Of a DNA stretch of 64,000 nt, positions 1 to 64,000 are shown one piece after another (position 1 is the stretch's first letter; each line of letters begins with the position of its first letter). Both the position numbers and the translations under genes were made by a program. A model generated the notes under the pieces. It was not told where the DNA came from, did not search any database, and worked only from the letters and a program-made list of their open reading frames with translations. Source of the stretch: Candidatus Versatilivorator sp. (GTDB lineage: Bacteria; Acidobacteriota; Terriglobia; Versatilivoradales; Versatilivoraceae); the NCBI GenBank assembly GCA_965207735.1, contig OZ242296.1, positions 2,304,001-2,368,000 on the forward strand. Reading direction: 5' to 3'.

Positions 1-913
1 CGGCCTCGATGGCCCCTATCAGCCCGTCGTAGTGCCGCCGGGCTTCCCCCACGATCTGGGGACGCATCAGCAGCAGACCCACGGTGGCCCGGGGATCCAG
101 ACTGCGCCCGGTGGCCGCCCGGTACCAGTCCCGGTAGGCGCTGAAGCTCTCGAACAGATCGGGCGCCAGCGGGTGGTAGAGCCCGGTGGAGGGCCGCACC
201 TCGGGCGGGTCGGGCGCCGCCAGGGTGGCGTGGCCCGGCACGTAGTGCTTGACGGCGTGCAGCAACATGGAGCGAATGTTCTTGGGAGTGGGTTGCAGGA
301 AGTGGCAGTAGAGGATGAGGTAGTTCTTGATGTCCCTCAGTTTTCCGGCGCCGGGAACGAATTTCAGGATTGTGGGCAAGCGCCCGGCGAGCTTGTGGTA
401 GGCGTTGAAGCTCCCTTTGCCGGAGCGGGAGCCCCTGCCCGAGCGCGAGGCGGCTCGCCGGGACATCAGCTCAGACATCCAGGTTCCCAGGCGGTGAGCC
501 AGGCTCTGACCCGATCCCGGACGGCCGGCCCGGCGGCCCGAGCGCTTGAGGGTGGACATCAGGCGGCCCAGATCCAGCTTGCCCATGCGGGTCCGGCCCA
601 TCAGATCGGCCAGGCAATTGAACACGATCACCGCATGGTGGCGATGGCGGAAGCGGTCCAGGGCCTCCAGCAGGCGCCGGCTGTTGTCCGAATCGGTCAG
701 GTGCATGACCAGCACCAGGTCGGCCCCGGCGAGATCCTCCAGGGCCGCCTCCCACTCGGGATCCGACCAGGCGGCTCCGCCGTTGTGGGCGGCCAGGCGC
801 AGCTCCAGTCCATGCTCCCGGATCTCGCTTTCGGCCCTCCGCAACGGGGCCAATATGCTGGAGCCCACGTAAAACACCACTACCTGGACCGGATTCGGGA
901 CTGAATCCTTCAC
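1..913 (-). CDS. bchH: Magnesium chelatase subunit H (BchH/ChlH), N-terminal region; runs off the window edge
   Basis: Not in the ORF track because it is open at the edge. Manual translation from GTG at 913 (GTGA overlap with the upstream stop) gives ...LMGRTRMGKLDL...RLPTILKFVPG...GLYHPLAP...VGLLLMRPQI...HYDGLIGAIEA, matching the BchH/ChlH N-terminal region. Confidence 0.85.
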   Translation of the reverse strand, partial: MKDSVPNPVQVVVFYVGSSILAPLRRAESEIREHGLELRLAAHNGGAAWSDPEWEAALEDLAGADLVLVMHLTDSDNSRRLLEALDRFRHRHHAVIVFNCLADLMGRTRMGKLDLGRLMSTLKRSGRRAGRPGSGQSLAHRLGTWMSELMSRRAASRSGRGSRSGKGSFNAYHKLAGRLPTILKFVPGAGKLRDIKNYLILYCHFLQPTPKNIRSMLLHAVKHYVPGHATLAAPDPPEVRPSTGLYHPLAPDLFESFSAYRDWYRAATGRSLDPRATVGLLLMRPQIVGEARRHYDGLIGAIEA

Positions 914-2646
914 GGAGCGACTCCTTCCAGGGCGTCTTCCAAACCGGCAAACACTTCTCTGAGCCGGCTCAACACCTCGGGCCTGGCCGACCAGAACCCT
1001 CGCCCGGAGGCTTCCAGCAGCCGGCCCACCAGGGTCTGGGCCGAGTGGGGGTTGAGGCTCTGCAAACGCTCGAGCATCTGCGAGTCCAGCACGAAGGTCT
1101 CGGCCACCTCGTCGTAGATCCAGTCCTCGACCGCATCGGCCGTGGCCGACCACCCGAAGGTGTTGGTCAGTTGGTGCTCGATCTCGGCCACGCCGCTGAA
1201 GCCGTGCTTGAGCATGCCCTCGTACCACTTGGGATTGAGGACCTTGGTTCGGCTCTCCAGTTGCAGCGTTTCCTGAAGGGTGCGAACCCTGGAACGGGGG
1301 GTGAGCGAATCGGAGAGGTAGACTTGCGGCCGCTTGCCGGACCGTTCCTCCACGGCCTTGGTCACCCCTCCCAGGTACTCGAAGTAGTGGTCCACATCCG
1401 ATATGCCCACCTCGGTGCTGTCGATGTTCTGATAGCTGGCTTCCACGCGGGAGAGGGCGCTGTCCAGCAGCGCCTGGGCCTCCCGCCCTTCCAGGGGGCG
1501 GCCCCGGGCGTCGCGCCCGTAGGCGAAGCACTTGCGCTTGACGAAGAGGTCTCCCAGCTCCCTGGAATCCTCCCACTGGCTCTGCAGCACCATGAAGTTG
1601 ACGTTGGTGCCGTAGTTTCCGGCCGCATTGGAGAACACGCGGGTGGCCGCTTCCTCGAAGGTGGACCGGCCCTGGGCGATCTGCTGTTGGACGTGCTTGC
1701 GGATGAAGTTTTGGTCCGGAGGCTCCTCCAGGGCCGCCACCCGCTTGACGGCCCGGTCCAGCAGCTCCATGGTGGAGGCGAACAGGTCCCGGAAGATGCC
1801 CGAGACGGTCATGACCACGTCGATTCTGGGCCGCCCCAGCTGCTCCAGGGGAATGGCCTCCACCTCGGTCACCCGGTTGAGTCCATCCCGCACCGGCCGC
1901 ACCCCCAGCAGCCACAGCACCTGGGCCACCGCCTCTCCCTCCTTCTTGATGTTGTCGATACCCCAGAGCACCATGGCGATGGACTCGGGGACCCGGCCGG
2001 TCTCCTGCCGGTGGCGTTCCAGCAGGGCCCGGGTCAGGGGCTCGGCCCGGCCAAGGGCCAAGGGAGTGGGGATGGCATAGGGATTGATGGCATGAGTGTT
2101 CCTGCCGGTCGGCAGAATGGCGGGGTTCTGCAGCAGGTCCCCTCCGGGTCCGGGCGGCAGGTAGTTTCCCCTCAGGCCGGCAACCAACCCCTCCAGCTCC
2201 CGGTTGGACTGCAGGCGCAGGTTCAGCCTGCCCAGGAAGGCCAGGATTTCCAGGGACGCATCCTCAGCCACGCCGGCACGCTGCCGGAGCCAGAGCGCCG
2301 TTTCCCGCTCGGGTTGCGCTCCCGGCGCCAGCAGGCGCCCGATGGTCTCCCGGGTCAGGTCTTCCACCGACTCCCGCTCCCGCATCCGCTCCGCGGAGGC
2401 CTGGCTCTCCTCCAGCAACCGGGCATAGGGCGGCAACCCCAGGCTCGCGGCAATGAGATCGGTCAGGGCCGGAAGGCCGAGCTCCGGCCTGGGGAAGGAG
2501 CCCACCATGGCCAGCAGGTGAACGGTCTCGGCCGCGCCGCCAGGCTTGCCGAAGGTGTGGAGTCCGGTCGGAATGAGGCGCTGTTCGATTTCCAGCACCC
2601 TTTCATAGAGGTCCAGCACCCGGCGGTCGCGTTCTTCGCTGGTCAT
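910..2646 (-). CDS. bchH: Stand-alone C-terminal half of Mg-chelatase H (CobN/BchH family)
   Basis: Motifs EIEQRLIPTGLH, LPTGRNTHA, VLWGIDNIK, RPRIDVVMTVSGIFRDLF, RVFSNAAG, RTKVLNPKWYEGML and NTFGWSAT. GAGGGG RBS precedes the ATG at 2646. The protein lacks roughly the N-terminal 60% of a normal H subunit. Confidence 0.88.
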   Translation of the reverse strand: MTSEERDRRVLDLYERVLEIEQRLIPTGLHTFGKPGGAAETVHLLAMVGSFPRPELGLPALTDLIAASLGLPPYARLLEESQASAERMRERESVEDLTRETIGRLLAPGAQPERETALWLRQRAGVAEDASLEILAFLGRLNLRLQSNRELEGLVAGLRGNYLPPGPGGDLLQNPAILPTGRNTHAINPYAIPTPLALGRAEPLTRALLERHRQETGRVPESIAMVLWGIDNIKKEGEAVAQVLWLLGVRPVRDGLNRVTEVEAIPLEQLGRPRIDVVMTVSGIFRDLFASTMELLDRAVKRVAALEEPPDQNFIRKHVQQQIAQGRSTFEEAATRVFSNAAGNYGTNVNFMVLQSQWEDSRELGDLFVKRKCFAYGRDARGRPLEGREAQALLDSALSRVEASYQNIDSTEVGISDVDHYFEYLGGVTKAVEERSGKRPQVYLSDSLTPRSRVRTLQETLQLESRTKVLNPKWYEGMLKHGFSGVAEIEHQLTNTFGWSATADAVEDWIYDEVAETFVLDSQMLERLQSLNPHSAQTLVGRLLEASGRGFWSARPEVLSRLREVFAGLEDALEGVAP

Positions 2647-2654
2647 CGATCCCC

Positions 2655-4628
2655 TCAACCGACCGCCCTGCCCCGGACGTCCTCGGCCACCGACTTCACC
2701 GCCTGAAACAGCGCCCCCTGGTCCGTTCGGGGCAGCCGCAGGTAGCGCGCCCCGATCCGGTCGGCCAGGGTCCGGCCCTCTCCCCCGGCCAGAAAAGGGG
2801 GCCGGGTATCCACCACCACCGCGGTCAAGGCCTCCTGACGGATCTCGCCGCCCAGCAGTTGCAGTTCCCGCTGCAGGGCAGCCGCTTTCGAGCCCTGTCC
2901 CAAGGGCGCCGGACGGACCGGACGGTTGGCCCGGCCGTCGGTGAGAATTAGCAGCACCGGTTGGGGAGAGCCGCGTAGCCGAGCAGCGCGCGCCACCTCC
3001 AGGGCCTGCACCAGCCCGGCGGCCAGGGGGGTGGCTCCGCCGGCGGGCAGAGCCTCCACCAGGCGCATGGCCCGCTCGACGCTTCGGGTGGGCGGAAGCA
3101 GCGTTTGGGCACCGTCGCCGCCGAAGCGGACCAGCGCCACCTGGTCCCGAAAGACATAGGCCTGCTGCAAAAGCCGGGCCGTGGCGCCCTTGGCCTGGGC
3201 CATGCGGTTCACGGCCATACTACCACTGGCGTCCACCACGAAGACAAATAGGATCCCGGCCTTGCTCCGAAAACGGTGGAAGCGCAAGTCCGAGGCCCGG
3301 ATGACCATTCCGGCCCCCACCCTGCCGGCCGGTCCGCGCCCGCCTGCGCGGGGACGGTCCCGATCGTCTCCGGGGACCGCGGCCGCCTGCCGCCGGCGCC
3401 AATACTGCCAGGGGGCCGCTGCCCGCAGGGTTGCCGCCACGGCTATGGAACGCCTGCGGTCCGGCTGCAGGCCGGCGCGGAAGGCCCTCCCTGGAGAACC
3501 GGGAAGCCTCTGGGACATGGTCCCTTGCCGGCGGCCGGCGGCCCGGGAAGCCGGGAGCTGGGCGACCATCTCCTCGGGGAACTTTCCGGGAAGGGCGTCC
3601 ACCGGCCTGGGCGGCTCCTGGGCGGGCGGCGAGCGGTCTTCGGTGGGGGCGCCGGGTTCGGGGCCGGGAGCTTCATCGCCCTGCCCTTCCTCCGGCCGGG
3701 CCTGCTCATGCCGGGGGCCGGCGGCGGGCTTCTCATCCACCGGCAGGGCTCGGGGCCACAGGACCAGCCGCGCCGCCATCTCCAGATCCTTCTCCGACAC
3801 CTGGCTGCGTCCGGCCAGGGCCGCGTGGGCCCGGGCCGCCCATATGGCAAACAGGTCCAGCCGATGTCCCTCCAGCCCCAGTCGAGCGGCTTCGCCGACG
3901 AGTCGGCGCAGGTCGCCCTCGGAGATGCCGACCTGGCCCATCCGGCTCCGGGCTTGCAGAATGGATTCGGCAGCGGAGGGGGCCGGGCCGGAGCCGGCGG
4001 GCGCCACAGCGGAGCCGGCGGGCTCCCAACCCGGCCGGCCTTCTTCATAACCCCGCAGCAGCTCGAGCACCCGGCGCCGCTGATCCAGGTCGGGCGTGTA
4101 GGAGCCGTCCACCAGCAGTCCTACCCGGGCCTCAATGATGGCCCCAGGGCGGCCTTCGGCGGGATCGTAGGCTCCCACCAGGGCGAACCTGGCGGGGTGG
4201 GAAGTGCTGACACCCTCCCGTTCGACCCCGACCCGGCCTGAGTCGAGCGACGAGGCGATGGCGCGGAGAGGGGCTTCCGGCAGCAGATTGACGTGATCGA
4301 CCTGAAGAACCCCCCGGTCCGCCTGGGCAAGCAGCCCCTTGCGGTAGCGCCAGCGCGCTCCGGCCGCCTCCGGCTCCGGACTCAAGCCCCCCAGCAGCCG
4401 GTCTTGGCCAACTCCCAAGGGAACCCTCACCAGAGCGGCCTCGCGACCGTCCGGCTTCAGGGCCTCCAGCAGGGAGACGAAGACCTTCACCAGCTTGCGC
4501 TTGCCCGTCCCGGAAGGCAAAGCCATCAGCAGGCCGCCCAGGCGAGGCTCGACTGCCAGCAACAGCAAGGCCCGCTTCGCCAACGGCTGACCCACCACGG
4601 AAGCAAAAAGATCATCGAGAATGGTCAT
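2655..4628 (-). CDS. bchD: Mg-chelatase subunit D (degenerate AAA+, Pro-rich linker, vWA/MIDAS)
   Basis: GLLAQADRGVLQVDHVNLL and VEREGVS in the AAA domain; MIDAS VVDASGSM, GGATPLAAGL and LTDGRAN. Start placed at ATG 4628 because the longer ORF reads through a repeat. Confidence 0.85.
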   Translation of the reverse strand: MTILDDLFASVVGQPLAKRALLLLAVEPRLGGLLMALPSGTGKRKLVKVFVSLLEALKPDGREAALVRVPLGVGQDRLLGGLSPEPEAAGARWRYRKGLLAQADRGVLQVDHVNLLPEAPLRAIASSLDSGRVGVEREGVSTSHPARFALVGAYDPAEGRPGAIIEARVGLLVDGSYTPDLDQRRRVLELLRGYEEGRPGWEPAGSAVAPAGSGPAPSAAESILQARSRMGQVGISEGDLRRLVGEAARLGLEGHRLDLFAIWAARAHAALAGRSQVSEKDLEMAARLVLWPRALPVDEKPAAGPRHEQARPEEGQGDEAPGPEPGAPTEDRSPPAQEPPRPVDALPGKFPEEMVAQLPASRAAGRRQGTMSQRLPGSPGRAFRAGLQPDRRRSIAVAATLRAAAPWQYWRRRQAAAVPGDDRDRPRAGGRGPAGRVGAGMVIRASDLRFHRFRSKAGILFVFVVDASGSMAVNRMAQAKGATARLLQQAYVFRDQVALVRFGGDGAQTLLPPTRSVERAMRLVEALPAGGATPLAAGLVQALEVARAARLRGSPQPVLLILTDGRANRPVRPAPLGQGSKAAALQRELQLLGGEIRQEALTAVVVDTRPPFLAGGEGRTLADRIGARYLRLPRTDQGALFQAVKSVAEDVRGRAVG

Positions 4629-4649
4629 GGAAATCCGGAACAGAGTTAT

Positions 4650-4785
4650 CCACGAAGAGGAACGAAGGATTGTAGATTGTAGATTGTAGATTGTAGATTG
4701 TGGATTGTAGATTGTGGATTGTGGATCTAAGGCGGAATCAGTTGCCGTCAATCCTCAATCAACAATCAGAAATCAACAATCAAGA
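4650..4785. repeat. Heptamer-arm palindromic element (family A) preceded by a CCACGAAG motif (family E)
   Basis: About 8 tandem TTGT(A/G)GA units, a short core, then AATCAAC-type units on the opposite arm. Confidence 0.85.
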
Positions 4786-4797
4786 GGCGAAACCTCG

Positions 4798-5915
4798 TTA
4801 GCCGCCGGCGGCCTGGGCATCGCCGGTCTCCAGGGGGAACACCCTCTCCAGGGCCTGCTCGATCCGGGCGGCGGATTCGAGCGGCTCCAGGGGATCCTTG
4901 CGAAGCCGGTGGCGCAGCGACATGACGGCCACCCGCCGGATGTCCTCGGGCAGGACGGCCTCCCCTCCCCGCCAGGCAGCCAGGGCGCGGGAGGCGCGAT
5001 AGAGGGTCAGCTCACCCCGGTGGCCGGCCACCTCCAGCCTCAAACAGAGCTCGGCCATCCCCCTCAGCAGCTCCGCATCCACGCCGACCCGGGAGATGAG
5101 GGACAGGGCCGCCTTCAGCTTGCGCCGCAGCTCCTCCTGGAGGAGTTCCGCCCGGGAGCAGAATCCGGCCGGATCCTGTTCGAAGCTCTGGCGCCTGCGC
5201 ACGATCTCGACCCGCTCGTCCAGGTCATCCAGCGTCTTGACCTCCACGAACAGTCCGAAGCGGTCCAGCAACTGGGGCCGCAACTCCCCTTCCTCGGGAT
5301 TGCCCGATCCCACCAGCACGAAACGGGCGGCGTGGCTCACCGAGATCCCCTCCCGCTCCACCTGGTTGCGGCCGCTGGCGGCCGCGTCCAGCAGAAGGTC
5401 CACCAGGTAATCCTCCAGCAGATTGACCTCGTCGATGTAGAGAAAACCCCGATGGGCCTTGGCCAGCAACCCGGGCTGGAACACCTTGACCCCCCGGTTC
5501 AAGGCCTGCTCGATGTCAAGACTGCCGCAGACCCGGTCTTCGGTGGCCCCAGGGGCAGATCGACCACCGGGGCGGCGAAGGTCTCGCGGGGCAGACGCTT
5601 GCCCTTGCCCTGGCGTTCCCGGCATTCCCGGCAGAGGTCTCGAACCCGCCCCGGATCGCAGTTGAAGGGGCAGCCCTTCACCCGTACCTTGGGAGGCAAA
5701 AGGTCGGCCAGGGCCCTCACTGCCGTGGACTTGGCCGTGCCCCGATGACCCATGACCACCACGCCTCCGAGCTGGGAGTCGAGCACCGCCAGCAGCAGGG
5801 CCAGCTTCATGTCCTCCTGGCCGACGATGGCCGAAAAAGGGTAGACGGGGGGAGCGACTCCCCGAGGCGGCTTGGCTTTCCTGGACTTGGTCGAGCGGGG
5901 TTCAGGCAGGCTCAC
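4798..5915 (-). pseudogene. bchI: Mg-chelatase ATPase subunit I, frameshifted (1-nt loss in a G run; possibly a sequencing error)
   Basis: The 5' frame has YPFSAIVGQ, Walker [10 protein letters not shown] and PVVDLPLG. The second frame has [31 protein letters not shown] and [17 protein letters not shown]. The break is at CCCC 5547-5550. Confidence 0.85.
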
Positions 5916-6015
5916 GTGTCAAGGGGTGTGATCGGGAGTCCGGCTCCAGGCGCTTGCCGGGGGCCGGGACATCCGGGGGAATGTTCAGGCAGTCGGCGAT
6001 TCTACTCGCTGCCTA

Positions 6016-6044
6016 ACCCTAATGGCAGAGGGGCGGACTGTCAA
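6016..6044 (-). promoter_or_regulatory. Putative sigma70 promoter of the chelatase operon
   Basis: TTGACA-17 nt-TAGGGT on the minus strand upstream of bchI. Confidence 0.4.
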
Positions 6045-6057
6045 GGATGTGGAGACA

Positions 6058-6245
6058 ACCCACGAGGGATTGTAGATTGCTGTCGCCGCCTACGCGGCTC
6101 GGACTCTTACGCTAAGCTTTCCATGGGCTTACGCCCACGGCTACCTGCTGCCGCGGCTTCGCCGCTCTACTGGAACCCGGGCTGGCGCCCGGGGACTCAT
6201 CATTTAGAGCCTTTTGCACAAGGCTCAACAATCAACAATTCATCG
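6058..6245. repeat. Nested repeat mosaic (A arm / REP-like hairpins / collapsed TIR palindrome / A arm)
   Basis: GGATTGTAGATTG, then CCATGGGCTTACGCCCACGGCTAC and CCCGGGCTGGCGCCCGGG, then GAGCCTTTTGCACAAGGCTC (6207-6226), then AACAATCAACAATTC. Confidence 0.75.
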
Positions 6246-6252
6246 GCGGGGG

Positions 6253-6618
6253 TCAAATCAGGTCGTCGACATCTACCCGCAGAGCAGTGGCCAAGCGCTT
6301 CAAGGCGTTGATTGAGCCGGGCTTTTTCCGGTTCTCTATGGCCGACAGGTAGGAGGCCGCAACTCCGGCGGCAGCGGCGAGTTCAACCCCTCTCAAGCCC
6401 CGATACTCCCGCCAGACGCGCACCGGACTCTCCCCGGCCAGCAGCCGGTCCACCAGCTCGATGGGAACCGATTCCTCGTCAGGATCCTCAAGTACCCGCC
6501 GCATGGCGGCAGCGTCCCGCGCATCCTCGTCAACGGCGTTGCGCAGCTCCTCATATTCGGAAAGGGGAACGACAACATAGGCTTCGCCGGCCAGGGTGAT
6601 GGTTTGGGGTCTGGTCAC
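6253..6618 (-). CDS. Xre-family HTH antitoxin
   Basis: N-terminal YVVVPLSEYEEL and C-terminal HTH VRVWREYRGL...LAAAAGVAASYLSAIENRKKPGS; overlaps the toxin stop. Confidence 0.85.
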   Translation of the reverse strand: MTRPQTITLAGEAYVVVPLSEYEELRNAVDEDARDAAAMRRVLEDPDEESVPIELVDRLLAGESPVRVWREYRGLRGVELAAAAGVAASYLSAIENRKKPGSINALKRLATALRVDVDDLI

Positions 6619-6872
6619 GAGCAGGCGCCTCCACGGGGCAAGATATTGGTACTACTCAGGATGCGGGAAGGGATGTCCAATTGGTACAACACTCGCCAAT
6701 CGCCCACCCGCAGCCGAAATCCCTCGATCCCACGCAATGGCGTCACATTGTTGTGCTGCGCCAAGGGATCCGCAGCCACCGCGGTGATCTTGCCGCGGAC
6801 GATCTGCGCCGTCTTGGCGGGCATGCGCGTCAGGCAACGGCGGGCGCTCTTGGAAATCACTACCTCAAACAC
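6615..6872 (-). CDS. RelE/ParE-family type II toxin
   Basis: 85 aa with the RelE signature LRGIEGFRLRVGDWRVLY; toxin-first (HigBA-like) order. Confidence 0.85.
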   Translation of the reverse strand: MFEVVISKSARRCLTRMPAKTAQIVRGKITAVAADPLAQHNNVTPLRGIEGFRLRVGDWRVLYQLDIPSRILSSTNILPRGGACS

Positions 6873-6891
6873 GATTCAAGTATATCCCAAG

Positions 6892-6936
6892 GAGAACTAT
6901 CTGTAACCTATTAATTCTCTAATAGAGATAAGTCAA
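6892..6936 (-). promoter_or_regulatory. TA promoter with operator palindrome
   Basis: AT-rich region; -35 TTGACT (6936-6931) followed by the palindrome TCTCTA-A-TAGAGA (6916-6928). Confidence 0.55.
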
Positions 6937-6984
6937 GACACGACGAGTGAACCTCGCCGGTCCTGTCTAGCCGCCCCCCGCCCT

Positions 6985-7535
6985 ACCGGGCAGATCATAC
7001 GAGTGTGAAACAATCAGAAATCGGCCAATCCCTTTGCGACCTTGGTATCCCGTCGCGGTCAACCTCAACGCCTTAGTGCCCTTCGTCGTCCTTCGTGTGT
7101 CTTCGTGGATTCCTCTTTTTCTATTGTCTTTTTTCGGTTGTTTCAGACAAGCCGGGCCCCCGCCCTGGTGTGCGGATCATACATAGAGTGAAACAATCGG
7201 AAATCGACCAACCCTTCGCGAACATTGGTACCCCGTCGCGACCAACCTCAGCGCCTTAGTGCCCCTTCGTCGTTCTTCGTGCCCCTTGGTGGATAAGTCT
7301 TTTTTCTTTTGTCGTTTGTCGGTTGTTTCAGGCAAGCCGGGCCCCTGCCCTGCCGGGCAGATCATCCGAGGGTGAAACAATCAGAAATCGACAATCCCTT
7401 CGCGACCTTGGTATCCCGTCGCGGCCAACCTCAGCGCCTTAGTGGCCCTTCGTCGTTCTTCGTGCCCCTTCGTGGATAGGTCTTTTGTCTCTTGTCTTTT
7501 GTCGTTTGTCTTTTGTCGTTTGTTTCAGACAAGCC
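6985..7535 (+). repeat. Tandem array of three ~183-bp units (family B)
   Basis: Units begin (A/G)GATCAT at 6992, 7174 and 7359. Each has GTGAAACAATC.GAAATCG, a GCGAC...GTCGC hairpin, CCTTAGTGCCCTTCGTCG, a T-rich tract and the end GTTTCAG(A/G)CAAGCC. Confidence 0.9.
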
Positions 7536-7668
7536 GAAAATCGACCAGCGCCAACAAAACACCCTGTCCCGCCCCCCGGATTTGATATTCTCTGCCCGCC
7601 GGCGCGGTTGCCGCCGGCGCGGCTGGAAACCATGGGGGGCAGGTCTGCCAGAAAGAGGAGAATCGCCG

Positions 7669-8667
7669 ATGACAAAGGACTGGGAACTCAGGGAGTGCGA
7701 CCGGGAGCTTTTTGAAAGAGAGTTGCGAAGCTTCGTGCCGGAGAAGATCTTTGACGCCCACGCCCATCTCTACGAGACCTGGCACTGGGGACGCGGCGAG
7801 GATGGAATGCAGGGGCCCAGGGTGGCGACCCTGGCCGAGTTTCGCCGCCTGATGGAGTGGATCACGCCCGGCAGCCATACCACCGCGCTGTTTTTCGGGG
7901 TGGGCTTCAGCGACGAACGCTTCCGCCAGGCAAACGAGTTCGTGGCGGCCGAGGTGAGCCTGGACCCGGAATGCCGCGGGCAGATGCTGGTCTCCCCCCG
8001 CATGGACCCCGAGGAGGTCCGACAGGAGGCCAAGCGGCTGGGTTATACCGGGCTCAAGGTCTACCACTCCTTCGTACAGGGAGAAGTCACCTGGCATGCG
8101 GATATTTCCAAGTTTCTCACCGAAGAGCACGTGCGGGTGGCCCACCAGGAGGGCTGGACCATCACTCTCCACATGGTGAAGGACCGAGCCATGGCCGATC
8201 CCGCCAACCAGCAGCGAATCGTGGAGTACTGCACCCGGTACCCGGACATGAAGCTCATCCTGGCCCACGCGGCCCGGGGCTTCAACCCCTATCACACGGT
8301 GGAGGGCATCCACGCTCTGAAGGGACTGCGCAACGTCTGGTGCGACACCTCGGCGGTCACCGAGGCCGGCGCCTTCGAGGCCATCGTGGACACGCTGGGC
8401 CACGACCGGCTGTTGTGGGGGTCCGATTTTCCGGTCAGCCACGGACGGGGGCGCTGCATAGCCATCGGCGACCAGTTTTTCTGGCTGGGAGAGGACAGCC
8501 TGGACTGGGACAGCGTGGCGGCCCAAGCCTCCATTCAACCCGTGCTGACGGGCCTGGAGTCCCTGAGAGTCCTGAAGCTGGCTGCCCGGCATCTGCGGCT
8601 GAGCGACAGCCAGGTGGAGGACATCTTCTACCACAACGCCCGGAGGATGCTGGGAATGGAGGGATGA
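7669..8667 (+). CDS. Amidohydrolase_2-family metal-dependent hydrolase
   Basis: IFDAHAH, TLH, ILAHAARG and LLWGSDFP; GAGGAG RBS before ATG 7669. Confidence 0.85.
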   Translation: MTKDWELRECDRELFERELRSFVPEKIFDAHAHLYETWHWGRGEDGMQGPRVATLAEFRRLMEWITPGSHTTALFFGVGFSDERFRQANEFVAAEVSLDPECRGQMLVSPRMDPEEVRQEAKRLGYTGLKVYHSFVQGEVTWHADISKFLTEEHVRVAHQEGWTITLHMVKDRAMADPANQQRIVEYCTRYPDMKLILAHAARGFNPYHTVEGIHALKGLRNVWCDTSAVTEAGAFEAIVDTLGHDRLLWGSDFPVSHGRGRCIAIGDQFFWLGEDSLDWDSVAAQASIQPVLTGLESLRVLKLAARHLRLSDSQVEDIFYHNARRMLGMEG

Positions 8668-8680
8668 GGGAAGCGGGCAA

Positions 8681-8815
8681 GCCCGCATTTCTCACCAGGG
8701 GGCATGCCCAGCGCAGTCTGTTGCCCGCAAGCCCTTCCCACGAATCCAATCAAAGTACTGAAGACAAACTACTTGTCGTCATGGCACCAGCGGCCTGGTG
8801 AGAAATGCGGCCTAG
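8681..8815. mobile_element. MITE-like element (family G), about 135 bp
   Basis: Terminal inverted repeats GCCCGCATTTCTCACCAGG / CCTGGTGAGAAATGCGGCC; ends in CTAG overlapping a stop codon. Confidence 0.7.
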
Positions 8816-10797
8816 AACAGCGGTCGGCCGACCATGACCGGTTCCGGGGGGAGGCCGAACTCGGCCAGGATGGTGGGAGCCAGGTCGGTCAGGGCCGGCT
8901 TTTCCAGTCGGATCTTGCGATTGCTGATCAGAATCCCGGGAACCGCCTCGGCGTGGATCAGGTGGTCCCCGCTCCACTGGTCGAGATTGTCCTCCAGCAC
9001 CGTCTCCGGGAACCTGCCCAGGGTGGTTTCCCAGGAAGCCCGGTAGCCGCGGTGGTAGCCAAGGACCAGGTCGGGACCTGTCCGCGCCAGGGGGCCGTTG
9101 TAGATCCGGTCCGGCCGGTGCACCCGGGCCACCACCGCCTCCCCCGAGTCCGGATCGCGCAGCTCCAGCAGCCGGGCCGTGATTTCCCCGAGAAGCGCCT
9201 CCTCTTCCGCTCCCTTGCGGACGATCCCCCGCGGCTCCCTGCGGTAGAGGTTGAGGTAGAGTCCGTTGAAGCCGAACCCGTAGGCGCGGGTCCGGCTCCA
9301 GTCGACATTGCGCAGCATGCCATCCTCGGAGCCCCGCATCAGGGTGATGTACCCCTGCTGGCGGAGCCAGGTATTCAGATGAAAGGCGCGGTAAAAGGGA
9401 GCAAACCCGTGATCCGACATCACCAGCAGGGTGGTGCGGCCGTCGACCTCCTCCAACACCCGCCCCAGGACCCGGTCCATCTCGAGGTAAGCGTCGGGAA
9501 TCGTATCGGCATAGGGTGAATCCGGCTGAAAGCCCGGATGGCGGGGATCCATGTTCCTCCAGAACATGTGACTGAGCTGATCCAGCCGGCCCAGATAGAA
9601 GAAGAACAAGCCCTGCCGGAAGTCCCTCAAACCGGCCTCCAGCATCCGCAGCTCTTCCTCGAAGACCGAGTCCGCCTGCTGCAGGAACTCTTGCTCGTCC
9701 AGGATCCCCGAGGAAAGTGCCTTGGTGTCTTCGGGGATGCCCAGGGTCGAGAACAGACCAATCTGCTCGCACAGTCGGTGGCTGTAGTCGGCCGGCTGCG
9801 AGATCGGAAGTGCCGGATGGGAGGGGTGGATATTGACCGGGCTCACGTAGATCTGAAGGCGGGGGGCCACCTGCTTCAGATAGAAGCGGCAGATTCCCCG
9901 TACGCTGTGCAGCCAGGGCACCAACTCGAATTCGACCTCGATCCACTGGCTCCAGCTCCCTTCCTGCAGCAGAAACTGGCGGTCTCCGAGCTCGATCCGC
10001 ACCACCCGGCTCTCGGGGTCGACGGTTCCCTGGAAGGGCGCCCAGGCCTTGTCGATATCCGTCCTGAAGGGATTGGGCGGACCCATCAATCGGGACTGGA
10101 AACGACGGTCGCGAACCGTCAGGGGAATGACCTTCCCCCCGGACACCTCCCCGGAGGGAGTCTCCGGGTCCTGGGTGTAATAGGAGAAGGTGCCGTAGGT
10201 CCCCTGAAGATCGGGGGTGCCCATACCGGAGAGCTGGTGGCCGGACTCGCCGGCCGGTGGGAAGTTGGCCGGCGCGCGCAGTATGGCGGAGGGGATTCCA
10301 TGGCGGCCAAGGATCTCCCAGAAGGCGCTGCCGCGGCGCAAGAGCGTCACCCGGCCCGCCGAGAGCGGCACTCGCCAGGAACCCAGCGACAGTGCATAGG
10401 CGCCTTCCTCGCTGCGGGAGGTGGACAGGTAGGGTGAGAGGGTGGCCGGGTCCCGGTGAATGAAATCGAAGATTCCGTGCCCCCCCGGGTTCATGCCGGT
10501 GATGAAGCTGGACCAGGCCACGGGGCTTTGAGGAGGAATGCTGGTCCGCAAGGGGCGGAAATGATCTTCCTCCATGAAGCGGCCGAAGTTGGGCATCCGA
10601 CCCTGCTCCACGAACCGGGCCAGCAGGACCGGGTCCATGCCGTCGATGCCCAGCACGATCACCTTTTTGTCGGTGGCCGTCCCGGTGGAAGGCCCGGCCT
10701 GGCAGCAGGTCAGCGCCAGGGGCAGCACCAGGCCGGGCAGCCATGCCATTACCCTCTTGTGACCGCCGCGTGATCTGCCGGCTCTGGCCGGAACCAT
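8812..10797 (-). CDS. Alkaline phosphatase superfamily (nucleotide pyrophosphatase/phosphodiesterase-like), likely exported or a lipoprotein
   Basis: VIVLGIDGMD, SIPPQSPVAWSSFITG.NPG.HGIFDF, VMSDHGF and WSGDH; hydrophobic N-terminus ending in Cys. Confidence 0.85.
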   Translation of the reverse strand: MVPARAGRSRGGHKRVMAWLPGLVLPLALTCCQAGPSTGTATDKKVIVLGIDGMDPVLLARFVEQGRMPNFGRFMEEDHFRPLRTSIPPQSPVAWSSFITGMNPGGHGIFDFIHRDPATLSPYLSTSRSEEGAYALSLGSWRVPLSAGRVTLLRRGSAFWEILGRHGIPSAILRAPANFPPAGESGHQLSGMGTPDLQGTYGTFSYYTQDPETPSGEVSGGKVIPLTVRDRRFQSRLMGPPNPFRTDIDKAWAPFQGTVDPESRVVRIELGDRQFLLQEGSWSQWIEVEFELVPWLHSVRGICRFYLKQVAPRLQIYVSPVNIHPSHPALPISQPADYSHRLCEQIGLFSTLGIPEDTKALSSGILDEQEFLQQADSVFEEELRMLEAGLRDFRQGLFFFYLGRLDQLSHMFWRNMDPRHPGFQPDSPYADTIPDAYLEMDRVLGRVLEEVDGRTTLLVMSDHGFAPFYRAFHLNTWLRQQGYITLMRGSEDGMLRNVDWSRTRAYGFGFNGLYLNLYRREPRGIVRKGAEEEALLGEITARLLELRDPDSGEAVVARVHRPDRIYNGPLARTGPDLVLGYHRGYRASWETTLGRFPETVLEDNLDQWSGDHLIHAEAVPGILISNRKIRLEKPALTDLAPTILAEFGLPPEPVMVGRPLF

Positions 10798-10905
10798 GGT
10801 GCTCCTCGTTGGTGCGCCAGCCGACTGGTTTCGGGAGCAGGGCGGGTGGGCGCACCCGGTCGCTTGCTGTATACTACCCGGCGAGCCTGCCAGGAATTAG
10901 CCGGA

Positions 10906-11631
10906 ATGACCGATCCAACCGATTTCTTCGACCTGACCCAATTCGAGCACCGGGATCTTTGGCGCCGGGGCGATCGGGTGTGGGACGCCTTGAAACGGCT
11001 GCACGCCTACCTCGAAGCCCTGATCCCGCCCGGGTCCACCGACATTCAGGGGGAGGTCTCCCCGGGGGCCACGCTCCATGGAACGGGGATCCACATCGGC
11101 CCGGGCACGGTTGTGGAAGACGGCGCCCATATCGCCGGGCCCGCCTTGATCGGCAGTGACTGCCGGATCCGGCACGGCGCCTACGTCCGCGGAGGCGTGA
11201 TCGCCGGAGACGGCTGCGTCATCGGCCACGCCACCGAAGTGAAGGGCGCCATCCTGCTCGATCAGAGCAAGGCCCCCCACTTCGCCTACGTGGGAGACAG
11301 CATCCTGGGACAGGGAGCCAACCTGGGAGCCGGCACCAAGCTCTCCAATCTCACCCTGGTCAGCGCCAGGAACTCCGAGACCGGCCGACGGCCCACGCTG
11401 CAGATCCGCATAGACGACCGGACCTACGACACCGGCCTGACCAAGCTGGGCGCCATACTGGGAGATGACGTCCAGACCGGCTGCAACTGCGTCACCCACC
11501 CGGGGTGCCTGGTGGGTCCGCGCACGCTCATCTACGCCAACGTGGCGCTCCGAAAGGGCTACACCCCGGCCGACAGCCTGGTCAAGCTCAGCCAGGCCAC
11601 GACCGTGGTCACTCGACGCCGGAAGGACTAG
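10906..11631 (+). CDS. Left-handed beta-helix (hexapeptide) acyltransferase, GlmU C-terminal-like
   Basis: IRHGAYVRG, PHFAYVGDSILG, NLGAGTKLSN and KLGAILGD.VQTGCN.V.PG. Confidence 0.85.
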   Translation: MTDPTDFFDLTQFEHRDLWRRGDRVWDALKRLHAYLEALIPPGSTDIQGEVSPGATLHGTGIHIGPGTVVEDGAHIAGPALIGSDCRIRHGAYVRGGVIAGDGCVIGHATEVKGAILLDQSKAPHFAYVGDSILGQGANLGAGTKLSNLTLVSARNSETGRRPTLQIRIDDRTYDTGLTKLGAILGDDVQTGCNCVTHPGCLVGPRTLIYANVALRKGYTPADSLVKLSQATTVVTRRRKD

Positions 11632-11673
11632 CCCGCATTTCTCACCAGGGGGCTGGCGAGAAATGCGGGCTAG
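11628..11673. mobile_element. Collapsed family-G element; likely acts as a bidirectional terminator
   Basis: CTAG-CCCGCATTTCTC(A)CCAG...CTGG(C)GAGAAATGCGGG-CTAG; the two CTAG flanks contain the TAG stops of the convergent genes. Confidence 0.7.
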
Positions 11674-12419
11674 AGGTAGATCTCGCGGGCGTGGCCCCGC
11701 AGGTCCATCTCATAGTCGATGTCGACAATGGGCGGGCGGGCATAGTGCCACACGAGGCCGCGGAGGCTGGCAGCCCCCATCCGGGAGTGAATTCCCTCCT
11801 CGATGAAGGGGTGAATGTCGTACACGGTATAGACCGTGACCTCGGTTACCTGGGACCAGTCCTTCTCCAGGTCCACCAGGCGCTGATCCAGGATTTGCAT
11901 GACGGCCGCGTTCTTCTCCCGGATCGCCTCCGGCGAGGTGTCTCCGCTACGGACGATGGTGCTTCCCCCATCCGGCGAGGCCGTGATTTCACCGGCCCCG
12001 GCAGCCACGAAGGTGGACCGTTGCAGGCCGGGCGCCGGAGCGGTGAAGGCAAAGGCAAACAGCGAGGCCTCGGCGGGAGGACCCACTACCGGCGCCACGT
12101 TGGTTCTGGCCATGGGGTTGACCCCGTCCACCAGGATCCGCCAGTCGGCCACCAGGGATCGGTACCCCTGATTGAATTCGCTGAAGCCCTCGGCGGTGAA
12201 AGGGCGCGCACAACGCAGCTCTACGGCGCAGAGAGCCTGGCGCCGCCTTCCCTGTTCCTGCAGAAAGGCATCGATGAGATCGAAACCCTGACGCCAGGGC
12301 AGCAACTCTTTCAGCGTGACACGAACGATCTCGTAGCCCGGTGCGGAAACCACTCCGTCCGAAAAGGCTTCCCCTCCCGGCGCAAAGAGATAATTTCCTC
12401 CAGGATTATTGACAAGCAT
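11670..12419 (-). CDS. CnbZ-like (2-amino-5-chloromuconate deaminase-like, RidA-fold) protein
   Basis: GVVSAPGYEIVRV, ALCAVELRC..PF..GF..FN..Y, NPMARTNVAP and WHYARPPI.DIDYEMD resemble the CnbZ family as recalled. Confidence 0.7.
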   Translation of the reverse strand: MLVNNPGGNYLFAPGGEAFSDGVVSAPGYEIVRVTLKELLPWRQGFDLIDAFLQEQGRRRQALCAVELRCARPFTAEGFSEFNQGYRSLVADWRILVDGVNPMARTNVAPVVGPPAEASLFAFAFTAPAPGLQRSTFVAAGAGEITASPDGGSTIVRSGDTSPEAIREKNAAVMQILDQRLVDLEKDWSQVTEVTVYTVYDIHPFIEEGIHSRMGAASLRGLVWHYARPPIVDIDYEMDLRGHAREIYL

Positions 12420-12430
12420 GGCCACCTCCC

Positions 12431-13012
12431 TCAGTTGGATTGAATACGCAAGCCTTGACCGCCGCCCTCCTGCAGGGCGGGCAATATCTCCAGAATTTCC
12501 GCAAGTGTTTCCTTTTGAAGGCCTTGAAGCAGGTTGAGCCTCCCGTAGAGAAGGGTTCCCGGGCAGGGTCCTTGCAGGGCCCGGCTGATCGGCTCATCGG
12601 CTTCGACTCGAAGGAACGCCCTGGGTCGGCTCTGGTGCTCCAGCCGGTGGCGGTGGAGAATGGCCCCCAGGGGTCTCCGGCCCTGCAGGATCTCCTCTCT
12701 TGCCGGTAGGGGAAAAGCACCCAGGTGAATCCGAATGGCCCCGAACACCACCGGAATCCCCTCTTGCTCCAACATCAGCAGGACCTGTCGCGTGAGCAGG
12801 CCCCCGGATATCCATTGTTGCACGACCCGTAGTTGGATCGGCTGGCCAAAGGCCGCCTCCAGGGTGGGGGTCATGTCCCGCTCGTGAACCAGCAGCCTCC
12901 GGTAGGGTTGGGGCACCTCCTCCCCGTCCAGGCGGAAGACGGCGGGCGGCGGCGCCCCCATTCGGTCGTAGCACTCTCGGAGCGGGTAAAGCAGGTCAGC
13001 GCGATGATCCAT
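12431..13012 (-). CDS. Chorismate-lyase (UbiC)-like fold protein
   Basis: LLVHERDMTPTLE, RQVLL, VFGAIRI, PLGAIL, YGRLN and LAEILEILP. Confidence 0.6.
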   Translation of the reverse strand: MDHRADLLYPLRECYDRMGAPPPAVFRLDGEEVPQPYRRLLVHERDMTPTLEAAFGQPIQLRVVQQWISGGLLTRQVLLMLEQEGIPVVFGAIRIHLGAFPLPAREEILQGRRPLGAILHRHRLEHQSRPRAFLRVEADEPISRALQGPCPGTLLYGRLNLLQGLQKETLAEILEILPALQEGGGQGLRIQSN

Positions 13013-13183
13013 TCCAGAGGCCCGATGCGCCGAACAGCCCGATCGCGGTTCCACCGAACCGCCGCCTTCGATTCAGCCTGTGGGAGTCCTGCGACCTAAA
13101 GGAATTGTGGCGGCGCCGGGCAACGGTAAGAACCCATCCAAACAGGTCGCCGCCGCAGGGCTATCCTAGCACAAATGGAAGAA

Positions 13184-13209
13184 AGTCCCCGGGCGGACGC
13201 CCGGGGACC
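13184..13209. terminator. GC hairpin (family D, CCCGGGCG..CGCCCGGG) downstream of htrA
   Basis: GTCCCCGGGCG-GA-CGCCCGGGGAC perfect stem; related copies at about 6176, 15590, 29942 and 34115. Confidence 0.55.
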
Positions 13210-13226
13210 GTTGAATTGCGGCAGTT

Positions 13227-14744
13227 TCAGGGAAGGGTGGCGGCCAGGTAGAGAGTGACCGCCTCCCCGGCGTCGGGTTGGCCCCGTTTCACCAGGAACA
13301 GGACATCACTGCCCGACTGAAGTTCTCCAGACAGCTTGGCCAGCCGTGCGGGGCTGGTAACAGCCGACTTGTTGAGCTCCAGCAGGACGTCCCCGGGCCT
13401 CAGGCCGGCGTCATCGGCCACGCTTCCGGGCTCCACCTCCAGGATCAGGACCCCGACCGCCTTGTCGCCCAGTTGGCGCTTCCATTGGGGCGAAAGGTCC
13501 TGGACACGCAGGCCCAGCTCGAGGCTGTCGGACCCCTGACCCGGCCCCGATTGGGCCACCTGCTGCTCGGCAAAGACCTCGGACCGGTCCCCCACGGTCA
13601 ACCTGGCCGTCCGCTTCTTGCCCTCCCGGAGGAATTCGACCTCCACCGTCTCTCCGGGCGCCGTTTCGGACAGCATGGGATAGAGGTCGGCCGGCTCGCC
13701 GATCTTGGTGCCGTTGAATCCGACGATAACGTCACCCGGTTGCAAACCCGCCCGGTCCGCCGGACCATCCTTGGGCCGGACCTGCTGGACGATGACTCCC
13801 TTGCCGTCGGTGGCTCCCAGGGCTCTCAGGGCCTGTGGACTGGCCTCGGTCTGCATGCTGATCCCCAGGGCGCCCCGGGTGACCCGGCCATGCTTGACAA
13901 GCTGGTTGTAGACCTGAATGGCGGTATTGGAGGGAACGGCAAAACCGACTCCGGAGTTGTCGCCGGAGGAACTCAGGATGGACGTGTTGACCCCGATCAC
14001 CTCCCCGGCCAGGTTCACCAGCGGACCGCCGGAATTGCCCCGGTTGATGGCGGCATCGGTCTGCAGAAAGCGCTGCCACTGGGACCGGCCGCGCCGAGCG
14101 GTAGCGCTGATGATTCCGGCGGTGACCGTACGTTCCAGGCCGAAGGGACTGCCGATGGCCAGGACCCAGTCTCCCCGACGCATGCCGTCCGAGTTGCCCA
14201 ATCTGGCGGCTTCCAGCGGCTTCCCGGCATCGATCTCGATCACCGCCAGATCGGTGTAGCTGTCGCTGCCGACGATCTTGGCCGGAAACTCCTCGCCCGA
14301 GGCCAGTTCTACCTGAATCTTGTCGGCGCCGTTGACGACATGATGGTTGGTGAGGATATATCCCTTGGCGTCGACCACAAATCCCGAGCCCAGGGACTCG
14401 CGCTTGTGACTTCGATCCGGCGGCAGGTCCCCCCCGAAGTAGCGGTGGAAGAAGTCGAAGGGATCCTGAAACTGTTGTCTCCCTCCACCGCCCCGGCCCG
14501 GCATCCGGAAGCGATGCCTCCTCACCAGGGTTTCGGTGTTGATGTTGACCACGGCCCGATCGACCGCGTCCGAGACCTCCGAAAAGCGGGAAGACAGCTC
14601 GGCGGCCGTCGGAACATTGAGGGTGGCGGGCGCGGGCGGCGCCGTGCTGGCGTCAAGAGGCTGATGCATCAACCTCCCGGCAACCTGGCCCACCACCAGG
14701 GCGGCTGCAATCGCTCCCGCGGCGATGATCTTGTTGGCGTTCAT
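13227..14744 (-). CDS. Do/DegQ (HtrA) serine protease with two PDZ domains
   Basis: LGSGFVV, TNHHVV, TDLAVI and LQTDAAINRGNSGGPLVNL; two PDZ repeats; N-terminal signal or TM segment. Confidence 0.93.
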   Translation of the reverse strand: MNANKIIAAGAIAAALVVGQVAGRLMHQPLDASTAPPAPATLNVPTAAELSSRFSEVSDAVDRAVVNINTETLVRRHRFRMPGRGGGGRQQFQDPFDFFHRYFGGDLPPDRSHKRESLGSGFVVDAKGYILTNHHVVNGADKIQVELASGEEFPAKIVGSDSYTDLAVIEIDAGKPLEAARLGNSDGMRRGDWVLAIGSPFGLERTVTAGIISATARRGRSQWQRFLQTDAAINRGNSGGPLVNLAGEVIGVNTSILSSSGDNSGVGFAVPSNTAIQVYNQLVKHGRVTRGALGISMQTEASPQALRALGATDGKGVIVQQVRPKDGPADRAGLQPGDVIVGFNGTKIGEPADLYPMLSETAPGETVEVEFLREGKKRTARLTVGDRSEVFAEQQVAQSGPGQGSDSLELGLRVQDLSPQWKRQLGDKAVGVLILEVEPGSVADDAGLRPGDVLLELNKSAVTSPARLAKLSGELQSGSDVLFLVKRGQPDAGEAVTLYLAATLP

Positions 14745-15013
14745 TGTTTCTTCGTCTCCTTTCATTAGGTTTCTCCTGAATTCCTGACTGGATCTCAGGA
14801 AGCTGCGCAAACTCCGCCAGGGAATAGAGCAATCGGGGTGCCAAAGTCTTCCAATAGGCTCCATGGGAACATAATCTATTTATTTTCTATATGTTATAAG
14901 CATGTTCTCCCGGTGGGAGCGCTGGGGCAGTGTCAGCCCGAGCGCCCTTTTGGCATGATCGGCGGCTTCATTTGCGCCGATTCTGCACAAGAGGATTGCT
15001 GCCGCGGCGAAAT

Positions 15014-15575
15014 GGCTTGTCTGAAACAAACGACAAACGAAAAAAGGCAAAAGACAAAAGACCTATCCACGAAGGGGCACGAAGAACGACGAAGGGGCAC
15101 TAAGGCGCTGAGGTTAACCGCGACGGGGTACCAAGGTCGCGAAGGGTTGATCGATTTCTGATTGTTTCACTCTCGTATGATCCGCACACCGGAGCGGGGG
15201 CGGGACTTGTCTGAAACAACCGTCAAACGACAAAACGACAAAAGAAAAAGACTTTTCCACGAAGGGGCACGAAGAACGACAAAGGGGCACTAAGGCGCTG
15301 AGGTTGGCCGCGACGGGGTACCAAGCTCGTGAAGGGATGGTCGATTTCTGGTTGTTTCACTCCCGAATGATCCGCACACCAGGGCGGGGGCCGGACTTAC
15401 CTGAAACAAAAGAAAAAAGACAAAAGACTTATCCACGAAGGGGCACGAAGAACGACGAAGGGGCACTAAGGCGCTGAGGTTAACCGCGACGGGGTACCAA
15501 GGTCGCGAAGGGTTGATCGATTTCTGATTGTTTCACTCTCGTATGATCCGCACACCAGGGCGGGGGCGACACTTG
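15014..15575 (-). repeat. Tandem array of three family-B units (reverse orientation)
   Basis: Reverse complement of the 6985-7535 units, starting GGCTTGTCTGAAAC. Confidence 0.9.
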
Positions 15576-16330
15576 TTGGCAATTGACAATCCCCGGGCGA
15601 ACGCCCGGGCGACCCATCGAGCCGCGGAGCGGCGCCAGCAGGTAGCCGTGGGCGTGAGCCCATGGAATGGGGTAGCTCCACGTCGAGCCGCGTAGGCGGC
15701 GACAGCAGATGGCCGAAAGCGCGAGGCCCCGGAGACCGGCTCTCCTGAAACAACAGAAAAAAGAGTTATCCACGAAGGACGACCAAGGGCCACCAAGCGT
15801 GACGGCTCTGCCGCATCGGCAGGGCGCGGCCCGGCAAGCCGGCGCGTGCCCCCTTGAGGAGCAAGAGTGATGGGAGGACGACCCACCCGGGAGCGCGGGC
15901 GTCCCGCCCGCATCCTCTGCCTTGGGTTGCCGCTCAGTTTCCCTGCGATAGCGCACCCGTCCACCGTGCCGGTGGGAATCGCATGGGCTCGGCCGAAGCA
16001 GAGGTATGGCGCCCTTGCCGGTCGACCCGGGGCGAGGAGATGGGCGAGGCTTTGCCAGTGTTGTGCGGGCGGGACGCCCGCGCTCCCGGCTGGGCTTTCT
16101 CCCCTGACGCCGTGACACCAACGTCACAATTTTGCAGATGCACCCGGGCGCCGCTCGTCATTGAAGGTGCTCCATCCCTATTCGTGTTCATTCGTGCCTA
16201 TTCGTGGTTCGCTTTTTCCTCAAGCGATCCGCGCGGCGCTTCGGACAATCGTTTCCGCCACGCCAAACACACTCTTCACTCCTCGTTTTCTTCTCAAGAG
16301 TGCAACTCCTGGTGAGAAATGCGGGCCAGT
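15576..16330. repeat. Mosaic of REP-like elements (D, C, partial B/E, an F inverted pair, a G end)
   Basis: CCCGGGCGAACGCCCGGG; GTAGCCGTGGGCGTGAGCCCATGG; inverted pair CCGGGAGCGCGGGCGTCCCGCCCGCA (about 15887) / TGCGGGCGGGACGCCCGCGCTCCCGG (about 16064); CCTGGTGAGAAATGCGGGC at about 16308. Confidence 0.75.
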
Positions 16331-16376
16331 GGCTGGTGTGCCTGTGATATAAGGCCCCGCAGGAAGGTGCCCTCCC

Positions 16377-17570
16377 ATGGATGTAGTGGTGCAGAAATAT
16401 GGCGGGAGCTCGGTGGCGGATCTCCCCAGGCTGGAGGGTGTGGCCGACCGGATTGCCCGTAGCGCCGCCAGGGGCGAACGGATCTGCACCGTGGTGTCGG
16501 CCATGGGTCGAACCACCGACGACCTGCTGGCCCTGGCTCGCCAGGTGACGGAGACGCCCCCGCGGCGCGAGCTGGACATGCTGCTCTCGACCGGGGAGCG
16601 CATCGCCATGGCGCTGCTGGCCATGGCCATTCAGAAGCGGGGCCTGGAAGCCATCTCCTTCACCGGCTCCCAATCGGGAATCATCACCAACGACCGCCAC
16701 TCGGACGCCCAGATCATCGAGGTGCGCCCGGTGCGCATCCAGGACGAGCTGTCCCGAGGCAAGGTGGTCATCGTGGCCGGCTTCCAGGGGATGTCCTACC
16801 GCCGCGAGATCACCACCCTGGGCCGGGGTGGCTCCGACGCCACCGCTGTCGCCCTGGCTTCGGCCCTGGGCGCCTCCTACTGCGAGATCTGCTCGGACGT
16901 GGACGGCGTCTACACGGCCGATCCGCGGCGAGTGCCGGAAGCCTTTCTGCTGGAGAACGTCTCCTACGACGAAATGCTGGAACTGGCCGCCCACGGCGCC
17001 CAGGTCCTGAACGTTCAGGCGGTGGAGTGGGCCCGCAAGACCGGGGTCACCATCCTCACCAGCGCGGCTCACCGGGAGGGAGGCCACTCCCGGGTGGACA
17101 CCCGAGGCACAGGCCTGCCGGCCTGCGGAGTGACGGTTGCAGCCAACCTGGCTCGCCTGAGTTTCGGGGGCAGCGATGAGGAGCTGCGTACCCGGCTCGG
17201 GGAGTTGGGGCTGCCCTTCAGGCCTTGCCGGAGAGGCGCCCAAGGGGAAGCCTGCTGCGTGGTCGCCGCCGGCGAGCTTCCCGAATGGCCGGCGCTTCGA
17301 AGCAAGCTGAGCAGCCGCCTGGGCCGGCGGCTCACTCTCCACGAAGGGATGTCCGGACTGTCGGTGGTCGGAATGGGTCTGGCTTCCGACGCCGCCGGGC
17401 CGGCGCTGGAGACGGCCGGGCAGTCGGGAGTAGAGGTCCTGGGGGTGGAGTCGTCGCCGCGGCGGATCACCCTGCTGGTGGCCGAAAGTCAGGCCACCCG
17501 CCTCACCGCCGCCCTGCACCGGACCTTTATCGAGTCTACCGGCCGTCCCGCAGAAGATCCTCCAGGGTAA
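16377..17570 (+). CDS. lysC: Aspartate kinase
   Basis: [39 protein letters not shown] and [11 protein letters not shown]; divergent ACT region. Confidence 0.92.
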
Positions 17571-18465
17571 CCGTGGAAGAGGCTCCCGGCTCACCGGCCT
17601 TCAGGAAACTGACCAGGTCCAGCAACTGCTTCAAGGTATAGCGTTGGCCGTAGGTGTCAGGCATGGGAGAGCCGGGTTGCGGCTCCAGGGCCTGAACCCG
17701 ATCCCGGGGCAGGGTCCTCCGGACCGGCGGCAGCGCGGTGACGTCGTAGAACCGGACGCGCTGTTCCTGCTCGCCGGCCTTCAGCACCATCAGACGTTCC
17801 CCGGACACGGTGGTGAGCATGAAGCGCGCATGCCGGCTTGAAAGCCGGGCCCCCGGCAGGACGATGTCGCCCAAAATCCGGCTGGCGGGCCGATCCGCCA
17901 GCCCGCTGAGATCGGGGCCGACCTCCGCCCCCATCCCCCGGACGCGGTGGCACTGAGCGCAGTTGAGGTCGTCGGCGGCATCGAAGAACAGTTCCCGCCC
18001 CTTGTCGGGCTCGCCCGCCGGCCCGGCCGACGCCTTGCCCGTCTCGGGCAGGTCGGTCGTCTCGGCCGGCTCGGGCACCTGCGATTCCGGCAGGGGCGCG
18101 GCAGTGGCGGCCACCTCGGAGGCGCCGGACTGATCCGGATCGGAGAGCGCCATCACGTAGGCCACCAACGACCAGATCTCTTCCTGGCTGAGCTTGTCTT
18201 TCCATCCCGGCATGGAGGAGCGGGGGATGCCCTCCGCGGTCACCCGATAGAGATAGCCCGGCTCCCACTGCTTGCCGCGCAGGCGCGGGCCGCCGCCGGC
18301 TCTGCCCTCGGCTCCATGGCAATAGCCGACCGAACAGCTCCGGGCAAATAGGGTCCGGCCGACCCCGACCACGGCCGGGTCCTCGAGATCGACGCTGGGC
18401 TGCTGGGGCCAGGGCGCCCATAGAGGAGCACCGGCCAGCAGCAGGATCCTGATAAACCCGACCAT
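17536..18465 (-). CDS. Diheme c-type cytochrome, exported
   Basis: Signal peptide, CSVGYCH (CX4CH) and CAQCH motifs, GPDLS, and axial-Met motifs SMP. Confidence 0.8.
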
Positions 18466-18567
18466 ATCTCATGCTCCCGAACGCTACCCGCCCCCCTGCC
18501 GAAGCAAGGGTCCTGAGCCCCGGCCGGCCCCTATTCGGGCCGGGTCGGCAATAATAATCTCACAAAC

Positions 18568-18582
18568 GAGCCTTTTGCAAAA
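18568..18582. mobile_element. Orphan family-H terminal repeat GAGCCTTTTGCAAAA
   Basis: Exact match to the left end of the LRR cassette at 23126. Confidence 0.6.
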
Positions 18583-18654
18583 TTCGTCGTGCAGCGCCGG
18601 GGACGTTTCACCTGCAGTCATCGGGCTGCCCGTGCATCCCTCGTCGCTTCCAGC

Positions 18655-21117
18655 TCAGAACCGGAACAACTTGTTGAACTTGACGACCAGGCCGCGGTTG
18701 CGCAGGTCCCAGCCCCGGTCGGGCCGCAAGCCGCCGGTGACGTCGTGGTCGTCGGTGTAGACCACGAACAACTCGCTGCCGGGGCTGTACTCCCACCGCA
18801 GGCGCAGGTTGCTGCCGAACGAATTGCTGGCCGAGTTGTACTGCATGAGCCCGCTGAAGAACATGCGCGGGCTGAACGCGTAGTTCACCCGCACCACCGC
18901 CAGGTTCGTCTGGAACGCCCCGTAGGGCGTGTCGATCCAGTTGAAGGAGACGTTGGGCTCCACCGACATCTGCGGCAGCACCCCGATGCGACCCTGCGTC
19001 AGCTCCACCGTGGTCAGGTCGCCCTCGAAGTAGGCGCCGCGTCTCAGCGCGACCTGGCCGTTGACCCGTCGCTGCCCGCCGACGGCATAGGCCACCTGAA
19101 CGTCGGCGAAGCGGTAGCCACCTGCCGGGATCGAGAAACCGGAACCAGGAGGAACGAACGGCTCGACAAGCAGCTCATAGCTGTCGGTCGCCGTGAAGGT
19201 CAGGCGGTCGCTGGACTCGAACTCGGTCTGGAAGGCCACGATGTTCTGGCGCGTCTCCAGGTGGTTCCGGTCGGCCGCCAGGATGTAATCGATGCTGCCC
19301 TCCAGGCTGAACTGCCGGACGCTCCGGATCGACCGCGGCCGGGGGCTGAAGCGAGCCGAGGTGAAGGTGCGCCGAAAGTTGTCGCGCCTCAGGAATCCTA
19401 CCTCCGGCAGGAAGTCATCCTCCACCACCAGGTGATCCACCTGAAAACCGTAGCGGTCCGCCGCGTAATCGAACTTGCCCTGGTAGCTCAGGTCCTTCCC
19501 CCGGTACTCGGGAGCGGGGAGCCGGGTCCTGGCAACGTAGGTAGTCAGATTGACATTCTCGAAGAAGGCGAAGGTGCCGTCGATGCCGTAGGCCTGGCTG
19601 GAGCCCGGCGCCACCCGGGAGACGGAGCGGTTGGTGAAGATCGCACCGACCGAGCTGCGGCGCAGGATGTCACGCCGGAGACGGAAGACGGTGAAGTTGG
19701 TCGGTTCCGACCTGGAAACCGTCTCGTCCCCCGTGTGGATGTTCAGGGCGCCCACATCGAACTGCCCGACCTTGCCCGTCAGGCGCGCGCCGCCGACAAT
19801 GGGCACCACGCGGCCCTCCTCCAGCCCGATCCTCCGGCTGTAGAAGAGCTGCGGCACGTTGACGTCGCCGAAGAACCCGCCGGCCGGCTCGGTGCCCGGC
19901 CCGCCGACGGGCGTGAAGGCGCCGCGGGCGAAGCCGAAGATGCCACGTCCTTCGAGAAAGAACTCCCGCTTCTCCGGAAAGAACAGGGGGAAGCGGGTCA
20001 GGTTGACCTGGCGCTCGTCCACCTCCACCTGCGCGAAGTCCGTGTTGTAGGTGAAGTCGGCGGTCAGGTTCCGGGTGATGCCGTACTTCACGTCGATGCC
20101 GCCGTCGACGCTCACATCGTCGATCTTCACGGGGGTTGCGGACAGGTCCGTGGTCAAGCCGCCGATGACATAAGGTTTGATCTCGAGGCTGCGGCCCGCC
20201 GACGGAGGCTCCAGGCCAACCAGCGAGCCGGCCTCGGAGATGCGGAACACCCCGCGGGCGCCACCGCCGAATCCGGCCGCGATGGGCAGCGGCGTCAGAT
20301 AGGCCCACTCGTTCTTGCGCCGGATGGCGCGCCTGAGTTGGACGCCCCAGATATGGGGCGGCTCCGACCGGTAGCGCAGGGTCTTGAACGGAATCTCCAT
20401 CTCTACCGTCCAGCCGCCGTCGAAGCGGCCGGTTCGCACGTCCCACACCGGGTTCCAGTCTGAGTTCGGATTGCCCTCGTTAATGAGCTGTGCGTCTGCG
20501 CGGGCGCCGAGCGGATTGGTGTAGAAGAGGACTCCGTTGCGGCGGTCGTAGAAGGTATCGAACAGCACGGCGAAGGTGTCGTTTTGACGGAGCTGGTTGG
20601 TGTCACGCCGCATCTCGTTGGCGACCCACTGGCTCTCGGGCGCCGAGTCCCAGACCCGCGCCGAGACGTAGACGCTGGTCTCGTCGAAAAGGATCCAGGC
20701 CTCGGTCCGCTCGGTCGCCTCCGCTCCCGCGTCGGGCGTCAGTTGAATGAAGCCGCTGATGGCGGGAACCGTCCCGTAAACGGCCTCGTCCAGCACGCCG
20801 TCGAGGTCGATACTCTGGTCCAGCCTGATCGCGCGAACCGTCGCCCGGCCCTGATCGTCGCGGGTCATTACCGCCGGCGGAACGGGAGCCGGCGGACCGT
20901 CAATCCGAGCCGCATCGACCTCACCGGCGGGGTCCGCCTGCCCGGCCGGCGCCTGCCGCGCAAAGCTCCACAGCAGAAGGACCGCCACCACCACCAAATA
21001 CTTCGGCTGCAACAATGGTCCTCCTGTGGCAGATCCCGCCGGAGGGGCAATTCGGCAGAGCACCGCCGCCCACATCGCTGGAGAGGGGGGCGTTCCCCGA
21101 CCAATGTGCCGTGTCAC
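18655..21117 (-). CDS. CBM9-like / DUF5916 outer-membrane beta-barrel protein (start uncertain)
   Basis: LDGVLDE, WTVEMEIPFKTLRY, NTDFAQVEVDE..NLTRFPLFFPEKREFFLEG and LFYSRRIG; C-terminal F. Confidence 0.85.
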   Translation of the reverse strand: MTRHIGRGTPPSPAMWAAVLCRIAPPAGSATGGPLLQPKYLVVVAVLLLWSFARQAPAGQADPAGEVDAARIDGPPAPVPPAVMTRDDQGRATVRAIRLDQSIDLDGVLDEAVYGTVPAISGFIQLTPDAGAEATERTEAWILFDETSVYVSARVWDSAPESQWVANEMRRDTNQLRQNDTFAVLFDTFYDRRNGVLFYTNPLGARADAQLINEGNPNSDWNPVWDVRTGRFDGGWTVEMEIPFKTLRYRSEPPHIWGVQLRRAIRRKNEWAYLTPLPIAAGFGGGARGVFRISEAGSLVGLEPPSAGRSLEIKPYVIGGLTTDLSATPVKIDDVSVDGGIDVKYGITRNLTADFTYNTDFAQVEVDERQVNLTRFPLFFPEKREFFLEGRGIFGFARGAFTPVGGPGTEPAGGFFGDVNVPQLFYSRRIGLEEGRVVPIVGGARLTGKVGQFDVGALNIHTGDETVSRSEPTNFTVFRLRRDILRRSSVGAIFTNRSVSRVAPGSSQAYGIDGTFAFFENVNLTTYVARTRLPAPEYRGKDLSYQGKFDYAADRYGFQVDHLVVEDDFLPEVGFLRRDNFRRTFTSARFSPRPRSIRSVRQFSLEGSIDYILAADRNHLETRQNIVAFQTEFESSDRLTFTATDSYELLVEPFVPPGSGFSIPAGGYRFADVQVAYAVGGQRRVNGQVALRRGAYFEGDLTTVELTQGRIGVLPQMSVEPNVSFNWIDTPYGAFQTNLAVVRVNYAFSPRMFFSGLMQYNSASNSFGSNLRLRWEYSPGSELFVVYTDDHDVTGGLRPDRGWDLRNRGLVVKFNKLFRF

Positions 21118-21199
21118 GACCCGAATACAAGGACTGTCGTTCTGGTGTGATCCAAGATCTTGCAGTCTTGTCGGTGCGGTCTTGAACGGCGATGGAAAA

Positions 21200-22891
21200 T
21201 CAAGGCAGGGCGAACACGATCAGGGCGCTACCGCCCGGGAAGTCCTCCACCTCGGGCCAGAGTTGGGGCATGAGGCCGGCCACCGCCGACCCCCAGCCTG
21301 CCGGGACCGCGATGTACTGCCGGCCGTTCACGGCATAGCTGATGGGCGAGCCCCGGTGGCCCGAGCCCGTGTTGAAGCTCCACAGCTTCTTGCCGGTTTC
21401 GGCATCGAGGGCGAAGAACTCTCCCTCGGGATCGCCGGTGAAGACCAGGTTGCCGCCGGTCGCCACCGCCGAGGCCAGCAAGGGATACTTGGATTGGTAG
21501 CTCCATTTCTTCTCCCCGGTCAGCGGATCCAGGGCGTCGAGATGGCTGCCGGCCTCTCCCTTGGGAGTAGGCTTGAGCTCGAACACCCCTCCGAAAAAGG
21601 TCTCGCCCGGCCTGGGGTCCTCCTTCTGCACGGTGAGGGTCTGACACCACTCGATGCCGGTGTTGTAGAACAGCCCCGTCTTGGGGCTGTAGGCCCCGTG
21701 GTTCCAGCTTCGGGCCCCGCCGATGGCCGGGCAGACCAGGGTGGGCTTCCCCACCTCGGGCTCCATCCGTCCCAGCAGCTTCCCGGTCGAATCGATCCCC
21801 GTGATCCAGTTGAGGTTTTCGACGAAGCGCCAGGCGCCGATGAACTCTCCGTTGGTCCGGTCCAGGACCCAGGTGTACCCGCCCTTGTTGGGATTGATCA
21901 GGAGCTTGCGTTTCTTGCCGTTGACCGGCAGGTCGATCAACACGCATTCGTAGGCGGTATCCCAGTCCCAGACGTCATGGGGAATCTGCTGGTAATACCA
22001 CTTCAACTCCCCGCTGTCGGCATCCAGGGCTACGATGGAATCGGTGTAGAGGTTGTCCCCGGTCCGGTCTCCTCCGTAGAAGTCGGCGGCAGGATTGCCC
22101 ACTCCCCAGTAGATCAGGTTCAACTCCGGATCGTAGGAGCCGGTCATCCAGGTGGCCCCGCCACCGTATTTCCAACTGTCCCCCTTCCAGGTTTCGTGGC
22201 CCTTTTCTCCCGGTCCGGGGATGGTCCAGAACTGCCAGGCCCGCCGGCCGGTCCTGGCGTCGAAGGCGTTCAGATAGCCCCGATGGGCCGAATCTCCCCC
22301 GGTGACCCCGACCACGACCTTGTCCTTGACCACCAGAGGTGCGCCGGTGATGTTGCAGCCGCACTGCTGCATGTTCTCGATCTCGACGTTCCAGACCTCC
22401 TCTCCGGTCTTGGCGTCCAGCGCCACCAGCCGGTTGTCGATGGTCCCCATGAAGACCAGGCCGTGGCCGAGAGCCACTCCCCGGTTCCAGGGACCGTAGA
22501 GAAGGCCGAAGTCCTTGGGCTCGGGATGGTAGTAGTGCCAGATCTCCTTGCCGGTGACGGCATCCAGCGCGAAGACCCGATTCCAGGGGGTGGTGATGTA
22601 CATGACTCCATCCGCCACCAGGGGAGTGCAGGAAAAACCGCCATCCACCTTGCCCGTCTGAAAGATCCAGACCGGCGCCAGCCGCTTCACGTTCTCCCGA
22701 TTGATCTGGTCCAACGGACTGTAGCGCCAGGCGTCATAGGTCCCGGAATAGGTCAGCCAGTTCTGCGGCTCCTTGGACGCCTCGATCAAGCGCCTGGAAT
22801 CGACGGTTTCGGCCGAAGCAATCGGATAGAATCCAATCGACAACAGCAACAGGATTGAGGCGCTGAGCGCCCAAGCGGGTTTGGCGGACAT
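21200..22891 (-). CDS. PQQ-dependent dehydrogenase family (methanol/ethanol-type beta-propeller)
   Basis: Signal peptide, RYSPLDQIN, TPLVADGVMY, ALDA.TG..W repeats, GGGATW.TGSYDPELNLIYWG.GNP, HDVWDWD and SPISY.VNGRQYIAV. Confidence 0.92.
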   Translation of the reverse strand: MSAKPAWALSASILLLLSIGFYPIASAETVDSRRLIEASKEPQNWLTYSGTYDAWRYSPLDQINRENVKRLAPVWIFQTGKVDGGFSCTPLVADGVMYITTPWNRVFALDAVTGKEIWHYYHPEPKDFGLLYGPWNRGVALGHGLVFMGTIDNRLVALDAKTGEEVWNVEIENMQQCGCNITGAPLVVKDKVVVGVTGGDSAHRGYLNAFDARTGRRAWQFWTIPGPGEKGHETWKGDSWKYGGGATWMTGSYDPELNLIYWGVGNPAADFYGGDRTGDNLYTDSIVALDADSGELKWYYQQIPHDVWDWDTAYECVLIDLPVNGKKRKLLINPNKGGYTWVLDRTNGEFIGAWRFVENLNWITGIDSTGKLLGRMEPEVGKPTLVCPAIGGARSWNHGAYSPKTGLFYNTGIEWCQTLTVQKEDPRPGETFFGGVFELKPTPKGEAGSHLDALDPLTGEKKWSYQSKYPLLASAVATGGNLVFTGDPEGEFFALDAETGKKLWSFNTGSGHRGSPISYAVNGRQYIAVPAGWGSAVAGLMPQLWPEVEDFPGGSALIVFALP

Positions 22892-23011
22892 GGGAATCTC
22901 CGATTTCCGGATCGTGGCCGGGGATGGTTTCAACCGGTTACGTCATCTGGGGAGCTATCACTAGCACTTCCAGGCCGAAGCTGTCAATGAAGGGGGGTGT
23001 GCGGAGGGTTG

Positions 23012-23125
23012 TCCACGAAGGAACACATTGGGATTGTAGATTGTAGATTGTGGATTTAAGTCGGATTCAAGGCGGCATCGGTTGCCGTCGCTTCTCAATC
23101 TACAGTCAGAAATCAACAATCAACA
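23012..23125. repeat. Family E+A element; the right arm is interrupted by the LRR cassette
   Basis: CCACGAAGG...GGATTGTAGATTGTAGATTGTGGAT...AATCAACAATCAACA; the arm resumes as AATCAACAATTC at 26982. Confidence 0.75.
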
Positions 23126-26100
23126 GAGCCTTTTGCAAAAGCTCCCCCGCCCCACGATTTCTTTGGACAGTGATTTGATAACCTGTATAAGAAGCTACAG
23201 GAGAGGAGGAACAGGCTATGTCCAGAGGAAGCAATGGGGCAGGTGGGTGTTATCTGTCCAAGAAATCGCGGGCGGTACATGGGGTACACGGAATGAGGCG
23301 TCAGGCGATTTGGAAAGAATGGGTTTCTTGTATCGGGGCCAGGTCGGGATGGATTCTCACGGCAGGCCTGATTCTGGTGGGCAGCAGTCCGCCCCTGCTG
23401 GGCTGCGATGACGGAATGGCTGTGCCGGATCCGGAGAACAACCCCGGTTTGGTGGCGGACTGCAAGGCCCTAATGGCAGCTCGTGACAAACTGGACGGTA
23501 ATGATCGCCTGAACTGGGATGCCGATTTTGTTATCGAATCCTGGGATGGCATCACAGTTTCGGGATCGCCACCTCGTGTAACCGGATTGTCAATTTCACC
23601 TCTGCACATTTCAGGGGAGATCCCGCCAGAGCTGGGTCAACTATCCCACCTGACTGATTTATACCTGGCCGGCAGCCTTATTTCTCGACACTTTCTGACG
23701 GGAGAGATCCCTCCCGAGTTGGGACAACTTGCCCGTTTGAAGACTTTGTACCTCAACGACAATTTACTCACGGGACCGATTCCGCCTGAGTTGGGCCAAC
23801 TGTCTCAGTTGATTGCCTTGAATCTCGGCAGCAACCAGCTCACAGGACCGATCCCTCCCGAGTTGGGCAATTTGTCCCGCTTGGAGGGACTCCATCTCTG
23901 GACGAACCAACTCTCGGGGGAAATCCCAAGGGAACTGGGGCAACTGGTCGAGCTGAGGGAGTTGACCCTCGGCGGCAACCACTTGACAGGAGTGATCCCC
24001 CTCGAGTTGGGACAACTGTCCCAGCTCGGGTGGTTGGACATCGGCTTCAACCAGTTGACGGGAGCAATTCCGCCCGAGATGGGCCAACTATCCCGTCTGG
24101 GACGGTTGTCTCTCCGCAACAACCAACTGACGGGAGTGATTCCGGTGGAATTGGGTCAGCTTCCCCTGCTGGGATGGTTTTACGTTTCTGACAATCAGCT
24201 AAGCGGGGAGATCCCAACGGAACTGGGTCAACTCCCTCGACTGCGGGAATTGGATCTCTCCAACAACCGGCTACGGGGGAATATACCGTTGACCTTGGGT
24301 CAGCTGACCAACCTGGAGAGGTTGTCCCTCGCCGGCAATCAGTTTACGGGCGAGATCCTGGCAGAACTGAGTCAACTGTCCCATCTGAAGGAATTGCGTC
24401 TTTCCAACAACCGGCTCCAGGGGAAAATACCGTCGTATCTAGGTCAGCTGACCAACCTGGAGGAGTTGTCGCTTGCCGGCAACCAGCTCGAGGGAAAGAT
24501 ACCCGTAGAACTAAGTCAACTGTCGGTGCTTGGCTTATTGGATCTCTCCAACAATCAACTGAGTGGCGAGATCCCGGCAGAGTTGAGTCAATTGACCCTC
24601 TTGCAGACTCTTCTCCTCTCCGGCAACCGGCTCACGGGAGGCATCCCAAAGGAACTCGGCAAGCTGCCCCAGTTGTGGGGTCTATACCTCGACAACAACC
24701 AGTTGGCCGGAATGATCCCGCCCGAGTTGGGCCAACTGTCCCTCGTGATACTGCACTTACAGCACAACAAACTGACAGGTTCGATCCCGGCAGAGCTGGG
24801 CCAACTGTCCAATCTAAGGGAGTTCAGCTTCCGGGGTAACCTGTTGACGGGCTCGGTCCCATCGGAGCTGGGCCATCTGCCCGATGTCTACGTGTTGAAC
24901 CTGGCCGCGACTCGGACGGCTGCGGACCGGATCGAGGTCAGCTGGGACGATCCGGGGGACACCACCGTCAGTTACGAGTATCGACTTCTGGATACGACAC
25001 GTACCTGGACGGAATGGTCGCTGATCGAACACCCGGAGACGACGCTGAGGAGGGGTGACGGACACGCGATAGAGTGGACGTTGGCAGTCCTGCCCACCAA
25101 CGTAACCTATCGTGCAATTCAGATCAGGGTGAGCAACGCAAAGGGTTCCTATACGTCGAATGCCGGGGTGAGACACTTGGTAACTGTTGCATCCGGGGAC
25201 GCTGATCCGACGGAGGGAAGCTTGTTCGTTCCCGTGCTGCTGACCTCGGCCGGGCGCAGCAACGCCTACTTCACCTCGGAGCTGACCCTGACCAACCGGG
25301 GGACCGAGGAGGCCACCCTCCACTACACCTACAGGGCCCATGCGGGGGGCGGAAGCGGAACGGCCACCGACAGGCTGGCTCCGGGGAGCCAGAGAATCCA
25401 GTCAGACGCCATCGGCTACCTCACCGGCCTGGGCATTCCCATTCCCGGCTCCGGAAACCGCATCGGGACCCTCAGAGTGGATGTGTCGGGGTCTTCCCGG
25501 GTGAGTCTGACCACGCGGACCACCTCCGGCGTGCCCGACGGACGCGCCGGCCTGGCTTATCCCGGCATTGCCGAAGATGAAGGCTTCCAGGAAGCGGTCT
25601 ATCTGTGCGGGCTGCGCGAGAACACCCAGGACCGCTCCAACCTGGCTGTCCAGAACATGGGAGCCTCCGAAGACGGTCCCATTACCCTGAGAACCACCGT
25701 CTTTTCCGGAGAGGCGGACGACACCGTCCCCCGCGTCCTGGGGGACCTGGAACTGAAACCGGGAGAGTTCCACCAGTACAATCAAGTGCTGAAAGCGGTG
25801 GGCAGTCCGGCCCAGGGCTACGTGAAGGTGGAGAAGGTCGACGGAGATGCTCCCTTCTACGTCTACGGGGTCATCAACGACAACTTCAACTCCGACGGCT
25901 CCTTCGTCTTTCCCCTGACCGGGTCCTCCCTGGTGGGCAGGAGCGGACAGACCCTGCCGGTCATCATCGAGACAGGCTCCTTCCAGAGCGAGCTGACCCT
26001 GACCAACTTCTCGGCCTCGGAGAAAACCGTCGATTTCCGCTTTGTGGCCGATGCCGTCGACACGGGCGACGACACGGCCGCCTTCAGCCTGACGCTGAAG

Positions 26101-26981
26101 GCCGGGGAGCAGCGCGTGCTGCCCGATATCGTGGAGGAACTGCGCCGGCGGGAAGTGGCCGGGATCGGTCCGTCGGGCCGAGCCTTCGTCGGTGCCCTGT
26201 TCGCCACCCCGGCCCAGGGAGACATGAGCGGCATTGTGATCGGGGCTCGGACAGGAGCTCCGGACCAGAGAGGCGGCCAGTACAGCCTCTTCTACAACGG
26301 GGTGCCCTATGGTTCGGCTTCGGTCGAAAGCGCCTGGATCTTCGGGCTGCAGCAGAACGCGGAGAACCGCAGCAACCTGGCCCTGGTCAATACCGGCGAA
26401 ATCGACGGCAGCTCCAGCACCTTTGAGATCACGATTTACGACGGCAGCGGGCGGTCTCAACCGAGAACCAGAAGTGTGACGCTCAGGCCCCGGCGATGGA
26501 CTCAGGTAAATGGAATTCTGGGCAATATCCGTCAAGGATACGTCCAGGTAAGGAAAACCTCGGGCAACAATCCGTTTGTCACCTATGGCGTGATCAATGA
26601 CGGCGGCAGGCCCGGGGAGCGCAGCGGGGACGGCGCTTTCCTGCTCAGCCAGAAATAGCTGTTCGCCCCGCGCAAAGGGATGTCCCTCGACCGGCAAGCC
26701 GGCTGTCTTCGGGTGCGGTTGCGACCAAGACCCTTTACGTTAACTCAACGGGAGCTGTTTCCGCTTGAGAGGGTCGCCACAGATTCCCGACAGGGCCGGA
26801 TAACACCCGCCTCAGGGCAGGCAGAGGGGAAGCTGTGCCCGCGCTCTGCAAGAACCTGCGATCCAGCCTTCAGATCCGGGGATTTGCGTTCAATAAGGTC
26901 CTTGCTGGCAGGCAACTGCCAGCAGAACCCCGATTGAGCTACGCCATTGTCATGCTCGATTCCAAATTTTGCAAAAGGCTC
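23126..26981. mobile_element. Non-autonomous TIR-bounded cargo cassette (family H) carrying an LRR gene
   Basis: Perfect 15-bp inverted repeats GAGCCTTTTGCAAAA (23126-23140) and TTTTGCAAAAGGCTC (26967-26981); no transposase inside. Confidence 0.7.
23218..26658 (+). CDS. Secreted/surface protein with about 17-18 plant-type LRRs, an FN3-like segment and an acidobacterial-type C-terminal region
   Basis: 24-aa repeats LxxNxLxGxIPxELGxLxxLxxL; N-cap W.GITV; C-terminal FVPVLLTSAG...FTSELTLTN and RSNLA motifs; strong RBS AGGAGAGGAGG. Confidence 0.9.
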   Translation: MSRGSNGAGGCYLSKKSRAVHGVHGMRRQAIWKEWVSCIGARSGWILTAGLILVGSSPPLLGCDDGMAVPDPENNPGLVADCKALMAARDKLDGNDRLNWDADFVIESWDGITVSGSPPRVTGLSISPLHISGEIPPELGQLSHLTDLYLAGSLISRHFLTGEIPPELGQLARLKTLYLNDNLLTGPIPPELGQLSQLIALNLGSNQLTGPIPPELGNLSRLEGLHLWTNQLSGEIPRELGQLVELRELTLGGNHLTGVIPLELGQLSQLGWLDIGFNQLTGAIPPEMGQLSRLGRLSLRNNQLTGVIPVELGQLPLLGWFYVSDNQLSGEIPTELGQLPRLRELDLSNNRLRGNIPLTLGQLTNLERLSLAGNQFTGEILAELSQLSHLKELRLSNNRLQGKIPSYLGQLTNLEELSLAGNQLEGKIPVELSQLSVLGLLDLSNNQLSGEIPAELSQLTLLQTLLLSGNRLTGGIPKELGKLPQLWGLYLDNNQLAGMIPPELGQLSLVILHLQHNKLTGSIPAELGQLSNLREFSFRGNLLTGSVPSELGHLPDVYVLNLAATRTAADRIEVSWDDPGDTTVSYEYRLLDTTRTWTEWSLIEHPETTLRRGDGHAIEWTLAVLPTNVTYRAIQIRVSNAKGSYTSNAGVRHLVTVASGDADPTEGSLFVPVLLTSAGRSNAYFTSELTLTNRGTEEATLHYTYRAHAGGGSGTATDRLAPGSQRIQSDAIGYLTGLGIPIPGSGNRIGTLRVDVSGSSRVSLTTRTTSGVPDGRAGLAYPGIAEDEGFQEAVYLCGLRENTQDRSNLAVQNMGASEDGPITLRTTVFSGEADDTVPRVLGDLELKPGEFHQYNQVLKAVGSPAQGYVKVEKVDGDAPFYVYGVINDNFNSDGSFVFPLTGSSLVGRSGQTLPVIIETGSFQSELTLTNFSASEKTVDFRFVADAVDTGDDTAAFSLTLKAGEQRVLPDIVEELRRREVAGIGPSGRAFVGALFATPAQGDMSGIVIGARTGAPDQRGGQYSLFYNGVPYGSASVESAWIFGLQQNAENRSNLALVNTGEIDGSSSTFEITIYDGSGRSQPRTRSVTLRPRRWTQVNGILGNIRQGYVQVRKTSGNNPFVTYGVINDGGRPGERSGDGAFLLSQK

Positions 26982-27054
26982 AATCAACAATTCATTAAAT
27001 GGTAGCATGCTGGGCTTGGGCCGCACCCGCGACCAATCGAAGGAGCATTGACTC

Positions 27055-27801
27055 ATGGCTGAATTGGGCAGTTACCTGATCCTGTTCGCAGTCGGGTGCG
27101 TTGCCGGCACCCTGAACGTGGTGGCGGGAGGGGGATCCTTCCTCACGCTTCCGGTGCTGATCTTCCTGGGACTGCCGGCGACCGTGGCCAACGGGACCAA
27201 TCGGGTGGCGGTCCTGACCCAGAACGTGGGTGCCGTTTGGAGCTTTCATCGTCATGGGGTCATGGACTGGCGGAGCCTGCTTTGGGCGGCTTTGCCGGCG
27301 GCGCTGGGAGCCGCCCTGGGCGCTTGGGTGGCGCTTCGGATCGGGGATGAGACCTTCAAGAATACTCTGGCCTTTCTGATGGTGGCGGTGACGCTCTGGA
27401 CTCTGTGGGACCCTCTCAAGGGAAAGCTGGACTCGTCCACCGGCGGACGGTCCTGGTGGGTGATCGCCGGCGCCTTTTTCGTGGTTGGCTTCTACAGCGG
27501 ATTCGTCCAGGCCGGGGTGGGGTTTCTCATCCTGGCGGCCACCACCGTGGCGGGACTGGACCTGGTCAAGGGGAACGCGGTGAAGGTACTGCTACTCCTC
27601 GCCACCATGGTCGTATCGCTGGGAATCTTCGCTGCCGGCGGGCGCGTCGACTGGACCCTGGGATTAATCCTGGGAGCCGGAAACCTGGCCGGAGGATTGC
27701 TGGGGGTCAGGCTCACCGTCCTCAAGGGACACGGGTGGATCAAGAAGGTAGTGACAGCCACCGTCGTCCTGTTTGCCCTGCGGCTGTGGTTCTTCGAGTA
27801 G
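27055..27801 (+). CDS. TauE/SafE (TSUP) family membrane protein
   Basis: AGGGSFLTLP, ANGTNR and GFYSGFVQAGVG; about 8 TM segments. Confidence 0.88.
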   Translation: MAELGSYLILFAVGCVAGTLNVVAGGGSFLTLPVLIFLGLPATVANGTNRVAVLTQNVGAVWSFHRHGVMDWRSLLWAALPAALGAALGAWVALRIGDETFKNTLAFLMVAVTLWTLWDPLKGKLDSSTGGRSWWVIAGAFFVVGFYSGFVQAGVGFLILAATTVAGLDLVKGNAVKVLLLLATMVVSLGIFAAGGRVDWTLGLILGAGNLAGGLLGVRLTVLKGHGWIKKVVTATVVLFALRLWFFE

Positions 27802-27871
27802 CGAGTTGTCCGCCGGGCGCACACGGGACGCCGTGCGGAGTCGCAGCCAAGCCCTGTCGGAGGAAGCCTCC

Positions 27872-28690
27872 GTGGAAACTCCCCACATCGCTTCATTCCG
27901 CCGCAAAGTGACCCCAGGCAGAGTCCTTCTGGCGGTCATCCTTCTGTCATTGGCGGCGGTGGCGGTCCTGCTGATCCTCACCTACCTGAAGCTGACCGAC
28001 TTGAGCCGGGAGGTGGCCGGGCTCAGGAGGGTGACCGGAACCGTGGCCGAAACCGCCGAGAGCGCCAGGCGCCAGGCCGGCCGGGCCGAGGAGAACGCCC
28101 TCAAGGCAGCCCTGGGGCGCGCCCGGGCCGAGGAAGAGGCCTCGGAGGCGCGGGCGGTAGCCGCCAAGTCGAAGACCGAAGCGAGGGAGGCCAGGCAGGA
28201 AGCCGAGCGGGCCAGACAGGAGGCCGCCCGCATCCGCAAGGAGCGCGACGACAAGCTGGATGCCATGCAGCAGGCGCTCAGCCAACTGGTGGAGACCCGG
28301 CGCACCGCTCTGGGCCTCATCATGAACCTGGACAGCCAAGCCATCCAGTTCGATTTCGACAAGGCCGACCTGAAGTCCCACAACAAGGAACTGCTGAGCA
28401 AGATCGCCGGAATACTGCTGACCTCTGAGGGACACCACATCTTTGTCTACGGCCACACCGACGACGTGGGCACCCAGGCCTACAACCAGGACCTCTCAGA
28501 GCGTCGGGCCCAGGCAGTGCGGGACTACCTGGTGGCCTCCTTCATCGATCCGGCCGTCATCACGGCCGAGGGCTTCGGCAAGTCCAACCCCCTGGTGGAG
28601 GGGACCTCGACGGAAGCTCGAACCCGGAACCGTCGGGTCGAGATCGCCATCGTGGATACCGTGCTGGACTACCAGCAAAGGACGCGCTAG
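27872..28690 (+). CDS. OmpA-family peptidoglycan-binding protein with TM anchor and coiled coil
   Basis: FDFDKADL, GHTDDVG..YNQDLSERRA, GFGKSNP and NRRVEI. Confidence 0.88.
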   Translation: METPHIASFRRKVTPGRVLLAVILLSLAAVAVLLILTYLKLTDLSREVAGLRRVTGTVAETAESARRQAGRAEENALKAALGRARAEEEASEARAVAAKSKTEAREARQEAERARQEAARIRKERDDKLDAMQQALSQLVETRRTALGLIMNLDSQAIQFDFDKADLKSHNKELLSKIAGILLTSEGHHIFVYGHTDDVGTQAYNQDLSERRAQAVRDYLVASFIDPAVITAEGFGKSNPLVEGTSTEARTRNRRVEIAIVDTVLDYQQRTR

Positions 28691-29433
28691 CCGCCCACCT
28701 TGCCTTCGATCAGGGCAAAGACGGTCCGATTTCTCCAGTAGTTGTCGAAGTGAATCTCGCTGATGCGGCCGCCTCTCTGCCGCAGGTAATCGCCTCCGAA
28801 CTCCCAGATGACAGGAAATTCGCGGTCACAGCCGTGAAAGCTGGGCGGCAGGCGGGAAACCAGCCTTCCGGAGACGTCCAGGGTCATCCTTTGCCGGGTG
28901 GCGCGGGAGAAGAGGAGCGGAATGGTGTAGACCTGGAACCCGCCGGGTTTCAACACCCGCCGGACCTCATCCAGGGCCCGGCCGTAGTCCGGCAGATGTT
29001 CCAGGGTTTCGGAGTGAACCGCCAGGTCGAACCGGTCTTCCTCGAAGGTCAACCGGCACATGTCCTCATTGGACCGGCCGTCGATTCGGGAACCCAGCGG
29101 TCTGTCGGGCCGATAGAGGGTCTCGGTGACGCTGCCGAGGCTCTGCAACGCCGCAGCCAGGGCGTTGGTCTGGTTCAGGTGCAGAATCCGCAGCTCCGGT
29201 CCGGCAGGACACCGTTTCCTGATGCTCCATAGCAGCATGCGGACCCGCTTGGACATGCCGCAATTGCCGCAGCGGTTTCCTTCCCGCTGGTCCAGCCATC
29301 GCCGTTCCCGGTCGGACAGCTCCCAGGCGTCGGCCAGGGGATCGTCGATCACCGCCTCCTGCCGGAAGTGACGGCAGCCGCAGTGAATGCATCCGCGGCG
29401 GTCGATCCGACAGTAACGGTAGGTCTTGCCCAT
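28687..29433 (-). CDS. Class I SAM-dependent methyltransferase with N-terminal CxxC pairs
   Basis: FDLAVHSETLEHL and RRVLKPGG; CIHC and CGNC. Confidence 0.75.
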   Translation of the reverse strand: MGKTYRYCRIDRRGCIHCGCRHFRQEAVIDDPLADAWELSDRERRWLDQREGNRCGNCGMSKRVRMLLWSIRKRCPAGPELRILHLNQTNALAAALQSLGSVTETLYRPDRPLGSRIDGRSNEDMCRLTFEEDRFDLAVHSETLEHLPDYGRALDEVRRVLKPGGFQVYTIPLLFSRATRQRMTLDVSGRLVSRLPPSFHGCDREFPVIWEFGGDYLRQRGGRISEIHFDNYWRNRTVFALIEGKVGG

Positions 29434-29581
29434 ACGGCGCCAGCCGCCCGGCGGGCAGGCGGGTTACGGATCAGCCAAGCCCCAATCCCATACGACGGGG
29501 CGGATCATCCGAGAGTGAAACAACGCATCTTCATGGCCTGTCGGGAACAAGGGCCCTGTTGCGCTAGACCGGTTTACTACT

Positions 29582-29800
29582 TATTGAACATGGATGCGCA
29601 GGATAGACAGGATAAACAGCATGAGACGTTGCGCCACAGGAAGCAGGTCCGCTCGATGATCGGGTGGGTGTTGGAAGTGATCCAAGAGCCTGGAAGCGGG
29701 TTTTGGGAATTCCGTGTTGGAACAGAGGCGATGGTTGAACTCATGACGGTGGAAACTCTCGCCCAATAATCCTGTGCATCCTGTGCATCCATGTCAATAA
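29582..29800 (+). pseudogene. Internally deleted GxxExxY-family relic inside CAGGAT/ATCCTG inverted repeats (family I)
   Basis: Reads MDAQDRQD...RSMIGWVLEVIQEPGSGFWE...MVELMTVETL, resembling GxxExxY IIG.AFEV..ELG.GFLE and IVELK.V. Flanked by ACATGGATGC.CAGGAT...ATCCTGTGCATCCATGT. Confidence 0.6.
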
Positions 29801-29879
29801 AGCAACTACCCATGCTTGACTTTGAGCCGGTTGCCCGCCACCCGGCACAAGGCGTTGTTTCAAATAATCATCATTCCGT

Positions 29880-30322
29880 CGGCTTGTGCTTCACTTGGGT
29901 TCACCGGCATTTGCTGCCGCCGCTCCGCGGCTCAATGGGTCGCCCGGGCGTTCGCCCGGGGATTATCAATTACTAAAAAGTCCGGCCCCTTCCCTGCCGG
30001 TCGGATCATCCGAGAGTGAAACAATCAGAAATCGGCCATCCCTTTGCGACCTTGGCATCCCGTCGCGGTTCACCTCAATGCCTTAGTGGCCCTTCGTGTG
30101 TCTTCGTGGATAACTCTTTTTTCGGTTGTTCCAGGCAAGCCGGGCCCCCGCCCTGGTGTGCGGATCATACATAGAGTGAAACAATCAGAAATCGATCAAC
30201 CCTTCGCGAACTTGGTACCCCGTCGCGGCCAACCTCAGCGCCTTAGTGGCCCTTCGTGGTCCTTCGTGCCCCTTCGTGGAAATGTCTTTTTCTTTTGTCT
30301 TTTTAGGTTGTTTCAGACAAGC
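29880..30322 (+). repeat. C/D REP module followed by two family-B units
   Basis: GCTTCACTTGGGTTCACCGGCATTTGCTG...CCCGGGCGTTCGCCCGGG, then GGATCAT at 30003 and 30162, ending GTTTCAGACAAGC. Confidence 0.85.
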
Positions 30323-30934
30323 GGGAAAGGGCCAGTTGCTTCTCGAAAAGGGCGAGTGTGGCGGAATCGTAGAGGCAGAAGACGACCTGCAGGAGCCGAC
30401 TCTCTCCTGAAAGGTAGTTGCAGGTCACCTCCAGCATGATTCGGGCGCATCTCTCGGCGGGAAAGCCGAAAATCCCGGTGCTGATGGCCGGGAAGGCGAT
30501 GTTCTTCATGCCTTTCGAGTCTGCCAGGACCAGGCTGTTCAGGGTCGCCCGGCCGAGCTTTTCGTCCTCGTCCCCTTCGCCCATGCGCGGCCACCGCGTG
30601 GATGACGTGGCGGGCCTTGAGATTGCCGCCGCCGGTGATGACGGCCCCGCCAACTTGGGTGCCGCCGATTCGGTAGAGGCAGAAGACGACCCACCGCGTG
30701 GATGACGTGGCGGGCCTTGAGATTGCCGCCGCCGGTGATGACGGCCCCGCCAACTTGGGTGCCGCCGATTCGGTCGCACTCTTGTTGGATGGAGTCCCCT
30801 CCTTTGCGGCGGATGGCCCCGGCGACACCTCCTCCCAGGATCAGTTCCCGGTTGGCGGCATTGACGACGGCATCGGTATCCTGCTCGGTGATGTCCCCCT
30901 GAATCAACAGAATCTCGGTGTCCTTGATTTTCAC
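30303..30934 (-). pseudogene. Macro-domain (ADP-ribose-binding, YmdB-like) gene disrupted by an internal duplication
   Basis: [22 protein letters not shown] and HVIHAVG in one frame; PRMG and AFPAISTGIFGFP in another. An 84-bp duplication occupies 30591-30674 and 30691-30774. Confidence 0.85.
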
Positions 30935-30944
30935 GCGCTTTCAG

Positions 30945-31199
30945 TTACTTCTTTTGCTCTGCCAATTCGCCCCGGGTGAATCCTTCAAACAGCCCTTCCA
31001 GCCGGGCCATGCGTTCTCGGAGATCGGCTACGTCACCACGGACATCGGCCACATCCCCTCGGACATTGCCGACGTCGTCTCGGACATGTTGAATTTCCAG
31101 CTTGAACTCCTGTCGGATATCGGATGAGACCTTCCATCCGAGGCTGACCAATGCCACGCCAAGAATGCCGATGGCAATCAACTCCGCGCTGATAATCAT
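30945..31199 (-). CDS. Small TM + heptad coiled-coil protein, copy 1 (84 aa)
   Basis: MIISAELIAIGILGVALV...DVGNVRG-DVADVRG-DVADLRERMARLEGLFEGF; AAGGAG RBS; near-identical copy at 35510. Confidence 0.8.
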   Translation of the reverse strand: MIISAELIAIGILGVALVSLGWKVSSDIRQEFKLEIQHVRDDVGNVRGDVADVRGDVADLRERMARLEGLFEGFTRGELAEQKK

Positions 31200-31559
31200 T
31201 GCTGATGCTCCTTTCACTCTGACGAACCTGCCGAGAGGGAGATCAGACAAGGCAAGGGGTTCATGTGCTGACGGATCACTTCGTTAGTGTACCACGCCGG
31301 CCGGGCTTGAAATGGGTGGATTCCTTTTCCCCCTGCCCGACTATTGGCGGATCCCACCTGTGCCTTCTCCAACCCCTTGGTGGCCCTTCGTCGTCCTTGG
31401 TGGCCCTTCGTGAATACCTCTTTTCTCTTGGTGGATTTCTTTTTGGAAGACGCAGCCGTCGCACACCCCGCGGCTGCTTCCGATCCCGGCGGGAACGTGT
31501 CACAATGGCGCCTCGAACCGGGTTCGGTTCGGACCTCCGACCGAATTTGCCCTCGAACC

Positions 31560-32798
31560 ATGAAACTCCCATCCCCGACGATGTCCCGGAGAAGTTTTCT
31601 GGGCCGCGTGGCTCCTGTTGCCGCCGCGCCCCTGCTGCCGGCCGGGTGCGGCGCCGGACGGACCGTGGTTCCGGGAATCGAAGTGCTGCTGAACCGGGAA
31701 ACGACCCTGATCCGTGACCGCAGAGTCGGACTGATCACCAATCACACCGGGGTAGACCGGCGGCTGCGCCACGATATCGATCTGCTGCAGGCCCAGCCGC
31801 AGGTGGAGCTGGTGGCCCTCTTCTCTCCCGAGCACGGCATCGCGGGAATGGCCGCGGCGGGGGCCAGAATCGAAAGCCGTCCGGACAGCCGTTGGGGCAT
31901 CCCCGTGCACAGCCTCTACGGCGCAAATACACAACCGACCGAGGAGATGGTCCGCGGCCTGGACCTGCTGATTTACGATATTCAGGACGTGGGGTCACGC
32001 TACTACACCTACCTGGCCACTCTCAGGAACTGCTTGCAGGCCGCCGACCGCTTTCAGATTCCGCTGATGGTGCTGGACCGCCCCAACCCGCTCGGCGGCT
32101 TGAGGATCGAGGGAAGGGTGTTGGACCCTCGCCTGCAATCTCTGGTGGGGCCGGCGGCCTTACCGGCTCGATACGGTCTGACCCCGGGAGAGCTGGCCGG
32201 TTGGATGAAGTCCCGGCTGCATCTGGAATGCTCCCTGACCGTGGTCAGAATGGACCACTGGGAGCGCCGGCACTGGTTCGCAGACACCGGAATGGTCTGG
32301 ATTCCCCCGTCGCCCAATGTTCCCAGCCCCATGACGACCCTGGTCTACGCCGGCATGTGCCTTGTGGAGGGGACCAACCTGTCGGAGGGGCGCGGCACCA
32401 CCACACCCTTCGAAATCGCCGGGGCTCCCTGGGTGGACGGTCCGCGGGCGGTGGAGGCCATGGACCGGCTCAAGCTGCCCGGGGTCGCCTTCAGGCACAC
32501 CCGGTTCCGGCCCAGCGCGTCCAAATTCTCCGGGCAGGTCTGCGAGGGCGTCCAACTGCACGTCCTCCACCCCGGACGATTCCAGCCACTGCGAACGGCC
32601 CTCTCTCTCATTGCTCACTTTCGCAAGACCCATTCCGGACACTTCCATTGGGCGGAGCGCCATTTCGATCGCCTGGCGGGATCGGAGGAGGTCCGCCACG
32701 GCATCGATCGGGACCGGCCGGTGGGAGAAATGGTGGAAGGCTGGCAGGCTGAGCTGGACGCCTTCGAGAAGGAGAGACGGGATTTCTTTCTTTATTGA
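31560..32798 (+). CDS. DUF1343 / NamZ-type exo-beta-N-acetylmuramidase, Tat lipoprotein
   Basis: SRRSFL Tat motif and PAGC lipobox; VGLITNHTG, FSPEHG, SLYG, DIQDVGSRYYTY, LDRPNP, PSPN and EGTNLSEGRGT. Confidence 0.9.
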   Translation: MKLPSPTMSRRSFLGRVAPVAAAPLLPAGCGAGRTVVPGIEVLLNRETTLIRDRRVGLITNHTGVDRRLRHDIDLLQAQPQVELVALFSPEHGIAGMAAAGARIESRPDSRWGIPVHSLYGANTQPTEEMVRGLDLLIYDIQDVGSRYYTYLATLRNCLQAADRFQIPLMVLDRPNPLGGLRIEGRVLDPRLQSLVGPAALPARYGLTPGELAGWMKSRLHLECSLTVVRMDHWERRHWFADTGMVWIPPSPNVPSPMTTLVYAGMCLVEGTNLSEGRGTTTPFEIAGAPWVDGPRAVEAMDRLKLPGVAFRHTRFRPSASKFSGQVCEGVQLHVLHPGRFQPLRTALSLIAHFRKTHSGHFHWAERHFDRLAGSEEVRHGIDRDRPVGEMVEGWQAELDAFEKERRDFFLY

Positions 32799-32851
32799 CG
32801 GAGGGCGCAGAGTTGACCGGCAGCAAACAGCGGGACAGGCAAGGAGAACAA

Positions 32852-33448
32852 ATGAAACCAGCAACGGCTGCATCGGCACCCCGGTCTCCCGGAGCGCCAT
32901 CGGGCCTGACGCCCCTGATTGCCGAAAGGACCATTCAGGAGAAGGTGGCGGAACTGGGTCGCCGGATCTCGGAGGACTACCGGGGCATGCACCTCCACCT
33001 GGTGAGCCTCCTGAGGGGAGCCTGGGTATTTACGGCCGACCTGGCCAGACAGCTTCAATTGGAGACCTCGGTCGATTTCATGGCGGTTGTCAGCTACGCC
33101 GAGTCCACCCGGTCGAGCGGCAGCATCGAGATCGTCCAGGACCTCCAGGACAACATTCGCGGACTGCACGTCCTGGTGGTGGAAGACATCTGCGACAGCG
33201 GCTTGACGCTGAACCGCGTCTGCCGTGAGCTTCGGAGCCGTGGGCCCGAATCGCTCAAAGCGGTTTCCCTGCTCGACAAGCCCGGCCGGCGGGTGGAATC
33301 GGTCGGCCTGGACTACGTCGGTTTCGAGATTCCCGACAAGTTTGTGGTGGGTTATGGTTTAGACTATCGGCAGAAATTCCGGAACCTCCCCTGGATATCG
33401 GCGATCACGCTCCATGAAGCAGACCTTTCTGACCGAAAAGGATCTTAA
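32852..33448 (+). CDS. hpt: Hypoxanthine phosphoribosyltransferase
   Basis: PRPP motif VLVVEDICDSGLTL, LLDKP.RR and FVVGYGLDY. Confidence 0.93.
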   Translation: MKPATAASAPRSPGAPSGLTPLIAERTIQEKVAELGRRISEDYRGMHLHLVSLLRGAWVFTADLARQLQLETSVDFMAVVSYAESTRSSGSIEIVQDLQDNIRGLHVLVVEDICDSGLTLNRVCRELRSRGPESLKAVSLLDKPGRRVESVGLDYVGFEIPDKFVVGYGLDYRQKFRNLPWISAITLHEADLSDRKGS

Positions 33449-34076
33449 GTATACTCCCCCGGGATCTCCCTGTTACGTGGTCAAGGGAACCCGCCTCACG
33501 CCGCTCGCCCTGGAGATTGCCGCTCAGCGCGGCAATGCCATCGTCGAGTGCGACACTTCCGAAGAAATCCAGCGCCTCAAGGCTTTCGACAAGCGGCTGG
33601 CGCTAGGGGCCGCACCATCTCAGCGGGAACTGGCCCGGAAGATCCGGAGCCTGCTCCAGGATAACGGATACCTGGTCTGCGAATGCGGAGCGGAAAATTC
33701 TCCGGACGATCCCGGCAGCGTCCTGGGGGTGGCCCAACTGGTTCAGAGCGGCCAGGTCTGCAGCGGCATCTGGCTGGATGGGGATGGAATCGGCTCCACT
33801 ATCCTGGCCAACAAGTGCCCCGGCATTCGGGCTGTCCACTGCTGCGATCGCCAGACCGCCAGGATCAGCCGGGAACGGCATGGCGCCAACCTGCTGGTGC
33901 TGGCCGATCCGGGTCTGGACGTCGACCTGGCCGCAGGGGTGGTGACCACCTGGCTGGGCGCCGCCTTTGTCAGGACCCGGCACAGCCGGGAGATGGCTCT
34001 GCTGGAAGAAGTGGAAAAGAAGTATCTCCGGGAGACGATCATGGCCGTTCCCGGCGACTGCAGTTGCGCCCTGTGA
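33414..34076 (+). CDS. RpiB/LacA/LacB-family protein with an N-terminal extension and degenerate active site
   Basis: GIG..ILANK.PGIRA, SRERHGAN and W..F...RH. The canonical DH and catalytic Cys positions are not conserved. Confidence 0.75.
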   Translation: MKQTFLTEKDLKYTPPGSPCYVVKGTRLTPLALEIAAQRGNAIVECDTSEEIQRLKAFDKRLALGAAPSQRELARKIRSLLQDNGYLVCECGAENSPDDPGSVLGVAQLVQSGQVCSGIWLDGDGIGSTILANKCPGIRAVHCCDRQTARISRERHGANLLVLADPGLDVDLAAGVVTTWLGAAFVRTRHSREMALLEEVEKKYLRETIMAVPGDCSCAL

Positions 34077-34106
34077 GGGCAGCCTATAGTCGGGGGGGCA
34101 ACACTA

Positions 34107-34252
34107 TAAAAAAACCCCGGGCGCCAGCCCGGGATTCAATCAAGCCGCCAAGGCGGCGTCAGCAGGTAGCCGTGGGCGTAAGCCCATGGGGGTGGGCGTA
34201 AGCCCATGGGGGTGGGCGTAGCCCATGGGGGTGAGCGTAGCCCATGGGGGGA
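34107..34252. repeat. D hairpin plus GTAG-type REP with four tandem ~20-bp hairpin copies
   Basis: GTAGCC followed by GTG(G/A)GCGTA(A)GCCCATGGGG four times, between convergent genes. Confidence 0.85.
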
Positions 34253-34260
34253 AGACGCCG

Positions 34261-34461
34261 TCAGGAGGCTTCTTTCTCGGTAGGCTTCTGCAGGTCTTTG
34301 TCTTCGTCCTTCTTCATGGCGCCGCGGAAGTTCTTGATCCCCTCGCCGATTCCTTTTCCGATCTCGGGAAGGCGCTTGGCGCCAAAGAGGAGGAAGACGA
34401 TCACCAGAATGATGGCCCACTCCGCAAGACCCATGGTAGGAATGCCAATTCCCAACGCCAT
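34261..34461 (-). CDS. tatA: Twin-arginine translocase TatA
   Basis: [32 protein letters not shown]. Confidence 0.93.
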
Positions 34462-34618
34462 AATGACCTCCCCATCTTTTCAGAACCGGCCCGGCCGGCG
34501 CCGTCCCGGCACCTTCATTGAAGGATCTTAGTGGATTTGCGGACGGATGGCAAACGGATAGTCGGCCCGGGACAGGACCGGTTGGACTCCGCCCTTCCCG
34601 ATCGTCCCGGCCAATGAC

Positions 34619-35050
34619 CTAGTCGGAAGGATCCTGACAATAGCGATCGAAGGCCGCCGTCAGGGTATCGGCGATCTCGGAGGCGTCGCGGTATTCAATC
34701 TGATGGCGGTGCATCATGAATACCGGCCGGCCCTCCCGAAACAGGGCAACCGAGGGAGAGGAGGGCGGATACTCCTGCAGGTATTCCCTCACACGCGCCG
34801 TCGCTTCCAGATCGCCTCCCGCAAATACGGTGGCCACCTTGGCCGGCACCACCGCATGCTTCAGCGCCAAGGCGATTCCGGGACGCGCCCGGCCGGCGGC
34901 GCAGCCGCACATCGAGTTGATCACCATCATGACCGTACCATCTTCTTTTCGGAGGAGCTCGTCCACCTCTTCGCAAGACCGAGTCTCCCGTACCCCCAAC
35001 CGGGTAAGTTCTTCCCGCATGGGTCCGATGAATTCTTCCGGATATCTCAC
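34619..35050 (-). CDS. BrxA/BrxB-family bacilliredoxin
   Basis: PMREELT, INSMCGCAAG.ARPG, TVFAG, PPSSPS and HRHQIE. Confidence 0.9.
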   Translation of the reverse strand: MRYPEEFIGPMREELTRLGVRETRSCEEVDELLRKEDGTVMMVINSMCGCAAGRARPGIALALKHAVVPAKVATVFAGGDLEATARVREYLQEYPPSSPSVALFREGRPVFMMHRHQIEYRDASEIADTLTAAFDRYCQDPSD

Positions 35051-35204
35051 TTTCCTGATCTCCCTTCGAGTTGACTTCCAGCCCGCTCTGCAAATCCTTG
35101 GAGGCTGAGGCAATAAAACCACACAAGCGCCGGGATTTTAGCAAGCCCGGCATGGAAAGTAAAACGAACAGGACCCGGGAAAGGATCCACTGTGTTTTCA
35201 AAAC

Positions 35205-35395
35205 AGTTATCCACGAAGTTACACGAAGAACCACGAACCCGGATTTCTCACCAAACCGATGCGGTGGGGGGACCCCCAAGCTGGCGCCCGGGGATCGACA
35301 ATTTTTCCAAATTAACATGGATGCACAGGATAACCAGGACGGGACGCTGCTGTACGAGACGCTGACTCGGCCGATGTTCCGGCGCAGGCTCTGTT
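35205..35395. repeat. Composite of E motif, G end, D half and GxxExxY 5' relic
   Basis: GTTATCCACGAAG...; CCGGATTTCTCACCA; GCTGGCGCCCGGGGA; AACATGGATGCACAGGAT... encoding MDAQDNQDGTLLYETLTR. Confidence 0.6.
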
Positions 35396-35509
35396 CTTGC
35401 AAGCCTGTCTTGCGTGCTACACTAACTGAGTGATCCGTCACCAAATGAACCCCTCGCCTGGTCTGATCTCCCTCTCGGCAGGCTCGTCAAAGTGGAAGGA
35501 GCGTCAGCA

Positions 35510-35743
35510 ATGAAAATAAGCGCGGAGTTGATTGCCATCGGCATTCTTGGCGTAGCATTGGTCAGCCTCGGATGGAAGGCCTCATTCGATATTCGACAGG
35601 AGTTCAAACTGGAAATTCAGCATGTCCGAGAGGACGTGGCCAATGTCCGAGGGGACGTCGCCGACCTCCGAGAACGCATGGCCCGGCTGGAAGGACTGTT
35701 TGAAGGATTCACCAGGGGCGAATTGGCAGAGCAAAAAAAGTAA
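35510..35743 (+). CDS. Small TM + heptad coiled-coil protein, copy 2 (77 aa)
   Basis: Near-identical to 30945-31199 but one heptad shorter; shares the upstream leader and TGnTACACT -10. Confidence 0.8.
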   Translation: MKISAELIAIGILGVALVSLGWKASFDIRQEFKLEIQHVREDVANVRGDVADLRERMARLEGLFEGFTRGELAEQKK

Positions 35744-35831
35744 TGGCCTGCCTTGAACGCACACTGTCCCGGCCGGTTCGCCTCTTCGATCACGCCCTGG
35801 CTGATAGACCGGACAAGAATCCCGCCGCCTC

Positions 35832-36179
35832 ATGAAACCCAACCCCTTGCCCGCGGTGATCGCCGAACCGGAAACCGATCAGAGGGCCGACTCGGAGAGG
35901 GCCGGGCTCTACCGTGTGATTCTTCTGGACGACAACGATCACAGCTACAACTACGTCATCGAAATGCTGCAGAGGATCTTCTATTTCTCGGTGCGGCAAG
36001 CCCTACAGCACGCACGGGAAGTGGACCTGACCGGTCGAACCGTGTTGATCACCTGCGGGCGCCGGGAGGCGGAGTTCTCCCGGGACCAGATTCAGGCCTA
36101 TGGCCCCGACCCGCGCATTCCGCGCTGCCGCGGGTCCATGTCGGCCCTGATTGAACCCGCAGCGGGACCGGCGCTCTGA
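35832..36179 (+). CDS. clpS: ATP-dependent Clp protease adaptor ClpS
   Basis: YRVILLDDNDHSYNYVIEML..IF, EVD.TGR and M.A.IEPA. Confidence 0.85.
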   Translation: MKPNPLPAVIAEPETDQRADSERAGLYRVILLDDNDHSYNYVIEMLQRIFYFSVRQALQHAREVDLTGRTVLITCGRREAEFSRDQIQAYGPDPRIPRCRGSMSALIEPAAGPAL

Positions 36180-36183
36180 AAAA

Positions 36184-36219
36184 CAAAAGGCCAGCGGACT
36201 TGAGGCCCGCCGGCCTTTA
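36184..36219. terminator. Putative bidirectional intrinsic terminator
   Basis: AAAAGGCC(A)GCGG...CCGCCGGCCTTT hairpin between convergent genes. Confidence 0.55.
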
Positions 36220-36296
36220 CGGAACAGCTTCGAATTTTAGCGGTTTGAGGGTTGCGCCTCCGGGATGGGTGGGGATTGGGGCCGCGCCGGACCGGC

Positions 36297-37154
36297 CTAT
36301 TCCTCCGAGACGATGCCGATGGCCGCGGCTGCCGATTCCTCCTCGACCTTGCGCTTGATCTCCATTGCCAGGTCGTAATGCTGGTCGGCCATCTTGTGAT
36401 AGGACATGTACTCCTCGTAGCGGTCGGGCCCGTGCCTCTTCACCAGGGGATCCAAGGCGGCGACGTCTTGCCCGGCCAGGATGAAAGCGTTCTCCGAGGA
36501 AGGTTTCTGCTCGATGATCTCGTCAATGACGACCCTGGCCTTTTCCCGATTGAGCAAGTTGATGTAGAAGTGGGCGTTAAAGTAGTCGGGATCGTTGACC
36601 AGGCACTTTTCCAAATATTCCAGGCCCTCTTCCGACAGTTCCCACCGCTCCTGAGCAGGGCGCGGATTCAATTTGTCGTAGGCCATGGTCCAATTGACGT
36701 TCCCCACGCTGTAAAAGGGGTCGCCCTGGTCCGGCTCCAGGTCGCAGTTTTTCAGGTAGTACTCCTTGGCCTTATCGAACTCACCCATGTTGAAGTAAAT
36801 GCCGGCAATTCCCTTGACTGAGTTGAGATTCTCCGGGTCCTGCTCCAGCACGCGCTCATAGGCGCTGATCGCTTCTTCTCCGACCTTGATGTTCTGCTCC
36901 GACTGGCCGTTGGGGATGTAAAGCGAGGCGTAGGAGGTGGCCAGGTAGATCTGAGCGTTCAGGAACTCCGGATCCAGCTCGATCGCCTGCTTGAAGCGCT
37001 CCACCGCCCTTTCGTACTCGCCTTCCCGGAAAGCCCGGACCCCCTTGTTGAGGCGGTCCCGGGCCTTCAGCTTGTCTATGACGCCGCACCCAATCATCCC
37101 AAAGGCCAAGGGCAGGAAAACAAGCCCGGCCATCGCTCTGCTTCGACACTTCAT
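36297..37154 (-). CDS. TPR-repeat lipoprotein associated with TonB/ExbBD
   Basis: Lipobox MIGC, KLKARD.LNKGV and TPR-like helical repeats. Confidence 0.8.
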   Translation of the reverse strand: MKCRSRAMAGLVFLPLAFGMIGCGVIDKLKARDRLNKGVRAFREGEYERAVERFKQAIELDPEFLNAQIYLATSYASLYIPNGQSEQNIKVGEEAISAYERVLEQDPENLNSVKGIAGIYFNMGEFDKAKEYYLKNCDLEPDQGDPFYSVGNVNWTMAYDKLNPRPAQERWELSEEGLEYLEKCLVNDPDYFNAHFYINLLNREKARVVIDEIIEQKPSSENAFILAGQDVAALDPLVKRHGPDRYEEYMSYHKMADQHYDLAMEIKRKVEEESAAAAIGIVSEE

Positions 37155-37216
37155 CGGCTTCCTCCACAGACGAGAAAATTCCTGTTTTTCGGTTTAGGGA
37201 ATGACAGCCGGGGCCA

Positions 37217-37645
37217 TTACTGACCGGACTGGATCTTCGCGGTCATCAATCCGATCTTGTCCACTCCCGCATTGTGGGCGATGTCGATGACTTCAACCAC
37301 CGAGTTGAAGAACAGCGACTGGTGGCCCTGGACGAACATCGTCCTCTGATTTCGGGTCTTGAAGATATCGGTGAGCCGCTCTTCCAGATTCCGAAGATCT
37401 ACATCCTCCTGGTTGATCTTCAAACGCCGCTGGTCGTCAATGGACACCACGATGGTCCGGTTGGACGTATCCTGGGGAGGAGGGTCTCCCGGAGGAGGCG
37501 GTTGGGGGATCTGAGCATCCAGCCCCCTGGGAATCAAGGGCGTGATCACCATAAAGATAATCAGCAGCACCAACAACACGTCGATCAGAGGCGTCACGTT
37601 GATGTCGGCCTTGGGGCCCGCATCGGCCCCAACTGACATTGACAT
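37217..37645 (-). CDS. exbD: ExbD/TolR biopolymer transporter
   Basis: DINVTPLIDVLLVLLIIFMV. Confidence 0.92.
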   Translation of the reverse strand: MSMSVGADAGPKADINVTPLIDVLLVLLIIFMVITPLIPRGLDAQIPQPPPPGDPPPQDTSNRTIVVSIDDQRRLKINQEDVDLRNLEERLTDIFKTRNQRTMFVQGHQSLFFNSVVEVIDIAHNAGVDKIGLMTAKIQSGQ

Positions 37646-37658
37646 TTTCAATCCTCCC

Positions 37659-38108
37659 TTAGATACCAGGTGCGTTCTTCTTGTCGACCTTGTCCGTCAG
37701 CAATCCGAGGGTATCGACTCCGGCGGACCGGACGGTATCCACCACGTCGACCACCCCTCCATACTTGGCCCGCCGGTCGCTCTTCACGTAGACGGTCTTG
37801 TCCACCTTGGCAGCCAGCAGATCCTGAATGCGTTCGGACAACTGCTGCACGACCAACTGGTCCGACCCCAGGTAAATCTTACCGTCGCGGGTCACCGCCA
37901 CCACCACGGCGTCGTCCTGGTCGGCTTCCCGCATCTCCCGGGGATTGGTGGCCTTGGCCATGTCCACGCTCACTCCCTTCTGCAGCATGGGGGTGATCAC
38001 CATGAAAATGATGAGCAGGACCAGCATGATGTCCACCATGGGCGTGACATTGATGTCCGCCACCACGGCGTTTTTATCCTGAGAGCCACTGTCGACTGAC
38101 ATTGCCAT
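37659..38108 (-). CDS. exbD: ExbD/TolR biopolymer transporter
   Basis: DINVTPMVDIMLVLLIIFMV and D.RAKYG.V. Confidence 0.92.
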   Translation of the reverse strand: MAMSVDSGSQDKNAVVADINVTPMVDIMLVLLIIFMVITPMLQKGVSVDMAKATNPREMREADQDDAVVVAVTRDGKIYLGSDQLVVQQLSERIQDLLAAKVDKTVYVKSDRRAKYGGVVDVVDTVRSAGVDTLGLLTDKVDKKNAPGI

Positions 38109-38821
38109 TAGGAACCTCCCCGCTTCAGAAAGTAGTCAATCAGCTCTGATGAGGAATTGTCCATCTCGACGCCAAAGGCTTCCATCTTGCCATTGAAGTA
38201 GTTGAACATCCAAATGGCGGGAATCGCCACGAAGAGACCCAGCGCGGTGGCGATGAGCGCTTCGGAAATGCCGCCGGCCACGGCGGAAAGACCCGTGGTC
38301 TTGGCCGTGGACATCCCCTGGAAGGCGTTGATAATGCCCACCACCGTCCCGAACAACCCCACGAAGGGAGCCGTGCTTCCGATGGTGGCCAGCCCGGGGA
38401 CACCCCGCTTCAACTCAGCGTTGGTGATGGCGGTGGATCGATCCAGGGCGCGCTTGGAAGCTTCAACAGTCGCTGCCGACGTTGTGCTCCCCGACGACTG
38501 ATACTCCTGCAGTCCGGCGATCACCACTTTTGCCAGATGGCTCTTCTGGTTCTGCTCGGCCACGTCGATGGCTTCGCCGATCTTGCCTTCCTGCAGGCAG
38601 CCGGCGACCAGCGGGGCAAACTCGCGGGACTGTTTGCGGGCCGCGTTGAAGGCCAAGTACCGGTCGATCATGACCCCGATCGACCAGGCCGACATGATGG
38701 CCAGAACGATCAGGGTCGCCTTGGCCGTCGGCCCGGAAGCATTCCACATATCCATGAAGGAAAAGCCCACTTCGCCTTGAAGCAGGGATACCGCCAACAA
38801 GTTCAAAGGAACGGACATCAT
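38108..38821 (-). CDS. exbB: MotA/TolQ/ExbB proton channel
   Basis: LATIGSTAPFVGLFGTV.GI and GISEALIATA.GL.VAIPA. Confidence 0.93.
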   Translation of the reverse strand: MMSVPLNLLAVSLLQGEVGFSFMDMWNASGPTAKATLIVLAIMSAWSIGVMIDRYLAFNAARKQSREFAPLVAGCLQEGKIGEAIDVAEQNQKSHLAKVVIAGLQEYQSSGSTTSAATVEASKRALDRSTAITNAELKRGVPGLATIGSTAPFVGLFGTVVGIINAFQGMSTAKTTGLSAVAGGISEALIATALGLFVAIPAIWMFNYFNGKMEAFGVEMDNSSSELIDYFLKRGGS

Positions 38822-38876
38822 GGGATTACTACCTCCTCGGTTCTCTCACAATTTGGATCTTGCCGATAGGCAAACG

Positions 38877-39638
38877 TCACCCTCTCAAGTTGAAGTTCAC
38901 CGTAATGCGGGTGATGACTTCAACCGGCACTCCATTCAACACGGTCGGCTTGTAGCGCCACTGCTTGACGGCCTCCAGCGCCGACTGAATCAACAGTGGG
39001 TGTCCCTTGACCACCCGCAGATTTTCCACGGAACCCCGCTTGCTGATGACCGCCTCCAGAACGACCGTGCCCTGGATGCGAGCCTGCTTGGCCAGCGCCG
39101 GGTAGCGCGGGCGCACCTGGCGGATCAGGTTGGCGCGTTGCACGTTGCCGCCCACCCGTATGCGTTGGGGAGGCTTGGGCGGAGGCGGTGGGGGGGGCGG
39201 GGGCGGGGGCGCCAGAGAGGTCGGAGCGCCGCCGATCACACCGCCGACCACGCCTCCAAGGACACCGCCCGGGACTCCTCCCGGAACTCCGCCGACCACG
39301 CCGGCGACCATGGCTTCGGGAGCAGGGCCCTCATCCACCACCATGAGGATGTCCTGAGGTATTTCCACCGGGGCCGTGAAATCGGTGACCGGAGTGGTTC
39401 TGACTCGCTTGACCACTTCCGTCGCCGCCGGGGGCGGCGGGGGGGGCGGGGGGGGCGGCGGGGGCGCCACCAGCATAGTGAGCTGTGAACCGACTCCCCC
39501 CAGGGTTTCCGGAAAAAGCATCGGCAGGATGATCGCGAACACGATCAGCACCACGTGAAAAACCACCGAAACGGTGAGGACAACAGACTTTTTCTTGGTC
39601 GTGCCGGATTCCTGCGCATCGGCCAACTGGTCAAACAT
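38877..39638 (-). CDS. tonB: Energy transducer TonB
   Basis: TM segment with S...H, poly-Pro tracts, YP..A.QARIQGTV and AVKQWRYKP. Confidence 0.92.
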   Translation of the reverse strand: MFDQLADAQESGTTKKKSVVLTVSVVFHVVLIVFAIILPMLFPETLGGVGSQLTMLVAPPPPPPPPPPPPAATEVVKRVRTTPVTDFTAPVEIPQDILMVVDEGPAPEAMVAGVVGGVPGGVPGGVLGGVVGGVIGGAPTSLAPPPPPPPPPPPKPPQRIRVGGNVQRANLIRQVRPRYPALAKQARIQGTVVLEAVISKRGSVENLRVVKGHPLLIQSALEAVKQWRYKPTVLNGVPVEVITRITVNFNLRG

Positions 39639-39815
39639 GGTTAAACCTCCCTTCCCAAGCCGAACCGGCTGAGCCGGAAAACCTTCTCCGACTTGAGATT
39701 GGCTTCAAACGACGAAGAAAGAGGACGATACCTCCGTGCAACGATACCGCAGTTGGGTGGAGTGAAGTCAAGACTCTAACACAAAAAAAAAGACCGGTCC
39801 ATTGTGCAACGGCGG

Positions 39816-41021
39816 TCACGCCCTGGCAGCCCGCGCCACCCTTCTTCTCCGCGCCTGAAAATCATACCAGATGACCAGCAGCTGACTGGCCACTCCGATG
39901 GAGGAATAGGTCCCCACGGCCACCCCGATCACCAGGCAGAAGGCGAAGCCGTTGATCACCTGGCCCCCGAAATAATAGAGCGAGAGCGCCGTGAGAAAGG
40001 TGGAGCCCGAAGTCAGCAGCGTACGACTCAACGTCTGATTGATGCTCCGATTGATGATCGAGGAAATCGATTCTCGACGGCGAAGCCTCAAATTCTCCCT
40101 GATTCTATCAAAGACCACAATGGTATCGTTCATGGAATATCCAACCAGGGTCAACAGGGCTGCGACCACCGGTATGGAAAGCTCGCGGTCGGCAAGGGAA
40201 AAGAACCCCAGGGTAATGATCACGTCGTGGAAGACCGCCACCACGGCCGCGGCCCCGTAGGCGGTGCCCTTGAACCTGAAAGCGATATAGACCAGCATCC
40301 CCAGCAACGCATAGAGGGTGGCGTTGATCGCCTGGCGCTGGAGGTTGCGCCCCACCTTGGGCCCGACGAACTCCGTCTGGAACACCGCGATATCGCCCAG
40401 AAAGGCCTGCTCCTTAACGCTGGCCAGCAGGCGCGGGCTCATCCCTTCCACCGATTCCAGCTCCTGAAAGGAACCGATGATGCCCCCGTTGCGGTCCCGG
40501 TAGTCGGTCACCGCTCGCGCCAGTTCCCCGGGCGTCTTGAATGCCGGGCTCTCATCGGACTCCAGCAGGGAGGTGAGCCCGGCAACGCCGCTCAGGCGGT
40601 CTTCTATCTCATCGGGGGCCGCATTGTTGAGGTCGATCTTGCCCTCGCTCCCGGGAGACGATCCAAAGGCGCTTTGCAGCCCCTCCAGAATGCGTACCCG
40701 CCCGGCATCGGTGTCGGGGCCGACCTCGCCCTCCCGCTGGCCCAGGCCGATGATGACTTCATTCCTTTCCGGGACGTCATAGCGCTGTATGGTGCTGCCG
40801 CTCAATCCCTGCTCGGAGAGAGCCGTCCGAATTCTGCCCAGGTCGGGGGATTCCTTGAACTTGACATAGACCAGGGTGCCGCCGCGAAAATCGATTCCGT
40901 AGCGGGGGCCGCCCTTCAAGTAAAGGGTTGCCAGGCTGGCGGCGATCAGCAGCACGGAGAGGATCAACCACTGCCGTTTCCGGCCGATCCAGTCGATGTT
41001 GACGTCTTTCAGCAACTGCAT
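39816..41021 (-). CDS. secF: Protein translocase SecF with a periplasmic HhH-like insert
   Basis: GIDFRGGT, VGPKVG, HDVII, GYSMNDTIVVFDRIRE, TLSRT and GTYSS. Confidence 0.95.
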   Translation of the reverse strand: MQLLKDVNIDWIGRKRQWLILSVLLIAASLATLYLKGGPRYGIDFRGGTLVYVKFKESPDLGRIRTALSEQGLSGSTIQRYDVPERNEVIIGLGQREGEVGPDTDAGRVRILEGLQSAFGSSPGSEGKIDLNNAAPDEIEDRLSGVAGLTSLLESDESPAFKTPGELARAVTDYRDRNGGIIGSFQELESVEGMSPRLLASVKEQAFLGDIAVFQTEFVGPKVGRNLQRQAINATLYALLGMLVYIAFRFKGTAYGAAAVVAVFHDVIITLGFFSLADRELSIPVVAALLTLVGYSMNDTIVVFDRIRENLRLRRRESISSIINRSINQTLSRTLLTSGSTFLTALSLYYFGGQVINGFAFCLVIGVAVGTYSSIGVASQLLVIWYDFQARRRRVARAARA

Positions 41022-41161
41022 GAGTTACGTTTTCTCCCGGAGTCCGGGGGCTCGAATATCGTTGCCGTCTCCCCCTTGGACACCGTCCCTCCCCTGAATG
41101 TTCCCAAAAGATGGGACCGGGTCCGAAGCCCGGCCCGGAGCCGCCCGCCGGAATTTCCGGC

Positions 41162-42769
41162 CTAGATGCTCAGGCTTTCCCTGCGCCGGCGGCTCAAGAT
41201 GAACTCGAAGATAAATCGAGAGACGAAGATCGCGGTAAACAGATTGGCCAGCAGCCCCCAGAAGAGGACCACCGCGAAGCCTTTGACCGGCCCGGTTCCG
41301 AACAGAAACAGGAACAGGACTGCGACCACCGTGGTCACGTTGGCGTCCACGATGGTGAGGATGGCTTTGCTGAATCCGGTGCCGACCGATGAGACCACGG
41401 TCTTCCCCGCCCACATTTCTTCCTTGATGCGCTCGAAGATCAGCACATTGGAATCCACGGCCATGCCGATCAACAGCACCACCCCCGCGATTCCGGGCAG
41501 CGTCAGGGTGGCTGAGATATAGACCATGGCCGCCAGCAGAATCACCAGGTTCAGGAGAAGCGCGTTGATGGCGATAAATCCCGAGAGGCGGTAGTAGGTC
41601 ACCATGAACAGGGCCACTCCGACCAATCCGATCAGGGAGGCCATGATTCCCTGCCGAATGGAGTCGACCCCCAGGGAAGCTCCCACGGTGCGCTCCTCCA
41701 TGTAGTCCATGGAGGCCGGCAGGGCGCCCGACCGCAGCACCAAAGCCAGGTCGTTGGCCTCCTGGCTGGTAAAACTCCCTGTGATTTCGCCCGAATCGGT
41801 GATTCTGCCCTGGATGGTGGGAGCCGATTGCACCCGGCCGTCGAGCACGATCGCCAACCGCTTCTGGATGTTCTCGGAAGTGACTCTCCCGAAACGCGTG
41901 GCGCCGTCGTTGGTCAGACTGAAGCCCACCGCGGGCCGGCCGAACTGGTCGTTCTGGGGGCGGGCCATGCGCAGGTCCCGTCCGGTGATGGCCGCCGATC
42001 GGTTGGCGACGTACCAGGCCTGGGTGGGCTCGGAGGCGTCCCGGAACTGAGGAACCCCCTGCAGCAACTCCTTGCCATCGGGGATGACGCCGTTGTACTG
42101 CTCCAGGGCCGCGGCCCGCGAGGGATAGACATCCTGCGGCTCCACGATCTTCAGCTCGAGCAGGGCGGTGGACTTGATGATTTCGCGCACCCGAACCGAG
42201 TCGTCCACCCCGGGAAGCTGGACCAGGATCTGGTACTCGGTAGCGGGACCGTGGTTCTGGATGACCGGCTCGGTGACCCCCAGCTCGTCCACGCGGTTGC
42301 GAATCCTCTGAATCGCTTCCTGCACGGCGCTTTGCCGGATCTGTCCCTCCACCTCCGGCCTCAGGCTCAGCAGGAAGGAATCGGAGGAGCCGGATCGATT
42401 GCTGCGTTGCCAGGCCGGATAGCCCTCGTCGATCACTACCCGCACGTCGACCAGGCGGTCCGGGTCCACCTCCAGAACTTCGATATGGGTGGAGTCCCTG
42501 CGGCGGATTTCGCCAAAGGAGATCTCCTGATCGCGAAAACTCCGCTTGATCCGCTCCACCAACTGGTCGGTCTCGATAGTGAGCGCGTCCCCCGTGTTGA
42601 CCTGCAGAATCAGGTGCATCCCGCCCCGGAGATCGAGACCCAGTCGGATGCGGTCGCGCAGATTCTGCAGCAGGGCATCCCCGCTGGTGGGCAACCCGAT
42701 GATGCCCACTACGCACGCCAGGAGCACGGCCAATATGGTGAAGAACCTCCACCGAAGCTTCCTGGGCAT
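41162..42769 (-). CDS. secD: Protein translocase SecD
   Basis: LGLDLRGG, RVDELGV.EP, LRSGALP, LTLPGIAG and GMAVDSNVLIFERIKEE. Confidence 0.96.
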   Translation of the reverse strand: MPRKLRWRFFTILAVLLACVVGIIGLPTSGDALLQNLRDRIRLGLDLRGGMHLILQVNTGDALTIETDQLVERIKRSFRDQEISFGEIRRRDSTHIEVLEVDPDRLVDVRVVIDEGYPAWQRSNRSGSSDSFLLSLRPEVEGQIRQSAVQEAIQRIRNRVDELGVTEPVIQNHGPATEYQILVQLPGVDDSVRVREIIKSTALLELKIVEPQDVYPSRAAALEQYNGVIPDGKELLQGVPQFRDASEPTQAWYVANRSAAITGRDLRMARPQNDQFGRPAVGFSLTNDGATRFGRVTSENIQKRLAIVLDGRVQSAPTIQGRITDSGEITGSFTSQEANDLALVLRSGALPASMDYMEERTVGASLGVDSIRQGIMASLIGLVGVALFMVTYYRLSGFIAINALLLNLVILLAAMVYISATLTLPGIAGVVLLIGMAVDSNVLIFERIKEEMWAGKTVVSSVGTGFSKAILTIVDANVTTVVAVLFLFLFGTGPVKGFAVVLFWGLLANLFTAIFVSRFIFEFILSRRRRESLSI

Positions 42770-42812
42770 GATTCCCTGACCCCCGGAAGATTACCGATTG
42801 AGCGACGGACGC

Positions 42813-43115
42813 TCACTCGTCTTCCGACTGTTTGGAGACTATAGCGTTTCTGGAGATTTCAATCTTGACCTGATCGGCGACGCGGAGGTGGACCCGATCT
42901 TCCTTCATGCCGGCGACAATACCATAGATCCCACCTGAAGTGACGACCTTGTCGCCGTTACGCAGGTCCTTGAGCATTTCCTGCAGAGCCTTCTGCCGCT
43001 TCCGCTGGGGGCGAAAGACGATGAAATAGAAGATGAGGAAAATGGCGGCGATGGGCAACAGGGCCCCAATAGTGCTCCCTTGCCCATTGGCGGCCAGAAG
43101 AGCCAAAGTTGACAT
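42813..43115 (-). CDS. yajC: Preprotein translocase YajC
   Basis: FYFIVFRPQ and GDKVVTSGGIYG. Confidence 0.95.
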   Translation of the reverse strand: MSTLALLAANGQGSTIGALLPIAAIFLIFYFIVFRPQRKRQKALQEMLKDLRNGDKVVTSGGIYGIVAGMKEDRVHLRVADQVKIEISRNAIVSKQSEDE

Positions 43116-43289
43116 GGATGCGACTCCAAAGGTTTCAGGGGAATTGCCGACTCGAGAAGGGTGAGGTCAGTAGTGAATCCCGCCGGGCAGCCCGCGGTCG
43201 CAGGATCCCCGAACGGCTCCGTTCAGAGGCGTTCTCCAGAGGGCGCCGACCAGCTTGGAAGCACCGGGTTCATTCCTGGAACCGGCCCG

Positions 43290-44417
43290 TCAACCGGCAT
43301 CTCCCCGATCGGCACGTTCCAGCAGGTACTCCCGCAGTCTGAAGGACGCGATAGCATCCCTGATCTCCCTCATGGTGTCAAGATAAAAGTAGAGGTTGTG
43401 ATGGGTGTTGAGCACGGCCGAGAGCACTTCGTTGGACTGGTACAGGTGCCTGAGATAGGCTCGACTGTAGCGCCTGCACACCATGCATCCACACCCCTCG
43501 TCGATGGGCCTTTCGTCGTCCGCGTAGCGGGCGTGCTTGATCACCAGGTGGCCGCCCCGGGTGAACAGCCAGCCGTTGCGGCCGTTGCGGGTGGGCAGCA
43601 CGCAGTCGAACATGTCCACCCCCAGTGCCACGCACTCCACCAGATCCCGCGGAGTGCCCACTCCCATGAGATAACGCGGCCTGGCCTCGGGCAAGTCTTC
43701 CGTGCATTGCTCCACCATTTCCAGCATGGCGCCGCGGGGCTCTCCCACCGACAGACCGCCCAGGGCGAACCCGGGAAAGTCCATCTCGACCAGCCTCCGG
43801 TTGCACTCTCGGCGCAACTCCAGGTGAGTTCCTCCCTGGCCGATCCCGAACAACCACTGGCCGTGGGGAAGAGAGTCCTGCCGGGGGCGGTCCGCCGCCG
43901 CCCTGGACCGCAGCGCCCAGCGCAGGGTGCGCTCCATCGATTCCCGGGCCGCTTTCGCCTCCAGCGGATAGGAGGGGCATTCGTCAAAAGCCATCATGAT
44001 GTCGGCTCCCAGAACCCTCTGGATCTCGACCGACTTCTCGGGGGAGAGGAAATGAGCCGAGCCGTCCAGATGGGAGCGAAAGGAAACCCCCTCTTCCTCG
44101 ATAGTGCGCAGGCGGCTCTGGCTGAAGACCTGGAACCCGCCGCTGTCGGTCAACAGCGGCCGGTTCCAGGACATGAAGCGGTGAAGGCCCCCCAGGCGTC
44201 CGATCAGCTCGTGGCCGGGCCGCAGGTAGAGATGATAGGTGTTCCCCAGAATCACCTCGGCGCCCAGCTCTTCCAACTGGTCCTGAGTGATGGCCTTGAC
44301 GGTGCCGGCGGTGCCCACCGGCATGAAGACCGGCGTGAGGATCTCACCGTGGTCGGTAACGATCTTGCCCAGTCGCGCCCGAGTGGTCGAGTCCCGGGCA
44401 AGCAGCTTGAATTCCAT
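43290..44417 (-). CDS. tgt: tRNA-guanine transglycosylase
   Basis: TPVFMPVGT, NTYHL, TDSGGFQVFS, YLMGVG, DMFDCVLPTR and Zn-binding CxCxxC...H. Confidence 0.97.
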   Translation of the reverse strand: MEFKLLARDSTTRARLGKIVTDHGEILTPVFMPVGTAGTVKAITQDQLEELGAEVILGNTYHLYLRPGHELIGRLGGLHRFMSWNRPLLTDSGGFQVFSQSRLRTIEEEGVSFRSHLDGSAHFLSPEKSVEIQRVLGADIMMAFDECPSYPLEAKAARESMERTLRWALRSRAAADRPRQDSLPHGQWLFGIGQGGTHLELRRECNRRLVEMDFPGFALGGLSVGEPRGAMLEMVEQCTEDLPEARPRYLMGVGTPRDLVECVALGVDMFDCVLPTRNGRNGWLFTRGGHLVIKHARYADDERPIDEGCGCMVCRRYSRAYLRHLYQSNEVLSAVLNTHHNLYFYLDTMREIRDAIASFRLREYLLERADRGDAG

Positions 44418-44424
44418 GGCCTGA

Positions 44425-46017
44425 CTAGATCTGCGGGTTCTCCTGGTGTTCTCCGAAGATGGCTCTCAATCGGTCGGAAATCTCCCCCAGGGTGACCTGG
44501 CGCTCCACTGCCCGGATCATGACCGGGAGGAGGTTCTCCCCGCTTGCGGCCGCTGCGGCGATGGAGTCCAGGGCACGGTCGGCAGCCTTGGAATCCCGCG
44601 AATCCCGCACCCTCGCCAGCCGCTCCTTTTGTTCCCTTTCTATGCCGGGGTCGATGCGATGGATCTCGATCCCGGGGCGGTCTTCCGAAACGAAGCGGTT
44701 GACCCCCACGATGGTGTGTTCACCGGTTTCCACCGAACGCTGGTAGCGGTAGGAAGACTCCTGAATCTCGCGCTGGACGAATCCCTGGGAGATAGCCTCC
44801 AGCATGCCGCCCATGGCCTCGATCCGAGCCAGGTACTCCCGGGCCCCTTTCTCCAGGGCGGTAGTGAGAGCCTCCACCGCAAAGGAACCCGCCAGCGGAT
44901 CGGCCACCTCGGCCACTCCGCTCTCGTAGGCAATCACCTGCTGGGTCTGCAGCGCCAGCCCCGCGGCCTCCTCGGTGGGCAGCGACAGGGCTTCGTCCCG
45001 AGAGTTGGTGTGGAGCGACTGGGTCCCTCCCAACACGGCGGCCAGAGCCTGCAGGGAAACCCGGACCGTGTTCACCTCCGGCTGTTGAGCCGTCAGAGTA
45101 CTTCCCGCCGTCTGTGCATGGAAGCGCAGCATCCAGGACCTGGGATTACGGGCTCCGAAACGCTCCTTCATGATTTTGGACCACAAGCGCCGGGCCGCCC
45201 GGAACTTGGCCACTTCCTCCAGGAAGTGGTTGTGGACGTTGAAGAAAAAGGAAATCCTGGGGGCGAAGGCATCGATGGCCAGACCCGACTCGAGACAGGC
45301 CTCCACGTAGGCGATGGCGTTGCCCAGAGTGAATGCCAGCTCCTGGACGGCCGAAGACCCGGCCTCGCGGATGTGGTAGCCACTCACCGAGATCGGATTC
45401 CATTGCGGAAGGTTCCGGCTGCAGTAGCCGATGAGGTCGGTAACCAGTCGCATGGAAGCCGCGGGAGGATAGATGTAGGTTCCCCGAGCGATGTACTCCT
45501 TCAGAATGTCGTTTTGAATCGTCCCCGAGAGCCGCTCCGGCGGGACCTGGCGGCTTCGCGCCAGGGCGACCAGCAGGGCCAGCAGCACGGCGGCGGTGGC
45601 ATTGATGGTCATCGAGACCGAGACCCGGTCGAGCGGAATCCCCTGGAAAAGCTCCTCCATGTCGCGCAGACTGTCGATGGCCACGCCCGTGCGCCCGACC
45701 TCGCCGGCCGCCATGGCGGCATCGGAGTCCATACCCATCTGGGTGGGCAGATCGAAAGCCACCGAGAGTCCGGTCTGGCCCAGCCCCAAAAGGTACTTGT
45801 AACGGGCGTTGGACTCCCGGGCCGACCCGAAGCCGGCGTACTGCCTCATGGTCCAAAGGCGGTCCCGGTACATGCCGGGCCTGACCCCTCGGGTGAAGGG
45901 GTAGCTTCCCGGATCCCCCAGGTCCCGCCGGTAGTCGAAATCTGCGACGTGCCGGGGACCGAAGACGGAATCGAGCGGGATTCCGGAGGTCGTCTCGAAT
46001 TTGCGGTTGGCTGACAT
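44425..46017 (-). CDS. Methylmalonyl-CoA mutase-family large (catalytic) subunit
   Basis: [53 protein letters not shown] and QSLHTNS.DEA; no B12-binding domain. Confidence 0.93.
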
Positions 46018-46087
46018 CAGGCTGACTGACCCGGCCTGGAAGGGAGTCGGCCGGCAAGAGCCGGGGAGAGGAGAGCCGGACCGGGCC

Positions 46088-46348
46088 TCACTTCATCGAC
46101 CGGACCCGAATAAAGGAATGCACGGCAAAACCCAGCATAAGCAGGCCGAACAGGGCGAAGGAGCCCATCATGAAGTAGTCCTTGAACTCGAATACCTCTC
46201 TCTCCGAGATAAACTGGTATCCCCTCAGCAGCAGGAATCCTCCGAAAACGGCGAACAGAAATCCGGTCACCTCCAGGAAGAGCTTGTGAACGCTCCTGCC
46301 GACCTCCCCAAAGGACGATTTCACCCGTTCCAGCCAACTCCCGGCCAT
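46088..46348 (-). CDS. Small two-TM membrane protein
   Basis: Two hydrophobic helices; co-oriented upstream of the mutase gene. Confidence 0.6.
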
Positions 46349-46427
46349 GCCGTTTTCTCCAGTTCAAACCGGGGTTCATCATAGCACAGGGCAGGAGAGG
46401 GGATTTGGGCGGCTCAGGGACGGCCGG

Positions 46428-46527
46428 GGTTGAATTTTGGATTGCAGATTTTGGATTTTGGATTTGAGGCAACATCGGTCGTCGATCCTCTCAAATCCGC
46501 AATCAACAATCAGCAATCAACAATTCC
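46428..46527. repeat. Family-A heptamer-arm palindrome
   Basis: TTTTGGA-type arm, core, then AATCAAC arm ending AATCAACAATTC. Confidence 0.75.
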
Positions 46528-46591
46528 TTCCTGGTTGATCTTCCTGTCCGAGGGTCGCCCAAACCACCACCCCAGGGCCCGAGGCAGTTCC

Positions 46592-46621
46592 TTGACACCC
46601 CAGGACGCTTGGAAGTAACAT
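46592..46621 (+). promoter_or_regulatory. Putative sigma70 promoter of the long + strand cluster
   Basis: TTGACA-18 nt-TAACAT. Confidence 0.45.
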
Positions 46622-46721
46622 CGCTCAAGGGTAGGGATTCCGGAAGAGCCCCGAAGCAGACACTGTGATCAGCGGCCGGGAAGCAGGCAAAGGGCCGGTC
46701 AGGTGGGGACTGGTGGAGCCA

Positions 46722-47012
46722 ATGGACGAGCAGTTGAAGCGCATGATGAAGGAGTTGGGAGAAGCTATCAACGAAACCCTCTCGAGCTCGGAATCGATCA
46801 GCGGGGCCATCACTACCATCCGGAACTCCGGCTATGACGTCTTCCTGGTGCTGGAGGCCACCATCGGCTTCAACAAGAGGAGCGAAGAAGAACCCGAGGA
46901 GCCGGTCCTCATCGAAAGCGACGAGGTCGAAGCCAAGCTCAAAATCACCTCCCAGGACGTCAAGTTCCTGAAATCACTCAAGATCAGCGTCGAGGAATCG
47001 GAATCCCAGTAG
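46722..47012 (+). CDS. Conserved small hypothetical protein
   Basis: GGAG RBS and high-GC3 codon usage; LGEAINE.LS.SE.I...GYDVFLVLEATIGFN...D.KFLKSLKI. Confidence 0.75.
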   Translation: MDEQLKRMMKELGEAINETLSSSESISGAITTIRNSGYDVFLVLEATIGFNKRSEEEPEEPVLIESDEVEAKLKITSQDVKFLKSLKISVEESESQ

Positions 47013-47076
47013 GGCCCAGGGCTCCCCGCGCCGCGGAACCTCAATTCCGCCGGCTCGGAACAGGCGGAGGCCTCCC

Positions 47077-47880
47077 ATGCGGATCAAGCAATCGGTCTGC
47101 TTCCCGATGGTCAAGCCGCCCAGCCTCACCCTGGATGCCCTGTGCCAAGCCGCGGCCGGGATCGGCTACCCGGCGGTGGAGTTGTGGTACCGCGACGAGG
47201 ATTTCGAAGAAACGGTGGAGACCGCTCGCCGCCACCACCTGGAGGTGGCCTCGATGTCGGGTCACCGGAGCCTGACGGACGGCCTCAACCACCCCGACAA
47301 CCACGATCAGATCGAGCAGGAGCTGAGGGACTCCATCCGGCTGGCGGCAAAGCATCGGATTCCCGGACTGATCTGCTTTTCCGGGAACCGCCATCCCGGC
47401 GGCAGCGACTTTGAAGGCCTGGTCGCCTGCGCCCGGGGCTTGAAACGAGTGGCGCCCTACGCCGAAGAAAAAGGGGTCAATCTGAACCTGGAGCTGTTGA
47501 ATTCCAAGATCGATCACCCAGGCTATCAGTGCGACCGTCCGGACTGGGGAATCGCGGTCTGCGAAATGGTCGCCAGCCCCCGGGTGAAGTTGCTTTTCGA
47601 CATCTACCACATGCAGATCATGCAGGGCGACGTGATCCGAACCCTGCGCCAAACGATCGGTTACGTCGGCCACATCCACACCGCCGGAAATCCGGGACGG
47701 AACGAAATCGACCACACCCAGGAACTCAACTACGGCGCGATCTGCCGAGCGATTGCGGCAACCGCCTACGACGGATACGTGGGTCACGAATTCCTTCCCC
47801 TCGGCGATCCCCTGGAAGCCCTCCGCCAGGCCTTCCGGACCTGTGACCAGGGGCAGTCCCCCAGAGGCGGACCGGCCTGA
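47077..47880 (+). CDS. Hydroxypyruvate isomerase-like TIM barrel
   Basis: ELLNSK.DHPGY, KLLFDIYHMQIMQGD, HIHTAGNPGRNE and VGHEF. Confidence 0.88.
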   Translation: MRIKQSVCFPMVKPPSLTLDALCQAAAGIGYPAVELWYRDEDFEETVETARRHHLEVASMSGHRSLTDGLNHPDNHDQIEQELRDSIRLAAKHRIPGLICFSGNRHPGGSDFEGLVACARGLKRVAPYAEEKGVNLNLELLNSKIDHPGYQCDRPDWGIAVCEMVASPRVKLLFDIYHMQIMQGDVIRTLRQTIGYVGHIHTAGNPGRNEIDHTQELNYGAICRAIAATAYDGYVGHEFLPLGDPLEALRQAFRTCDQGQSPRGGPA

Positions 47881-47888
47881 AACCAGAT

Positions 47889-48959
47889 ATGTCGCGCCTG
47901 CTCCAGGTCATTGCTATTGCCGCCAGCCTGCTGCTGCCAGCCTGTTCCCCGGCAGGGAACGGCAGGGTCTCCCTGGTCGTCTACTCCCCCCACGGCAAGG
48001 AATTGCTGTCCGACCACGAGCAACGATTCGAGGCCCGGTACCCTCAGGTGGACGTGAAGTGGCTCGACATGGGAAGCCAGGACGTGCTGGACCGGCTGCG
48101 CTCGGAGAAAAACAATCCGCAGGCGGACATCTGGTGGGGAGCGCCTTCCGATCTCTTTGAACAGGCCGGAGAGGAAGCGCTGCTGCTGCCCTACCGGCCC
48201 ACCTGGGCCGCAGCCGTTCCTCCCGAGGCCCGAGGCTCGGAGGACTTCTGGTACGGAACCTACAAGACCCCCGAAGTCATTGCCTATAACAGCGCCCTGC
48301 TGAAGGAGGACGAAGCCCCCGCCGACTGGGACGACCTGCTGGACCCCAAGTGGAAGGGAAAGATCATCCTCAGGGATCCCCTGGCGTCCGGAACCATGCG
48401 GACCATCTTCTGCGCCATGATCCTGAGGGAACTGGAAAAAACCGGTTCTCCGGAGCGCGGCTACCGCTGGCTGCTGGGGTTGGACGCCAACACCAAGGAC
48501 TATGTCCCCAACCTGACCATCCTGAGCCAGAAGCTCGCCCGCAGGGAGGGCTGGATCACTCTCTGGAACATGCCCGACATCGAGCTGCAGCAGTCCCGTT
48601 ACGGCTACCCGCTGGCCTATGTCCTGCCCGCCAGCGGCGTACCCGTGGTCATGGACGGCATCGCCCTGGTAGCCAGGTCCGAGCCGCGGCCGGCAGCGCG
48701 GGACTTTTACGAGTTCGTCACCTCCAAGCCGAGCCTGATCCAGGCCGCCCGCGAGTATTTCCGCATCCCCTGCCGCAACGATATCCCATCATCCGAGCTG
48801 CCCTCCTGGATCGGTCAGACCCTCATCCCGCCCATGCCCCTCGACAGGGACCTCCTGCGGAAGCATTCACGGGAGTGGATGCGCTACTGGGACGAGCACA
48901 TTCGACACCAGGGTGACGGCGCACCGGGGGTGGCCCCGGCCGGGGACTTCGGCCGCTAA
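47889..48959 (+). CDS. ABC transporter substrate-binding lipoprotein (Fe3+/thiamine/polyamine class)
   Basis: Lipobox LPAC, VYSPH, EKNNPQADIWWG and P.DWDDLLDPKWKGKI. Confidence 0.88.
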   Translation: MSRLLQVIAIAASLLLPACSPAGNGRVSLVVYSPHGKELLSDHEQRFEARYPQVDVKWLDMGSQDVLDRLRSEKNNPQADIWWGAPSDLFEQAGEEALLLPYRPTWAAAVPPEARGSEDFWYGTYKTPEVIAYNSALLKEDEAPADWDDLLDPKWKGKIILRDPLASGTMRTIFCAMILRELEKTGSPERGYRWLLGLDANTKDYVPNLTILSQKLARREGWITLWNMPDIELQQSRYGYPLAYVLPASGVPVVMDGIALVARSEPRPAARDFYEFVTSKPSLIQAAREYFRIPCRNDIPSSELPSWIGQTLIPPMPLDRDLLRKHSREWMRYWDEHIRHQGDGAPGVAPAGDFGR

Positions 48960-48993
48960 GGCAGGAAGGGGTCGGGAACCAGGAACCCCATCG

Positions 48994-50073
48994 ATGGCAC
49001 ATCTGGAACTGCAGGAATTGACCCAGCGCTTCGAGGGGCTCACCGCGCTCGACCGGCTCAGCCTGGAGGTCGCCCCCGGGGAGATCCTGACCCTGCTGGG
49101 ACCCAGCGGATGCGGCAAGACCACCACCATCCGCCTCATTGCGGGATTCCTGAAGCCCACCGCCGGCAAGATTCTGGTCAATGGCCGGGATATCGGTCCC
49201 ATCCCCCCGGAGCGGCGCAACATGGGGATGGTTTTTCAGTCCTACGCCCTCTTCCCCCACCTCAACGTCTTCGAGAACGTCGCCTTCGGACTCCGGGCGC
49301 GGGGCATTGCAGGCAAGACCGCAAGAGACAAGGTGGAACGGGCCCTCGAGCTGGTTGAACTGTCCCGGCATCGAAAGCGTCCGGTCTTCGAGCTCAGCGG
49401 CGGCGAGCAGCAGCGGGTGGCCGTGGCCCGCGCCGTGGCCATCGAGCCGCAGATCCTGCTTCTGGACGAACCGCTGAGCAACCTGGACGCCAGTCTTCGA
49501 GAGCAGACCCGGGCTCAACTCGGCCAACTCATCCGCAGCCTGGGCATCACGGCCATCTTCGTCACCCACGACCAGGAAGAAGCCTTCGCTCTCTCCGACC
49601 GCATAGCCCTTCTGTGGAAAGGGGCGCTGCAACAGGTGGGCACCTCCGACCAGCTCTATTTCCAACCGGCCAACGCGAGGGTGGCCCGTTTTGTCGGCAA
49701 ATCCAACCTGTGGGACTTGACCTTCAAAGGATACCGGGAGAACCGAGTCATCTTTTCCCTGCCTTCGGGAGACGAACTGCGGCTTCCCCGCTCCGCAACG
49801 GACGGGAAGCTGAGCCAGGGCGCTCAGGTTCGCATGCTGCTGCGGCCGGAAAACGTGATTTTCGCTCCAACCGAGGACTCCCTGGCACTGGGACCGGCTC
49901 GAGTCCTCTCCCGACGCTTCGCCGGAGCCAGCACCGAATACCTGCTGGAGGGAGCCGGGCTGCGGGTGCTGGCCAGCCGCACAAACTCACCCGCGGCCGC
50001 GGCATACCAGGTGGGGGATGAGATCGAGCTGCACTGTTCTTCCCGAGCGGTCTACTTCCTGCCGGGTGAGTGA
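48994..50073 (+). CDS. ABC transporter ATP-binding protein (FbpC/PotA class)
   Basis: GPSGCGKTT, VFQSYALFPHL, LSGGEQQR, LLLDEPLSNLD and VTHDQEEA. Confidence 0.95.
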   Translation: MAHLELQELTQRFEGLTALDRLSLEVAPGEILTLLGPSGCGKTTTIRLIAGFLKPTAGKILVNGRDIGPIPPERRNMGMVFQSYALFPHLNVFENVAFGLRARGIAGKTARDKVERALELVELSRHRKRPVFELSGGEQQRVAVARAVAIEPQILLLDEPLSNLDASLREQTRAQLGQLIRSLGITAIFVTHDQEEAFALSDRIALLWKGALQQVGTSDQLYFQPANARVARFVGKSNLWDLTFKGYRENRVIFSLPSGDELRLPRSATDGKLSQGAQVRMLLRPENVIFAPTEDSLALGPARVLSRRFAGASTEYLLEGAGLRVLASRTNSPAAAAYQVGDEIELHCSSRAVYFLPGE

Positions 50074-50189
50074 GGAATGATGAATGAGAAGTGGAGAGTG
50101 GAGCGTTTCGGGAGCAGATGGCATGGTAGGGTACGGGGGCGCTCGGCAGTTCTGGAGGGGCACTGCGTTTCGGAAGGGTGCACCGAAAT

Positions 50190-50275
50190 CGCCGCCTACG
50201 CGGCTGTGGGAGTGCACAATTCAGACCCCCATGGGCTGACGCCCACGGCTACCTGCTGCCGCGGCTACGCCGCTC
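50190..50275 (-). repeat. GTAG-type REP (family C)
   Basis: CCATGGGCTGACGCCCACGGCTACCTGCTG. Confidence 0.75.
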
Positions 50276-50418
50276 TATAGGGATGGCCCGTAGGGAACGT
50301 TTCCTAAGACGACCCTCGCCAACCGCGGCTTCACCGCTCTCCCCGAACTCTCGACACTGCAAGGGGAAACGTGCTTTTCTTATTGGGAGAATGCCCTGAA
50401 CGACAGTCCAGAGATTCC

Positions 50419-51011
50419 AGTCGAGCCGCGAACGCGGCGCCAGCAAACCCCGGTGAGCCCACGTGAAGCACAGGGCAACGCAATGGCGTTTCTCACCTGC
50501 AATAACGCATCTTGAGCCGGCCTCCCTCAGAGCCGCGTAGCGGCGCCAGCAGGTAGCCGTGGGCGTCAGCCCATGGGAAACGCGCATCGGAAACGTAACG
50601 TACGGGAGTCGAGCCGCGAACGCGGCGCCAGCAAATGCCGGTGAGCCCACGTGAAGCACGGGCAACGCAATGGCGTTTCTCACCTGCAAAAAACGCATCT
50701 TCAGCCGGCTTCCCTTAGAGCCGCGTAGCGGCGCCAGCAGGTAGCCGTGGGCGTCAGCCCATGGGAAACGCGCATGGGAAACGTAACGTATCGGAGTCGA
50801 GCCGCGAATGCGGCGCCAGCAAATGCCGGTGAGCCCAAGTGAAGCGCAGGGCAACGCAACAGCGTTTCTCACCTGCGAAAACGCATCTTCAGCCGGCTTC
50901 CCCGAGAGCCGCGTAGCGGCGCCAGCACTTAGCCGTGGGCGTCAGCCCATGGGAAACGTGCATCGGAAACGTAACCGATTGGAGTCGAGCCGCGAATGCG
51001 GCGCCAGCAGG
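50419..51011 (+). repeat. Tandem array with exact 188-bp period (3 units plus a partial), BIME-like
   Basis: AGTCGAGCCGCG at 50419, 50607, 50795 and 50983. Each unit has two GAGCCGCG..GCGGCGCCAGCA hairpins and a (G)TAGCCGTGGGCGTCAGCCCATGG REP. Confidence 0.92.
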
Positions 51012-51034
51012 GCGCACGCTTCCCAAACCCGCTA

Positions 51035-52714
51035 ATGTCCGTCACTCGAAAGTCCACGCTACTGCTGACCCTGCCCGTTTTCGGCCTGCTGTTGTGGCTG
51101 GTGCTCTATCCCAACCTGTTTGTCCTGTGGAAGAGCCTGGTCAGCGACAGTCGGTTCACGCTGGCCCACTACGCAGAATTTTTCCGCAGCGCCTCCCAGT
51201 TGGAGGCCCTGGGCAACAGCCTGCTCATCTCGTTGGGGAGCGTGCTGCTGTCGGCCCTCATCGGCATCCCGCTGGCTTTCGTCTTCCACCGCTTCGATTT
51301 TCCCGGCCGGCGGATCTTTGCCGCCCTGGCCTCGCTGCCGGTGTTGTTGCCACCCTTGGTGGGGGTGATCGCCTTCCTTTTTCTCTTTGGCGAGAGCGGC
51401 ATTCTGACCCGCACCCTCCAGATACTGCTGGGCCTGTCCGAACCACCCTTTTCCATGAGGGGCATCCCCGCCATCCTGTGGGTTCATGCCTACACCATGT
51501 ACGTCTACTTCTACCTGTTCGTCTCGGCCGCGCTCAAGCGCCTGGATGAATCGCTGCTGGAGGCCTCGCTTTCCCTGGGAGCCTCGAGAACGAGGACGTT
51601 TCTGCGGGTGACGCTGCCGGTCCTCACCCCCGCCATGGTGGGGGCGGCCTTGTTGACCTTCATGACCTCCATGGCCAGCTTCAGCGCTCCCTACATCTTC
51701 GGTGGGGGGGTAAGGGTCCTGTCGCTTCAGATCTACAATTCCAAGCTGAACGGCGACCTGGAGATGGCCCTGGTGGAAACGGTGATACTGACGCTGGTCT
51801 CCCTGCTGTTCCTGATCCTGTTGCAGCGATACGAAGCCACCGGCAAGTATCGCGCGGTGGGCAAGGGCGCCAGCCCCAGCCTGCGACCTCTCCAGGGCAG
51901 AGGACTGAGGCTGGCCATGGCGGTGCTGGGCATTTCCGCGGTCCTCTTTCTGCTGCTGCCCCATCTCACGCTGGTGTTGATCAGCTTCAGCCAGGACGGC
52001 ACCTGGACCACCGAAATCCTGCCTCCCCGATACACCGCCGCCAACTACCAGCGGCTGCTGGCCGACGACCGTTTTCTGGAACCGATTCTCAACAGCCTCA
52101 AGATGGCCACTCTGGCCACGGCGGCCAACCTGGCCTTCGCGCTGGCCGCGGGCTGGCTGCTGATTCAAAGGAAGCTCCGGGGGCGGCGGTTGCTGAGCGC
52201 CCTGACGCTGCTGCCCTGGGCCCTGCCGGGCACGGTGGTGGCCCTGAACCTGGCCACCACCTTCAGCACCTCCGACCCGCTCCAGGCCCGGGTCCTGCTG
52301 GTGGGCACCTTTTGGATCTTGCCTCTGGCCTATTTCATCCGTAATATCCCCCTGGTGGTTCGCGCCGTGCAGGCCGGCTTCGAGCAACTCGACCCCAACC
52401 TTCACTGGGCGGCCCGGTCGTTGGGAGCCTCCTGGTTCTACGGTTTGCGCCGGGTCCTGCTGCCCCTGCTGCTGCCGGCGGCAGCGGCCGGATCGATGCT
52501 GGCATTCGTGACCGCCCTGGGCGAGTTCGTCTCCTCGATCGTCATCTACACCGTGGACAGCCGGCCGATCTCGGTCGAAATCCTGGCCCAACTGAGACAG
52601 TTCAACTTCGGCAGCGCCGCCGCCTACGGTGTGCTCCTGGTCCTGATGATCGCGGCGGTCTTTCTCCTGTTCGGGCGCACCCTGGACGAACGTCACCGGC
52701 CCGCCGGACAGTAA
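51035..52714 (+). CDS. Fe3+-type ABC transporter permease (two fused TM domains)
   Basis: EAA-like loops EASLSLGAS and AARSLGAS; NSL...; about 12 TM segments. Confidence 0.92.
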   Translation: MSVTRKSTLLLTLPVFGLLLWLVLYPNLFVLWKSLVSDSRFTLAHYAEFFRSASQLEALGNSLLISLGSVLLSALIGIPLAFVFHRFDFPGRRIFAALASLPVLLPPLVGVIAFLFLFGESGILTRTLQILLGLSEPPFSMRGIPAILWVHAYTMYVYFYLFVSAALKRLDESLLEASLSLGASRTRTFLRVTLPVLTPAMVGAALLTFMTSMASFSAPYIFGGGVRVLSLQIYNSKLNGDLEMALVETVILTLVSLLFLILLQRYEATGKYRAVGKGASPSLRPLQGRGLRLAMAVLGISAVLFLLLPHLTLVLISFSQDGTWTTEILPPRYTAANYQRLLADDRFLEPILNSLKMATLATAANLAFALAAGWLLIQRKLRGRRLLSALTLLPWALPGTVVALNLATTFSTSDPLQARVLLVGTFWILPLAYFIRNIPLVVRAVQAGFEQLDPNLHWAARSLGASWFYGLRRVLLPLLLPAAAAGSMLAFVTALGEFVSSIVIYTVDSRPISVEILAQLRQFNFGSAAAYGVLLVLMIAAVFLLFGRTLDERHRPAGQ

Positions 52715-52740
52715 GCGACATTTTTCAGCGGAGCCCGATC

Positions 52741-55410
52741 ATGGCGCAAAATCTTTCCCATCCCATCCGTGCCCGCTTTCAATGGCGCCGGCTGCTTACG
52801 GTGCTCCTGGCCGGGCTTGCCCTCCTGCCCCGGGGCTACGGACAGAGCCAGGAGCTCTACCTGGACCGCGGGGCGGTGGGGCTGTCCCAGTCCCTGAAGC
52901 GGCTGCCCCTGATCTCGCGGGTCCTTTTCGTCACCGCCCATCCCGACGACGAGCCGGCCGGGCTGGTGACCTACGTCAGCCGGGGACTGGGCGCCAGGAC
53001 CGCCATCCTGAGTCTGACCCGGGGCGAGGGAGGCCAGAACCTGGTGGGCCCGGACCTGTTCGAGGCCCTGGGCCTGGTCCGGACCGGGGAGATGCTGGCG
53101 GCCAACGAGTTCTACGGCGCCGGCCAGTTCTTCAGCCGGGCCTTCGATTTCGGGTTCTCGAAGAGCGCTGAAGAGACGCTGGACAAGTGGGGGCGCCAAC
53201 GCATCCTGGAGGACCTGGTCCGCGCCATCCGTTCCTTTCGCCCGCTGGTCATCCTTTCGGTCTTCGATGGAACGCCCGCCGACGGGCACGGCCACCACCA
53301 GGCCTGCGGACTGCTGGCCCGGGAGGCCTTTGAAATTTCCGGCCATCCCGACCGCTTTCCGGAGCTCACCCGCCAGGGCCTGCCCCCCTGGAAAGCCGGC
53401 CGCCTCTACTTGAGGAACAGGGGAGAAGACCCTCCGGGAAGCTTCTCCATCGACACGGGGGCCTACGATCCCTGGCTGGGCGCCTCCTTCCGCCAGGTCG
53501 GGGCGCGAGGCTACAGCCGCCACCGCTCCCAGGGCATGGGAAGGGCCCACGCGTTTCCGGGCAGCCACCCGGTGAAGCTCCGTCTGGGCGGGACCTCGCC
53601 CTCTTCCCCTTTCTCCGGTTCTTCCGAGACCTCCTTTGAGGAAGCTCTGGAACTCGAGCTGCCCGCGTTGGCCCAACCGTGGCCCGGCGGCTCGGCGGAG
53701 CGAGGCCGCCTGGGGCAGGCGCTGCAGAGACTGGCCCGAACCATCGAAACCGCCCGGAGCCTCTTTTCCCCATCGGACCCCTCGGGCTGCATGCCGGCGC
53801 TGATCCAGGGGTTGAAGCAGTTGCGGGCGATCCGGAGGGACTGGACCGGCTCCGGGGAGGCGTCTTCTGCCTCCGAGGTTCTGGCTTTCTTCCTGAAAGA
53901 CAAGGAACGGGATTTTCTGGAGGCTTTCCAGCGCGCCAGCGGCCTCTCTCTGGGAGCCTACAGCGACCGGCTCCTGCTGACGCCGGGACAGTCTTTCCGA
54001 ATCTCCGTCAAGGTGGTCAATCGGTCCAGGGTGCCCCTCGGGCTTCAATCCCTGCAAGTCGAGAGCGCGGTCCTGCGGACCCATCCCCACCGGGATTCCC
54101 TGCCCCTGCTGAAGGCCGGCCAAGGGGTGGACCTCGAGATTGCGGCGGAAGTCCCCCCGGAAGTCGAGTCCGGCCGCCCCCAGCGGCGGCGTCCGGGAGG
54201 GGTGGAGGATTTCTACATTATCGACGACCCGGGGCTGACCCTGGCCCCGGCGGCGGCGCCGCTGGCCAAGGTGCGACTCGGCTATGTCTACGAGGAAGAA
54301 CTTCTGGAGATCGAGCAGCCGGTGGAGTACCTGGATGTGGACCGCCTCAAGGGGACCCGGCGTGTCCCCATCCACCTGGTCCCCCCGATCCGGCTGGAGG
54401 TGACGCCGCCGCTTCACCTGGTCCCCATGGCAAGGGCCGGGGACGCGCGAACCATTCAGCTCCGGATCCGCAACAACTCCCCGAACGAGCTTCAGGGGCG
54501 ATTGGAGCTGAAGCCTCCGAAGGGATGGAAGGTCGAGCCGGCCCAAGCCCCCTTCGCTTTGGCCGGGCCGGGACAGGCAGTGGGGATCCCCTTTCGGGTA
54601 TCGGCCGACTCCGGAACCCTGAGGCCCGGCAGAGCCTCCTTCCGGGCGGTAGCCAACCTGGGCGGAAAACAGGTCGATCGACAGTACCGAATGATCTCGG
54701 TTTTCGACCGCTGGAACACTCCGCTCTACTCCGCCGCCCGATCCCAGGTGGAAGTCCTGGACCTGCGGATCCCCCCCGGGCTGAGAGTCGGCTACATCAT
54801 GGGCGCCGGCGACCGGGTTTCCGAAACCCTGGCGCAGTTGGGTTTTTCGGTCACGGTACTGGGGCCCGAGGATCTGGCCGCGGGCGAACTGGGCGACTAC
54901 GATTGCATCATTGCCGGCATCCGCGCCTACCAGGTGCGCGGCGACCTGATCGAGCACAACGCCCGGCTGCTGGACTATGTGCGCGATGGAGGCGTCTTCA
55001 TGGTTCAATACAACACCCCGGATGCCTGGAACCGCCGCCAATACGCCCCCTTCCCCGCCCGGATCGTGGATCGCAGCCACCGGGTCACGGACGAGAACGC
55101 GCCGGTCGCCCTGCTGCAACCGGAGCACCGGGTCTTCCACTATCCCAACCCGATCACCCAAAACGATTTTGCCGGCTGGGTACAGGAACGGGGGCTCTAC
55201 TTCATCCAGGACAGGGACGGGCGGTTCCAAGCCCTGCTGGCCTCCCACGATCCCGGGGAGCCGCCCCTGGACGGAGGGCTGCTGGTGGCGGACTACGGCA
55301 AGGGCCACTACGTGCTCACCGCCTACTCCTGGTTCAGACAGCTCCCGGCCGGAGTGGGCGGCGCCATCCGGCTCTTCACCAACCTGGTGAGCCTGGGGGC
55401 GGATTCATGA
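52741..55410 (+). CDS. Secreted PIG-L/LmbE-family deacetylase with Ig-like (NEW3) and C-terminal GATase-like domains
   Basis: AHPDDE, TRGEGGQN, DFGFSKS.EE, HGHHQ, HRSQG, VTDE, WVQERGLYF and FRQLPAGV. Confidence 0.88.
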   Translation: MAQNLSHPIRARFQWRRLLTVLLAGLALLPRGYGQSQELYLDRGAVGLSQSLKRLPLISRVLFVTAHPDDEPAGLVTYVSRGLGARTAILSLTRGEGGQNLVGPDLFEALGLVRTGEMLAANEFYGAGQFFSRAFDFGFSKSAEETLDKWGRQRILEDLVRAIRSFRPLVILSVFDGTPADGHGHHQACGLLAREAFEISGHPDRFPELTRQGLPPWKAGRLYLRNRGEDPPGSFSIDTGAYDPWLGASFRQVGARGYSRHRSQGMGRAHAFPGSHPVKLRLGGTSPSSPFSGSSETSFEEALELELPALAQPWPGGSAERGRLGQALQRLARTIETARSLFSPSDPSGCMPALIQGLKQLRAIRRDWTGSGEASSASEVLAFFLKDKERDFLEAFQRASGLSLGAYSDRLLLTPGQSFRISVKVVNRSRVPLGLQSLQVESAVLRTHPHRDSLPLLKAGQGVDLEIAAEVPPEVESGRPQRRRPGGVEDFYIIDDPGLTLAPAAAPLAKVRLGYVYEEELLEIEQPVEYLDVDRLKGTRRVPIHLVPPIRLEVTPPLHLVPMARAGDARTIQLRIRNNSPNELQGRLELKPPKGWKVEPAQAPFALAGPGQAVGIPFRVSADSGTLRPGRASFRAVANLGGKQVDRQYRMISVFDRWNTPLYSAARSQVEVLDLRIPPGLRVGYIMGAGDRVSETLAQLGFSVTVLGPEDLAAGELGDYDCIIAGIRAYQVRGDLIEHNARLLDYVRDGGVFMVQYNTPDAWNRRQYAPFPARIVDRSHRVTDENAPVALLQPEHRVFHYPNPITQNDFAGWVQERGLYFIQDRDGRFQALLASHDPGEPPLDGGLLVADYGKGHYVLTAYSWFRQLPAGVGGAIRLFTNLVSLGADS

Positions 55411-56180
55411 AGATTGCGCTCATCGGTTATGGCAAAATGGGCAAAGCGGTCGAGCAGGCGGCCCTGGAGCGGGGCCATGAGATCGTGGCCCGGCTGGGAT
55501 CCGCCTGGGGCCGGGAGACTGCCTCCGGGAAAGAGGAGCCGGAACTCACCCACGCCCAGGTGTGCGTCGAATTCAGCCGACCGGCGGCGGCTCTGCCCAA
55601 CCTGCGGCGCATCGCCGAACTGGGCAAGCCGCTGGTGGTGGGCACCACCGGGTGGTATGGGGACCTGCCGCCGGCCAGAAGAGCGGTGGAGGAAAAGGGG
55701 ACGGCCTGCGTCTATGCCCCCAACTTCTCTCTGGGCCTCAATCTCTACCTCCAGGTGGTCGAAAGAGCCGCCCGCCTGTTCGGTTCCTTCCAGGACTACG
55801 ACGTTCTGGCCATGGAGACCCACCACCGCCAGAAGATCGACAGCCCCAGCGGAACCGCCGGCAGAATCGGCGAGATCCTGCTGGAGCAGATCCCCCGAAA
55901 GCGAAGGATCGTCACCGAGTCCCTCGATCGTCCCATCGCCCCCGATGAGCTTCACCTGCTGGCGGGCCGGGCCGGACACTTTCCGGGCACTCACTCGGTG
56001 ATCTTCGACTCCCCCGCCGACAGCGTGGAGCTGGTGCACCGTGCCCGCTCCCGCCTGGGGTTCGCCTTGGGGGCCGTGCTGGCGGCCGAATGGATCCCTG
56101 GGCGCCGGGGGTTCTACTCCTTCAGCCGGATGCTGCAGGAAATACTGGACGGCCAGGGATCAGCGGACGGAGAACCATGA
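55407..56180 (+). CDS. dapB: 4-hydroxy-tetrahydrodipicolinate reductase
   Basis: IGYGKMG, VVGTTGW, APNFSLG, ETHH.QK.DSPSGTA and GFA.GA; ATGA overlap with the upstream gene. Confidence 0.95.
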   Translation: MKIALIGYGKMGKAVEQAALERGHEIVARLGSAWGRETASGKEEPELTHAQVCVEFSRPAAALPNLRRIAELGKPLVVGTTGWYGDLPPARRAVEEKGTACVYAPNFSLGLNLYLQVVERAARLFGSFQDYDVLAMETHHRQKIDSPSGTAGRIGEILLEQIPRKRRIVTESLDRPIAPDELHLLAGRAGHFPGTHSVIFDSPADSVELVHRARSRLGFALGAVLAAEWIPGRRGFYSFSRMLQEILDGQGSADGEP

Positions 56181-57067
56181 CCCAATCCCCACAATTCCGC
56201 GGCGCCATCACCGCCCTGGTGACTCCCTTCGACCGCTCGGGCCGGATTCACCAGGACCACCTGAGAAAGATCATCGACCTGCAGGTCGCGGCCGGCGTGG
56301 ACGGCCTGGCGCCCTGCGGCACCACCGGAGAGGCTCCCACCCTGGAGCCGGCCGAGCACCTGCGGGTCTGTGAGCTGACGGTCCGATACGCGGACGGGAG
56401 AGCCAAGGTCCTCGTCGGCGGCGGAGGCAACAGCACCCGGCATGCCATCGAGCTCACCCGGGCGGCCGGGAAGATGGGCGCCGACGGTGTGCTCTCGGTG
56501 GGCCCCTACTACAACAAGCCCTCTCAAGAAGGTCATTTCCAGCACTACAAGGCCATCGCCGAATCGGCCGAGGTGCCCATCGTCATCTACAACATCCCCG
56601 GTCGCACCGGTGTGAACATGCTGCCCGAAACCCTGCTGAGGCTGGCCGAGATACCCAACATCGCCGGTGTCAAGGAGGCCTCGGGAGATCTGGACCAGAT
56701 GATGGAGATCCTCCGGAACCGACCCGCCGGCTTCAGCGTTCTCTCCGGAGACGACTCCTTCGCCATCCCGCTGATGGCCATGGGAGGAGACGGCTGCATC
56801 TCGGTAGTGGCCAACCAAGTCCCGGATCTGTTTGCCCGGATGATTCACCTGGCCCTGGAGGACGACTGGAAGCAGGCCCGGGAACAGCACTACCGCCTGT
56901 ACGAGCTCATGCAGGCCAATTTTCTGGAAACCAATCCGGTGCCGGTGAAGGCGGCCATGTCCATGATGGGATTGATCGAAGAGGTCTACCGACTGCCCCT
57001 GGTCCCCATGCAGCCCGAGAACCGGCGGCGGCTGGAAGGCGTTCTCAAGAGGATGGACCTGATTTGA
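56177..57067 (+). CDS. dapA: 4-hydroxy-tetrahydrodipicolinate synthase
   Basis: ALVTPF, GTTGE, PYYNKP, YNIPGRTG, GVKEASG, SGDD and NPVPVK. Confidence 0.96.
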   Translation: MTQSPQFRGAITALVTPFDRSGRIHQDHLRKIIDLQVAAGVDGLAPCGTTGEAPTLEPAEHLRVCELTVRYADGRAKVLVGGGGNSTRHAIELTRAAGKMGADGVLSVGPYYNKPSQEGHFQHYKAIAESAEVPIVIYNIPGRTGVNMLPETLLRLAEIPNIAGVKEASGDLDQMMEILRNRPAGFSVLSGDDSFAIPLMAMGGDGCISVVANQVPDLFARMIHLALEDDWKQAREQHYRLYELMQANFLETNPVPVKAAMSMMGLIEEVYRLPLVPMQPENRRRLEGVLKRMDLI

Positions 57068-57106
57068 AGGTTGATTGTGGATTTGTGATTGTTGATTGCT
57101 GATTGG
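57068..57106. repeat. Half family-A heptamer arm
   Basis: TTGATTGTGGATTTGTGATTGTTGATTGCTGATTG. Confidence 0.55.
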
Positions 57107-57158
57107 GAGCTCAGGCCCACTGATCTCAACGGCTGGCAGTCACCTCCCACTGGAAACC

Positions 57159-58001
57159 ATGACCCCTGCTGAACTGGAAAGACTGATCCCCCGGCATTTT
57201 GCCAGGTCGGCCCAGGAGCTGGACGCCGAATCCCGCTCTCTGTTCGAGGCTTTCATCCGGAGCCTGGACCGCGGAGACATCCGGGCGGCCGAGAAGAGAG
57301 AGGGGCGCTGGCAAGTCAACCACTGGGTGAAACAGGGCATCCTGCTGGGATTCAGGCTGGGATCGGTGGCGGATTTCTCGGTCGATGAAAACTTCCAGTA
57401 CAGCGACAAGGACACCTACCCCCTCAAGGACCTGAGGACCTCTCCCCCCGGCATTCGCCTGGTGCCCGGCGGCTCTTCGGTTCGCCGAGGCGCATACTTG
57501 GGCCCTCGGGTCACCCTGATGCCGCCGATGTATGTCAACGTGGGGGCCTGGGTGGGCGAGGGGACCATGGTCGATTCCCACGCGCTGGTGGGCTCCTGCG
57601 CCCAGATAGGCCGGCGAGTCCACCTGAGCGCCGGCAGCCAGGTCGGAGGGGTGCTGGAACCCGTGGGCGCCCTTCCGGTCATCGTCGAGGACGACGTCCT
57701 GGTCGGGGGCAACTGCGGCATCTACGAGGGAACCATCGTCGGAAGCCGCGCCGTCCTGGGGGCCGGCACCATCCTGACGGGCTCCACGCCGGTCTACGAC
57801 CTGGTGGCCGAGCGCATCTACCGCAGGTCGGCCCGGACGCCTCTCACCATTCCCGAGAATGCCGTGGTGGTTCCGGGCAGCCGTCCGACCAGGGGGGACT
57901 TTGCCACCCGGCACGGCCTGCATGTCGACTGTCCCGTCATTATCAAGTACCGCGACAGCGGAACCGACGCGGCCACGGCCCTGGAAGAGTTATTGAGATG
58001 A
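57159..58001 (+). CDS. dapD: Tetrahydrodipicolinate N-succinyltransferase
   Basis: [36 protein letters not shown] and GGVLEP. Confidence 0.95.
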
Positions 58002-59656
58002 GGGCCGCCCCCCGATCCCCTTCTAGCGTCAGGGTTGCATTGCCGTCCCGCTCCGGGACAGCGAAACCGGGCCGCCGCCGGGCCGGGGCGGTGCTGCTTC
58101 TGCTTCCGATCTGCCTGGCTCTCCAGCCGGCTCTCGGCCAGGAAACCGAAAACTCCTTTCAGAAACAGATCGAGGCGCTCCTCGAGCGGCCACAGCACCG
58201 CTCGGCCTTCTGGGGCCTTCAGATCGTCCGGCTCGACAACCGGGAAATCCTCTTCACGCACAATGCCGGCAAGCGCTTCCAGCCGGCATCCAATATGAAG
58301 CTGCTGGTTGCGGCCGCGGCCCTGGACCTGTGGGGCCCGGACCACCGTTTCCGCACTCCTGTCTTTCTGGAGGGACGCCTGGACAACCAGGGACGAGTGA
58401 TCGGCAACCTGGTGCTGGCGGGTCGGGGGGACCCCAACCCGGAGCGCCGCCTCTATGACCCGGAAGAGAAAGACCTCCCGATCCAGGGCTCGTCCCCCTT
58501 CATCGAAGGGATCGCCGATCAACTGGAGGAACGGGGAATTCGGCGGGTCGAGGGAGACATCGTGGCCGACACCACCCTCTTCCTGGATGAGCCCTACGGG
58601 GGCGACTGGGAGCAGGAGGACCTGTTCTGGCACTACGGGGCGCCATGCAGCGCCCTGGCCGTCTTCGAGAACGTCTACAAGGTTACACTCTCGCCCGGCA
58701 AGGGCCGCGGGGAGCCGGCGCTGCTGGAGGTGGCTCCCCCTCAGGCGACCCCGGAGGTCATCAGCCGGGTCTCGACCGGGCCGCCGGGGGGAAGACCCGA
58801 TATCCGGATTGGAGCCGACCGATCGGGCTCCCGCGTCACCCTGCTGGGGCGCCTGCCTCTGAACCGGCCGGCCCTGACCTACGCGCTGGCTGTTTCGGAT
58901 CCGGCCCTGAACGCCGCCCGCTACCTGAAGTCCTCCCTGGAGCGGCGGGGCATTGAGGTCAGCGGCCAACCCCGGGTCAGAGTCTTGGAGCCGATCGAAG
59001 TCATCGAGAACCGGAAAATTTCCCTGGCGAAGGCCCGGGAGAAACAATTCCTCTACCGGGAACAGCAGGAGCTGGCGAACTGGCAGTCCCTGCCGCTGAT
59101 CGACAACCTCAGGATATTGATCAAGAGCAGCCGCAACCTCTATGGCGAGATGCTGCTCCGCGGCTTGGGAGCGGAAGTCTCGGGCCTCGGCTCCCTGGAG
59201 ACTGGCCGGCAGGCCCTGGAAGCCTTTCTGGAAAGAGCCGGCATCGGCGCCGAGCCGCTCGACTTCAGCGACGGTTCCGGACTGTCCCGCACCAACCTGC
59301 TGACTCCCGAGTCGGTGGTTCGGCTGTTGCAATACATGGAGCGGCACCCGCGGGCCGAGGAGTTTCGGGATTGCCTGCCGGTTGCCGGACGGGACGGAAC
59401 CTTGAAGAACCGCATGAAGGGCACCGCCGCCCAAGGCCGGGTGCTGGCCAAGACCGGCACCCTGAAATTCGTGTCCTCCCTCTCGGGATACGCCACCAAC
59501 CGGGACGGCACCCGAATGGCGTTTTCCATCATGGCCAACAACACTCGGGGCTCGCCGCGGCAGGCGCGCCGGGCGATCGACGCCATCTGCGCGCTCATGG
59601 CCGGATCTTCGTGGAACGAGCCGACGGCGTTCGGCCAGCCGCAGGAGCGGCCCTGA
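57998..59656 (+). CDS. dacB: D-alanyl-D-alanine carboxypeptidase/endopeptidase (PBP4)
   Basis: SxxK PASNMK, SxN SRN, DGSGLSR.N and KTG. Confidence 0.93.
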
Positions 59657-59668
59657 CACGGATTTCTC

Positions 59669-60829
59669 ATGACCGATAGCGAACATCACGAGGACGATTC
59701 CCACACCGAGGCCCGGCTGCTGTTCGCGGCCAGCGAGCAGAATGCCGACCTGCTCTATGCCACCCGATTCTTCGCCCCCGATCCCTTTGCCTGTTTCCTG
59801 CACGGCGGCCGCTCCCACGTGGTGATGAACGACCTGGAGATCGATCGAGCCCGCCGCCAGGCCCGGGTGGACGAAGTGATTTCGTTGTCCGCGCTGCAGG
59901 CCGAACTCCGCGGGGAAGGTCGGCGTGCGATCACGACGGCGGCAGTGCTGCACCGGCTGCTGACCGGCAGGGGAGTGCGCACCCTGCTGGTTCCCTTCGA
60001 CTTCCCGGCGGGCCTGGCCTTTCAGTTGCGCCGCCGCGGATTGCCCGTCCGGGTCAAGGAGGGTCCCTTCTTCGACCAACGCCAGATCAAGGAAGCCCGG
60101 GAGGTCCGGCAGATCACCCGGGCGCAGCGCGCCGCCGAAGCCGGACTCCAGGCCGGCATCGATCTCATCCGGCAGGCCCGGATCACTTCCCGGGGAGGAC
60201 TGGAACAGGACGGGGCCGCCCTTACAGCCGATCGGGTGAAAGTGGCGATCAACACCGTGCTGCTGAAACTGGGGTTCGTGGCCACCCACACCATCGTGGC
60301 CGGCGGAACCCAGGGCTGCGATCCCCACAACGAGGGCCGCGGCCCCCTGCCGGCCCACCAGCCCATCATCCTGGATGTCTTCCCGCGCTCGCAGAAGGAC
60401 GGCTATTGGGGAGACATCACCAGAACCGTGGTCCGGGGCCGGGCCAGCGAAAAGATCCGGGCGCTCTACGGCTGTGTGGCCGAGGGTCAAACCCTGGCGC
60501 TCAGGCAGGCCCGGCCAGGCGCCGGCGGCCGGCAGATCCATCAGTCGGTCCGGGACTTCTTCGATTCGGAGGGCTTTCCGACCGGCCTGAAGCGGGGGCG
60601 GATGGAAGGGTTCTTTCACGGAACCGGCCACGGAGTCGGACTGGAGATCCATGAGCCTCCCCATATCGGCTCCAGGACGGAATCGATCCTGAGGGCGGGC
60701 CAGGTGGTCACCGTCGAGCCCGGCCTCTACTACCCCGGAGTCGGCGGCGTGCGCATCGAGGATCTGATCCTGATCACGCCCCGGGGCCACCGCAACCTCA
60801 CCCGGTTTCCCAAGGAGTTGGAGATATAG
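59669..60829 (+). CDS. Xaa-Pro aminopeptidase (M24B)
   Basis: GDITRT, HGTGHGVGLEIHE and TVEPGLYYPG.GGVRIED. Confidence 0.93.
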   Translation: MTDSEHHEDDSHTEARLLFAASEQNADLLYATRFFAPDPFACFLHGGRSHVVMNDLEIDRARRQARVDEVISLSALQAELRGEGRRAITTAAVLHRLLTGRGVRTLLVPFDFPAGLAFQLRRRGLPVRVKEGPFFDQRQIKEAREVRQITRAQRAAEAGLQAGIDLIRQARITSRGGLEQDGAALTADRVKVAINTVLLKLGFVATHTIVAGGTQGCDPHNEGRGPLPAHQPIILDVFPRSQKDGYWGDITRTVVRGRASEKIRALYGCVAEGQTLALRQARPGAGGRQIHQSVRDFFDSEGFPTGLKRGRMEGFFHGTGHGVGLEIHEPPHIGSRTESILRAGQVVTVEPGLYYPGVGGVRIEDLILITPRGHRNLTRFPKELEI

Positions 60830-60832
60830 GGG

Positions 60833-61663
60833 ATGGATGAAACCAAGGGCCGCGCCTATCCCATGGAGTACACCGAAGAGGAGTTGCGGCGGCTCCGGTT
60901 TCAAGGACGGTATTGGGGAGAGATCAGCCGGGAAGTGCTGCGGGAGGCCGGTATCGGCACCGGGATGCGCGTGCTGGACCTGGGCTGCGGGGCCGGCGAT
61001 TTCAGCCTGCAGGCCGCCGACCTGGTGGGACCCTCGGGGTCGGTCCTGGGCATCGACCGTTCACCCCCGGCCGTGCAACGAGCCAGCCGGCGCGCGGCTG
61101 CGCTGAGGATCGACCACCTGCGATTTCGGGCAGCCGACCTGGAGACGATCGACCTTCCGCTCACTTTCGACGCGCTCATCGGCCGCTTTGTCCTGATGTT
61201 CCTGGCCGACCCGACCAATACCCTGGCCAGAATGGTCGACCGTTTGAACCCGGGAGCAACAGTGGCCTTCATCGAAACCGACTTGGCGGTTGCCCGCTCC
61301 ATCCCGGCCGCACCCAGGGTCGAGACCGTGTTGGAGTGGATCAGAGAGACCTTCCGGCGGTCGGGGATCAGCCTGGACCTGGGTCCGCGGTTGTGGCGTG
61401 TCTTCCGGGACGCCGGCCTGGAAGAACCCCGCCTGGTGGTGCGCCAGAAGCTGCATCCGGCGCCTTGCAGGGAGGGGGTCCGGTGGGTCTCGGAACTGGT
61501 GCGTAGCCTTGTTCCCGAAATGGAACGGCTCGGGGTGGTCTCTGCGGAGGAGGTAGGAATCGAGACGCTTGAAGAGAAGATGCGCCAGGAACTGCTGCGC
61601 CGGGAGGCCACGCTGTGCACGCCGCTGGTCGTGGGAGCCTGCAGCCGAGTTCGGGCATCCTGA
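60833..61663 (+). CDS. Class I SAM-dependent methyltransferase
   Basis: GMRVLDLGCGAG, VLGID and FDALIGRFVLM. Confidence 0.9.
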   Translation: MDETKGRAYPMEYTEEELRRLRFQGRYWGEISREVLREAGIGTGMRVLDLGCGAGDFSLQAADLVGPSGSVLGIDRSPPAVQRASRRAAALRIDHLRFRAADLETIDLPLTFDALIGRFVLMFLADPTNTLARMVDRLNPGATVAFIETDLAVARSIPAAPRVETVLEWIRETFRRSGISLDLGPRLWRVFRDAGLEEPRLVVRQKLHPAPCREGVRWVSELVRSLVPEMERLGVVSAEEVGIETLEEKMRQELLRREATLCTPLVVGACSRVRAS

Positions 61664-61675
61664 AGCGGCGATTCA

Positions 61676-62824
61676 TTACCCCAAAGCCCGCTCCAGGAAC
61701 CAGTAGAGGCCGATGGCGCCGATGAGGATCGAGCCCGGCAGGACCACCCCCTTGCGGTACCAGGACTCCTTCCGGAACCATCCGACCGCGGCAAAGGCCA
61801 GCAGCAGCACGGCCACCTGACCCAGCTCCACCCCCAGGTTGAAGGCCGCCAGCGCCGTCATGAAGTGCTCTGACGGCAGACCCAGTTCCCGCAAAACATC
61901 GGCGAAGCCCAACCCGTGCAAGAGGCCGAACGCGAATACCACTGCCGGGCGCCAGGGCTTCAGCTCGGTAGTGGCCACGTTCTCGGCAGCCACATAGGCG
62001 ATGGAGAGGGCAATCAGCGACTCTACGGGCCGTGAAGGCAGCGAAACCAGGTCATAACTCGAGAGAACCAGGGTCACCGAGTGGGCCAGAGTGAAGGCGG
62101 TCACCTGCCAGAGGAGCGGTCGAAACCGCCGTCCCAGGAGAAACAGGCCCAGCACGAACAGAATGTGGTCCGCTCCCGCAGGAAGAATGTGCTCGAACCC
62201 CAGAATCAGATAGCTGAATGCGACCCTCCCCATGCCTTCCGCAACTCCCCCGCCCCGCATGGGATAGGGCGCGCTGTCCGCCCCAACCCCCAAGATCTGC
62301 TGGCTGGACCGGCCGGTGCGTTGATCCAACAGGGTGAGGTGCACCGCCTTGAAGGCCCGCGAGGCCCCAAAGGTCATGGTCTCGGCCTCGGCGGGAATCG
62401 CGCCCGACATCCTGGCCGTCAGTCCCAGCAGCGTGGGGAGCTCGTTCTCCAGCGCCAGTTCCGTCCCCCGTTGGGGAAAGGTGATCTCCGGCGCCTGCTT
62501 GACCCCGTCAAAGCGAATCCTCACCCGGCGCCGCACCGTCTGCCGGGCGTTCTCCACGGCCTCGGCCAGCTCCGCGGGAGTCATGGCCTGCAACTCGGCC
62601 ACCACCTCGGCCGAATCGGTGGTTGGCGAGACTCCCAGGGCCAAGGCGTCCACGTCCACCCGCAGGTCGATCCGGTAGGACCCCTCGCGTTGAATCAGCA
62701 GGGTGGCCTCGGTGAAGGCGAAATCGTGGGCCAGGGCCGGGACGGCAGCGAGGAGGGTCAGGGCCGCCAGACCAACGGTTGTTTTGATGAGGGAGTTCGT
62801 CAACGAAGTAGCGCGAAGGACCAC
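61676..62824 (-). CDS. HupE/UreJ-family protein with a periplasmic N-terminal domain (start uncertain)
   Basis: ALAH signal; LGFEHIL.G.DHILF, TAFTLAHS.TL, FGLLHGLGFA and FNLGVELGQ. Confidence 0.88.
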   Translation of the reverse strand: MVLRATSLTNSLIKTTVGLAALTLLAAVPALAHDFAFTEATLLIQREGSYRIDLRVDVDALALGVSPTTDSAEVVAELQAMTPAELAEAVENARQTVRRRVRIRFDGVKQAPEITFPQRGTELALENELPTLLGLTARMSGAIPAEAETMTFGASRAFKAVHLTLLDQRTGRSSQQILGVGADSAPYPMRGGGVAEGMGRVAFSYLILGFEHILPAGADHILFVLGLFLLGRRFRPLLWQVTAFTLAHSVTLVLSSYDLVSLPSRPVESLIALSIAYVAAENVATTELKPWRPAVVFAFGLLHGLGFADVLRELGLPSEHFMTALAAFNLGVELGQVAVLLLAFAAVGWFRKESWYRKGVVLPGSILIGAIGLYWFLERALG

Positions 62825-62845
62825 GAAGACACACCAACCTCAAGT

Positions 62846-63085
62846 ATCACTCCCCCCTTGAGGGGGAGTCGGCGAGAGGGCGGAGCCCGCTGTCGAGCCG
62901 GAGGGGGGCAAACTCGGCGTCCCGAAGGTGCGCCAGCCCGCAGTCGATCCGGAGGGGGGCCAACGCGGCGTTCCGTAAGAGCCGATCAGCGGCACTCGCA
63001 GAGCCACGAAGCGAGACGGACCTGCTTCAACGGCACGCGTTGCCGCAAAGCTGCGCCGGAGGGAGGCCAACGCGGCGGCTCGTGA
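62846..63085. repeat. REP-like element (family J) with three CCGGAGGG.GGC.AAC.CGGCG sub-repeats
   Basis: ACTCCCCCCTTGAGGGGGAGT hairpin, then repeats at about 62898, 62949 and 63056. Confidence 0.65.
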
Positions 63086-63127
63086 GTGACTATCAGCGGC
63101 GGCGGATCAATTACAGTTGCCCCGCCG

Positions 63128-63946
63128 CTAGTAGGACCCCGTGAGGTAGACCTCCCCCGTGAGATGGCGTGCCCCTCCGGCCGGCTCCATGGTGACCGCA
63201 ATCTGCACCGGTGGACTTGCCCGGTCCAGGTCGACCACCTCCAGATAGCCCTGCCCGGCGGGATTGACTCGAAAGGTCCCCGCACCCACGGGCTTGTCGG
63301 CAATCAGCCAGAGCTGGTAGGTCTTTTCCCGGGAGAGTTGCGGCAGCCTGGAGGTGTAGAGCCGCGCCTTGCGTTCCTGGCCGCTCCAGAACACCGCTCC
63401 CCTGGCTTCGGGGCTCTTGGGGGTCCCCAACAGGAGCAGGGCCCGGACATCGGGGTCGTTCGGAAATGGCGGAGCGCCACCCACCTTGTCCAGTCGGGCC
63501 TGAAGTTCGCGAACCTCACCCGCCAAGCCGGCCAGGCCGGCCTGATAGGCGGCGACTTCCCGGTCGAGGCGGCGCTGGTTTCCCACGGAGAACGCCAGCG
63601 CCAAGCCTGCCGCGACGGCGCAGGCCCAGGCAAGCCAGCGCCGGACGGCGGAGACCTCCCGCGATGGCGGGAGCTTGCCGACCCGGTTGGCGCCCCTCTC
63701 GGGCCTCACATTCCTGACGGCCTCCAACACCTGCTCCCTCAGTCCGGGCGAGAGAGGCAGGTCAGGCGACAGCCGAGACGAGGGAGAAACGGGACGCTCG
63801 GATACCGGAGCCGCCGGCTCGCCGTTGGAGCCCACGCCGGCCTTCGGCCCGTGCACCCCCTTGGAGTCGAGAGTCCCCGCTGCACCTGTCCCGCCGGGCC
63901 TGGCGGTCGGTCCGCGGTCCGTTTCCCGATCTCCTGATGCAGCCAT
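63128..63946 (-). CDS. Anti-sigma factor (RskA-like C-terminal domain)
   Basis: P.L..QVL, a TM segment and coiled coil; YQLWLI, GTF and IAVT.EPAGG. Confidence 0.8.
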   Translation of the reverse strand: MAASGDRETDRGPTARPGGTGAAGTLDSKGVHGPKAGVGSNGEPAAPVSERPVSPSSRLSPDLPLSPGLREQVLEAVRNVRPERGANRVGKLPPSREVSAVRRWLAWACAVAAGLALAFSVGNQRRLDREVAAYQAGLAGLAGEVRELQARLDKVGGAPPFPNDPDVRALLLLGTPKSPEARGAVFWSGQERKARLYTSRLPQLSREKTYQLWLIADKPVGAGTFRVNPAGQGYLEVVDLDRASPPVQIAVTMEPAGGARHLTGEVYLTGSY

Positions 63947-64000
63947 AGCCAGCCTCTTGACGCCCGGGGTTCCCCGGTTCCAGGGACCGGGTTAGACCTT

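Follow-up and report, generated by a model that had tools for sequence, protein, structure and literature searches.

Why should an acidobacterium carry a Mg-chelatase-like operon in which the large H subunit is encoded by two genes, its C-terminal half first, and what might such an enzyme do? The question is raised by a 64,000-nucleotide stretch of a Candidatus Versatilivorator sp. genome (G000; 100% complete, single contig), referred to here as the window. A sequence-only reading had proposed either a naturally two-piece H or a full-length H with an extra C-half partner, at work in an unrecognised phototrophic acidobacterium or in a non-photosynthetic tetrapyrrole (de)chelation pathway.

Organisation of the locus

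The genes lie on the minus strand in the order bchI, bchD, H C-half and H N-half (gene calls are from a home-made codon scorer, with approximate start positions). The bchI-type AAA+ ATPase (4798..5915; Walker A/B and arginine finger present; ~372 aa in relatives) is broken into two frames by a 1-base frameshift near 5546, and TIGR02030 matches both pieces. An extra base near 5546 is carried by 8/8 relatives examined and by the contigs of three of the four sequencing runs compared (runs with small shares left out), hence the frameshift is attributed to assembly error. The bchD-type gene (2655..4628, 657 aa) encodes a degenerate AAA+ domain, a linker and a vWA domain with a MIDAS motif; its product scores 484.4 bits against TIGR02031 (cut-off 499.55) and also matches Pfam VWA_2. 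The H C-half (910..2646, 578 aa) is followed by the N-half (1..913), of which the first 304 of 737 codons lie in the window, the remainder running on to G000:C1:2302700. With the bchI correction, the genes are those originally described, including the GTGA overlap at 910..913 between the C-half stop and the N-half GTG start, which would couple their translation; in relatives, too, the N-half match starts at the C-half end. RNA run X20, from a related strain, yields one contig (858-1446) across this junction, though contigs cannot show co-transcription.

A 7-bp tandem repeat (4668..4726) between bchI and bchD is strain-specific and probably outside the chelatase system. Contigs of runs X3 and X8 omit 4617/4631-4799 around it, and all four matches in a promoter scan fall within it and are thus uninformative.

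A two-piece H subunit

On the 1313 positions of the BchH model PRK12493, the N-half spans 18-706 and the C-half 721-1310, and on Synechocystis ChlH (tagged numbering) the former ends at 744 and the latter begins at 761. By alignment the halves are complementary, a linker of ~16 residues alone being missing. Each falls below the TIGR02025 cut-off of 829 bits (657.8 and 675.2), and the single polypeptide of ~1200-1400 aa characteristic of BchH/ChlH was not found here. The N gene stops after 737 aa, where the C-half takes over, as read from the adjacent genome sequence. This refutes a full-length H with an extra partner and supports the naturally two-piece alternative, whose layout is shared by relatives: the C-half comes first in 64/64 loci with both halves called, across several Acidobacteriota families. 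A public-run contig, possibly from the window's own source run, matches window positions 1-4718 with 0 differences, junction included; together with the layout in relatives, this rejects the split as an assembly artefact or frameshift. No fused member of the split clade was found among the best 120 of 5389 longer proteins (7998 candidates scored; maximum identity 50%), and one 50% cluster contains the split clade (1057 bits vs 679 for the next). A search of the open-access literature found no description of a split H.

Structure prediction suggests that the halves reassemble into one body: ipSAE was 0.93 for the N-half with the C-half vs 0.00 for the best control, runs shared at least 92% of contacts, and partner pLDDT was at least 89. 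The mark used was reached by 116/157 solved pairs and 2/215 mismatched pairs, although the pass may come by likeness, as the structure of intact ChlH is solved.

The active site would be divided between the two chains. Mapped through PDB alignments (ChlH numbering from PMC13297055), all six equivalents of ChlH H621, E625, Y651, Y653, E660 and H1174 are kept in split H. The N-half residues (H633, E637, Y663, Y665 and E672, beyond the edge of the window) are present in 57/57 split sequences, and C-half H420, equivalent to H1174, in 63/63. This site is the same as in true Mg-chelatases, and its residues would serve metal removal too, which speaks against iron insertion. The head domain carries an inserted helix (N-half residues 134-155; 449..514, minus strand), a gap in most full-length H, with W145 invariant (40/40). 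The AF2 model shows this helix with low pLDDT (41-48); basic and amphipathic-looking, it is possibly membrane-binding.

Purifying selection acts on both halves (dN/dS 0.07-0.19; 0.12-0.19 for the C-half within the genus), and with the invariant active site this weighs against a functionless relic of lost phototrophy, despite a frameshifted C-half in the assemblies of G001 and G010.

Phylogenetic position and host pathways

Split H forms one deep branch within the BchH/ChlH clade (support 100/99), and the crown uniting it with the phototroph enzymes is supported at 95/99, with the branching order of the deepest forks left unsettled by the tree. The H halves score 563-706 bits against BchH models and 112-381 against CobN models, and both scores and trees bear out the initial assignment to the Mg-chelatase clade and not to CobN. 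That clade includes the known BchHID/ChlHID enzymes (Synechocystis ChlH, PDB 4ZHJ/6YSG; BchH of Chloroflexota, heliobacteria and the Chloracidobacterium-like G189). Split H resembles them in fold (Foldseek E 2e-43), in its DUF3479 head domain, in the six active-site residues and in having BchI and BchD in one operon. It differs in its two genes of reversed order, its inserted head helix, an identity of at most 50% to full-length H, the lack of chlorophyll genes downstream, a host apparently without protoporphyrin IX (PPIX) synthesis, and a motor that is fused or missing in relatives.

Among listed matches, the nearest full-length relatives are phototroph enzymes (identity up to 50%), as a relic would have it. 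Inheritance from a BchH of the Chloracidobacterium type, that of the phototrophic acidobacterium G189, was nevertheless rejected (p-AU 0.009, C-half only). G000 contains nothing that matches PsaA/B, Photo_RC or DPOR, and bchM does not appear above cut-off; tblastn with PscA, FMO, BchL and BchF from a phototrophic acidobacterium found no match. None of the four other carriers tested has a reaction centre, whereas the phototrophic control G189 was positive. Hidden phototrophy is rejected, as the genome is complete and lacks reaction centre, bchM and DPOR matches. The phototrophic half of the sequence-only reading is thus unsupported, and a functionless relic of phototrophy, or a part in an unrecognised phototrophy, is largely refuted and very improbable. 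The other half, a non-photosynthetic (de)chelation role, fits the host's gene content; its direction and metal we infer below.

A role in B12 synthesis was also rejected. The CobN cobaltochelatase belongs to the same superfamily, and single-gene chlD motors (PMC9227772) recall the fused I/D genes of most Pyrinomonadaceae carriers, but split H scores lower on CobN models and lies outside the CobN clade; cbiC is absent from G000 and 13/13 congeners, and cobQ from G000.

G000 appears, from its gene content, to reach haem via coproporphyrin, bypassing PPIX. Its single ferrochelatase is closest to coproporphyrin enzymes (179 bits vs 127 for human FECH), and HemY was found. HemF was not found in G000 and HemN not above cut-off (0/25 in the family), while some other split-H carriers have HemF or HemN. 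A ChdC-like gene follows ccmC; its assignment is weak, with 30.8 bits against a cut-off of 235 and an E-value of 0.017 to Listeria ChdC. As G000 has hemH, the split chelatase was rejected as a stand-in for a sole ferrochelatase.

Gene neighbourhood and ferrochelatase distribution

In relatives the chelatase is placed between ccm genes and a cytochrome bc/oxidase operon. Within family f38, the Rieske gene of this operon is present in 22/22 carriers vs 1/23 non-carriers (G456 left out), a co-occurrence that may reflect one clade plus physical linkage; it lies within ~9 kb of the chelatase in 19 of the 22, with ccm genes on the opposite side. The link recurs in Bryobacteraceae (L049 and L061) and in G303. 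G000 is an exception, with 1.3 Mb between its chelatase and the bc and ccm genes. Across the phylum, the Rieske gene occurs in 121/400 genomes (G062 left out), just 12 of which carry split H; the bc operon therefore has no need of the chelatase, and the idea that the bc complex depends on it for a cofactor was rejected.

This position among haem consumers would suit a non-catalytic haem or porphyrin chaperone that supplies Ccm, cytochrome b and CtaB with haem b at the membrane and is driven to release it by the AAA+ motor. The inserted basic helix agrees with such a role, which could operate with or without the motor and with either haem route. We consider it doubtful, as the catalytic glutamates and proton-path tyrosines do not vary, which suggests that the protein acts chemically on the ring nitrogens and does more than bind.

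The distribution of ferrochelatases suggests a different role. In the family of G000, a second, protoporphyrin-type hemH is found in 0/16 carriers vs 7/9 non-carriers, a contrast that may be one phylogenetic event, since G000, G017 and G020 share a ferrochelatase subclade. Six of these seven non-carriers have it immediately upstream of an alternative-complex-III-like operon. It directly precedes the same bc/oxidase Rieske gene in G029 and G037 and lies beside ccmC in G039, and in G071 and G098 a protoporphyrin-type hemH accompanies the bc operon and a clean ccmA-Rieske junction. The proposed functional counterpart of split H is accordingly PpfC (HemH), the class II protoporphyrin ferrochelatase that heads respiratory cytochrome operons in relatives without split H; this is an unrelated, small, single-chain enzyme, and the equivalence is argued from distribution and position only. 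The pattern has exceptions. Neither split H nor a protoporphyrin-type hemH is present in G024, which has the bc Rieske gene, or in G014, which has none. In six carriers (G086, G244, G415, G351, G449 and G461), split H coexists with a non-coproporphyrin-type hemH, adjoined by HemN in G351, G449 and G461; G244 has HemN and HemF.

Variation in the I/D motor

The motor is intact in G000 and most carriers. Most Pyrinomonadaceae carriers have a single fused, TIGR02442-like I/D gene; Walker A, Walker B and MIDAS were found in 39 fused genes, and a crude slippery-site scan of these found no shared motif, so programmed frameshifting was rejected. The locus of several relatives is without I/D genes, and bchI has no match anywhere in the G351 genome. 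H halves without adjacent I/D genes are nevertheless under purifying selection (dN/dS 0.07-0.16), which, with the lack of bchI in G351, is hard to fit to Mg insertion, described as costing ATP in PMC13297055.

This bears on a true Mg- (or Zn-) chelatase making Mg-protoporphyrin for a non-photosynthetic use, for instance signalling, or a structural cofactor role in the split b6-type cytochrome complex. Such an enzyme would be expected within the BchH/ChlH clade, with six invariant active-site residues and a motor in most carriers, as observed. We nonetheless regard it as improbable: HemF/HemN for making PPIX was not found in the G000 family, there is no BchM, one lineage lacks the motor, and the majority of bc-Rieske genomes lack the chelatase.

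Proposed function: iron insertion or removal

We favour, with a probability of roughly two in five, a reassembled BchH-clade H that inserts Fe(II) into free PPIX, salvaging haem b for respiratory cytochromes. The products of the two genes are predicted to form one porphyrin-binding body, and the BchI/BchD motor would likely help Fe(II) insertion. The free protoporphyrin might come from haem demetallation or uptake; the host's own ferrochelatase would not serve it, because haem appears to be made via coproporphyrin. The split chelatase would take on the job of the orphan protoporphyrin-type ferrochelatase of sister lineages, and some lineages could do without the motor, as ATP is not required for inserting iron. 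Against the proposal, iron insertion is not known from any class I chelatase.

The reverse reaction is possible but rather unlikely in our estimation: a dechelatase that demetallates haem b, or clears protoporphyrin of a wrong metal (Zn, Mg, Co), and so serves to recover iron or to control cofactor quality. A precedent is HmuS/BtuS of Bacteroidota (PDB 9D26), as described in PMC12583661, a class I chelatase fold outside chlorophyll and B12 synthesis, active without motor or ATP, whose essential His-538 is kept across the superfamily. It also shares with split H the conserved HGTHG histidine. H halves without a motor would fit this model. In a coproporphyrin-route cell, haem b is presumably the sole protoporphyrin ring made (see PMC10740692), and a dechelatase would account for the presence of a protoporphyrin ferrochelatase alongside split H in some carriers. 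In the genus of G000, the region 4-9 kb downstream of the chelatase contains two MntR/DtxR-like genes and a split feoB, but the feoB link is limited to that genus, and the conserved neighbours in 59 clustered loci include no recurrent haem importer. Haem destruction beside cytochrome-assembly genes is also counter-intuitive. According to PMC12583661, HmuS consists of a single chain of >1400 aa that is anchored in the membrane and encoded in a haem-uptake operon, and split H is far less similar to it than to ChlH (N-half 143 vs 484 bits); an anchored single chain, an hmu uptake operon and a place in the HmuS clade were not found for split H, in H trees built without HmuS.

If iron insertion is the correct reading, these genes may represent, more tentatively still, the first class I ferrochelatase found in nature. 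They would form a two-chain Mg-chelatase-family lineage that branches as deeply as those of cyanobacteria, heliobacteria and Chloroflexota, in which Mg was swapped for iron or never used and the motor was shed in one lineage, and which serves the respiration of acidobacteria widespread in soils and sponges.

Implications

BchH is commonly taken as the committed step to chlorophyll and a marker of phototrophy. As a deep BchH branch sits in organisms without the photosynthesis genes tested, H/I/D matches alone cannot be read as phototrophy. Two-gene, fused and absent motors, all with a canonical active site, make the AAA+ need of Mg insertion and the choice of metal testable, and the natural break at a fixed surface loop yields two halves that are smaller, can be expressed separately and each carry catalytic residues. 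For the organisms themselves, the split enzyme points to an unexplained demand for a protoporphyrin-acting chelatase in bacteria that seemingly make haem via coproporphyrin.

A two-gene H subunit in reversed order

The Mg-chelatase-like operon lies on the minus strand, with bchI (window 5915-4798), bchD (4628-2655), a 578-aa ORF for the C-terminal half of H (2646-910), and an ORF for its N-terminal half that starts at 913 and runs past the window edge. Of the two arrangements offered by the sequence-only reading, a naturally two-piece H or a full-length H with an extra C-half, the first is correct: read beyond the window in the complete genome (G000; a single contig of 5.26 Mb, 100% complete), the downstream ORF stops after 737 aa. 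The N-half and C-half ORFs cover positions 18-706 and 721-1310 of the BchH model PRK12493, with a gap of only ~16 residues of Synechocystis ChlH between them, and this complementary coverage indicates that a single H subunit is divided between two genes, with the C-half leading. A contig of sequencing run X1, which may be the window's own source, is identical to window 1-4718 (0 differences), and contig X8, from a sponge metagenome, extends over the complete operon and shows several hundred differences. The break in bchI is a one-base deletion in a G run at window 5546; the base is present in relatives and run contigs, and the frameshift is an assembly error. Between bchI and bchD, a strain-specific insert contains a 7-bp tandem repeat (window 4668-4726). 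Upstream of bchI, a small gene pair (6253-6872, minus strand) presumably resembles a RelE-type toxin and HTH antitoxin.

Both halves occur in 13/13 congeners and two further genera of the family (40 relatives examined), frameshifted in G001 and G010 and interrupted by contig ends in G003 and G012. Among the best 80 of 588 loci in species genomes, 57 hold a stand-alone C-half, titled Pyrinomonadaceae, Blastocatellia, Bryobacteraceae or Acidobacteriota (one only 'bacterium'), followed downstream by the N-half in 55 and by a contig end in the other two; the remaining 23 are fused H, mostly of Chloroflexota and cyanobacteria. Gene order is conserved in relatives, with C before N on the same strand at all 64 loci where both halves were called. 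The relatives with split H place the host in Acidobacteriota. The split type was found in 11 of 400 evenly drawn phylum genomes, from three families, and in one of these (f38) 22 of 45 genomes carry it, a count that omits the unpublished G456. Identity to longer relatives is at most 50% (best 120 compared), and one 50% cluster represents the split clade among 1.84 billion representatives. No account of split H was found in the literature searched, which included PMC10156173 and PMC9227772; passages of PMC3595025 note chelatase homologues in non-photosynthetic lineages, the split-H lineage not among them.

In trees without named green sulfur bacterial BchH or HmuS, the split H sequences group together as a single branch (SH-aLRT 100) inside the BchH/ChlH crown, beside cyanobacteria, heliobacteria and Chloroflexota; the deepest forks are open, and separate N-half and C-half trees agree. 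On the C-half, a topology uniting split H with full-length BchH from two acidobacteria of the phototrophic G189 type was rejected (p-AU 0.009); that type carries PscA, FMO and BchF.

Both halves are under selection (dN/dS 0.12-0.19, against seven congeners). Among the ChlH residues H621, E625, Y651, Y653, E660 and H1174 (PMC13297055), the first five have N-half counterparts (H633, E637, Y663, Y665, E672; kept in 57/57) and the last a C-half counterpart (H420; kept in 63/63), so that the active site needs both chains. Conserved columns of full-length H are equally conserved in split H at 113/140 and 135/165. ESMFold2 places N-half residues 452-737 on the C-half (ipSAE 0.93 vs 0.00 for the best control), in runs sharing at least 92% of contacts with partner pLDDT of at least 89, and reassembly of the halves is predicted; this mark is reached by 116/157 solved and 2/215 mismatched pairs, counts that are only rough, and since intact ChlH has a solved structure the pairing may reflect likeness. 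The N-half model (pLDDT 76.9) has ChlH as its best structural match, and an inserted helix in its head carries an invariant tryptophan.

Hosts without the phototrophy genes tested

The sequence-only reading had also considered an unrecognised phototrophic acidobacterium, which the genome does not support: in G000, PsaA/B, Photo_RC and DPOR had no match, no bchM exceeded the cut-off, and purple-bacterial cluster genes, and PscA, FMO, BchL and BchF of G189, matched only bchH and general enzymes. PsaA/B was likewise absent from 4/4 further carriers tested. CbiC was not found in G000 or the 13 congeners, nor cobQ in G000. A second, full-length CobN-like gene (~1350 aa, 32-33% identity) occurs in 2/13 congeners lacking cbiC (L150, G006:C74:41845-44538; G007:C304). 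Split H belongs to the BchH clade, is encoded by two genes in reversed order, and is conserved under selection in hosts that lack the tested chlorophyll and B12 genes. A true Mg-chelatase would fit that clade, but is improbable, and split H is not filed as one because three defining features failed (a single H polypeptide, a chlorophyll pathway with reaction centre, and host protoporphyrin IX synthesis).

Motor variation and a proposed iron chemistry

We infer, with a probability of about 0.78 for three variants together, that split H works on the haem side, and probably like a class I porphyrin chelatase. Its motor is encoded by two genes (bchI, bchD) in G000; at 39 loci it is a single fused I/D gene that carries Walker A, Walker B and MIDAS, and 18/20 f38 carriers examined have the fused form. 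No motor gene lies at the locus in G351, G441, G017 and G086 or at nine loci adjoining ccmA; of the two genomes searched throughout, G086 has I and D elsewhere, and G351 (97% complete) gave no motor match. Motor-less halves have dN/dS of 0.07-0.16, over long branches. Inserting Mg takes up to 14 ATP, while insertion of iron is favourable (PMC13297055), and HmuS needs no ATP to remove iron (PMC12583661); selection on motor-less halves, together with these energetics, favours iron chemistry. A dechelatase, for which HmuS is the ATP-free precedent, ranks second but is unlikely.

The sole ferrochelatase of G000 best matches coproporphyrin enzymes; HemY is present, HemF was not found there, and HemN was found in 0/25 own-family genomes. 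The coproporphyrin route, of which three of four Acidobacteria are counted as users, does not pass through protoporphyrin IX (PMC10740692). G000 has a divergent, weakly matching ChdC-like gene after ccmC; at L167:5310-6029 (minus strand) a very divergent ChdC/HemQ-like protein directly follows ccmC. This weak-scoring form occurs in 25/25 own-family genomes, and other families score ~200 bits.

Respiratory gene neighbourhoods

Pyrinomonadaceae have the chelatase flanked on one side by the ccm operon and on the other by a single operon of Rieske, split cytochrome b, multihaem c, ctaAB and cox genes; the link to this second operon recurs in two Bryobacteraceae and G303. G303 (L141; 99% complete, 150 contigs), a carrier with a bc/oxidase operon, gave no ferrochelatase, HemY, HemN or HemF match. 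In f38 this operon's Rieske gene is present in 22/22 carriers vs 1/23 non-carriers, within ~9 kb in 19 carriers; across the phylum it occurs in 121/400 genomes (omitting the unpublished G062), only 12 of them with split H. A chaperone role, the third haem-side variant, is improbable.

In G000 the chelatase is 1.3 Mb from the bc/ccm cluster, and it is followed downstream by genes for a metallo-beta-lactamase-fold protein and two MntR/DtxR-like proteins, and by feoB. The first (L001:10703-12628, minus strand) encodes 641 aa with two such domains, 72 bp after the N-half; it also follows the N-half in G011 and G020 (74%), and not in G017 or Pyrinomonadaceae. The two MntR/DtxR-like genes, one with a FeoA-like tail, and feoB, as separate GTPase and membrane genes (L001:3679-7735, minus strand), are arranged similarly in G011. 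A multihaem cytochrome cluster (4 to 15 CxxCH motifs each) lies at G000:C1:3799815-3837459.

A possible stand-in, and a proposed role for split H

Ferrochelatases of the examined genomes form one coproporphyrin-like clade and protoporphyrin-like clades. Within the host's own family, a second, protoporphyrin-type enzyme is found in 0/16 carriers vs 7/9 non-carriers (the carrier G003 yielded no ferrochelatase match, and the gene is frameshifted in G018); these non-carriers have no HemN, nor HemF in three tested. In six, the gene directly precedes a multihaem c, molybdopterin/FeS and NrfD operon, which we take to be alternative complex III. Elsewhere it directly precedes the Rieske gene (G029, G037) or adjoins ccmC (G039), and G071 and G098, with ccmA next to a Rieske region lacking the chelatase, also have it. 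At L171-L175, L177, L178, L183 and L184 the protoporphyrin-type gene, mostly without HemN, heads respiratory cytochrome operons or adjoins ccm. It is possibly a stand-in for the split chelatase in non-carriers; however, six carriers also have it (G086, G244, G415, G351, G449, G461), both it and split H are missing from G024 and G014, and the own-family contrast may be a single event.

Among the haem-side variants, iron insertion is the most likely, if tentative: in its hosts, split H would insert iron into salvaged protoporphyrin.

Follow-up and report, generated by a model that had tools for sequence, protein, structure and literature searches.

The window analysed is a 64,000-nucleotide stretch of the complete 5.26-Mb genome of Candidatus Versatilivorator sp. 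(G000), which was compared with 13 relatives of the same genus, designated by their own G numbers. At 23126-26981 lies a 3,856-bp cassette, flanked by genes for a PQQ-dependent dehydrogenase and TauE. The cassette is enclosed by exact 15-bp inverted ends and sits inside a resident heptamer repeat, family A, which is broken at 23125, resumes at 26982 and runs to 26995. One long open reading frame (23218-26658) occupies the interior. A transposase is absent between the ends, where an 18-bp coding fragment and the first IS3 OrfA codons are left. An Rfam search of 22000-28000 gave 0 matches. The initial annotation had described perfect 15-bp inverted ends, a single enclosed gene with no transposase and a family-A arm that is cut and resumes 3.86 kb on, and all of this is confirmed at these coordinates. 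The insertion into this site is real. The features of the locus, with two outlying ends from the same window, are as follows.

6207-6226, no strand assigned: fused 20-bp palindromic end, the end of a separate repeat mosaic.
18568-18605, plus strand: lone truncated end of a MITE subfamily, with no partner that has a duplication.
23031-23125, no strand assigned: family-A resident repeat with inverted heptamer arms, the part left of the insertion; G013 and G008 have this repeat in the corresponding place.
23118-23125, plus strand: left copy of the 8-bp duplication AATCAACA.
23126-23140, plus strand: 15-bp terminal inverted repeat on the left, with exactly the sequence of the active IS end.
23143-23279, plus strand: internally deleted IS3-family element, 137 bp, with a promoter-like stretch, an RBS and the ATG at 23218 (the OrfA start).
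23293-26658, plus strand: passenger gene, encoding 1,121 aa when read from the likely native start, with a predicted signal-peptide-like N-terminus, 18 LRR units of about 24 aa each, a linker domain and a C-terminal module.
25213-26655, plus strand: C-terminal module, about 480 aa, common to 38 G000 genes and predicted to be all-beta with four sandwich domains.
26659-26727, plus strand: 3' flank of the passenger gene, 69 bp, sharing 90% identity with the corresponding flank of the paralogue that ends at 1192280 of G000.
26745-26762, plus strand: 5' coding fragment of the IS transposase (IS bp 176-193; 18 of 18 with the G005 variant), with a microhomology joint to the transposase stop region.
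26764-26981, plus strand: IS 3' remnant, including the right inverted repeat; an IS variant in G000 and G002 matches 26764-26912 at 93-95% identity.
26967-26981, plus strand: right inverted repeat, 15 bp, the terminal part of the IS 3' remnant.
26982-26989, plus strand: right copy of AATCAACA, where the family-A repeat resumes.

Homologues of the passenger were found in Acidobacteria, Terriglobia and Candidatus Versatilivorator, and a sponge metagenome run holds a relative with 38 differences across 1,495 bp of the left flank. On these two grounds the lineage is taken as sponge-associated Acidobacteriota. The earlier view of an LRR passenger gene inserted in a resident repeat is supported.

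Homologous LRR genes at five loci begin at the codon matching 23293, which makes 23293 the likely native start and 1,121 aa the likely length of the native protein. The signal-peptide-like character of the N-terminus is predicted from hydrophobicity and conservation only. NCBIfam LRR matches (XopAC, internalin and others) all fall far below cut-off, and the C-terminal module has no Pfam match. Folded as a single sequence the module is predicted poorly (pLDDT 44); the prediction is good with 24 sequences. Foldseek with the whole module returned no whole-fold match (TM at most 0.17), and the best VIA-align hit (Z = 11.8, TM1070) covers domain 1 only. The structure search covered the whole fold, and no new fold is claimed. 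No second copy of the passenger was found in G000, where the closest C-terminal paralogues are 85% identical or less. The lack of a copy above 85% in this module indicates that the gene arrived from elsewhere. LRR genes have different neighbourhoods in different species.

The 15-mer at the cassette ends occurs 120 times exactly in G000 and 229 times when up to 2 mismatches are allowed. It is the terminus of a resident 1,487-bp IS present in 43 copies, 42 of them identical and 36 flanked by 4-bp duplications. This IS encodes an open 391-aa DDE frame, a cognate transposase that is available in trans. The G000 protein matches DDE_Tnp_1, DUF772 and DDE_Tnp_1_6 above Pfam cut-offs; its G011 relative has IS1182 as best profile (99 bits against a cut-off of 270), followed by IS5 models, all below cut-off. 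These data support the IS5/IS1182-like character first proposed for the ends, identify a resident IS with the same ends and provide the enzyme for the proposed mobilisation in trans.

The left end of the cassette does not have TTC at positions 16-18, which 54 to 61 of 69 distinct ends keep; read on into the adjoining bases, it misses the fused 20-bp palindrome by one base. A 447- to 466-bp MITE of G004 ends in the fused palindrome, in which GGCTC follows the 15-bp end, and 3 of its sites show 4-bp duplications (12 fused sites examined), which argues that the 15-bp end can be used as a transposed end. The core TTTTGCAAAA is palindromic, so two ends share a direct repeat. Collapse between such shared repeats would give the fused form, and one fused form has a 4-bp duplication. 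Flanks lying in a repeat of at least 5 copies were found for 21 of the 43 IS copies, compared with 164 of 1,000 random sites and 142 of 600 A+T-rich sites, and A+T-rich repeat DNA is the preferred target. The repeat "safe harbours" of the initial annotation therefore need no special mechanism, the plain IS having the same preference.

The left interior consists of the first 99 bp of an IS3-family element (91/99 positions match a full 1,394-bp copy) fused to the last 38 bp (35/38). The family assignment comes from the full element, which has an OrfA/OrfB pair with an integrase-core OrfB. Its frames at L040, of 129 and 247 aa, both have NF033516 as best match, each alone below the cut-off for the fused protein. 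IS3-family elements have TG...CA ends on both sides and make a short target duplication. The right end of the relic's family finishes CA and the left end begins TC, and no consistent duplication was seen in the full copies examined by eye. No intact IS3 transposase of this type was found in G000, which gave one 54-aa match. The ATG at 23218 is in frame with the LRR gene, and the first codons from it are OrfA codons. The RBS and the TGGACA...TATAAG stretch, first read as the gene's own, sit in the IS3-family left end, which recurs at 9 other G000 sites and belongs to a second IS unrelated to the outer one; a sigma-70 scan of 22900-23400 returned 0 sites. The relic would give the passenger a promoter and, optionally, 25 additional codons at its start.

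The right end was described at first as minimal. Its composition identifies 26745-26981 as a 237-bp internally deleted IS. The 18-bp coding fragment at 26745-26762 is otherwise confined, within G000, to the 43 IS copies, and the terminal 38 bp of the remnant are identical to the active IS at 35 of 38 positions. The 17 bases between the 69-bp 3' flank and 26745 were assigned to no part. An IS3-like end at this junction of the cargo was considered and is not supported: the resemblance is loose and by eye only, and the 69-bp flank occurs at 2 G000 sites and in 1 of 13 relatives.

No clean target duplication had been recognised at the locus. An exact 8-bp duplication, AATCAACA, is present on both flanks of the cassette. 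Removal of the cassette with one AATCAACA copy yields the allele of the relatives, with a gap-free alignment across the junction to G013, G008 and G004, and restores a four-heptamer arm, the commonest form (four units in 15 of 31 arms, five in 1 of 31). Eight base pairs is atypical for this IS, for which 4 bp is usual: among 75 IS- and MITE-sized pairs in G000, 47 duplications are 4 bp, 1 is 5 bp, 1 is 7 bp, 26 are 3 bp or less and none is 8 bp. Chance flank matches come more easily here because the target is a heptamer array. The left junction falls at a repeat position also used by a full IS copy (377484-378970 of G000) with the duplication AACA, a 4-mer that also served as target for a 377-bp element at this locus in G008.

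The site has no LRR gene in 11 of the 13 same-genus genomes, in which the flanking genes are joined by a short gap (203-791 bp between anchors). The gene pair is inverted or separated in the remaining two, and no LRR gene is present in the flanks examined. This gap is a hotspot where relatives carry different repeats. G013 has the intact family-A repeat, and G008 has the family-A repeat with the 377-bp element, an independent insertion bounded by these same ends and by a 4-bp duplication. The site is also empty in both of the two runs from other samples, which cross it with a G002-type junction that has no repeat. An empty allele of the site is therefore present in relatives. Only the filled allele appears in the two runs from what is likely the source sample, tiled by identical pieces that span both junctions; neither a skip or excised allele nor a circle was seen in them, in contigs that drop rare variants. 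No donor site for the cassette was seen.

Non-IS ends in G000 are mostly MITEs. Among 43 adjacent inward pairs of such ends, 36 are no longer than 535 bp, including four 20-bp fused palindromes, and the cassette is the only 1-10 kb pair with a flanking duplication of at least 4 bp. Bracketing by ends alone is weak evidence because the ends are so common. The palindrome at 6207, taken earlier for an empty form of the cassette, is one of the 4 fused forms; the fused form exists as described, and the proposed empty allele was rejected since its flanks differ from the cassette site, the inner one matching G000 from 733957 onward. The orphan end noted at 18568 is also present, as one of the 229 ends with up to 2 mismatches, and was discarded as an alternative left end for lack of a duplication with 26981. 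A second candidate cassette in G000, at 733957-740077, has a 4-bp duplication; what it encloses is an integrase island flanked by direct GCGGCGAC repeats. The island is nested in a repeat whose uninterrupted form lies at 6066-6226 of the window.

Exact ends in the relatives were listed completely for G002, G004, G009, G011 and G013, for 100 of 146 in G008 and for 100 of 201 in G005; G001 has none. Abundant ends and MITEs are found across the genus. A 2,231-bp pair in G004 (L096) with a 4-bp match was set aside as a chance pair around host genes including EF-P, its left end belonging to a 106-bp MITE with its own duplication. Two multi-kb pairs with duplications of at least 4 bp, L035 in G008 and L120 in G005, each have a second transposase nested inside, and L030 and L097 were rejected as cassettes because they are second transposases nested in IS shells.

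The reading we favour, at a probability of about 0.55, is that this is a one-off mobile insertion cassette, assembled elsewhere through ordinary IS insertions and deletions and moved once in trans by the IS1182/IS5-like transposase of the 43-copy IS. This is the simplest path, since every step it needs is a common event. It builds on the anatomy, the 8-bp duplication, the empty site in relatives and the cognate transposase, from which we infer both the movement and the order of the steps. An IS3 element would have inserted just upstream of a resident LRR gene, a situation comparable to G005, where a homologous LRR gene begins 33 bp after an IS3 right end. An IS3 event would have trimmed an adjacent IS to its 15-bp tip, as at the tip-to-IS3 junction also present in G009 (2 of 14 genomes). 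An internally deleted IS would have lain just downstream of the LRR gene, and the outer ends could then have served as a composite for one transposition into the A+T-rich repeat. The atypical 8-bp duplication may be a consequence of the unusual left end. Movement of the whole unit is favoured by the duplication, which encloses the entire unit, and by its only intact mobile ends being active IS ends in a genome with no intact IS3 transposase of the relic's type. Against it stand the 8-bp length, the single copy, the left end without conserved positions 16-18, and the origin by nesting or chance of the other multi-kb pairs with a duplication that were examined.

A possible but less probable course is nested assembly in place, which accounts for the anatomy equally well. 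A deleted IS (a MITE) would have inserted first, an IS3-linked LRR segment would later have replaced its bp 16-175, and the unit would never have moved whole, its ends only resembling those of a cassette. The right part has both 5' and 3' IS sequence and only 23126 as its own left end, and nesting explains 733957-740077 of G000, L035 and L120. The recurrence of the end-to-IS3 junction in G009 fits as well, and IS3 ends that adjoin IS ends within shells of G009 and G011 favour assembly in place. However, no LRR-free shell with this internal junction was found in the 14 genomes, which does not show its absence, and the right junction of the cargo, with 17 unassigned bases and no IS3 end, needs a rarer one-ended or illegitimate event. 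The missing IS3 transposase in G000 also counts against this course, and the 8-bp duplication is left equally unexplained.

Two independent insertions at adjacent 4-bp heptamer sites (AATC and AACA), joined by recombination, would make the 8 bp two ordinary duplications side by side. Both 4-mers occur as duplications of full IS copies and this repeat was hit repeatedly, but the scheme is unlikely: it needs two alleles and recombination as well as a source for the gene, and neither single-insertion allele was seen at the site in relatives or runs. Quite improbable is the broader idea that in these sponge Acidobacteria the IS1182-like ends and MITE swarm act as a general capture device, in which genes of the 38-member surface-protein family caught between two ends, even a 15-bp tip, are relocated in trans with an IS3-derived promoter. 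If it were true, strains would swap expression-ready host-interaction genes into repeat-filled gaps, and this locus would be the first caught example.

The gene-shuttling system proposed in the initial annotation is not supported by the wider survey. The passenger is the only one of the 38 G000 genes with the C-terminal module that is closely bracketed by ends, and no second copy of it was found. None of 14 homologous genes in 10 same-genus stretches is bracketed (some flanks are short), and two collection scans gave 12 and 6 homologous loci, all at 68% or below and free of bracketing ends. Among 26 candidate stretches from relatives, no non-mobile passenger was found between paired ends with a duplication, bar the chance pair around host genes. 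Essentially no other cargo is bracketed in G000 or these stretches, and the several passengers or sites of a dedicated shuttle were not found there, with the ends of G008 and G005 listed in part. Minimal ends that routinely carry host-interaction genes into repeat safe harbours are thus a very improbable account: one good example, the very abundant ends and MITEs of the genus and LRR neighbourhoods that vary by species speak for it, but these bracketing counts and the repeat preference shared by the plain IS speak against it.

Mobile insertion cassettes (MICs) are described as a passenger between IS-related inverted repeats without a transposase of its own, as in MIC231 of Bacillus cereus and the Xanthomonas TALE MICs, and only some are said to have a target duplication (PMC4337579). 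With its passenger, IS-related ends, missing transposase and cognate enzyme in trans, the unit described here fits the structural description in that source (PMC4337579). The Xanthomonas passengers are also host-interaction repeat proteins; in that account 45% of TALE genes are cassette-borne and the duplications are typical of the family, whereas here it is 1 of 38 genes and an atypical 8 bp (PMC4337579). The Aeromonas qnrS2 cassette, as reported, is similar: it derives from an internal deletion and has a second mini-element ahead of its passenger (PMC5444012). The ends of the unit described here are IS1182/IS5-like, not of the Tn3 or IS231 type. MITE-flanked composites differ in that the left end here is a bare 15-bp tip with no full MITE. 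Transporter IS elements (tIS) keep their own transposase, which the present unit does not have. In the accounts consulted, tIS and integron mobilisation units share with it IS-derived ends around an unrelated gene and an IS-derived promoter beside the passenger (PMC9330008, PMC5444012). No paper on this element was found in a search mostly confined to literature outside subscription.

Sponge symbionts are reported to be enriched in LRR proteins, to express them and to have many transposases (PMC5845141). The passenger is likewise an LRR protein, and a close relative of the host genome occurs in a sponge metagenome run; the protein's family moves in the genus without the ends described here. 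The locus is best read as one instance of a mobile cassette type already known, and not as a dedicated delivery system. As a single event of a known class it has small general weight, which would rise if conspecific strains had further passenger-bearing units. The unexplained 480-aa C-terminal module, present in 38 proteins, may be a more valuable lead than the cassette. The link between transposases and eukaryote-like genes is usually argued from gene counts, as in PMC5845141, and this locus offers a concrete, dissectable case of a eukaryote-like repeat gene reaching a new site in a sponge symbiont.

The interval between the PQQ-dependent dehydrogenase and TauE genes that holds the LRR-gene cassette (window 22994-27037) was compared with the corresponding interval in relatives (L002-L014), and in most species it contains a different repeat or element. 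The interval is a general hotspot. Elsewhere in the window, intergenic repeats of 180-190 bp form tandem arrays at 6967-7516, 15016-15571, 29978-30304 and 50419-51009 that represent at least two further repeat families. There is also an exact 84-bp tandem duplication at 30591-30774, and an inverted pair of 274 bp with 88% identity (31039-31312 and 35397-35670) encloses 4,084 bp.

Further features were located in the genome of the window (G000) and a same-genus relative (G009).
L040:1502-2895 (G009), full copy of an IS3-family element
window 23143-23279, plus about 25 ends elsewhere in G000, relics of the IS3-family element
G000 285320, 1554444, 2820668, 3863324, 3982158, 4928490 and 5020444, copies of the 1,487-bp IS1182/IS5-like element without a 4-bp duplication
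G000:C1:733957-740077 (L130), integrase island that interrupts a REP-like repeat and has GCGGCGAC as a direct repeat on either side

The left end of the IS3-family element starts with TC rather than TG, its full copies show no consistent target duplication, and right-left end junctions are present (G000:4274735; run X3). The 4-bp duplication is missing from 7 of the 43 IS1182/IS5-like copies in G000, which may be a sign of rearrangements between identical copies. In the same-genus relative G004 (L095, L099, L102), one end of a MITE family of 447-466 bp is the fused 20-bp palindrome, and the family is flanked by 4-bp duplications. The uninterrupted form of the REP-like repeat that hosts the integrase island lies at window 6066-6226, and the 833-aa gene within the island has no Pfam match.

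The LRR protein ends in a conserved 480-aa C-terminal module (window 25213-26655) that is found at 37 further G000 loci. Among 2,462 hits the N-terminal parts upstream of the module differ strongly, and the Pfam families represented there include LRR, trypsin, NHL and cadherin. The module itself has no match in Pfam. AlphaFold2 predicts four beta-sandwich domains (pLDDT 93), and comparison of the predicted structure with the PDB did not find a whole-fold match. The module possibly functions in export or anchoring.
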